A stretch of 27,731 nt of DNA, taken from assembly GCA_044507735.1 (NCBI GenBank), contig JBIQJB010000025.1:1-27731 (forward strand), given 5' to 3'. The notes beneath the pieces were generated by a model. It worked only from the letters and a program-made list of their open reading frames with translations, made no database searches and was not told the DNA's origin. Shown piece after piece: positions 1 through 27,731 of this stretch; position 1 is the stretch's first letter, and each line of letters begins with the position of its first letter. This DNA comes from Nitrosopumilales archaeon. GTDB taxonomy: Archaea > Thermoproteota > Nitrososphaeria > Nitrososphaerales > Nitrososphaeraceae. Position numbers and translations under genes: made by a program.

Positions 1-61
1 ACGGCTAGTCAAGCCGAACAACACCCCGCGAATTTGCAACAGAACTGTAGAGGGACAGAAG

Positions 62-67
62 TATAAA
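62..67 (+). promoter_or_regulatory. Putative archaeal TATA box
   Basis: TATAAA preceded by purine-rich GACAGAAG (BRE-like), 26 nt before an ATG at 88 and a hairpin-forming segment. Confidence 0.4.
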
Positions 68-386
68 GTGTCCTTACACCACCTCTGATGAAATGGACGG
101 CGTGTGTGGAAGATCGGGAGTTGACAAGGTCATCCGGTGAACGACAAGTTGTGCCGTTTCCGCCCATCACTGCATTGCCCCCTAATCGTAACATCCACAG
201 CTGAAAAGATACATGGAATGCTTAGGCTCAAGAGGAGAAAGACACTGACTGCAATCACTGCAAAGATGCCAAGAATGGCAAGAGCCTTCACCGAAAAGTT
301 TCAGCCAAATTGATGACACATTCTTCTTGCAATTGCAGCATCATGATATTAATTGAGGGACAAGGATATTCGATGAAAGGAAAAAA

Positions 387-830
387 ATGGTTCTTGAAAA
401 TATTCCAACAGGGTACGAGCTAAGATTTCTTGTTGGGATTGGAATTGCCCTTGCTGCAGGGTTTGCCATAGGCGCGGAAAGAGAGTCCAGAGGCAAGCCT
501 GCTGGCATAAGCACACACTGCCTCGTGATAGGCGGATCGGCAATCTTCACTTTCCTTTCGTCAGTGGTTGATCCGGATTCATCATCAAGGATCGCCGCAC
601 AGATAGTGACAGGAGTGGGCTTTATTGGCGCAGGAATCATACTGAAGAGCGAGTCAGAAAGGAGGATTACAAACCTGACCACGGCTGCGGCTATCTGGTA
701 TGCCGCAGCGCTTGGAATGGCCATCGGCTATGAGTACTATTTCATGGCTGCTGTGGCCACTGCCTTTGCAGTCGGAGTCCCAAGGATACCGCACATATCC
801 AAGTTTGTGAGAAAAGGTGAAGAGGAATAG
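387..830 (+). CDS. MgtC/SapB family membrane protein (N-terminal domain only)
   Basis: GAERESRGKPAGISTH, RIAAQIVTGVGFIGAGII and LTTAAAIW match MgtC motifs. At 147 aa it has no C-terminal ACT-like domain. Confidence 0.9.
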   Translation: MVLENIPTGYELRFLVGIGIALAAGFAIGAERESRGKPAGISTHCLVIGGSAIFTFLSSVVDPDSSSRIAAQIVTGVGFIGAGIILKSESERRITNLTTAAAIWYAAALGMAIGYEYYFMAAVATAFAVGVPRIPHISKFVRKGEEE

Positions 831-1252
831 GGGACAGCGGCTGCTGCTCACGTGCAGATCCCTAGCTCAATCGTTCCCATTCATGAAATTGGTGAGTGGG
901 AAAACCTGCAGGCGATGCAGTTTGGTTCCTTCTTCAGATCCATGATGCTTTTTCCAGGCTTCCCGCTGTCCACGTGCATGCGACAAGAAGGGCCATAGAC
1001 TGAACAGAGTGGCGGAGGAAAAGTGTGAGGCACATCTAGTAACCCCATTGGCTATACCAGATTATGGGTTGGTCAGGCGCCGGAACAGACGAGGTACGTG
1101 ATACACGCTTGCGCATGCACATTCAGAAAACTAAGGGTGGCCCCGGCGCCATATATGCTGACAAAATTAGGGTCCGGTGTTTATAACTGAGGCATTTGAA
1201 CATGGGGGCGTCAGGGGCAGACTTCCAATATCTTTTATAATGGGAACAACTA

Positions 1253-1441
1253 ATGATCCCTGTGCCAGAATCGCAAGTACCAGACCTAAAGCAAATGCAC
1301 TGGGACATTGCAAAGTTGTTAGAGATGGGTGTGGATGCCAATTTTCTCCAAGAGAGCAACGTCACACCCGAGCAGGCACGGGACCTGGTCAAGGGCCTAT
1401 TGTACCTGCGGGAAAGGTTCGGTAGGGAAGAAGAAGAATAA
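1253..1441 (+). CDS. Small hypothetical protein (start may be GTG 1262)
   Basis: Amphipathic helical sequence with an acidic tail. TTTTATAA at 1233-1240 fits a leaderless GTG start at 1262. Confidence 0.7.
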   Translation: MIPVPESQVPDLKQMHWDIAKLLEMGVDANFLQESNVTPEQARDLVKGLLYLRERFGREEEE

Positions 1442-1825
1442 CAATAGTAGTAGCGATACCAAGATTCGCTGTTATTATGATTTCAGGGCCATGATAGGCG
1501 TTCAGCCCCGTTTAGTAAACACCAGCTACGAGCTTGTTACGACTCGATGCCAGCATATTGGCAGGCAGACTTGATCGGTTCAGCAGCAGCAACTCCCTCA
1601 AATATCGCAGCCTCTTCACAAAGATTTTCCCTGACATTATCCTTTGCCGATCAGCCTTTTCTCTACCTGCCCCAGCCCAACCTTATTGCATTCCAAGATC
1701 ATTGATCGTATTCCAGTGCATGGACTCTATAGCGCTCCCGCGTCTTGAGCAGACTTGTCAATTAGACAATCAACGCTTATTCTCGACATCAAGCATTTTT
1801 ATAAACCAGCTCTTAACCTAGTGAA

Positions 1826-3094
1826 GTGGCGACAGAGCAGCTATTCGTTAGCATCGTCATAATACTAGTCGCCGCGAGGGTGCTTGGCGAACTCTTCCAG
1901 CGGTTCAGGCAGCCGCCCCTGGTCGGCGAGCTCTTGGCAGGAGTCATCATAGGCCCTTCCATACTGGGGCTGGTGTTGCCCAACCCGGATCTCCATGTTC
2001 TATCCGACCTCGCAGTGTTCTTTCTGATGTTCCTTGCAGGCCTTGAAATGGATCCAAGAGAGATCCGTCGTGCTGGAAAGGCCGCAGTAGTTATCTCCAC
2101 AGTTGCATTCTTTGCACCACTTCTTTCAGGTACGGGAGTCTCGATGCTATTTGGCCTAACAACCGTGCAGTCTCTGTTCATGGGACTTCTCCTTTCGATC
2201 ACCGCAGTCCCTGTGAGTGCGATGGTGTTGATGCAGTTTGGCATATTGAACAGCAGGCTGGGCAACACGGTCATGACTGCGGCAGTGATTAACGATATTT
2301 TGTCATTGATCGTTCTTTCGATTATCCTTCAAATAGCTGCTACTGAAGGTACAGACGCAGAAGTCGACTTTAGCAACGTTGCATGGTCCGGCGCAAAAAT
2401 CGCGGCATTCCTTGGCGGCATCTTCTTGTTTGACATATTATTCCGCAAGTCCGCCTCATGGCTCCCAAGCAAAGTCGAGCCGTTCTTTCAGAAATACCTG
2501 CAGACAAAGGAAGCAGCGTTTGGGATATTGCTCATAACCACAATAGCCATATCACTCATTGCGCAAGACATCGGGCTTCATTTCATCATTGGCACCTTCT
2601 TTTCTGGCCTGATCGTTTACAAGGAAGTAATTGGTCGGCAGAACTTTAACAGAGTGTACGGGATAATTTCTGCAATAACTTTCGGATTCTTTGCACCGAT
2701 GTTCTTTGCCATCATTGGCATAGAGTTCAACGTTCAGGCACTCGTGAACGCAATTCCACTCTTCCTGGCTCTCCTGAGCGTGGCTATCTTGACCAAGATT
2801 GCGTCCGGTTATGCTGGCGCCAAGGTTGCAGGATTTGATAAGGACATAAGCATGGCGATAGGCTTTCTCATGAATGGAAGAGGGATGGTTGAGCTCGTCA
2901 TTGCATCGATAGGCTTTACTGCGGGCATTATCGACGCGACCCTCTTTTCTATCGCCATTGCCATAGGACTGATCACAAGCATAGTCGCGCCGATCACTTC
3001 GCGCCCGCTGATCAGCAAGGCCAAGGAAAGGGGAAGCGAGGCACTCAAGGCTACAGGCGAGCCTGCACACGAGGCTCACTCAGAGCCGTTCTAG
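1826..3094 (+). CDS. Cation:proton antiporter, CPA2/NapA-like
   Basis: About 12-13 hydrophobic segments with motifs GELLAGVIIGP, FLMFLAGLE, SITAVPV, AAVINDI and GRGMVELVIA. TTTATAAA at 1798-1805 precedes the GTG start. Confidence 0.92.
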   Translation: MATEQLFVSIVIILVAARVLGELFQRFRQPPLVGELLAGVIIGPSILGLVLPNPDLHVLSDLAVFFLMFLAGLEMDPREIRRAGKAAVVISTVAFFAPLLSGTGVSMLFGLTTVQSLFMGLLLSITAVPVSAMVLMQFGILNSRLGNTVMTAAVINDILSLIVLSIILQIAATEGTDAEVDFSNVAWSGAKIAAFLGGIFLFDILFRKSASWLPSKVEPFFQKYLQTKEAAFGILLITTIAISLIAQDIGLHFIIGTFFSGLIVYKEVIGRQNFNRVYGIISAITFGFFAPMFFAIIGIEFNVQALVNAIPLFLALLSVAILTKIASGYAGAKVAGFDKDISMAIGFLMNGRGMVELVIASIGFTAGIIDATLFSIAIAIGLITSIVAPITSRPLISKAKERGSEALKATGEPAHEAHSEPF

Positions 3095-3529
3095 AACTTC
3101 TTTTGCAGGCATGGCCTGATGCCACAGCGTATCAAACACATGGCGTTGCTGCACCACAAGCTCCCTCACGTCGCTATGCACCAGACTTGTAAGGGTGTTG
3201 CCATGCTTTTCGCCAGCCACATATTCGCTGTCACTGACCGCAAAGTTCCCCCGGACACCACCCAGGTGGCGAAGCTCGGTAACAACTTCCATTATCTCCC
3301 TGCAGTGCTTCAGGTTGTCCTTTGTTATCTCCGTTATGTACAGTATTTTGACGCCGCGGCTTTTTGCATCTACGTACCCCTGCTTTACTTTGCCTACAGA
3401 AAACTCGGGAAGCGAAGAGTCCACGCATGCTCCCCAGAAAGTCCTTGTGTTGGCTTGGAACTTTTCGATCGCCTGTACTATTTTCTCAGGGTCTGTCAGA
3501 ACGTTTACCTGCGGGGGCAAGTTGCTCAT
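3080..3529 (-). CDS. Stand-alone domain resembling the N-terminal (TrmB/PLD-like) input domain of Nitrososphaera histidine kinases
   Basis: RGVKILYITEITKDNL, ELRHLGGVRGNFAVSD and QQRHVFDTLW resemble that repeated input domain as I recall it. No HisKA or HATPase domain. ATG 3529 is preferred over the ORF-track start at 3544. Confidence 0.7.
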   Translation of the reverse strand: MSNLPPQVNVLTDPEKIVQAIEKFQANTRTFWGACVDSSLPEFSVGKVKQGYVDAKSRGVKILYITEITKDNLKHCREIMEVVTELRHLGGVRGNFAVSDSEYVAGEKHGNTLTSLVHSDVRELVVQQRHVFDTLWHQAMPAKEVLERL

Positions 3530-3615
3530 ATTGAATGGCACCACCTTATAATTTCTGTCGGAAAGGTGACCGGATACTCAAGCCTTAAATAAACTGGAAC
3601 AGTTCTGCAAGAGGC

Positions 3616-4005
3616 ATGCAAGGGCGAATAATGGCCATAGATGACGAGCCGGACATCCTAAAGATAGTGGAATTGTCGCTGTCAAGATGGGGATACTCAA
3701 TTGACACGTTTACCGATCCTGTGCAGGCCCTTGACTCGTTTCGCAAAAGCCCACAGCAATATTCGCTAATCCTCACGGATGTTAACATGCCTGGGATGAG
3801 TGGATCGGAACTTGTCATTCGTGCAAGAAATGCAAGGCCAGACATCAAGGTGATGGTGATGACGGCGTTTGATGTCGACAGGGATCTGAAGAAGGCCCTT
3901 CCGGCCCTCGAGGGGGACGGGTTTCTGCAAAAGCCTTTCAGCGTGGCCGACGTGTGCGTTGCAGTCAGAAGGCACATGACTGAAGCGTCTACGCAGGGCG
4001 GCTAA
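3616..4005 (+). CDS. Single-domain response regulator (CheY-like receiver)
   Basis: Acidic pocket IDDE, phosphoacceptor in LILTDVNMPGMSG, conserved MTAF and LQKPF. Confidence 0.95.
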   Translation: MQGRIMAIDDEPDILKIVELSLSRWGYSIDTFTDPVQALDSFRKSPQQYSLILTDVNMPGMSGSELVIRARNARPDIKVMVMTAFDVDRDLKKALPALEGDGFLQKPFSVADVCVAVRRHMTEASTQGG

Positions 4006-4051
4006 CAAAGGTATAATTAGTCAAGAAGACACTTCCATAACCAACCACTTT

Positions 4052-4915
4052 TTGGAAAGATCTGTAGTTTTCAGCGAGGCTAGAAAGGCAGCTTGGGTCT
4101 CAATATGGACACTTGTAGGGATCGGCGTGGCCGAGATCCTTGTGTCCGTGTTCACGGGCAGCCTCGCGCTCTTGGCCGATGGCCTCGACTCGATGGCCGA
4201 CGCTCTCGTCTCGTTCATCGTTTGGTTTGGTATCAGGATGCTGCAAAAGCCAAAGAGCAGGCTATTCCACTTTGGCTATGCCAAGATAGAGAGTCTGGCA
4301 GCGTTTATCGCGGCTGTGGTCATACTGGTGCTGGCCACCTTCATCATCTATCACGCATACGAGCGTATTGTGCACCCCGTGGAGGTGCAGAACCCGGAGA
4401 TAGCCATGGCGACTCTGGCGGCCGCAGGCAGCATCTCGCTTCACAGGGCGTTCAAGGTACGCAGCGTAGCCAGAAAATACAATCTTGTATCTCTCAACCT
4501 GGACGCCAAGAACTCGATAAAGGACGGATCGGCTTCATTCGTGGGGCTTGCCAGCATCGTGGTTGGATACTTTGGCATTCCATACATGGACGCGGTAGGC
4601 AGCATAATCATTGCCGTCTACATCTACTTCGTGGCGGCCGCTGCATTCAAGGAATCGACCCTTATTTTGATAGACGGAGTAAAGCACCCCGAACTTGGGC
4701 AGCAGATATCAAATCACATTGAAAACAAGTTCAACGTCAAGGTGGAAAAGATCCTTCTCAGGCCGCTTGGCCACAACTTTTCAGCGCAGGTGCATGTGGA
4801 GCTGGACCGGAACCTGACACTGGAAAAGGCGCATGAAACCATGACGCTAATCCGCCAGTCTGTCCTGGAGGACTTTAAGGCAGAGGATGCAGTCATAATA
4901 CCCAAGCCAATATAG
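4052..4915 (+). CDS. Cation diffusion facilitator (FieF/CDF family)
   Basis: GSLALLADGLDSMAD, FHFGYAKIESL, six TM segments and a C-terminal dimerisation domain (QVHVELDRNLTLEKAHE). TTG start. Confidence 0.93.
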   Translation: MERSVVFSEARKAAWVSIWTLVGIGVAEILVSVFTGSLALLADGLDSMADALVSFIVWFGIRMLQKPKSRLFHFGYAKIESLAAFIAAVVILVLATFIIYHAYERIVHPVEVQNPEIAMATLAAAGSISLHRAFKVRSVARKYNLVSLNLDAKNSIKDGSASFVGLASIVVGYFGIPYMDAVGSIIIAVYIYFVAAAAFKESTLILIDGVKHPELGQQISNHIENKFNVKVEKILLRPLGHNFSAQVHVELDRNLTLEKAHETMTLIRQSVLEDFKAEDAVIIPKPI

Positions 4916-5616
4916 CCGCAAACAATATAGGAACTGGATCGAGCATTGCGGGAAATCATGATGGTGGAAATTAGATACGGGGCTGCAGACAAATGAAGCC
5001 GGCGAACCTGCGATTGAACAAAATCAATTCGTGTCGAGAATACCCATGGCCTTTGTTGGCAGGACACCAGAATTAGGCCCGTATTGAAACTCGATAGATA
5101 AGCAAGCCTTTTTGTGCGTTCATAAGCAGGACACTTTGATACGCTGAGAGTACAGAGTCTTGTCTGCGCACAAGAGGGGATCAGTTTAACGGCATACCAG
5201 TAGCCCCATACGACTCGCGTCTGCCGACCCTTTGGAGTAGAATCGCGCGCGGCTGGGTCTTGCAATTGCTCCCTTTCAGTTTGCCGCCATTAGAATCAAA
5301 CCGGGATGCAAAGTGTCAGGAATTCGCGTAATCTCATGACGGAATATGTCACAAAGGCAATTCTATGATTCCTTGCACAATCTGACTCTACTAGTACCTA
5401 GCACCGTTATTTTTTAATTATAAAGCCTCGAAAATGAGTCGAAATGCGTTCCCAGAACATACTTGTCAAAGACTACAACAAATTGCAATTGCAGTTTGCG
5501 ATATGCGATTCGTGCTGCTGGTGCGCGACCTGCTTTGGTTATGTCCCGAGCAGGTGTCCATTGTGTCAGTCGCGGCTGAACTCCATGAACTTGGGACCAA
5601 GGAGGCAGGTTACAAG

Positions 5617-5859
5617 ATGAACATTGCAGGCGGGGACGATCAGATAGTCGAGGCCCGAACGTGCGGCGACCAGAAGAAGCGAGTGGCGTACAAGTTCATG
5701 GATGGCTTCCACAGCCTGTGCCTTGACAAGCGAGACATCATGCTCAGAGAGATAGTCGCATGCGAAACGCTCCTGCGCGTCTGCCGCGACGAAGAGGATC
5801 GCAGGGCAGTCGAGAAGGAAATTGCCGAGCTCAAGATGGCCCTTGACCTGATGCCTTGA
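5617..5859 (+). CDS. Hypothetical protein with C-terminal coiled coil (start uncertain, ORF open from 5434)
   Basis: The C-terminal 80 aa look protein-like (EEDRRAVEKEIAELKMALDL). GGAGG at 5601-5605 precedes ATG 5617. Confidence 0.65.
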   Translation: MNIAGGDDQIVEARTCGDQKKRVAYKFMDGFHSLCLDKRDIMLREIVACETLLRVCRDEEDRRAVEKEIAELKMALDLMP

Positions 5860-5872
5860 CGGTATATTCACG

Positions 5873-6289
5873 TCACATGAAATAATCCTTATTCTCTGCA
5901 ATATATGGCAAAATCTTTTTGTTGATTATCGAGTCTGCTTCTGCGTCAACATCAAACGACATGAGCAGCAGAAGCTTGTTCTTCCCGGACGATTTGATCG
6001 GAATCGTGGCTCTCACGAGCCTGCCATACCGGCTTATGGAAAACTGCAGCTCTCCCATCTTTGTCTCGAATGTTTCTCTGGTTGCGGTGCGTATGGCGGC
6101 CTGAACTGCATAACGTGATGTCTCCTCTTCAGTAATGAGCGGGACAAGACCCTCTCTGTATGCCATGGCCATCAGGTGCCCGAGATGATTGGATATGCCT
6201 GCAGACTGTATAAAATGATCCTTCTGGAGCACGTGTTTGCAAAAGTCGTCCAAAAAGTCGTCCTTACGACTGTCTTCTATGACACGCAT
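5873..6289 (-). CDS. DUF6659-like (roadblock/profilin-like) thaumarchaeal protein
   Basis: AGISNHLGHLMAMAYREGLVPL and RATIPI...LLLMSFD resemble this family as I recall it. Confidence 0.7.
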   Translation of the reverse strand: MRVIEDSRKDDFLDDFCKHVLQKDHFIQSAGISNHLGHLMAMAYREGLVPLITEEETSRYAVQAAIRTATRETFETKMGELQFSISRYGRLVRATIPIKSSGKNKLLLLMSFDVDAEADSIINKKILPYIAENKDYFM

Positions 6290-6414
6290 CTCTGCGTCTA
6301 GTTGAACGACACTTGTCTATATCCTTACTGGCCACAGAGGCGATGGTCATGGTATATTCTCATGGACCATGACTTCACAGAGTATTTTAGGTAACGTTGC
6401 GCAATAATACTCGA

Positions 6415-6615
6415 ATGCATGAGTTCCTCTCACCGCTGGAACCAAGATACAGACAGTGCAGGTGGTGCGACAAGAGATCACCTCACATTTGCTCCAGGTG
6501 CGGGTCTTGCTACTCGTGCCATCCGAAGGTTGAGAGCGTTGAGAGAAAGAGGGTGCCTGCAAACATCAGCATGGACCAGCTGACCGACATTGAGAACCTC
6601 CCCCTCTCGGACTAG
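6415..6615 (+). CDS. Small Cys-rich zinc-finger protein
   Basis: CRWC-x7-CSRCGSCYSCH. ATG 6415 is preferred over TTG 6397. Confidence 0.7.
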   Translation: MHEFLSPLEPRYRQCRWCDKRSPHICSRCGSCYSCHPKVESVERKRVPANISMDQLTDIENLPLSD

Positions 6616-6657
6616 AGCCGCAGTGGTTATATCAAGGCGCGCGAAGCTTGGCGATGT

Positions 6658-8544
6658 TTGAAGTATTTTGTGGGTTGCTCAGGCTGGAGGTATGGAAGCT
6701 GGGTGCCTGCATTTTATCCAAGCACTCTGCTGCCGCAAGATTACCTTTCTTACTATTCGCGCATATTTGACATGGCAGCTGTCAGCATCCAGATGCGACC
6801 TGGCAACAAAAATATGCTCAAACGGTGGGCGAAGGAGACACCCGAGGCCTTCAGGTTCATAGTCAGGATACCACACCAAGCGGCTACCGAGCCCAGGATA
6901 CTTGGACAATTTCTGGAGGCCCTGGCGCCTATAGAGGAAAAGACACTTGCAGTGGTGGTGCCGGTGCGGCCACAGCTGACTCTGCTGGAAGGCAGAGAGT
7001 GGCTGGAAGAGATTCTTGCCACATGTGTATACCATGGATATTCTGCAGTGGTAGAGTTTGCCAGCAGAAACTGGTCGCAGGACATCACCTACAACATCCT
7101 GCGCAGGCACGGAGCGGCAGTCTTGTGGTCAAACAGGTACTATTCTGATCCAGTAATTACTTCTGACTTTGCCTGTCTTCACCTGTCTTCCAGAGGCAAT
7201 GACAACAACAACTATGACGATGAAGCATGGATTGGAAAAATAAAAGAGCTGGCAGATGGACGAGAGAACCTGGAATTCGCTAGCATAATAGTGGACAGTC
7301 CGGATAGGGCGAACAGAGTGCTAAAGATGCTTGGCATGCAGGAAAGGAAATATGCCTTTCCAACACCGACGCCGTTTTTTTCATCGGAGGAAAAATGGTC
7401 CGGCAGGGTCGTCATGTGCGTGGACCTTAACGCCTTCTACCCATCATGCGAGGAACTTCGAGAGCCGGCCCTGGCAGGCAAGCCGCACGCAGTGATAATG
7501 ACTGACCAGAAGGACAAGATAACAAAGGGCGTTGTCTCTTCCTGCTCGTACGAGGCAAGAAAGTTTGGGGTCCAGTCGGCCATGCCTCTAGCAAGGGCCC
7601 TTGCTCTATGCCCACACCTCATCCTACGCCCGGTGGACATGCCGTACTACCAGCAAGTGTCGGCAAAAGTGATGGGAGTGCTTGAGCAGTTTGCAGACGT
7701 GCTGGAGCAGGCAAGCATCGACGAGGCTTTCCTGGACTGCACAAGCGCGGGGGCGGCAGACCCCTTTGGACATGCGGCCCAGATAAAGGCCGCAGTAAGG
7801 GAGCAGTGCGGCCTCAAAGTATCTGTTGGCGTGGCGGGATCAAAATCGATAGCAAAAATTGCGTGTGATTACAAGAAGCCAGATGGGCTCACAGTAGTGC
7901 ACCCACTGAAGATGCGCGACTTTCTCGCCGGACTTGAAGTCTGGAGGATATCAGGTATCGGCCCCAAGACGCAGCAGAATCTGAAAAAGATCGGTGTTGA
8001 GACCATAGGGCAGCTTGCAGCGTGCGACGTGCAAAAGCTGAAGGACATGTTTGGGAAAAAGGGGCTCTGGATGTGGAAGGTCGCAAACGGCTCAGACGAC
8101 GAGTCGGTCGAGCCCAGGGAAGACCACGTCTCGCTCAGTACCGAGCATACCCTGGATGAACCTACGAAGGACAGAGACAGAATACTTGAGGGTCTAAACG
8201 ATCTGGTGGAAGACATTCATGACAGGGTTGTCCGAAACGGCTACATGTTTCGGACCGTCGGCATCAAGCTCATGAGGTCCGACTTTTCGATAGAGACTAG
8301 AGAGACATCGTTCCCCGAGCCGCAAACAGGGCTCCAAGCCATCGCGTCGATGATCGAGCCTCTGCTCAACAAGTTTTCCCTTGATGACCGCGCGCTGGCC
8401 ATAAGGAAGGTCGGCCTGCGGGTTGCAAATCTATCATCCTTGAATAAAGAGGAAGCGAGCCGCCAGCCCAGTGCACAAAAAACCATCCTGGACTATTTAC
8501 CATCATCCGTGCCCATGCGCGATCTGAGTTCACAGGACCCCTGA
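6658..8544 (+). CDS. dinB: DNA polymerase IV (Y family) with fused N-terminal DUF72/YecE domain
   Basis: Residues 1-~225 carry DUF72 motifs (VGCSGWRY, FYP, LSYYSRIF, WAKETP..FRF, VEF...W). From ~247: VDLNAFY, SYEAR, SIDEAFLD, KKPDG, GIGPKT and a little-finger domain. PIP-box-like QKTILDYL at the C-terminus. TTATAT at 6627-6632. Confidence 0.95.
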   Translation: MKYFVGCSGWRYGSWVPAFYPSTLLPQDYLSYYSRIFDMAAVSIQMRPGNKNMLKRWAKETPEAFRFIVRIPHQAATEPRILGQFLEALAPIEEKTLAVVVPVRPQLTLLEGREWLEEILATCVYHGYSAVVEFASRNWSQDITYNILRRHGAAVLWSNRYYSDPVITSDFACLHLSSRGNDNNNYDDEAWIGKIKELADGRENLEFASIIVDSPDRANRVLKMLGMQERKYAFPTPTPFFSSEEKWSGRVVMCVDLNAFYPSCEELREPALAGKPHAVIMTDQKDKITKGVVSSCSYEARKFGVQSAMPLARALALCPHLILRPVDMPYYQQVSAKVMGVLEQFADVLEQASIDEAFLDCTSAGAADPFGHAAQIKAAVREQCGLKVSVGVAGSKSIAKIACDYKKPDGLTVVHPLKMRDFLAGLEVWRISGIGPKTQQNLKKIGVETIGQLAACDVQKLKDMFGKKGLWMWKVANGSDDESVEPREDHVSLSTEHTLDEPTKDRDRILEGLNDLVEDIHDRVVRNGYMFRTVGIKLMRSDFSIETRETSFPEPQTGLQAIASMIEPLLNKFSLDDRALAIRKVGLRVANLSSLNKEEASRQPSAQKTILDYLPSSVPMRDLSSQDP

Positions 8545-8730
8545 CCCACATCTTCCTGTCCTGTTTCATCACCACATGGTGGGAGGAGAGCGATGATTCC
8601 TGCACCCCCTGCTTCAGATCAACGTGTCGCCCATGAGGCACCCGTTCCATGACAGAAGCAGCGATGACGATAATAGAGTCGGCAACCTGTTGATTTAATA
8701 ATGATGGCATGATATTTTAAATCGCGTTAA

Positions 8731-9558
8731 ATGCGCTGCGATTTTTGCGACAACGACGAGGTCATCCCATTCAAATGCCGGTACTGCGAAGGAACATTTT
8801 GCTCATCCCACAGGCTTCCACCAAACCACAGCTGCATATTTCTGGATGATTTTTTGAAGCAGCCTGCAAGAGACAAAGAATTTCTCAGACACATTCAGGA
8901 GAGAGCGGGCATGCCACACGAGCGCGTAAAATCTGCAATCTACGACGTCATATACCTCAGGTTCTCAAAGGTAGAAGTCCTCCACCTCGCCGTGGCGACC
9001 GCTCTAGTGGCTGCAGTCGGCCTGTCGTTCACAGGATACAATCTCCGGTGGGGCACTCTTGCGATATTTGTTAGCGCATTTCTGGTGCACGAACTTGCCC
9101 ACAAGTTCCTAGCACAATTCTACAAGGCGTGGTCGGAGTTTAGGCTTCTGCTCTACGGCGCGGTGCTTACTGCATTTTCGGCCCTGCCTATCCTCCCACT
9201 AAAGTTCATTGCGCCCGGTGTAGTCTGGCACAGCGGCAACCTGAGCATGGGACGCAGCGGAAGAGTCTCATGGATTGGGCCGCTCTCCAACTTGGCGATG
9301 GGCAGCGGCTTTCTCCTTGCCTATCTTGTGCTTGCAGCACTCGATTCGCAAAACCCAATCCTGCTCACAGGCGTATGGTTCAACGGGTTCATTGCTTTCT
9401 TCAACATGATACCTTTCATGGGACTGGACGGCCAAAAGATCTTTGCATGGAACAAGTTGGTGTGGATCCTGACCTTTGCGGCTGCTATCGGGCTTTTCGT
9501 GGGTGGGGACCTCATCGGTGGAGGAACCAGGTTTGGATTTTTCCGCAGGTTCTTTTAG
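8731..9558 (+). CDS. Site-2 protease (M50) with N-terminal AN1-type zinc finger
   Basis: AN1 finger CDFC...PFKCRYCEGTFCSSHRLPPNHSC, plus HELAH and FNMIPFMGLDG (NxxPxxxxDG) in TM segments. Confidence 0.9.
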   Translation: MRCDFCDNDEVIPFKCRYCEGTFCSSHRLPPNHSCIFLDDFLKQPARDKEFLRHIQERAGMPHERVKSAIYDVIYLRFSKVEVLHLAVATALVAAVGLSFTGYNLRWGTLAIFVSAFLVHELAHKFLAQFYKAWSEFRLLLYGAVLTAFSALPILPLKFIAPGVVWHSGNLSMGRSGRVSWIGPLSNLAMGSGFLLAYLVLAALDSQNPILLTGVWFNGFIAFFNMIPFMGLDGQKIFAWNKLVWILTFAAAIGLFVGGDLIGGGTRFGFFRRFF

Positions 9559-9616
9559 ACGCGGTTAAGGTGCCCTGCATGCGCCCGCATAGTGTAATAT
9601 AGCATGTTGTGCACAG

Positions 9617-9685
9617 AGAGATCCCGTGAATAACGGACAAGGGTTGGGTTTCGGCTCAACACCTGCCCGGAGTTCACGGGACTCT
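9617..9685 (+). ncRNA. Candidate structured RNA or long hairpin between convergent genes
   Basis: TCCCGTGAA (9622-9630) pairs with TTCACGGGA (9673-9681), CGGACA with TGCCCG, and GTTGGGT with GCTCAAC around a TTCG loop. Confidence 0.4.
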
Positions 9686-9689
9686 AGTC

Positions 9690-10142
9690 TTACTTTTTTA
9701 TCCTGTACAGATTCCTTCTCGATACCACAACCAGCTTGTTGTCCCTGGCCCGCGTTATCTCAAAGTCGACCGCAAGTATCCCATACCCTTTGTCTTCCTT
9801 TTTGTCTGATATAGTGTATTTCACCTCAAGGTCTTCTCCTGCATAGACCTCGCCCAAGAATCTGGTGTTTCTGTTGTTCCAGTTAGAGTCCCCATCCATC
9901 CCATACAGAAGCATTATGCAATCAGAAAACGCCGGCAGACGTGTCATTTCACCTTCTGCCCGGGCTATTATTGATCTGCCAGGCAGCATGATTCCCCGGA
10001 TACCTTCCTTTTCTGCAATCTCGGGGTTTTCATGCAGGATGTTTCTGGTGCGAGCAAATGATATGTAATTGGCAAAATCTTCACGGGTTATCTTTGTCGA
10101 CGCGGAAAAGGTCTGTCCGACCTTAAAATCCTCAAAGTTCAT
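9690..10142 (-). CDS. MaoC-like hot-dog-fold protein (dehydratase/hydratase family)
   Basis: MNFEDFKVGQTF, ITRED, NILH and RFLGEVYAGEDL fit MaoC. Start trimmed to ATG 10142 because the longer ORF overlaps the acyl-CoA dehydrogenase. Confidence 0.85.
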   Translation of the reverse strand: MNFEDFKVGQTFSASTKITREDFANYISFARTRNILHENPEIAEKEGIRGIMLPGRSIIARAEGEMTRLPAFSDCIMLLYGMDGDSNWNNRNTRFLGEVYAGEDLEVKYTISDKKEDKGYGILAVDFEITRARDNKLVVVSRRNLYRIKK

Positions 10143-10165
10143 GCCGCTCAAGCTGACAGGCTGAC

Positions 10166-10172
10166 TTTTATA
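10166..10172. promoter_or_regulatory. Putative bidirectional TATA box
   Basis: TTTTATA lies about 24-25 nt from both divergent start codons (10142 on -, 10197 on +). Confidence 0.55.
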
Positions 10173-10196
10173 CCTACGTGGGCCAAATTTTGGCAC

Positions 10197-11447
10197 ATGT
10201 CCTACGTGAATCTGTCGCAGATGGACTTTGAGCTTTCGTCTGCCCAGCGCGAGTTTCTGAAAAAAGTGGACCAAACATGCAGGTACATACGTCCATACGA
10301 GGAGCGATCATACCTTGAAGAAAGGCTCAACGACAGAGTTGTGCCGGCCTTTGGAAAAATTGGCATGCTCGGCTGCCCGATTTCAAGAAGGTATGGCGGC
10401 CTCGGATACGACATGCTCACGTACGCCCTTGCGATAGAGCGGATAGGTGAGGAAGGAGCTTCTCTCCGAACCTTCTTTTCGGCCCACACCTCCATAGGCC
10501 AGCTGGTTCTGCAGGGATGGGGAAGCGAGGAGCAAAAAAGGGAATACCTGCCAGATACAACGACCGGCAAGAGCATAATGGCGTTTGCACTGACCGAACC
10601 CGCTGCAGGAAGCGACCCATCTTCGATGGTCACGAAATTTGAGACTAAAGGAGACCACTATGTGCTGAAAGGGAAAAAACATTGGATCGGAAACGGCACC
10701 TTTGCAAACGTTATGACAACCTACGCAAAAGATGTCGACACCGGAAAGATTTCTGCATTCATTGTTGAACGCGATTCCCCGGGCTTGCGCACAGAGGAGA
10801 TGAAGAACAAGATGGGCCTGCTCACGGTAAAGAACGCGGAAATATACTTTGACAACTGCATTATTCCGAGAAAGAACCTAATAGGCAAGAAGGGTCAGGG
10901 CCTCAGCATTGCATATAGTGCGCTAATAGACGGCAGGCTCAGCGTGGCTGCAGGTGCAATAGGCATCATGAAAGACTGCTTGCAAGAGTGCATTTCGCAT
11001 TCAAAGGAAAGAAAGCTGCATGGCTCTGTCCTTGCAAAAAAGCAGCTGATCCAGGACCATATTGCGAGAATTGCCATTGGAATAGCAAGTTCCCGCTGGT
11101 TAGTCTACAGGGCGGCCGCAGCGAGGCAGAGATTGCATGAATATGTCGAGAGGGTCAGCGCGTCTGACAGGCCGTCAAAATTGAATAGAAGCAACAAAGA
11201 ATACTCTGTCTTGAGAAACGAGGCAGATTCGCTTGCAGCCATGGCCAAGTTCCTTGCGACCAACTGCGCTTTTGAAGCCGCGAACAGCTCGGTTCAGGTG
11301 TTTGGGTCTTTTGGCTATCGCAAGACTGCAAGAGTTGCGAGGCACTTTCTTGACACCAGGGCGACAATAATCTACGAGGGCGCAAATGAAGTTCTCAAGC
11401 TAAAGATAGCGTCGCAGGTGTTGGGCGACGATTACAGGGCGTACTGA
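10197..11447 (+). CDS. Acyl-CoA dehydrogenase
   Basis: GSEEQKREYL, FALTEPAAGSD, GKKHWIGNG, KMG and IYEGANEV (catalytic Glu). Confidence 0.95.
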   Translation: MSYVNLSQMDFELSSAQREFLKKVDQTCRYIRPYEERSYLEERLNDRVVPAFGKIGMLGCPISRRYGGLGYDMLTYALAIERIGEEGASLRTFFSAHTSIGQLVLQGWGSEEQKREYLPDTTTGKSIMAFALTEPAAGSDPSSMVTKFETKGDHYVLKGKKHWIGNGTFANVMTTYAKDVDTGKISAFIVERDSPGLRTEEMKNKMGLLTVKNAEIYFDNCIIPRKNLIGKKGQGLSIAYSALIDGRLSVAAGAIGIMKDCLQECISHSKERKLHGSVLAKKQLIQDHIARIAIGIASSRWLVYRAAAARQRLHEYVERVSASDRPSKLNRSNKEYSVLRNEADSLAAMAKFLATNCAFEAANSSVQVFGSFGYRKTARVARHFLDTRATIIYEGANEVLKLKIASQVLGDDYRAY

Positions 11448-11830
11448 CAACCACAACATTGCTTTTTGCTCTCGGCGGGGTTGTTGCAAGCAATATTGTA
11501 GCATTGCAGAAGGGATCATGCCTGATTGCAAAAAAAAAGACCGCATTAGAGGAACAGATCAAAATGACAATAACGAATATTCTTTTTCTCAGGAAAAAAG
11601 CCCGGTGACAGAAGTATGATCGGTAAATCGCTCTGTCTGTAAACGCCTACAGACAAATTCAAAGATCCCAGCTCGTAGACGTTACTGCAACAGTGGACGA
11701 GATAAAAGCAGACTACCAGTGCCTTTGCATCACGGACGTCCAAGTTAAGATGCTCTTGCCAGACGGCAACTCTGAGGATCCCGAAAAAAAGATTCCTTGC
11801 TTTAGTGGTTCAATAGTACGGTGGCGGCCA

Positions 11831-13066
11831 CTAGCTGGCAACTACTTGGCGCATCAGCTGGAGCCCTTCGTCCAATTCCTCCGGGGTGATAGTGAGAGGC
11901 GGTATGAACCGCATGGCTTTCTGACCGGCCGGCAGCAACAGAAGCCCTTTCCTGAATGCCCGCAAAAGATTCTCATCACGGCGCTTCTTGTTGTCAAATT
12001 CGATTCCCACCATCAGGCCAATCCCCCTTACATCCATTACGCCGCCTTTTCCGACAAGTTCCTCCAGCCCCTTCTTGAGCTTGTCGCCCATAACCGCGGC
12101 GTTATCAAGCAGCCTATCTTTTTTTATCACTTCGATTATCCTGGCACCGACTGCCATATCGATCCTGCTCCCGCCTCCCCACGTACTTGACATGGCACCC
12201 TGCTCGCCGGGGTCAAGTGCATTGTCATACGCTGCCATTCCCACCTGCAAAGCCTTGGCTGCACACATAATGTCGGGCCTGATTCCATGGTGCTCAAACG
12301 CCCACCACTTGCCAGTGCGCCCCATGCCGGATTGAACTTCATCCAGTACAAGCGGCACGCCATACTGGTCTGCAAACTTGCGGAGGTTCTGGATGAACTT
12401 GCTGCTGGCAACGTTGTATCCGCCCTCTCCCTGTACGACTTCACTCAGTATGAAAGCGACTTTGTTTTCAGCGAGCAGTTTCTCGGCTGCATCGATCTCA
12501 GGGTCAGAGTCGGATGTGCAGAACTTAATCCGCAGAACAGGAAGCTCGGGGTATCCCTTTTTCTGAACTGGTTTGCTGAACGTGAACGATAGCGCTCCAA
12601 GTGTCCTGCCATGGAAGGCGTTGACGCACGACACACCTGGAAGTGTTGAAGGTGTGGTTGTCGACATCTTGCGGTACGCGATCTTGATGGCGTTTTCAAC
12701 AGCCTCCGCTCCGCTGTTTACAAAAAATGTTTTGAACTCATTTGGGATTATCGAAGCAACGTGCTCTGACAGTTCGGCATGTTCTCTGCAGTAAAAGTCC
12801 TGCCCAGCGATCTTGTGTGCGCCACTCTTTGACATCTCTGCTAGGACTTTCATTATTTCAGGATGAGAATAGCCAAGCGGACAAGATCCGATGTTGGATG
12901 TAAAGTCAAGAAATGTGTTGCCATCTACGTCTTGGAGAAACGAGCCTGTGCCGTCTGCTATCACTAAAGGGTAAGTAAAAGTCGAGTCGTAACAATTCCG
13001 CCTCATCGTGTCTATTACTTGCCTTGCGGCTGGGCCGGGCGGCTCGACTACAATCTTGCTCTTCAT
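11831..13066 (-). CDS. Class III PLP aminotransferase (4-aminobutyrate/ornithine/lysine omega-aminotransferase-like)
   Basis: DVDGNTFLDF, NSGAEAVENAIK, FHGRT, EVVQGEGG, DEVQSGMGRTG, AKAL (PLP lysine) and STWGG. ATG 13066 preferred, TTG 13081 possible. Confidence 0.93.
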   Translation of the reverse strand: MKSKIVVEPPGPAARQVIDTMRRNCYDSTFTYPLVIADGTGSFLQDVDGNTFLDFTSNIGSCPLGYSHPEIMKVLAEMSKSGAHKIAGQDFYCREHAELSEHVASIIPNEFKTFFVNSGAEAVENAIKIAYRKMSTTTPSTLPGVSCVNAFHGRTLGALSFTFSKPVQKKGYPELPVLRIKFCTSDSDPEIDAAEKLLAENKVAFILSEVVQGEGGYNVASSKFIQNLRKFADQYGVPLVLDEVQSGMGRTGKWWAFEHHGIRPDIMCAAKALQVGMAAYDNALDPGEQGAMSSTWGGGSRIDMAVGARIIEVIKKDRLLDNAAVMGDKLKKGLEELVGKGGVMDVRGIGLMVGIEFDNKKRRDENLLRAFRKGLLLLPAGQKAMRFIPPLTITPEELDEGLQLMRQVVAS

Positions 13067-13255
13067 AGGAATAATTGCCAAGTGATCGTATTAACTTTGA
13101 CTACCACCACAACCACACATTATGCAGGTGTGCAGATTGAATTTGCCAGGATTGAGCATGATTTTGCAAGAGCTTGCAAGTACCGGAGGAATTCTGCAAG
13201 AACCCGATGCCAGGGAGCATCCTGACGCTAGCAACAAATAGCCAAGTTAGATAGT

Positions 13256-13645
13256 TTGATTGTGAATAGCAGACGCGCAGGCGTAATAGGAGGCGTGGCA
13301 GTTGCATCGGCAACCATCATCTTCCTGTCTTACTATTTCTTGATGACTGCTTGGGCTTACGTCGAAGTAGGCCCGGGCGGGCATGACGCAGAGATTGTAA
13401 ACCTTACAGATGGCGACATGCAGCGTTACCCGACGTTGCAGCGCCTCGTAGTTGAGGCTGACGAGTCCCGGGGTATTGTGCCGTCACGCGCACTTGAACA
13501 AATTCCAAGAACTCAAGCCGATGAAATAGCCGACCTTCTCAAATTACGCAATGAGGGGCCTCAGGCCGCAGGAGCATTTGCCTACAATGATACAACTTAT
13601 GGAATTTACATTTTCTATCAATACAACCCACCGCTCTTGCAGTAG
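13256..13645 (+). CDS. Hypothetical membrane-anchored/secreted protein
   Basis: Basic N-terminus, one hydrophobic helix, then a soluble domain. Start uncertain. Confidence 0.7.
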
Positions 13646-13854
13646 CTGAGTCGTCTGTGCAGGACAGGCATTGCACAAATCGGAGATCCGGTCCTCATAT
13701 CTACAGCTTAGCTGATCAAAATTCTGCCATTGTGCGGGGTGCCAAGGCCGCTCGCCGACTCGGAATGGAGTCGTGTATGCATTTGCCAATAAGAGATGGC
13801 GCAGCCGGCACGCCAACACTTAAAAAGCGGAAAAAATCAATCCTAGGCTCGTAT

Positions 13855-14013
13855 ATGGCTGCCCGCAAGAACACTTCACGCAAGAAGCGTTTACTGAAGC
13901 GCACGAGGCAAAACCGTCCGGTGCCCACCTGGGTAGTCATCAGGACGAACAGGAAGGTCAGGACCAACCCCAAGCGCAGGCTTTGGCGCAGGTCTGACGT
14001 CAATGTAGGATGA
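13855..14013 (+). CDS. rpl39e: 50S ribosomal protein L39e
   Basis: [13 protein letters not shown]...[28 protein letters not shown], 52 aa. TTAAAAA at 13820-13826. Confidence 0.97.
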
Positions 14014-14026
14014 TGTGATATAAAAA

Positions 14027-14416
14027 ATGGCAACAGTTGAAGAAAACCTTACACGTGTTTACACTATCAACCTTGGAAGGGCGTGGCTCACTCCAGAGCA
14101 CAAGCGTACTGACAGGGCCGTCAACATGATTCGCGAGTTTGCAACAAAGCACATGAAGAGCGACGAAGTGAAGCTGGAACAAGACCTCAATCGCCAGATG
14201 TGGGCCAGAGGCAAGACAAACCCACCGAGAAAGGTCAGGGTAAAGATGGTCAAGGACGAAGATGGTGTCGTGACAGTCTCACTTTACGAGGACGCGCCAG
14301 CAGCATCAACAGCTTCCACAGAGGTCCCTGCTGCAGAAGAAAAGCCAGAAGCAACAAAGGCAGCAGAAGACGCGCCCCCAGCTGAAACAGCCTCGCAATC
14401 AGAGCAAAAAGCATAG
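14027..14416 (+). CDS. rpl31e: 50S ribosomal protein L31e with acidic C-terminal extension
   Basis: RVYTINL, KRTDRAVNMIREF and LNRQMWARG..NPPRKVRV. Follows rpl39e. Confidence 0.97.
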   Translation: MATVEENLTRVYTINLGRAWLTPEHKRTDRAVNMIREFATKHMKSDEVKLEQDLNRQMWARGKTNPPRKVRVKMVKDEDGVVTVSLYEDAPAASTASTEVPAAEEKPEATKAAEDAPPAETASQSEQKA

Positions 14417-14809
14417 GGACAGGCGTCCAAGAAGCAGGCCCAAGTGTGTTATCCTTACACCCTCGCCTGCAGCAATTTTGCCTACCCACAGGGTAATGAC
14501 ACTTTACGCGAGAATGTGCCTGCCAGGGCAGGGAAGGGGGTCAAGATTTGATCTTGTTCACAAATACATGCATGCTGCAGCGCGATAGCACCGCCAACAT
14601 TTTTGGCTAGAGAAGAGCGAATGGCAAGGTGCTCACAACGCTGTGTATTTGTCAATATGCATACAGCGCATCATGGACACCAGGTAAATGGCTCAGGGAC
14701 AAGCGGTCACACATCGTCAGGATCGTCGCAACTGCAATCGTTAAACTCGCCAACAGGCAACAAAGATAGCCAGAGTTTGTTATCACTCTGTGCGAATACG
14801 ATGGCCAGC

Positions 14810-14974
14810 CTAATCCGTTATTTTCTCAAAACCCTGGCATGGGCAAATCCCCACCATGCACTTGTACCTGCCATTGATATGATAGTCTTTTTGGTGGCCG
14901 CAAGCGCACTTGCCAGATCGCAGCAGCAGCCTTCCCAAGACTGCAGACATTTTTGATCGATCTGCGCGGCGCAT
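14810..14974 (-). CDS. Small Cys/His metal-binding protein (start 14974 or 14950)
   Basis: CACGHQKDYH-x6-C-x4-CPCQGF. Minus-strand TTATATA at 15007-15001. Confidence 0.7.
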   Translation of the reverse strand: MRRADRSKMSAVLGRLLLRSGKCACGHQKDYHINGRYKCMVGICPCQGFEKITD

Positions 14975-15071
14975 ATTCCCAGTAAGTTGATTTTCGGCAA
15001 TATATAACCAACTGTGCAAATCAGCGTCACAGTAGCTAAGCTTTTAACCCTTCCAGCTCTCAAAGGATCGG

Positions 15072-15203
15072 ATGATTGAAGTCTGTCCTGTCTGCTACAA
15101 ATTTTTTCAGACCATCTATGACAAGAAAAAGATGAAAGAAGTCAAGATGGTTGAAGGCCAGCCATGCAAGAGCATGTACCACAAGAAATTGACGGACAGG
15201 TAG
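15072..15203 (+). CDS. 43-aa putative zinc-binding microprotein (not in ORF track)
   Basis: MIEVCPVCYKFFQTIYDKKKMKEVKMVEGQPCKSMYHKKLTDR. TTTTAA at 15042-15047. Confidence 0.7.
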   Translation: MIEVCPVCYKFFQTIYDKKKMKEVKMVEGQPCKSMYHKKLTDR

Positions 15204-15216
15204 CGGTCAAATTCAA

Positions 15217-15393
15217 TTAAGGAAACTTGCAGATCTCGCACTTGGAATACGTCTCGCCGTCAAGGTGGTTGAAATGAGTGCCGCATGATTTGCATGTGTG
15301 GTGTATATCGTCATAGCCGTCCGGCGCAACAAAAGAATGGCTTGTTAGCTGCTGGCTCTTACATACAATGCATCGGCAGCCGCATGTGATCAT
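15217..15393 (-). CDS. 58-aa Cys/His-rich microprotein (not in ORF track)
   Basis: MITCGCRCIVCKSQQLTSHSFVAPDGYDDIHHTCKSCGTHFNHLDGETYSKCEICKFP has 8 Cys and 5 His. Minus-strand TTTTATTA at ~15429-15422. Confidence 0.82.
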   Translation of the reverse strand: MITCGCRCIVCKSQQLTSHSFVAPDGYDDIHHTCKSCGTHFNHLDGETYSKCEICKFP

Positions 15394-15644
15394 TTCTTAC
15401 GGCATCTCTGCTTCATGCTTGTAATAAAACCCATTCGATTGCGAATATTGTTGTTCCGAGCAAGAAAGAAAGGATGCGGGCAACCCCGAATCAACAGCTG
15501 TCATCACCAATTCCCAGCAGGAAAGCGGTTCGCTTCCCACCTAGGGTGATACCAGAAAGGATAATTCTAATATAAGAATTAGCCAAATGTCGACTACTAC
15601 TTTTAAATTAGGTAGCCGCGGTAAGTAGCGGTACTGCAGCGATT

Positions 15645-15914
15645 TTGAGAACTAGCGACTTGAACACCAACAACCGGCTGATACCGGCGTCAGAGCTAAA
15701 GACTGCCATACTTAACTTGCAGGGCATCATCGGCAGGCCATTTGCTGAAACTCTTTTGGACGCGCTGGAAGAATCTGGAATCGACCTTTATGGTTCTGAG
15801 CGATATTCGCTGCACCAAATCAAGATCGAGCTAGCCGGTATCTTTGGAAACGAGGTGGCAGAATTGCTGATGCCAAAGATAAGAAAAAATTTGGCAGAGG
15901 AACAGGCCAATTAA
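15645..15914 (+). CDS. Small helical hypothetical protein (possibly DUF3227/NitrOD-like)
   Basis: Amphipathic helices ending LAGIFGNEVAELLM. TTTTAAA at 15601-15607. Family resemblance is from memory only. Confidence 0.65.
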   Translation: MRTSDLNTNNRLIPASELKTAILNLQGIIGRPFAETLLDALEESGIDLYGSERYSLHQIKIELAGIFGNEVAELLMPKIRKNLAEEQAN

Positions 15915-16008
15915 TCGATCAACACCGACTCGATGCATTCTTGCACATCTAGCTTACGATAGGGCATCCAACCAAAAATAGACAAAATGAGAATAGAAAG
16001 AAGCGGAC

Positions 16009-16980
16009 TTAATCGATTGCAGGTATGGCGAGCTGGATGTCCGGAGCGGAGTCAGGCTCGTCCCAGTCAAGTACGTCAGGGATAATATCACCCAGCGGGT
16101 CATACCGGTCGAACCTAGTCTTTTGCGGGGCGGATGCCAAGAGATGCACGCGTACACCGTCGCTCGCGGCCACCGAGGACATCGCCACTTCGGTCGTGCC
16201 CTCCTCCTTGAATATGCCTTGCACCAGGCCAACAATCCTGTTCAAGTCACCGACAGGAACCCTGTTGCCCCCCATGACATACACCATGGCCCTCTTGACT
16301 GTCTCGGCTTCAGGGACTGAATCATACAGCATAGCCACAGAGTCTCGGAGCGACGACTCCGAGCTAGCGCTGGGCTTGCTCGTGCACAGTATGTTCATCT
16401 GAGACCTCACTGTGCCAGTAGCGATAGACGATACGACCTCGACGATGGCACTATTTGTTATTGAAAAGCATTCTTCTTGAGAGAGTTCAGGGTTGTTTTC
16501 CAGAAACGCGTCATTATCCATCACGATGGTAGAATCAGAAGATTCCCTCACTCGCCTGAGGGCAGTGCCAGAGTTGAAAATGCGGTCCTTCTCAAACTTG
16601 AACGGCATGATTGCTATCGAGATTACGGCTGCGTCACCAGACTCCTTCGCCAGCCTGCATACCAGAGGAGCCATGGCAGTGCCAGAGCGGCCCGCCAGAT
16701 TTGAGACGACGATTATTGTTGAATAGCCTTCGAGAGCGGCCTTCATTTCACGCTTGTGTGCTTCCACAAAAGATCGCAGTTTGAGGCTTGATGGGTTGAT
16801 CCATTGCCCAGAATCGACAAAGATTGCCATGCATCTCTTATTGTGCACCAAGTCCTTCTTGTCATTGCTAATCAAGAGGCACTTGCATCCAAGAGCGGTG
16901 CTTGCCGAAGCGGCGATCTTACTTCCTGCGCCGCCTATGCCCACTAGCAGCATTGGATTCTTGACTAAAAGATCGGTCAT
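16009..16980 (-). CDS. ftsZ: Divergent FtsZ/tubulin-family protein
   Basis: LVGIGGAGSKI, degenerate signature NLAGRSGTAMAP, IMPFKFE and DSTIVMDND. Confidence 0.85.
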   Translation of the reverse strand: MTDLLVKNPMLLVGIGGAGSKIAASASTALGCKCLLISNDKKDLVHNKRCMAIFVDSGQWINPSSLKLRSFVEAHKREMKAALEGYSTIIVVSNLAGRSGTAMAPLVCRLAKESGDAAVISIAIMPFKFEKDRIFNSGTALRRVRESSDSTIVMDNDAFLENNPELSQEECFSITNSAIVEVVSSIATGTVRSQMNILCTSKPSASSESSLRDSVAMLYDSVPEAETVKRAMVYVMGGNRVPVGDLNRIVGLVQGIFKEEGTTEVAMSSVAASDGVRVHLLASAPQKTRFDRYDPLGDIIPDVLDWDEPDSAPDIQLAIPAID

Positions 16981-17081
16981 TGATGATAAACCCCCGAGCT
17001 CCCCCTACACAAATACAGGGGTCATGTTAAAAAGCTTTGGTGATTAACCGGTAGCTATAACCGGTGTAATAAAGTTGAGCT

Positions 17082-18440
17082 CTAAAAAATTATCCTAGCC
17101 TTTAGAGAAAAGCTGGAAAAATCATAAACCTTTACGCGTTTTTTGTCGCCAAGTGGGATCTGATCCGGGTTTGGCACCAATACCACAGGCTTGTATGCAT
17201 AGTTCCTCCCCTGCACAACTTTACCAATCTCGTCGACAATGATCTCGCCCTCCCAGCCCTTCCAGCGAGAATTGCGCTTCTTTGCAATCCTTTTTGCAAG
17301 ACTATGGAGCGCTTCTGATCTCTCTTTGGCTACTTGAGAGCGAACCCGCATGCCTTTCCATTTTGCCGCTTCGGTACCCGGCCGTGCACCATAGCGGGAA
17401 ATGTTGACAACATCTGGCTCGGCCTTCTCGACAAGTTCGAGCGTCTGTTTGAAATCGTCTTCTGTCTCTGAAGGGAATCCTACGATAACGTCAGTTGAGA
17501 TTGTCATTTCTGGGATCTTGTTCCTGAATGCCCGTACTGTCTCAAGAAACGTCCTTGCAGTATGACCTCGCTTCATCTTTCTCAATATCTTGTCGCTTCC
17601 GCTCTCGACAGGAATGTGCAAGAATTTGAACAGCTTGTCGTTTTGCTGGAAGGTGGCAACGATCCGGTCCAGCATTTCTGGCATATACATTGGATTCATC
17701 ATTCCAAGTCTGATCTTAAAGTCGCCTTCCACAGAACAGCACGCATTGAGAAGCTCCACCAGGTCGGTATCCATGTCCTTGCCGTAGCAGCCGTTATCGG
17801 TTGATGTAAGCCACACCTCTTTGCAGCCGGCTTCAACATCATCCCTGACCTGCCTTGCGATATCACCTATTCTATAGCTCCGCAGCCACCCTTTGGCGAG
17901 CTTTGTCTGGCAGAATGTGCACTCGCTCATGCAGCCACTTGCTATCTCAACTATGCTGATTGCAGGATTGATTCTAACTCTTGGGATGTTGACTTTATCA
18001 GCAGGAGAATCCTCGAGCGCAACCAGGCGGGATCCAGAAAGTGCTGAAGCCACCACGGCTGGCGCTCTATCAATCGAGTGGGGCCCAAGCAGGCTTGCCG
18101 AAGAGCTCAGTGCTTCGACCTTTTCCCTGTCTGCCTTTGGCAGGCAGCCAGCGACCACAAGAGGCTTGCCCGATTTGCTCATTGCCTTGATCCTGCTGAC
18201 CATCCTGTGCTCCGTTGTGTCCTTGACGGAACACGTGACTATGAGGTTTAGCGCACTTTCGCTCTGCTTGCTTGCAATTTCATAGCCAGCGCCCTTCAAA
18301 AGTCCACTTATCATTTCCGAGTCTGCCATGCTTGCCGAACACCCGTATGCTTCCACCCACACTTTCGGCTTTGATCTCTTGTGAAGCATTGGGATCGACT
18401 CTATCAACGCGGGCTTGAGCGACCTCTTGGCAAACATCAT
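17082..18440 (-). CDS. mtaB: tRNA t6A37 methylthiotransferase (archaeal MtaB/CDKAL1-like radical SAM)
   Basis: UPF0004 cysteines (YGCSASMADSE, TCSVK, AGCLP), CMSECTFC cluster motif, TKLAKGWLRSY, RLGMMNP and a C-terminal TRAM-like domain. Confidence 0.9.
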   Translation of the reverse strand: MMFAKRSLKPALIESIPMLHKRSKPKVWVEAYGCSASMADSEMISGLLKGAGYEIASKQSESALNLIVTCSVKDTTEHRMVSRIKAMSKSGKPLVVAGCLPKADREKVEALSSSASLLGPHSIDRAPAVVASALSGSRLVALEDSPADKVNIPRVRINPAISIVEIASGCMSECTFCQTKLAKGWLRSYRIGDIARQVRDDVEAGCKEVWLTSTDNGCYGKDMDTDLVELLNACCSVEGDFKIRLGMMNPMYMPEMLDRIVATFQQNDKLFKFLHIPVESGSDKILRKMKRGHTARTFLETVRAFRNKIPEMTISTDVIVGFPSETEDDFKQTLELVEKAEPDVVNISRYGARPGTEAAKWKGMRVRSQVAKERSEALHSLAKRIAKKRNSRWKGWEGEIIVDEIGKVVQGRNYAYKPVVLVPNPDQIPLGDKKRVKVYDFSSFSLKARIIF

Positions 18441-18991
18441 TGTTGCAGGAGAGCAGTTAGATTAGATCCACTTAAAAAGCCTGCCGTCAGAGGCTCTTAC
18501 TGATTTTACCAATATAGTGGTGAAAAAAGCTCCCCGCCGCGCGCTACCCTGACTTGAAAGGAGATCGGGATTTTGCCAAGGATCTGCACAGTGCCACTTC
18601 CACATGGCTCAATACTGGACATCCTAGATCCAGAAGAAGAGCGAAGGAAATTTCCCAGAGGGGGAACTAGGAATGCCACGTTGCGGCAGATCGCACGCTC
18701 GCCTCGTTACATATCCAGCTCACTTCCCCAGCTGTTTGGTGACCACGTATCAGAACGAGCAGCACTCGTATTTGCAGACGACGCATGCATTCGCACAATC
18801 AAAAGCTAGTCAAGGTCTTGCCACCCGCAGAATGGCAAGATTTCGATAGGCAGCGGGATGCCGAGATTTTGCATTCGATATCACAGGGTTGCCTAGTCGA
18901 TCTTTAAGCGATGCCATCTGACTAGGAAAGCCGCGAACTTGTCGTTCAGAATTCATCAACCTCGAAACTCTCTAGGTCGCAAGCAGCTATA

Positions 18992-19360
18992 CTATTCGGA
19001 CTTGTGACGGTTCTGAGACCAGATCTCACTCAAGACTGCCACATAAGTAGTGACGAGCTCGCCACTTTCCATGCCTTCCCGGTTCTTCTCCAAGTCGTTT
19101 CCAATCGCCATAACAAGTTGCCGAGGCACCTTCAGGTGTTCGTTCATGTATATCAGGAGCGAATAGTACATCAGCTTCATGGTCTCTTCTCTTCGGCTGT
19201 CTGTGATCTTCATGTTTGACATGACGTTAGAGGCTATGAGCGAAAACTGTGGAGAAAGCAATGCTTTGTCCTGAGAGTCGCCAAGCCTGATCACCCCCAT
19301 GTAGATAAGGTCCTCGATAGCAGATGCGGTCTGTTCAAGCCTCTGGTGTTCTTCCGACAT
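18992..19360 (-). CDS. Hypothetical all-helical protein
   Basis: 122-aa ATG ORF with protein-like composition, co-oriented with the upstream gene. Confidence 0.8.
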   Translation of the reverse strand: MSEEHQRLEQTASAIEDLIYMGVIRLGDSQDKALLSPQFSLIASNVMSNMKITDSRREETMKLMYYSLLIYMNEHLKVPRQLVMAIGNDLEKNREGMESGELVTTYVAVLSEIWSQNRHKSE

Positions 19361-19391
19361 TAATGCTCTAGCTTGGCATACAAAGGTTATT

Positions 19392-19772
19392 TTAGATTGC
19401 CTTCATCACGGAGCGATAGGACGCGACAAATTCGGGATCCACGATCCCTTGCACCACGTAGGGCTTGCCGTCGGACAGTCGGATGTCCATTGCCACTGCA
19501 CTATATGGAATATCAAACTGATCCACCTTTTCCTGCTCGCTCACTTCAAAGAACTTGGTGCATTTGCCCAAGTCGCACGAGAATCCATAGATCTTTTCTA
19601 TGCGCCGATGACCTGAACCTGCTGCCCTTCCTCCAGCAGAGCCCCGTGATTCCTCGACCATGAGGATAAAGATCTCGTTCTTGGCCTGCTTGTCGTCCAA
19701 ATATACATCGTTTTGGGCCACCACTAGCTTGCGTTGCGGTAGCTGCAAAATGTCATCGATTGAATCCGACAT
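19392..19772 (-). CDS. Hypothetical protein with Gly-rich loop
   Basis: 126-aa ORF containing ESRGSAGGRAAGSGHRR between predicted beta strands. Confidence 0.8.
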   Translation of the reverse strand: MSDSIDDILQLPQRKLVVAQNDVYLDDKQAKNEIFILMVEESRGSAGGRAAGSGHRRIEKIYGFSCDLGKCTKFFEVSEQEKVDQFDIPYSAVAMDIRLSDGKPYVVQGIVDPEFVASYRSVMKAI

Positions 19773-19807
19773 CTGTGAATGTTAGTCGGATTGCACACTA
19801 TTTGTAA

Positions 19808-20437
19808 CTATTGATTTGGCTGGTCAACGACGGCATGGAATATGGACTGCTTGATGTCCATGACGGAAAGCAGCTTCTTCTTGACAATGGGGATGCGCTT
19901 AACACTCTTGACTGACGGAAGGCTCTGATATATCGCCACATACTCGTGCATAAAGTTGTGTGGCGCTATTTGCTTTGGCTTATTATTTTCATAATAATCG
20001 ACGTTTACAACGTGCATCCTCGAAAAGCTGACTAGCTTTGACACAACCTGATCGATTTCGCTTGGCAGTATATGAAGGAGAACTGATACCGCTATCACCA
20101 AGTCGTACTTCTTGTCAAGCTGAAGCGACTGTATGTCAGACTCCCTGAAGCGTATTTTGTCCGAATTTACATATCGCCGGGCATTTTCAAGCTGATCTGG
20201 CGAAATGTCCACTGCCAGGTATTCTTGTACGCCCGGAAAATTTGACAAGATTAGCTTTGAAATCCTTCCAAAGCCGCATCCCACCTCAAGGATAGTTTGA
20301 AAAGGAGGATCAATGGTCTTCAGATAATCAATAAGTGCCTCTTCCTGCAGCTGTTTTTCCGGGTCGTGCTTGAATTGATCCTTGTACACCTTGCCTCGGG
20401 CAAGCCAATATTCTCGCGGGTTGTAGCTATAAGTCAC
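19808..20437 (-). CDS. Class I SAM-dependent methyltransferase
   Basis: Motif I ILEVGCGFGR, AVDIS and YDLVIAVSVLLHI. Confidence 0.92.
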   Translation of the reverse strand: MTYSYNPREYWLARGKVYKDQFKHDPEKQLQEEALIDYLKTIDPPFQTILEVGCGFGRISKLILSNFPGVQEYLAVDISPDQLENARRYVNSDKIRFRESDIQSLQLDKKYDLVIAVSVLLHILPSEIDQVVSKLVSFSRMHVVNVDYYENNKPKQIAPHNFMHEYVAIYQSLPSVKSVKRIPIVKKKLLSVMDIKQSIFHAVVDQPNQ

Positions 20438-20569
20438 GCCAAAGTACGGCTAGACTCCATCTGTCTGGTTGATATGAATTTAGAATGCAAATTCCGGTAG
20501 AATGCATTCTAGCATAATCTACATTAATTCATAAAAGGAGCAAAGTCGGCTGCATTCTCGTATCGCCAC

Positions 20570-21457
20570 ATGCAGACAGATTCCTCTACGGACGAATATG
20601 CTACGGAACCAGCAGTAGTGAAGCCGGTCTTTATCATCGGGGCGCCGGGCTCTGGAACCACACTGATGTACAACACACTGTGCACACACAGAGACTTGGC
20701 GTATCTGACGCTTAACATGCTCAGGGCAGGCATTCACAAGCATGGCAGGCTTGTCGGCGATAGGAGAGCTGCGTTATACAAGATCAACAACTTCTTACAC
20801 AAGGACAAGGCATCCACGGTGCCACACGAGGCAAACGCGTTCTGGATCAGATATTTTGGGACCTATGACTACAAGACAGAGGACGACTATACGCCAGAGA
20901 TGAAGGCGCAACTGAGAAAGAACGTTGCTGCAGTGCAGAACCTCTGGAAGAGGCCCCGATTCATAAACAAGAACCTGCAACACTGTGTCAGGGTGAGGAT
21001 ACTTGATCGCATCTTTCCCGATGCAAAGTTTGTACACGTGATCAGGGATGGCAGGGCAGTCGCTTACTCAATCCTCAACAAAAAGGGCGAGGCAAATCCG
21101 ACAATGTTCCTGCTCAGCTTGAAGAAGATTCTTGGAGACAAGTACAGGGCGGACCGTTCGGAGCTGTTCAACTATGGCCAGGCATGGGCTGAACTTATCA
21201 GCAGGGCCAGAGAGGCAAGGGCATTTGGACCCGGCAGATACTGCGAGGTTCGCTACGAGGACCTGATAGCCAACCCCCGCGACGAATTCAACAGGGTCGT
21301 AAGCTTTTGCGAACTTGATTGGTATGGCGAATTTGAGAAGAACATCCCAAAAACGAGCAACATGAACACGAAATGGATGCAGAAGGCCAGTGACGACCAG
21401 AAAAGAGACCTTGAAGAATCAACTCAAGAACTCAGGAAGATCCTCGGAATGTCCTAG
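20570..21457 (+). CDS. PAPS-dependent sulfotransferase
   Basis: 5'-PSB loop FIIGAPGSGTTL, 3'-PB motif FPDAKFVHVIRDGRAVAYS and VRYEDLIANP. Confidence 0.92.
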   Translation: MQTDSSTDEYATEPAVVKPVFIIGAPGSGTTLMYNTLCTHRDLAYLTLNMLRAGIHKHGRLVGDRRAALYKINNFLHKDKASTVPHEANAFWIRYFGTYDYKTEDDYTPEMKAQLRKNVAAVQNLWKRPRFINKNLQHCVRVRILDRIFPDAKFVHVIRDGRAVAYSILNKKGEANPTMFLLSLKKILGDKYRADRSELFNYGQAWAELISRAREARAFGPGRYCEVRYEDLIANPRDEFNRVVSFCELDWYGEFEKNIPKTSNMNTKWMQKASDDQKRDLEESTQELRKILGMS

Positions 21458-21657
21458 CGCAGGTCCTCCACGTTCCACTGTTTCCTTGCCTTGTTTCTCC
21501 ATAGCCTCTTTATCGACCACGGTAGCCCAAATGTGAGGGGGATGAACAGGAAGAAGAAGTAGATCCCATAGAAAGCAAGGACAATAGTGGCCAATATTGA
21601 CCCTGCAGAGAGGATGACGATCAGAATTGGTAAGAGCCTTCTGTCTTTGCTCTGCAT
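21454..21657 (-). CDS. Small membrane protein
   Basis: One or two TM segments and a basic tail. Its stop overlaps the sulfotransferase stop. TTATAA at ~21690-21695. Confidence 0.7.
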   Translation of the reverse strand: MQSKDRRLLPILIVILSAGSILATIVLAFYGIYFFFLFIPLTFGLPWSIKRLWRNKARKQWNVEDLR

Positions 21658-21759
21658 GACAATGGCAGCGACTATAACTCACAGATATCTTATAACGCTA
21701 ACTCCTTTCTTGAGAATTCGCAATAGATATTTAATATCATTGAGTTCGATAGTAAAATC

Positions 21760-22311
21760 ATGGTCAAGACAGAATCGTCACCTCAAGTTCTGAAAACGGG
21801 TAGCATGGCTCCTGATTTCACTTTAAAGGGAGTAGACGGCAAGATGCATTCCCTGCAAGATTACAAGAACAGCAAAACGACATTGGTGGTGTTCATCTGC
21901 AACCACTGTCCATATGTAAAGGCCAGAATTGGCGACATTGTAGAGCTGCAGAGCAAGTTCAAGCCTTCTGAACTTCAGGTGATTGGCATCAACAGCAACG
22001 ACCCAAGCTACAAAGACGAAGGCTTTGACAACATGGTGAAATTTGCAAAGGATTACAACCTCAACTTCCCATACCTGATTGACGAGACCCAGGATGTTGC
22101 GCGCGCCTATGGTGCGGTATGCACTCCAGACCCATTCTTGTTTGTAGATGGCAAGCTGGCGTTCCACGGCCGGATAAATGACGCCCTGGACCCCGAAGCA
22201 AAGCCTACTGTTCCGGTAATGGAGAACAATGTCCGCAAACTCCTGAGAGGAGAAAAGCTCGAAAAGGACTTTGATCCTTCGATTGGCTGCTCGATAAAGT
22301 GGAAGAACTAG
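21760..22311 (+). CDS. Thioredoxin-fold AhpC/TSA (PRX-like) protein
   Basis: APDFTL, FICNHCPYV, INSND, FPYLIDETQ, CTPD and GCSIKWK. Confidence 0.93.
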   Translation: MVKTESSPQVLKTGSMAPDFTLKGVDGKMHSLQDYKNSKTTLVVFICNHCPYVKARIGDIVELQSKFKPSELQVIGINSNDPSYKDEGFDNMVKFAKDYNLNFPYLIDETQDVARAYGAVCTPDPFLFVDGKLAFHGRINDALDPEAKPTVPVMENNVRKLLRGEKLEKDFDPSIGCSIKWKN

Positions 22312-22705
22312 CTGGTCGAGGATGGGGCAGGATATACCCACCTTTCATTTTTGGCGGTAGCGACTGCGATTTATGGGCACAAGGCCGGCCCTTTGGGAGG
22401 GGGTTAGCTTGCCGCTAACAGACCAGTCCGTAAGGCGGACCAAATTTTCATTCAAGATTGAAAAAAACCCGCCTTCTCTTTCTGTACACTGGTACCCGCA
22501 GAACGCTGCAATTGTTGCGTGCCTCTGCTGTCCGTATCACCATATACATATGCTGTTTTTGTCGGTCTATCACCATCGCCCCAACTGTGAGGACTTGCAG
22601 AGTGTGGCAAAATCCAAACATCTGTTAGCTACACATGATCTGGAGCCGCCAGCGACAGGAACAGCCAATGATAGTGAAGAAAGGCGCGGATTTGTTCAGA
22701 GTTAG

Positions 22706-24589
22706 TTAGCCATACTGGTATACGATCCCTTTTTCTCCCCTCGGATGGCGCCAGTCCGTGTCCCTGGCGCACGTGCCACACTCGATGCACGCCTCGTGTT
22801 GGAGTGTCACATTGCCTTCTCCTTCTTCCACGCTGTAGCACTTTGTCGGGCAGAGGGTCACCATCTTTTTCATAAAGTCGGATTTTGGGTGGAGCACCTT
22901 GATGTGCGAGAGCCTGTCGTCATCGTATTTCAGCCGGGCGATGCGTTTGGCCACCGTCGGAAGTGTCGGCTCGTACGTTGCGTTCACTGTACGGCCCATC
23001 TTTTCCGCCAGTTCCACAGGAACATGCACATATGTCTCCTCTGACTCCACAAGCGGCAGCAGTTTGTCGTAGCCCAGGATGTTCGCGACGCCAACCGCCA
23101 GGCCTCTCAGGGTGCCGCTCGACATCAACCGAAACACCATGCCATAGCGCTGACCGACGATGTCCTTTGGAACATCCTTCGCAGCGTCGAGGAATATTTT
23201 CAAGTAGTCCTTGTCTATCTCCCTCATGTCACGAGTATAGGGACTCTCTTCCACCAATTGGGAATAGTATTCGCCCAGGTATTGTTGGTCAAAGTTATTC
23301 CTGTCGATTGCCCTTGCGACTGCGTTGGCAGCCCTCACAGCATCGTCAATGCCTACATTCAGCCCCTCGATCCTTGGCCCGATAAAGACGCCCCTTCCAG
23401 CCGCGTCTCCGATAAACAACACATTCTTGTAGTACGGCTTTTTCATTGCGCAGCGCTTGCCATCAGGCACTAGCTTTGCAGAATATTCCAGTTCGACATA
23501 GTCAGTGACAAACTTGGTCCCGTACTTGCTTTCAAGTTCGTTTCGCACAAAATCCAGCCTTGATTTGATTTCTTCCTCGGTCTTGTACTTGCCACCTTCA
23601 ACCAGCTTTTTGCGGCCTGATTTAGAATACCAGGCATCTCGAAGCTCCGTCCAGTTCTTTATCAGCTTGCTACTTGCAAACTTTCTCCTAAGTTGCTCTT
23701 CCTTGGGCAAGTCCTTGTTGATCTCTTCCTTGATTGCCACTTCGTCCTTTACAAATTCAGCCACCATCGGGTTCTTCAGCAGCGCATTGACAAGTGCAGA
23801 AGGCTCTGCAGGCCGCGCCATCAATGAGTCATAGTGATAGACGGCCCCCACAGAGAGCGTGTCGCGGTTCGTATACACAAATCCCCCACCGATATGGTTG
23901 AGCGTGACATCGCCGGCAAACAAATGCGCTGCTCCCTCTTCAGGGCCGATGCCAAACCTCTGTTCTATGATTTCTTCTGGGACCTTGACTACCACCTTGA
24001 CTCCCTGGTACAGCTGCTCAGGCGTGAATTTTGGCCGCGCCCCGGTCATCTCTGCCACTTCAGAGTTGACGCCATCAGCAGCGATCACTGCTTTTGCCTC
24101 GAATGGGTCAAGCTCGTCAGTTTCAATTACAGTCTTGTTGTTGTTGTTTTTCTGCCACTGCACAGAGCGGACGTGCACGCCGGACACGATGCCTCCGCCC
24201 TGCTTTTCGGCGCTTTCGCCGGCGTTCCGGGCAAACCATGTGTTTAGCCTATTGAGCAGGACAGAACATCCAAAATTTGCCTGATATTCATGAGCAGCCG
24301 TCAGGTTCATGGTAAAGACCTTGTTTCCAGAAGTCGCATGCAACATGTATTGTGTTATCTTGCGTTCAATGGGCGCCTCTTGGAGGAATTCAGGATAAAC
24401 ATCTTCAACATTGTACGAACGGCCATGTTTGGGTTTTTTTGAATACAGTATTCCACCTGAAACGTTCTTGGTGCCAACCTGTCTTCCGGCCTCAAGAAGC
24501 ACCGCCTGCTTGCCAAGGGTCGACAGCTGCTTCAGTGCTGCAAGGCCGGCTGATCCGCCGCCGATTATGGCAACGTCATAACTTTCCAA
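22706..24589 (-). CDS. fixC: FixC-type FAD oxidoreductase fused to FixX-type ferredoxin
   Basis: IIGGGSAG, KNVSGG, ADGVNS, GGGFVYTNRDTLSVG, EYSAKLVPDG and GDAAG. C-terminal CPTKCY, CIECGTC and WRHPRGEKGIVYQYG are FixX-like. Confidence 0.9.
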   Translation of the reverse strand: MESYDVAIIGGGSAGLAALKQLSTLGKQAVLLEAGRQVGTKNVSGGILYSKKPKHGRSYNVEDVYPEFLQEAPIERKITQYMLHATSGNKVFTMNLTAAHEYQANFGCSVLLNRLNTWFARNAGESAEKQGGGIVSGVHVRSVQWQKNNNNKTVIETDELDPFEAKAVIAADGVNSEVAEMTGARPKFTPEQLYQGVKVVVKVPEEIIEQRFGIGPEEGAAHLFAGDVTLNHIGGGFVYTNRDTLSVGAVYHYDSLMARPAEPSALVNALLKNPMVAEFVKDEVAIKEEINKDLPKEEQLRRKFASSKLIKNWTELRDAWYSKSGRKKLVEGGKYKTEEEIKSRLDFVRNELESKYGTKFVTDYVELEYSAKLVPDGKRCAMKKPYYKNVLFIGDAAGRGVFIGPRIEGLNVGIDDAVRAANAVARAIDRNNFDQQYLGEYYSQLVEESPYTRDMREIDKDYLKIFLDAAKDVPKDIVGQRYGMVFRLMSSGTLRGLAVGVANILGYDKLLPLVESEETYVHVPVELAEKMGRTVNATYEPTLPTVAKRIARLKYDDDRLSHIKVLHPKSDFMKKMVTLCPTKCYSVEEGEGNVTLQHEACIECGTCARDTDWRHPRGEKGIVYQYG

Positions 24590-24591
24590 TG

Positions 24592-25773
24592 CTATTTCCT
24601 CACCTCTATCGCAGGCTTCTTTTTTTCAAGTTCCTCAAGCAAAAGTGGTATCACTTCTTCAATCCTGCCTTTTATGAAAATGTCGCACTCGTCCTTTATT
24701 GGCGATTCCTCATCGGGGTTGATTGCTACTACAAAACCGGACTCCCTCATGCCTGCGATGTGCTGCACGGCGCCGCTGATTCCTGCTGCAATGTACAGCA
24801 ATGGGGCCACCTTGCGCCCACTTGTCCCGATGACTCTGTCTGGGATCATGTATGTAGACCTTGTCCCCTCGCTCACTGCAAATGGCGTTTTGGATATCGG
24901 TAGGGAAATGCCGACCTCGGCATCCAGTTGCTTGGCGAGCTCGACCACGAGCTTGATGTTTTCTTCGGGCGCATCCTTGACTCCGCGTCCAAAGCTCACT
25001 ATGGCCTTCCTGCTATCAAAGTCGACTGCGCTCTTGACAATCTTTCTGCCGAGTATCTTCACCCGCAGATCGCGCTCATCAAACGTTGGCACATAGCTCA
25101 CCACCACCCCTTTCCTTGTTTCGTCGCGCTCGATTGGGGCAAATACGCCAGGGATTATGCTGCATGCCTGGGGATGGTATTCCCGCTCAATCGCAGGGTT
25201 GCGGTTGTCAAGGCACAGAATTGTAGTCCACAAAAATCCAGAAAAGTCTGGCCTGTACATTTCAAGCGTCCTCTCATACTTGATGGTTTGGCCCTTTGTC
25301 TTGTGCTCGTGTTTTATCTCCAGATCCTCGATTACGAGCTTGTTAATGTCAGATGCAAGTCCTGATTCCAGTTCTGCGAGGACCGTTGCTGACAGCTGCC
25401 TGCCAATGTTGTCTGCTGCAAAGAACATGTAGCGGGGCTTGACAAACTCGGGAGCATCAGAGAATTTGTTTGCCAAATCTCTGTTAGTCGCTATCTGGCT
25501 TATGACCTTCGTATCGACCAAGTTTCTATGATGTGCCAGCTCTGGGCTGTCCGCATAGATCACTGCGTCGGCACCATAGAATATCAGCTCTTCACACAGC
25601 TTGTGCACGTTGTGCCCCAGCACCACTGCCACCACCTTTTCGCTGGCAGAGTATCTCTTGTTGTACCCGTCCATCAGGCGTCGTGCTTCTCCAAGCATCT
25701 CGAGGCTGACAGGAATCGGCTTGCCTTCCTCATGCTCTATTACAACGTAAAGGTGCTGGTACTTGCTGTTCAC
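24592..25773 (-). CDS. etfA: Electron transfer flavoprotein alpha subunit (FixB/EtfA)
   Basis: VSLEMLGEARRL, YGAD, VSFGRGV and IGTSGRKVAPLLYIAAGISGAVQHIAGM. Confidence 0.93.
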   Translation of the reverse strand: MNSKYQHLYVVIEHEEGKPIPVSLEMLGEARRLMDGYNKRYSASEKVVAVVLGHNVHKLCEELIFYGADAVIYADSPELAHHRNLVDTKVISQIATNRDLANKFSDAPEFVKPRYMFFAADNIGRQLSATVLAELESGLASDINKLVIEDLEIKHEHKTKGQTIKYERTLEMYRPDFSGFLWTTILCLDNRNPAIEREYHPQACSIIPGVFAPIERDETRKGVVVSYVPTFDERDLRVKILGRKIVKSAVDFDSRKAIVSFGRGVKDAPEENIKLVVELAKQLDAEVGISLPISKTPFAVSEGTRSTYMIPDRVIGTSGRKVAPLLYIAAGISGAVQHIAGMRESGFVVAINPDEESPIKDECDIFIKGRIEEVIPLLLEELEKKKPAIEVRK

Positions 25774-26678
25774 TTGATTACCAAGCCTCCCAGCACTTCG
25801 TACATTTTCTCTGCGACCTTTGCAATCTGCTCGCGGCTTGTGCCGTCAATGACGTCGGCCCTTCGACTGGCCTTTGCCTTTGGAATCTTTTCTACCTTGT
25901 AGACTATTGTTGGCGATCCGGGAAGTCCTACCTGCTTGGGATCGACGCCCAGTTGCTGGGCATTGAACACCTTCAGATACTGCTTGTAGTTTTGAGCACG
26001 CGTCCTTGCTTCTTTTTGATACCTTGCAAATGCAAGCCTCTGCGACACGGTGGTGTATGAAGCCTTGTAAGACGGATCAATTGCTATGAACACGGGTAGT
26101 GGCGCCTCCACTTCCTCAATGACATCATAGAACCCTTGAAGCGATATCAGGCGCTTTGCGCGGACAGTTCGGTTCTCCATGTCGACGCTGTAATCAATGA
26201 CGTGTCCAAGGAAAGTAAACCCCAGCTTCCACGCCGTCTGGGGGCCTGTCTGGCCAGTTTCACCATCAGAAGCCCTGTGACCAGAAAAAACAATGTCCAC
26301 CTTGCTAGAATCCAGTTTTGAAATCCCTGTCTTGAGCACTTCCGCCGTCGCAAGTGTATCTGCTCCAGCGAACATCCTGTCGCTGTACAGGTGGAGCTCG
26401 TCAGCGTCGGAGAGCAATTGTGCCTGCTGCAGCGCCGCGTCGGCTATGGGAGGCCCCATGGTCGTTATCGCAACACGAGCGCCATATCGAACCTTGGCGT
26501 AAAAGGCGGCACTTGATGCGATGGCGCTGTGCGGGCCGAGGATACTCTTTGTTTCTGCCCTGTTTAGCGTGCCGTCGGCGTTGTAGCTCACGTTGCCTTC
26601 CGAGAAATCAGGCTCCAATTTCACAATGACCGCCACGTTGAGATTAGCCAATTTACGGTTTCCTCCCTTTATCTCCAT
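25770..26678 (-). CDS. etfB: Electron transfer flavoprotein beta subunit (FixA/EtfB); start may be TTG 26651
   Basis: TMGPP, SDRMFAGADTLATA, ASDGETGQTGP and GLPGSPT. Overlaps etfA by 4 nt. GGGAGG precedes TTG 26651. Confidence 0.93.
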   Translation of the reverse strand: MEIKGGNRKLANLNVAVIVKLEPDFSEGNVSYNADGTLNRAETKSILGPHSAIASSAAFYAKVRYGARVAITTMGPPIADAALQQAQLLSDADELHLYSDRMFAGADTLATAEVLKTGISKLDSSKVDIVFSGHRASDGETGQTGPQTAWKLGFTFLGHVIDYSVDMENRTVRAKRLISLQGFYDVIEEVEAPLPVFIAIDPSYKASYTTVSQRLAFARYQKEARTRAQNYKQYLKVFNAQQLGVDPKQVGLPGSPTIVYKVEKIPKAKASRRADVIDGTSREQIAKVAEKMYEVLGGLVIK

Positions 26679-26709
26679 TTATTACCTTTAAATGGTTTGT
26701 GAAGAAGCG

Positions 26710-27405
26710 TCATGCGGTAACGAGCTTCTTGGCAGCAACTCCCTTTAGGTCCTCATATGCCGCCCTGAGTCCATCATAGAATTCAGGCATCTTTGGTGGA
26801 AGCATCGCGTATGCGAGGTAAAAGTCCTCTGCCTCGCGCATGTATCTCCTTATCTTGTCATGACCAGGCACGTTCAGGATGAACCGCATGTTATTGAGCC
26901 TGTCAGCCAGTTTGATCGCCTTGACGTCATAGTCAGACTCACGCAATGTATCGCAGTATGCGTAGAATCGGGCCAGCTGGCGTTCTTGGTCGTCGGAGCC
27001 GGCAAAGTTTTCCAGGGGCTTTATCTTTAGCTCGGTAGCAATGTCGCTAATCCTGTTGCCAAACCGGTATGCAATATAGGCTTCAAACCCGTATGACTTT
27101 GATTCGTGCAGGTTCAATATCCGCTCGTCGTCTTCCATGATGTCATGCAGTATTGCTGCCGCAATTTCGACGCTAGTGATGTTGCGGTTGACGGTGCGGT
27201 AGTGCTGGACGACATCCATTGTCACAGGCCAAGTATGGGTTTCAAGAAAAGGTGAGGCCCCGTCCTCGCGCACAAGCCCTGAATGAACTCTTTCTGCAAC
27301 TTCCATGGCACCTTCAATGTAATCGTCGACGCGCACGTTGCCTTTTTCTTCCAGAAAAGCAACAAACTCGTGCTTGCTTACTCTGGGGATATCGAGCTTG
27401 CCCAT
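26710..27405 (-). CDS. Stand-alone RelA/SpoT-type HD hydrolase (Mesh1/SAH-like)
   Basis: AERVHSGLVR, AAAILHDIMED, FGNRI and IKLADRLNNMR. No synthetase domain. ATG 27405 preferred over GTG 27420. Confidence 0.85.
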   Translation of the reverse strand: MGKLDIPRVSKHEFVAFLEEKGNVRVDDYIEGAMEVAERVHSGLVREDGASPFLETHTWPVTMDVVQHYRTVNRNITSVEIAAAILHDIMEDDERILNLHESKSYGFEAYIAYRFGNRISDIATELKIKPLENFAGSDDQERQLARFYAYCDTLRESDYDVKAIKLADRLNNMRFILNVPGHDKIRRYMREAEDFYLAYAMLPPKMPEFYDGLRAAYEDLKGVAAKKLVTA

Positions 27406-27455
27406 GCCATTATAGCACAAGGGTTGAACAAAAGACTTGCTGTGGCTCCTGTTGC

Positions 27456-27725
27456 CTACGCTGCCCGAGCCTCGCGGTACTCCTGATATTGTTGCATCGT
27501 ATCTCGATATCTTGCATGTCTATGGTTGTGGCGCCTGCGAGTCTGCATAATCTGGGCAAGAAAGACAAGCCCTGCAATACCAAATGCCAGGCTGATAACG
27601 CTTCCGACAATGTTGCCTACAATAGCAAAGTATGCTGCAATCAGGAAGGAGATTCCCATGAACAAGGCCATAATTAGCACCAGATTCTTGCCAACGGTCA
27701 GCCCTATTTCTATCAGCCAAATCAT
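27456..27725 (-). CDS. Small two-TM membrane protein (start uncertain, at window edge)
   Basis: Two hydrophobic helices followed by an Arg/His-rich tail. The frame stays open to the window end. Confidence 0.7.
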   Translation of the reverse strand: MIWLIEIGLTVGKNLVLIMALFMGISFLIAAYFAIVGNIVGSVISLAFGIAGLVFLAQIMQTRRRHNHRHARYRDTMQQYQEYREARAA

Positions 27726-27731
27726 CCGTTC

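Follow-up and report, generated by a model that had tools for sequence, protein, structure and literature searches.

The window, by which we mean the whole 27,731-nucleotide stretch analysed (a contig of a Nitrosopumilales archaeon of the family Nitrososphaeraceae), carries on its forward strand, at positions 6658..8544, one open frame of 628 amino acids that starts with TTG and contains no internal stop. Frame reading and Pfam agree with the earlier note, which had described a single uninterrupted 628-residue ORF made of a DUF72 domain, a Pro/Thr linker and a complete DinB. The features of the gene, in coordinates of the window, are:

6627..6632, + strand: TATA-like box ttatat, 26-31 nt 5′ of the start codon, read from the sequence
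6658..6660, + strand: TTG start codon of the fused gene, the first start past the in-frame stop at 6613
6658..7332, + strand: divergent DUF72 TIM-barrel domain, residues 1-225 (Pfam PF01904, AF2 model, fold searches)
7333..7404, + strand: Pro/Thr-rich flexible linker, residues 226-249 (low pLDDT, lowest identity among relatives)
7420..7869, + strand: Y-family palm/fingers (IMS), residues 255-404 (Pfam IMS, E 8.5e-43)
7423-7425 and 7720-7725, + strand: catalytic D256 and D355/E356, from alignment to solved Dbh/Dpo4 chains
7945..8097, + strand: helix-hairpin-helix thumb, residues 430-480 (Pfam HHH_5 / IMS_HHH_1, E about 8e-06)
8131..8466, + strand: little-finger domain (IMS_C), residues 492-603 (Pfam PF11799, E 1.5e-17)
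8476..8499, + strand: PIP-box-like peptide QKTILDYL, residues 607-614, predicted PCNA-binding from conservation in fused homologues
8542..8544, + strand: stop codon (frame reading)

The start codon of the fused gene is usually mis-called: the gene-caller version (protein cluster P0002, 590 aa) begins at M39 and is thus missing the first barrel strand. All 35 fused relatives can be aligned to the N-terminal peptide LKYFVGCSGW from residue 1 onwards, and 31 of them have TTG at this position or one to two codons earlier (ATG in three, unclear in one). Boxes reading gttata or gttaaa lie at an equal distance from the start in relatives of the same genus, and the putative box at 6627..6632 suggests a leaderless or near-leaderless transcript.

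The fused gene genuinely belongs to soil ammonia-oxidising archaea and is no artefact. An independent 18.6-kb contig spans positions 6300-8800 with seven substitutions and zero gaps, a second contig, assembled in another study, reads across the barrel-polymerase junction, and the 35 relatives have uninterrupted fused frames of 597-743 aa that cover query residues 1 to ~614; stops flagged inside these 35 loci proved to lie past the end of the coding frame. Both PF01904 and PF00817 were found in all of the best 120 protein clusters listed, except four short and probably partial ones, and among the 151 Nitrososphaeraceae genomes sampled, 71 were counted with a fused frame, one of them the unpublished genome G263; these represent 14 of 18 genera. 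In pairwise comparisons the dN/dS of the barrel was 0.09-0.26 for 10 of the 12 pairs (one more pair gave 0.41 and the last 0.88, at a dS of only 0.02) and 0.09-0.21 inside the window's own subclade, with values of 0.04-0.31 for the polymerase part of the same pairs. These ratios indicate purifying selection on the N-terminal domain; neutral evolution of that part, which the earlier note had named as a sign against the fusion, was not seen. With the junction present in independent assemblies, the frame in 71 genomes and the dN/dS low, the DUF72-DinB fusion stands as genuine, conserved and selected. Two apparently stand-alone barrels of the fused type (P0122, 240 aa, and P0123, 232 aa) were set aside as contig-end fragments, since their ends match the middle of the fused protein. 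A 211-nt contig from an RNA-seq library, covering 6664-6874, was not counted as transcription, because such libraries may contain DNA.

The polymerase part scores 146.2 bits with PF00817 (IMS, residues 255-404), 64.4 bits with PF11799 (IMS_C) and 277.7 with the NCBIfam DinB equivalog PRK02406 (NF002677; cut-off 256); the helix-hairpin-helix models fall just below their cut-off (26.6-26.7 versus 27), and the thumb is covered by alignments to solved Pol IV chains. In an alignment to a solved Dbh-type chain, D256, D355 and E356 fall on its D7, D105 and E106, and Y261 on its F12. All 60 fused homologues compared have D256, D355, E356 and K400 unchanged, confirming that the catalytic carboxylates are intact; we take their roles, and that of the steric-gate aromatic, to be those in Dpo4/Dbh. 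The protein shares with Dpo4, Dbh and bacterial DinB the four polymerase domains, the catalytic D/D/E, the steric-gate aromatic and a putative C-terminal clamp-binding peptide. It differs from them in its extra 245-residue N-terminal DUF72 barrel plus linker, and from Dbh in having N258 in place of D9, a change that is nearly invariant in the fused clade. The plain DinB paralogues in its own genome and genus are only 33-35% identical to it. PIP boxes, which bind PCNA, follow the consensus Qxx[ILM]xx[FY][FYLW] near the C-terminus. In QKTILDYL, conservation among the 60 fused homologues is 90% or higher at Q607, T609 and D612, and the full-length model places a short helix (610-613) within an otherwise disordered tail. 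The window protein extends 13 residues past this peptide, unlike other strains; a C>A change at 8504, seen in two independent runs, gives a stop at codon 616 and puts the motif at the very C-terminus. The gene most likely encodes an active translesion polymerase with complete Y-family domains.

The barrel is joined to the polymerase by a linker that shows the lowest identity among relatives (12-74%) and whose residues 233-243 have pLDDT below 50 in the full-length model; no fixed contact between barrel and polymerase was predicted in this model, which has a pTM of 0.51 with confident domains. PF01904 matches residues 20-223 over profile positions 1-210 of 217 (E 1.2e-21, 78.2 bits against a cut-off of 25.3; 81.5 bits in the whole-genome scan), with fused barrels in general scoring 41-82 bits versus 182-204 for canonical members. 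The AF2 model of the barrel (pLDDT 92.4) resembles 1vpq in Foldseek (TM 0.79, E 1.4e-13) and, by VIA, 1vpq and 1vpy (Z 23.1, with an rmsd of 2.5 over 220 residues, and Z 22.3), the next TIM barrels having Z of about 13-14. DUF72/YecE is represented by three crystal structures. With canonical members (1VPQ, 1VPY, 1ZTV) the barrel shares the TIM-barrel fold, the N-terminal GCSGW...FYP strand and scaffold motifs; it differs in being covalently joined to a polymerase and in having lost polar residues and a clamp-binding-like peptide.

To define these losses, 36 fused barrels were compared with a profile of 93 canonical DUF72 proteins. All the motif deviations listed in the earlier note were recovered: in the window VEinstFY reads AAVS-IQM, KlpreiTH reads RIPHQAAT, QlPP reads PVRP, vEfRHesW reads VEFASRNW, YvRlHG reads CLHLSS, and fnn falls in a gapped IVDS region. 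The H of iTH and the R of EfR are gone from 36 of 36 fused barrels, and NNH reads otherwise (VDS or ADS, for example) in the rows inspected, an observation from alignments rather than a tally. Other positions are mostly kept: the E of VEiD in 27 of 36, the R of YvR in 30 of 36, while the Q of QlPP is Q in 13 and E in 11. Of the family-conserved polar set the window retains only R70 (for K) and E133; the remaining positions are A41, P102, A135, S136, H175 and VDS, making this copy the one with the most residue loss among fused barrels. The description of the domain as degenerate therefore holds for the residues lost clade-wide and has to be narrowed for others, which are lost only in the window's five-member subclade. 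Conserved polar residues stand in here for catalytic ones, as we infer; matched by residue type, the set may correspond to the Tyr/His/Arg/Glu/Arg phosphate site proposed for Tm1631 in PMC3828134. The window barrel is thus DUF72 by homology and fold, and presumably neither a typical nor an active member, which makes the inactivity suggested in the earlier note plausible. Most fused barrels outside its subclade retain the E, K/R, E/D and R of the set and may still be enzymes.

As to the origin of the fusion, of the 80 canonical DUF72 loci most closely related, 48 have dinB downstream on the same strand, and in 43 of these less than 100 nt separates the DUF72 stop from the polymerase domain; by record title the loci belong to Nitrososphaerales, Bathyarchaeia, Thermoplasmata, Methanomassiliicoccales and one Acidobacteriota MAG. 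In related archaeal lineages the spacing is often 7-14 nt, or the genes overlap, and in 4 of 4 loci carrying the dinB closest to the fused polymerase (families f4 and f6) a canonical DUF72 gene sits 8-15 nt upstream. Since duf72 directly precedes dinB in 48 of 80 loci from several archaeal phyla, the fusion descends from an old duf72-dinB operon, and the link of DUF72 to translesion synthesis drawn in the earlier note turns out much stronger than the letters alone could show. That note had also counted separate genes in relatives against the fusion. Such genes were found, in distant families only, and there they represent the ancestral operon, which speaks for a functional link and not against the fusion.

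In quick IQ-TREE searches, with SH-aLRT as the only support, the polymerases of Nitrososphaeraceae form a clade (100) that is sister (99) to the operon plus f5 clade. The fused barrels (100; long stem, 1.16 changes per site) group with 17 DUF72 proteins that stand free in Nitrososphaeraceae, one of them the paralogue from this genome, in a clade with support of 100. Free archaeal DUF72 proteins almost all end in what looks like a PCNA-binding peptide: Qxx[ILMV]xx[FYW] ends 51 of 78, and a short variant 19 more. At the equivalent place the fused protein has the Pro/Thr linker and lacks such a peptide. Well-supported branches of the polymerase tree force at least five changes of the 'unfused' label, indicating that the barrel was lost repeatedly within Nitrososphaeraceae after the fusion and is thus dispensable in some lineages.

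Taken together, we propose, with a probability of about 0.55, that this dbh1-type DUF72-fused DinB/Pol IV is a translesion polymerase carrying a non-catalytic barrel as an accessory module, derived from the operon by duplication. The duf72 gene would have been duplicated in the Nitrososphaeraceae stem; one copy would have remained free, canonical and PIP-tailed, and the other would have joined dinB and lost its own PIP tail and several conserved polar residues. The polymerase part, tethered to PCNA, would carry out translesion or gap-filling synthesis. The fused barrel, lacking ancestral DUF72 catalysis at least in the window's subclade, would be a tethered module that retains an ancestral contact with DNA or a partner, and might target or restrain the polymerase at the substrate processed by free DUF72 enzymes. 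The conserved weak TTG start could hold this error-prone enzyme at a low level.

Alternatively, the enzyme might be bifunctional, its barrel still processing DNA with a remodelled active site, for example by nicking or cleaning ends that the polymerase then fills in, analogous to UVDE- or EndoIV-started repair followed by synthesis. The strong purifying selection on the barrel, its intact fold (pLDDT 92, Z 23 to DUF72 structures), the high conservation of clade-specific motifs (YHGYS and SW(F/Y)QDLTYN, for example), and the canonical E, K/R, E/D and R retained in most fused barrels are all consistent with activity. Endonuclease IV is also a neighbour of this fold among TIM barrels, although the Z of 12.3-13.3 to EndoIV chains is tied with many sugar isomerases and reflects general fold similarity only, and we do not count the barrel as a member of that nuclease group; no UVDE chain was found among the 50 best rows of either fold search, which leaves room for a relationship. 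Also in favour, UvdE and Xth were not found in the window's 97%-complete genome. Against it, a standard nfo gene is present, and the canonical PIP-tailed DUF72 paralogue in the same genomes could supply the activity. Given also that the H and R above are replaced in every fused barrel, that NNH reads otherwise in the rows inspected, and that three further residues are missing from the window's subclade, we regard bifunctionality as unlikely, though worth serious consideration.

It is more doubtful still that the barrel is a decaying passenger, a functionless remnant of a fusion accident that is slow or disruptive to remove, leaving in effect a plain DinB. The repeated loss, with truncated (L058, L059) and frameshift-split (L057, L060) forms in the family, would fit decay, as would the progressive loss of conserved residues, furthest in the window, and the faster evolution of the barrel (31-77% identity versus 51-85% for the polymerase part). 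However, almost every pair, those of the window's subclade among them, gives a barrel dN/dS far under 1, the clade-specific motifs are conserved, and the barrel remains recognisable and confidently foldable where the polymerase part is only 51% identical. Finally, that the locus does not make one protein, because the frame arose by faulty assembly or sequencing or by loss of a stop, or because the polymerase is translated by itself from an internal start (ATG 7336, for instance), is very improbable and already largely refuted: gene callers differ on the start (the 590-aa P0002), distant relatives have two genes and the fused N. viennensis protein is unquantified in the available rows of one proteome table, but the junction is free of indels in assemblies from other studies, all 35 relatives keep the fused frame, M227 (ATG 7336) is shared by the window with just its closest relative (the others have L), and selection on the barrel acts in frame.

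The novelty of the architecture implied by the earlier note did not hold: N. viennensis dbh1 has the same one (cluster P0060, 612 aa, PF01904 plus PF00817, 56% identical over 98%), so the DUF72-DinB architecture was already known and the window gene adds one more case. Besides dbh1, N. viennensis carries dbh2, a second and plain DinB, together with a free DUF72 protein, and the window's genome has both kinds as well. The window protein departs from the N. viennensis type at A41, P102 and H175, where relatives retain E, a Q/R-type residue and R. The operon of non-ammonia-oxidising Nitrososphaerales, Bathyarchaeia and Thermoplasmata encodes the same two proteins in the same order, with dinB in the sister clade; it differs in making two polypeptides, the DUF72 being canonical with its own PIP-like peptide. 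PMC11791011 describes DUF72 genes as enriched near archaeal polB2 operons and the fold as related to UV-damage endonuclease; this too associates DUF72 with a damage-tolerance polymerase, but the partner is the B-family PolB2 and the association is one of neighbourhood, with no fusion. An analysis of dbh1 was not found in the main texts of the literature searched, its annotation being known from rows of a supplementary table, and we did not find the operon adjacency, the PIP-like tails, the sister free copy with residue loss or the repeated barrel loss in print. Among the literature matches listed for YecE, only a phage integration site and unrelated uses appeared. The 'DNA polymerase IV' of the N. 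evergladensis genome paper belongs to family X and has no bearing here.

The DUF72/YecE family is widespread: it turned up in 9 of 14 genomes taken as controls, which ranged from E. coli to Sulfolobus. To our knowledge, no activity has been measured for any member and no function assigned to the family, structurally solved since 2004. Three independent lines of sequence evidence, namely the gene fusion, the tight cross-phylum operon and the clamp-binding-like tail, point to DUF72 acting on DNA at the sliding clamp beside a translesion polymerase. We suggest, more tentatively and at somewhat short of even odds, that archaeal DUF72 proteins are clamp-tethered DNA-damage-processing enzymes that partner a distinct DinB lineage in a two-gene module, which in several archaeal phyla would process a lesion or blocked end and then synthesise across it; the Nitrososphaeraceae fusion would be the Rosetta-stone form of this module, with one duplicated DUF72 copy turned into a non-catalytic targeting or regulatory domain of the polymerase. 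If true, this would be the first function for the DUF72 family, whose fusion with a former operon neighbour points to a job in DNA repair. The three lines of evidence bring the annotation of DUF72, so far an open problem, within reach of a few assays at the bench with non-pathogenic archaeal proteins. The fused gene also defines a lineage-specific second TLS polymerase of soil ammonia oxidisers.

As to expression, in one N. viennensis proteome table (PMC12542715) dbh1 appears in the annotation list only and is absent from the intensity rows, which for a low-abundance protein proves nothing. A transcriptome supplement table for a cultured relative shows low expression, which favours the proposed reading: dbh1 reads were 5.4 and 5.0, compared with 9.4 and 11.3 for its neighbours.

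The stretch from 6658 to 8544 (+) forms one open frame of 628 aa with a TTG start, which bears out the uninterrupted DUF72–DinB ORF read from the sequence in the earlier note. Pfam recognised the following domains in it:

Residues 20-223, + strand: DUF72 (E 1.2e-21; 78.2 bits, cut-off 25.3)
Residues 255-404, + strand: IMS (E 8.5e-43)
Residues 430-480, + strand: helix-hairpin-helix
Residues 492-603, + strand: IMS_C

The fused protein also passes the NCBIfam DinB equivalog PRK02406 (277.7 versus a cut-off of 256). Its catalytic carboxylates are intact, as had been claimed: aligned to a solved Dbh-type chain, D256, D355 and E356 match its D7, D105 and E106, and all three are invariant in 60/60 fused homologues. 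N258 (window 7429-7431) replaces the second Asp of the polymerase D-x-D motif (D9 of Dbh); Asn occupies this position in both fused and unfused members of the family's fused-type clade, and Asp in operon-type DinB, with loci L107 and L121 as exceptions. Fused genes of genus g2 (loci L013-L016) have an extra insertion of ~45-80 residues in the palm/fingers, between query residues 363 and 371, resulting in frames of 667-745 aa.

Homologues, independent assemblies and substitution ratios show that the gene is a genuine fusion, under selection, that joins a DUF72 barrel to an intact DinB with a PIP-like tail. Among the matches listed by a word-indexed search were 120 protein clusters, all but 4 of which (short and probably partial) contain both PF01904 and PF00817; the sources label them 'DNA polymerase IV' of Nitrososphaera or Nitrososphaeraceae, and cultured N. 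viennensis is among them at 56% identity. The architecture is already annotated, so the gene joins an annotated kind. Across 201 sampled genomes of the class, only the window's own family, Nitrososphaeraceae, had full-length matches; the large sister family, represented by 114 genomes, has plain DinB only (~370 aa). A frame with both parts was present in 71 of 151 family genomes, one of them unpublished (G263), and in 14 of 18 genera (counted from listed rows plus locus L061). All 35 fetched fused loci are uninterrupted (597-743 aa), and their alignment begins at query residue 1. An 18.6-kb contig from another study spans 6300-8800, differing by 7 substitutions without any indel, and the domain junction is also bridged in a third study's contig. 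Both independent contigs (sequencing runs X2 and X16) carry C>A at 8504, which makes codon 616 a stop directly after the PIP-like box and ends the protein at residue 615; the 13-residue tail past the box is therefore strain-specific.

Among the findings that the earlier note had named as speaking against a fusion were internal translation, for example from ATG 7336, and neutral evolution of the N-terminal part. ATG 7336 is not conserved among relatives. The barrel is less conserved than the polymerase (31-77% and 51-85% identity to 35 relatives, respectively), and its Nei-Gojobori dN/dS, a rough ratio since dS nears saturation in the deeper pairs, was 0.09-0.26 in 10 of 12 pairs; the other two gave 0.41 and, for nearly identical sequences (dS 0.02), 0.88. 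For the polymerase the same analysis gave 0.04-0.31. These ratios rule out neutral evolution of the barrel.

TTG 6658 is the first start past the upstream in-frame stop, and TTG is found there, or 1-2 codons earlier, in 31 of 35 relatives (ATG in 3, unclear in 1). The peptide that follows it, LKYFVGCSGW, forms the first barrel strand of DUF72, and the 590-aa gene call from M39 (protein cluster P0002) is for this reason too short. One promoter-like element was read from the sequence:

26-31 nt upstream of the TTG start, + strand: TATA-like box, also seen in same-genus relatives (upstream regions of loci L006-L042)

Its spacing (window 6627-6660) suggests that the mRNA is leaderless, with a weak UUG start that may limit expression of the fused polymerase. 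In a transcriptome table of the cultured relative, dbh1, the annotated fused-type DinB of N. viennensis, stands at 5.4 and 5.0 and its neighbours at 9.4 and 11.3; the proteome file has dbh1 in its annotation list only (PMC12542715).

The barrel modelled alone had a pLDDT of 92.4 and matched 1vpq in Foldseek with a TM of 0.79. In VIA it scored Z 23.1 and 22.3 to DUF72 structures, far above all other folds; xylose-isomerase-like barrels reached Z ~13-14, endonuclease IV among them at 12.3-13.3. In the full-length model the domains were confident but the pTM was 0.51 and linker residues 233-243 were disordered, and the model depicts the protein as two domains joined by a flexible tether.

A profile built from 93 canonical DUF72 proteins gave the same consensus motifs as the earlier note, and the deviations noted there held at every one of them. 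Columns with at least 80% conservation among these proteins were then examined in 36 fused barrels.

Family-conserved DUF72 residues in the fused barrels and in the window
H of iTH: replaced in all 36; window, lost
R of EfR: replaced in all 36; window, A135
E of VEiD: kept in 27/36; window, A41
K of KxP: K or R in 32; window, R70
Q of QlPP: Q in 13, E in 11; window, P102
E of vEfR: E/D in 33; window, E133
R of YvR: kept in 30; window, H175

At the NNH motif, past the tabulated columns and untallied, fused rows of the alignments have other residues (for example VDS or ADS). The window shares the loss of E41 with the four relatives closest to it, and P102 and H175 are further changes in the window. 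The Pfam DUF72 score falls from 182-204 bits in canonical proteins to 41-82 bits in fused barrels, and the fused clade has gained conserved motifs of its own, such as YHGYS and SW(F/Y)QDLTYN. A 2013 modelling paper puts a Tyr/His/Arg/Glu/Arg phosphate site on the C-terminal face of Tm1631 (PMC3828134); compared by type, not by numbered mapping, the residues lost in the fused barrel appear to fit this site.

Gene order and phylogeny show that the fusion descends from a widespread duf72-dinB operon, and that, after a duplication, conserved residues decayed in the copy that fused. In a quick IQ-TREE polymerase tree (72 rows), the family's fused-type polymerases form one clade (SH-aLRT 100), and its sister group (SH-aLRT 99) is made up of polymerases from three related families. 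All 4 loci fetched from two of these three have a canonical DUF72 gene on the same strand as dinB and 8-15 nt upstream of it. Species-representative genomes were then searched with an alignment of the operon DUF72 proteins and the best 80 loci taken; in this sample of best-scoring query relatives, not a random draw and with related genomes not independent, dinB lay downstream on the same strand in 48, with less than 100 nt from the DUF72 stop to the start of the polymerase domain in 43 of the 48. Operon dinB start codons lie 7-14 nt past the DUF72 stop or overlap it. The archaeal hosts are labelled non-ammonia-oxidising Nitrososphaerales, Bathyarchaeia, Thermoplasmata, Methanomassiliicoccales and 'Methanobacteriota' MAGs; one operon locus is labelled an Acidobacteriota MAG. 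This locus (L118, Candidatus Acidoferrum sp.) has the same tight pair as the archaea, for which either a binning error or horizontal transfer could account. In a Methanomassiliicoccales locus (L117:1488-4118), the dinB that follows duf72 runs on for ~500 residues past the little finger, and this extension has no Pfam match. No dinB followed any of 14 free-standing loci labelled as Nitrososphaeraceae-type DUF72 with at least 600 nt of downstream sequence.

In a DUF72 tree of 82 rows, the fused barrels (SH-aLRT 100; stem of 1.16 changes per site) form a clade (SH-aLRT 100) with 17 free-standing Nitrososphaeraceae DUF72 proteins, including this genome's contig-17 paralogue, and operon DUF72 proteins fall outside. 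The simplest history suggested by these sequences would begin with an ancestral duf72-dinB operon; duf72 would have duplicated in the family's stem, one copy fusing to dinB and then diverging, the other remaining canonical.

The barrel was later lost repeatedly. Unfused orthologues (frames of 381-409 aa) are nested among fused ones in the family clade, well-supported branches of the polymerase tree force at least 5 changes of the 'unfused' label, and no DUF72 frame was found in the ~1.5-2 kb upstream at 16 unfused loci checked. Loci L058 and L059 retain only the last ~40 barrel residues, and L057 and L060 are split by frameshifts. Some lineages can thus do without the barrel.

Nearly all of the free archaeal DUF72 proteins terminate in a PIP-like peptide. 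In 78 complete C-termini from 80 free proteins (loci L077-L156), Qxx[ILMV]xx[FYW] occurred within the last 14 residues in 51, versus 19 of 1431 internal 14-residue windows; a short form, Qx[ST][LIM][FL]G, accounted for another 19 and neither form was present in 8. In a more diverse set of 95 representatives from an exhaustive search (clusters P0132-P0270) the pattern was found in 19, versus 11/1683 internal windows and no more than 4 in 1000 shuffles of the tails. Such a peptide is missing from the fused barrel, and the fused protein ends with its own conserved QKTILDYL. By their PIP-like sequences, the DUF72 tails and QKTILDYL are putative clamp-binding peptides. The polymerase is probably active and clamp-tethered, and the barrel, at least in the window, may be a non-catalytic accessory that retains an ancestral DNA or partner contact.

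Among the full-text matches listed, we found no published analysis of the fusion, the duf72-dinB operon or PIP boxes on DUF72; nor was there one among the matches listed for broader polymerase terms, which are a weak test. The nearest paper (2025) reports DUF72 genes enriched near polB2 operons and a fold related to UV-damage endonuclease (PMC11791011). On contigs C29, C22, C17, C40 and C45 this genome encodes nfo (281 bits), a second, plain DinB (contig 22) and three free-standing canonical DUF72 genes (188-219 bits). Neither UvdE nor Xth was found in it at 97% completeness, which leaves room, speculatively, for the canonical DUF72 paralogues to act in a UVDE-like way. The part worth following is how DUF72, the sliding clamp and DinB are linked more widely.

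Next to the fused gene, a 72-aa Cys-rich ORF (6397-6615, +; CxxC...CxxC, no Pfam match) stops 42 nt before it in the same reading frame, and the downstream gene (8731-9558, +) encodes an AN1 zinc finger (E 7e-11) and a membrane part weakly like peptidase M50.
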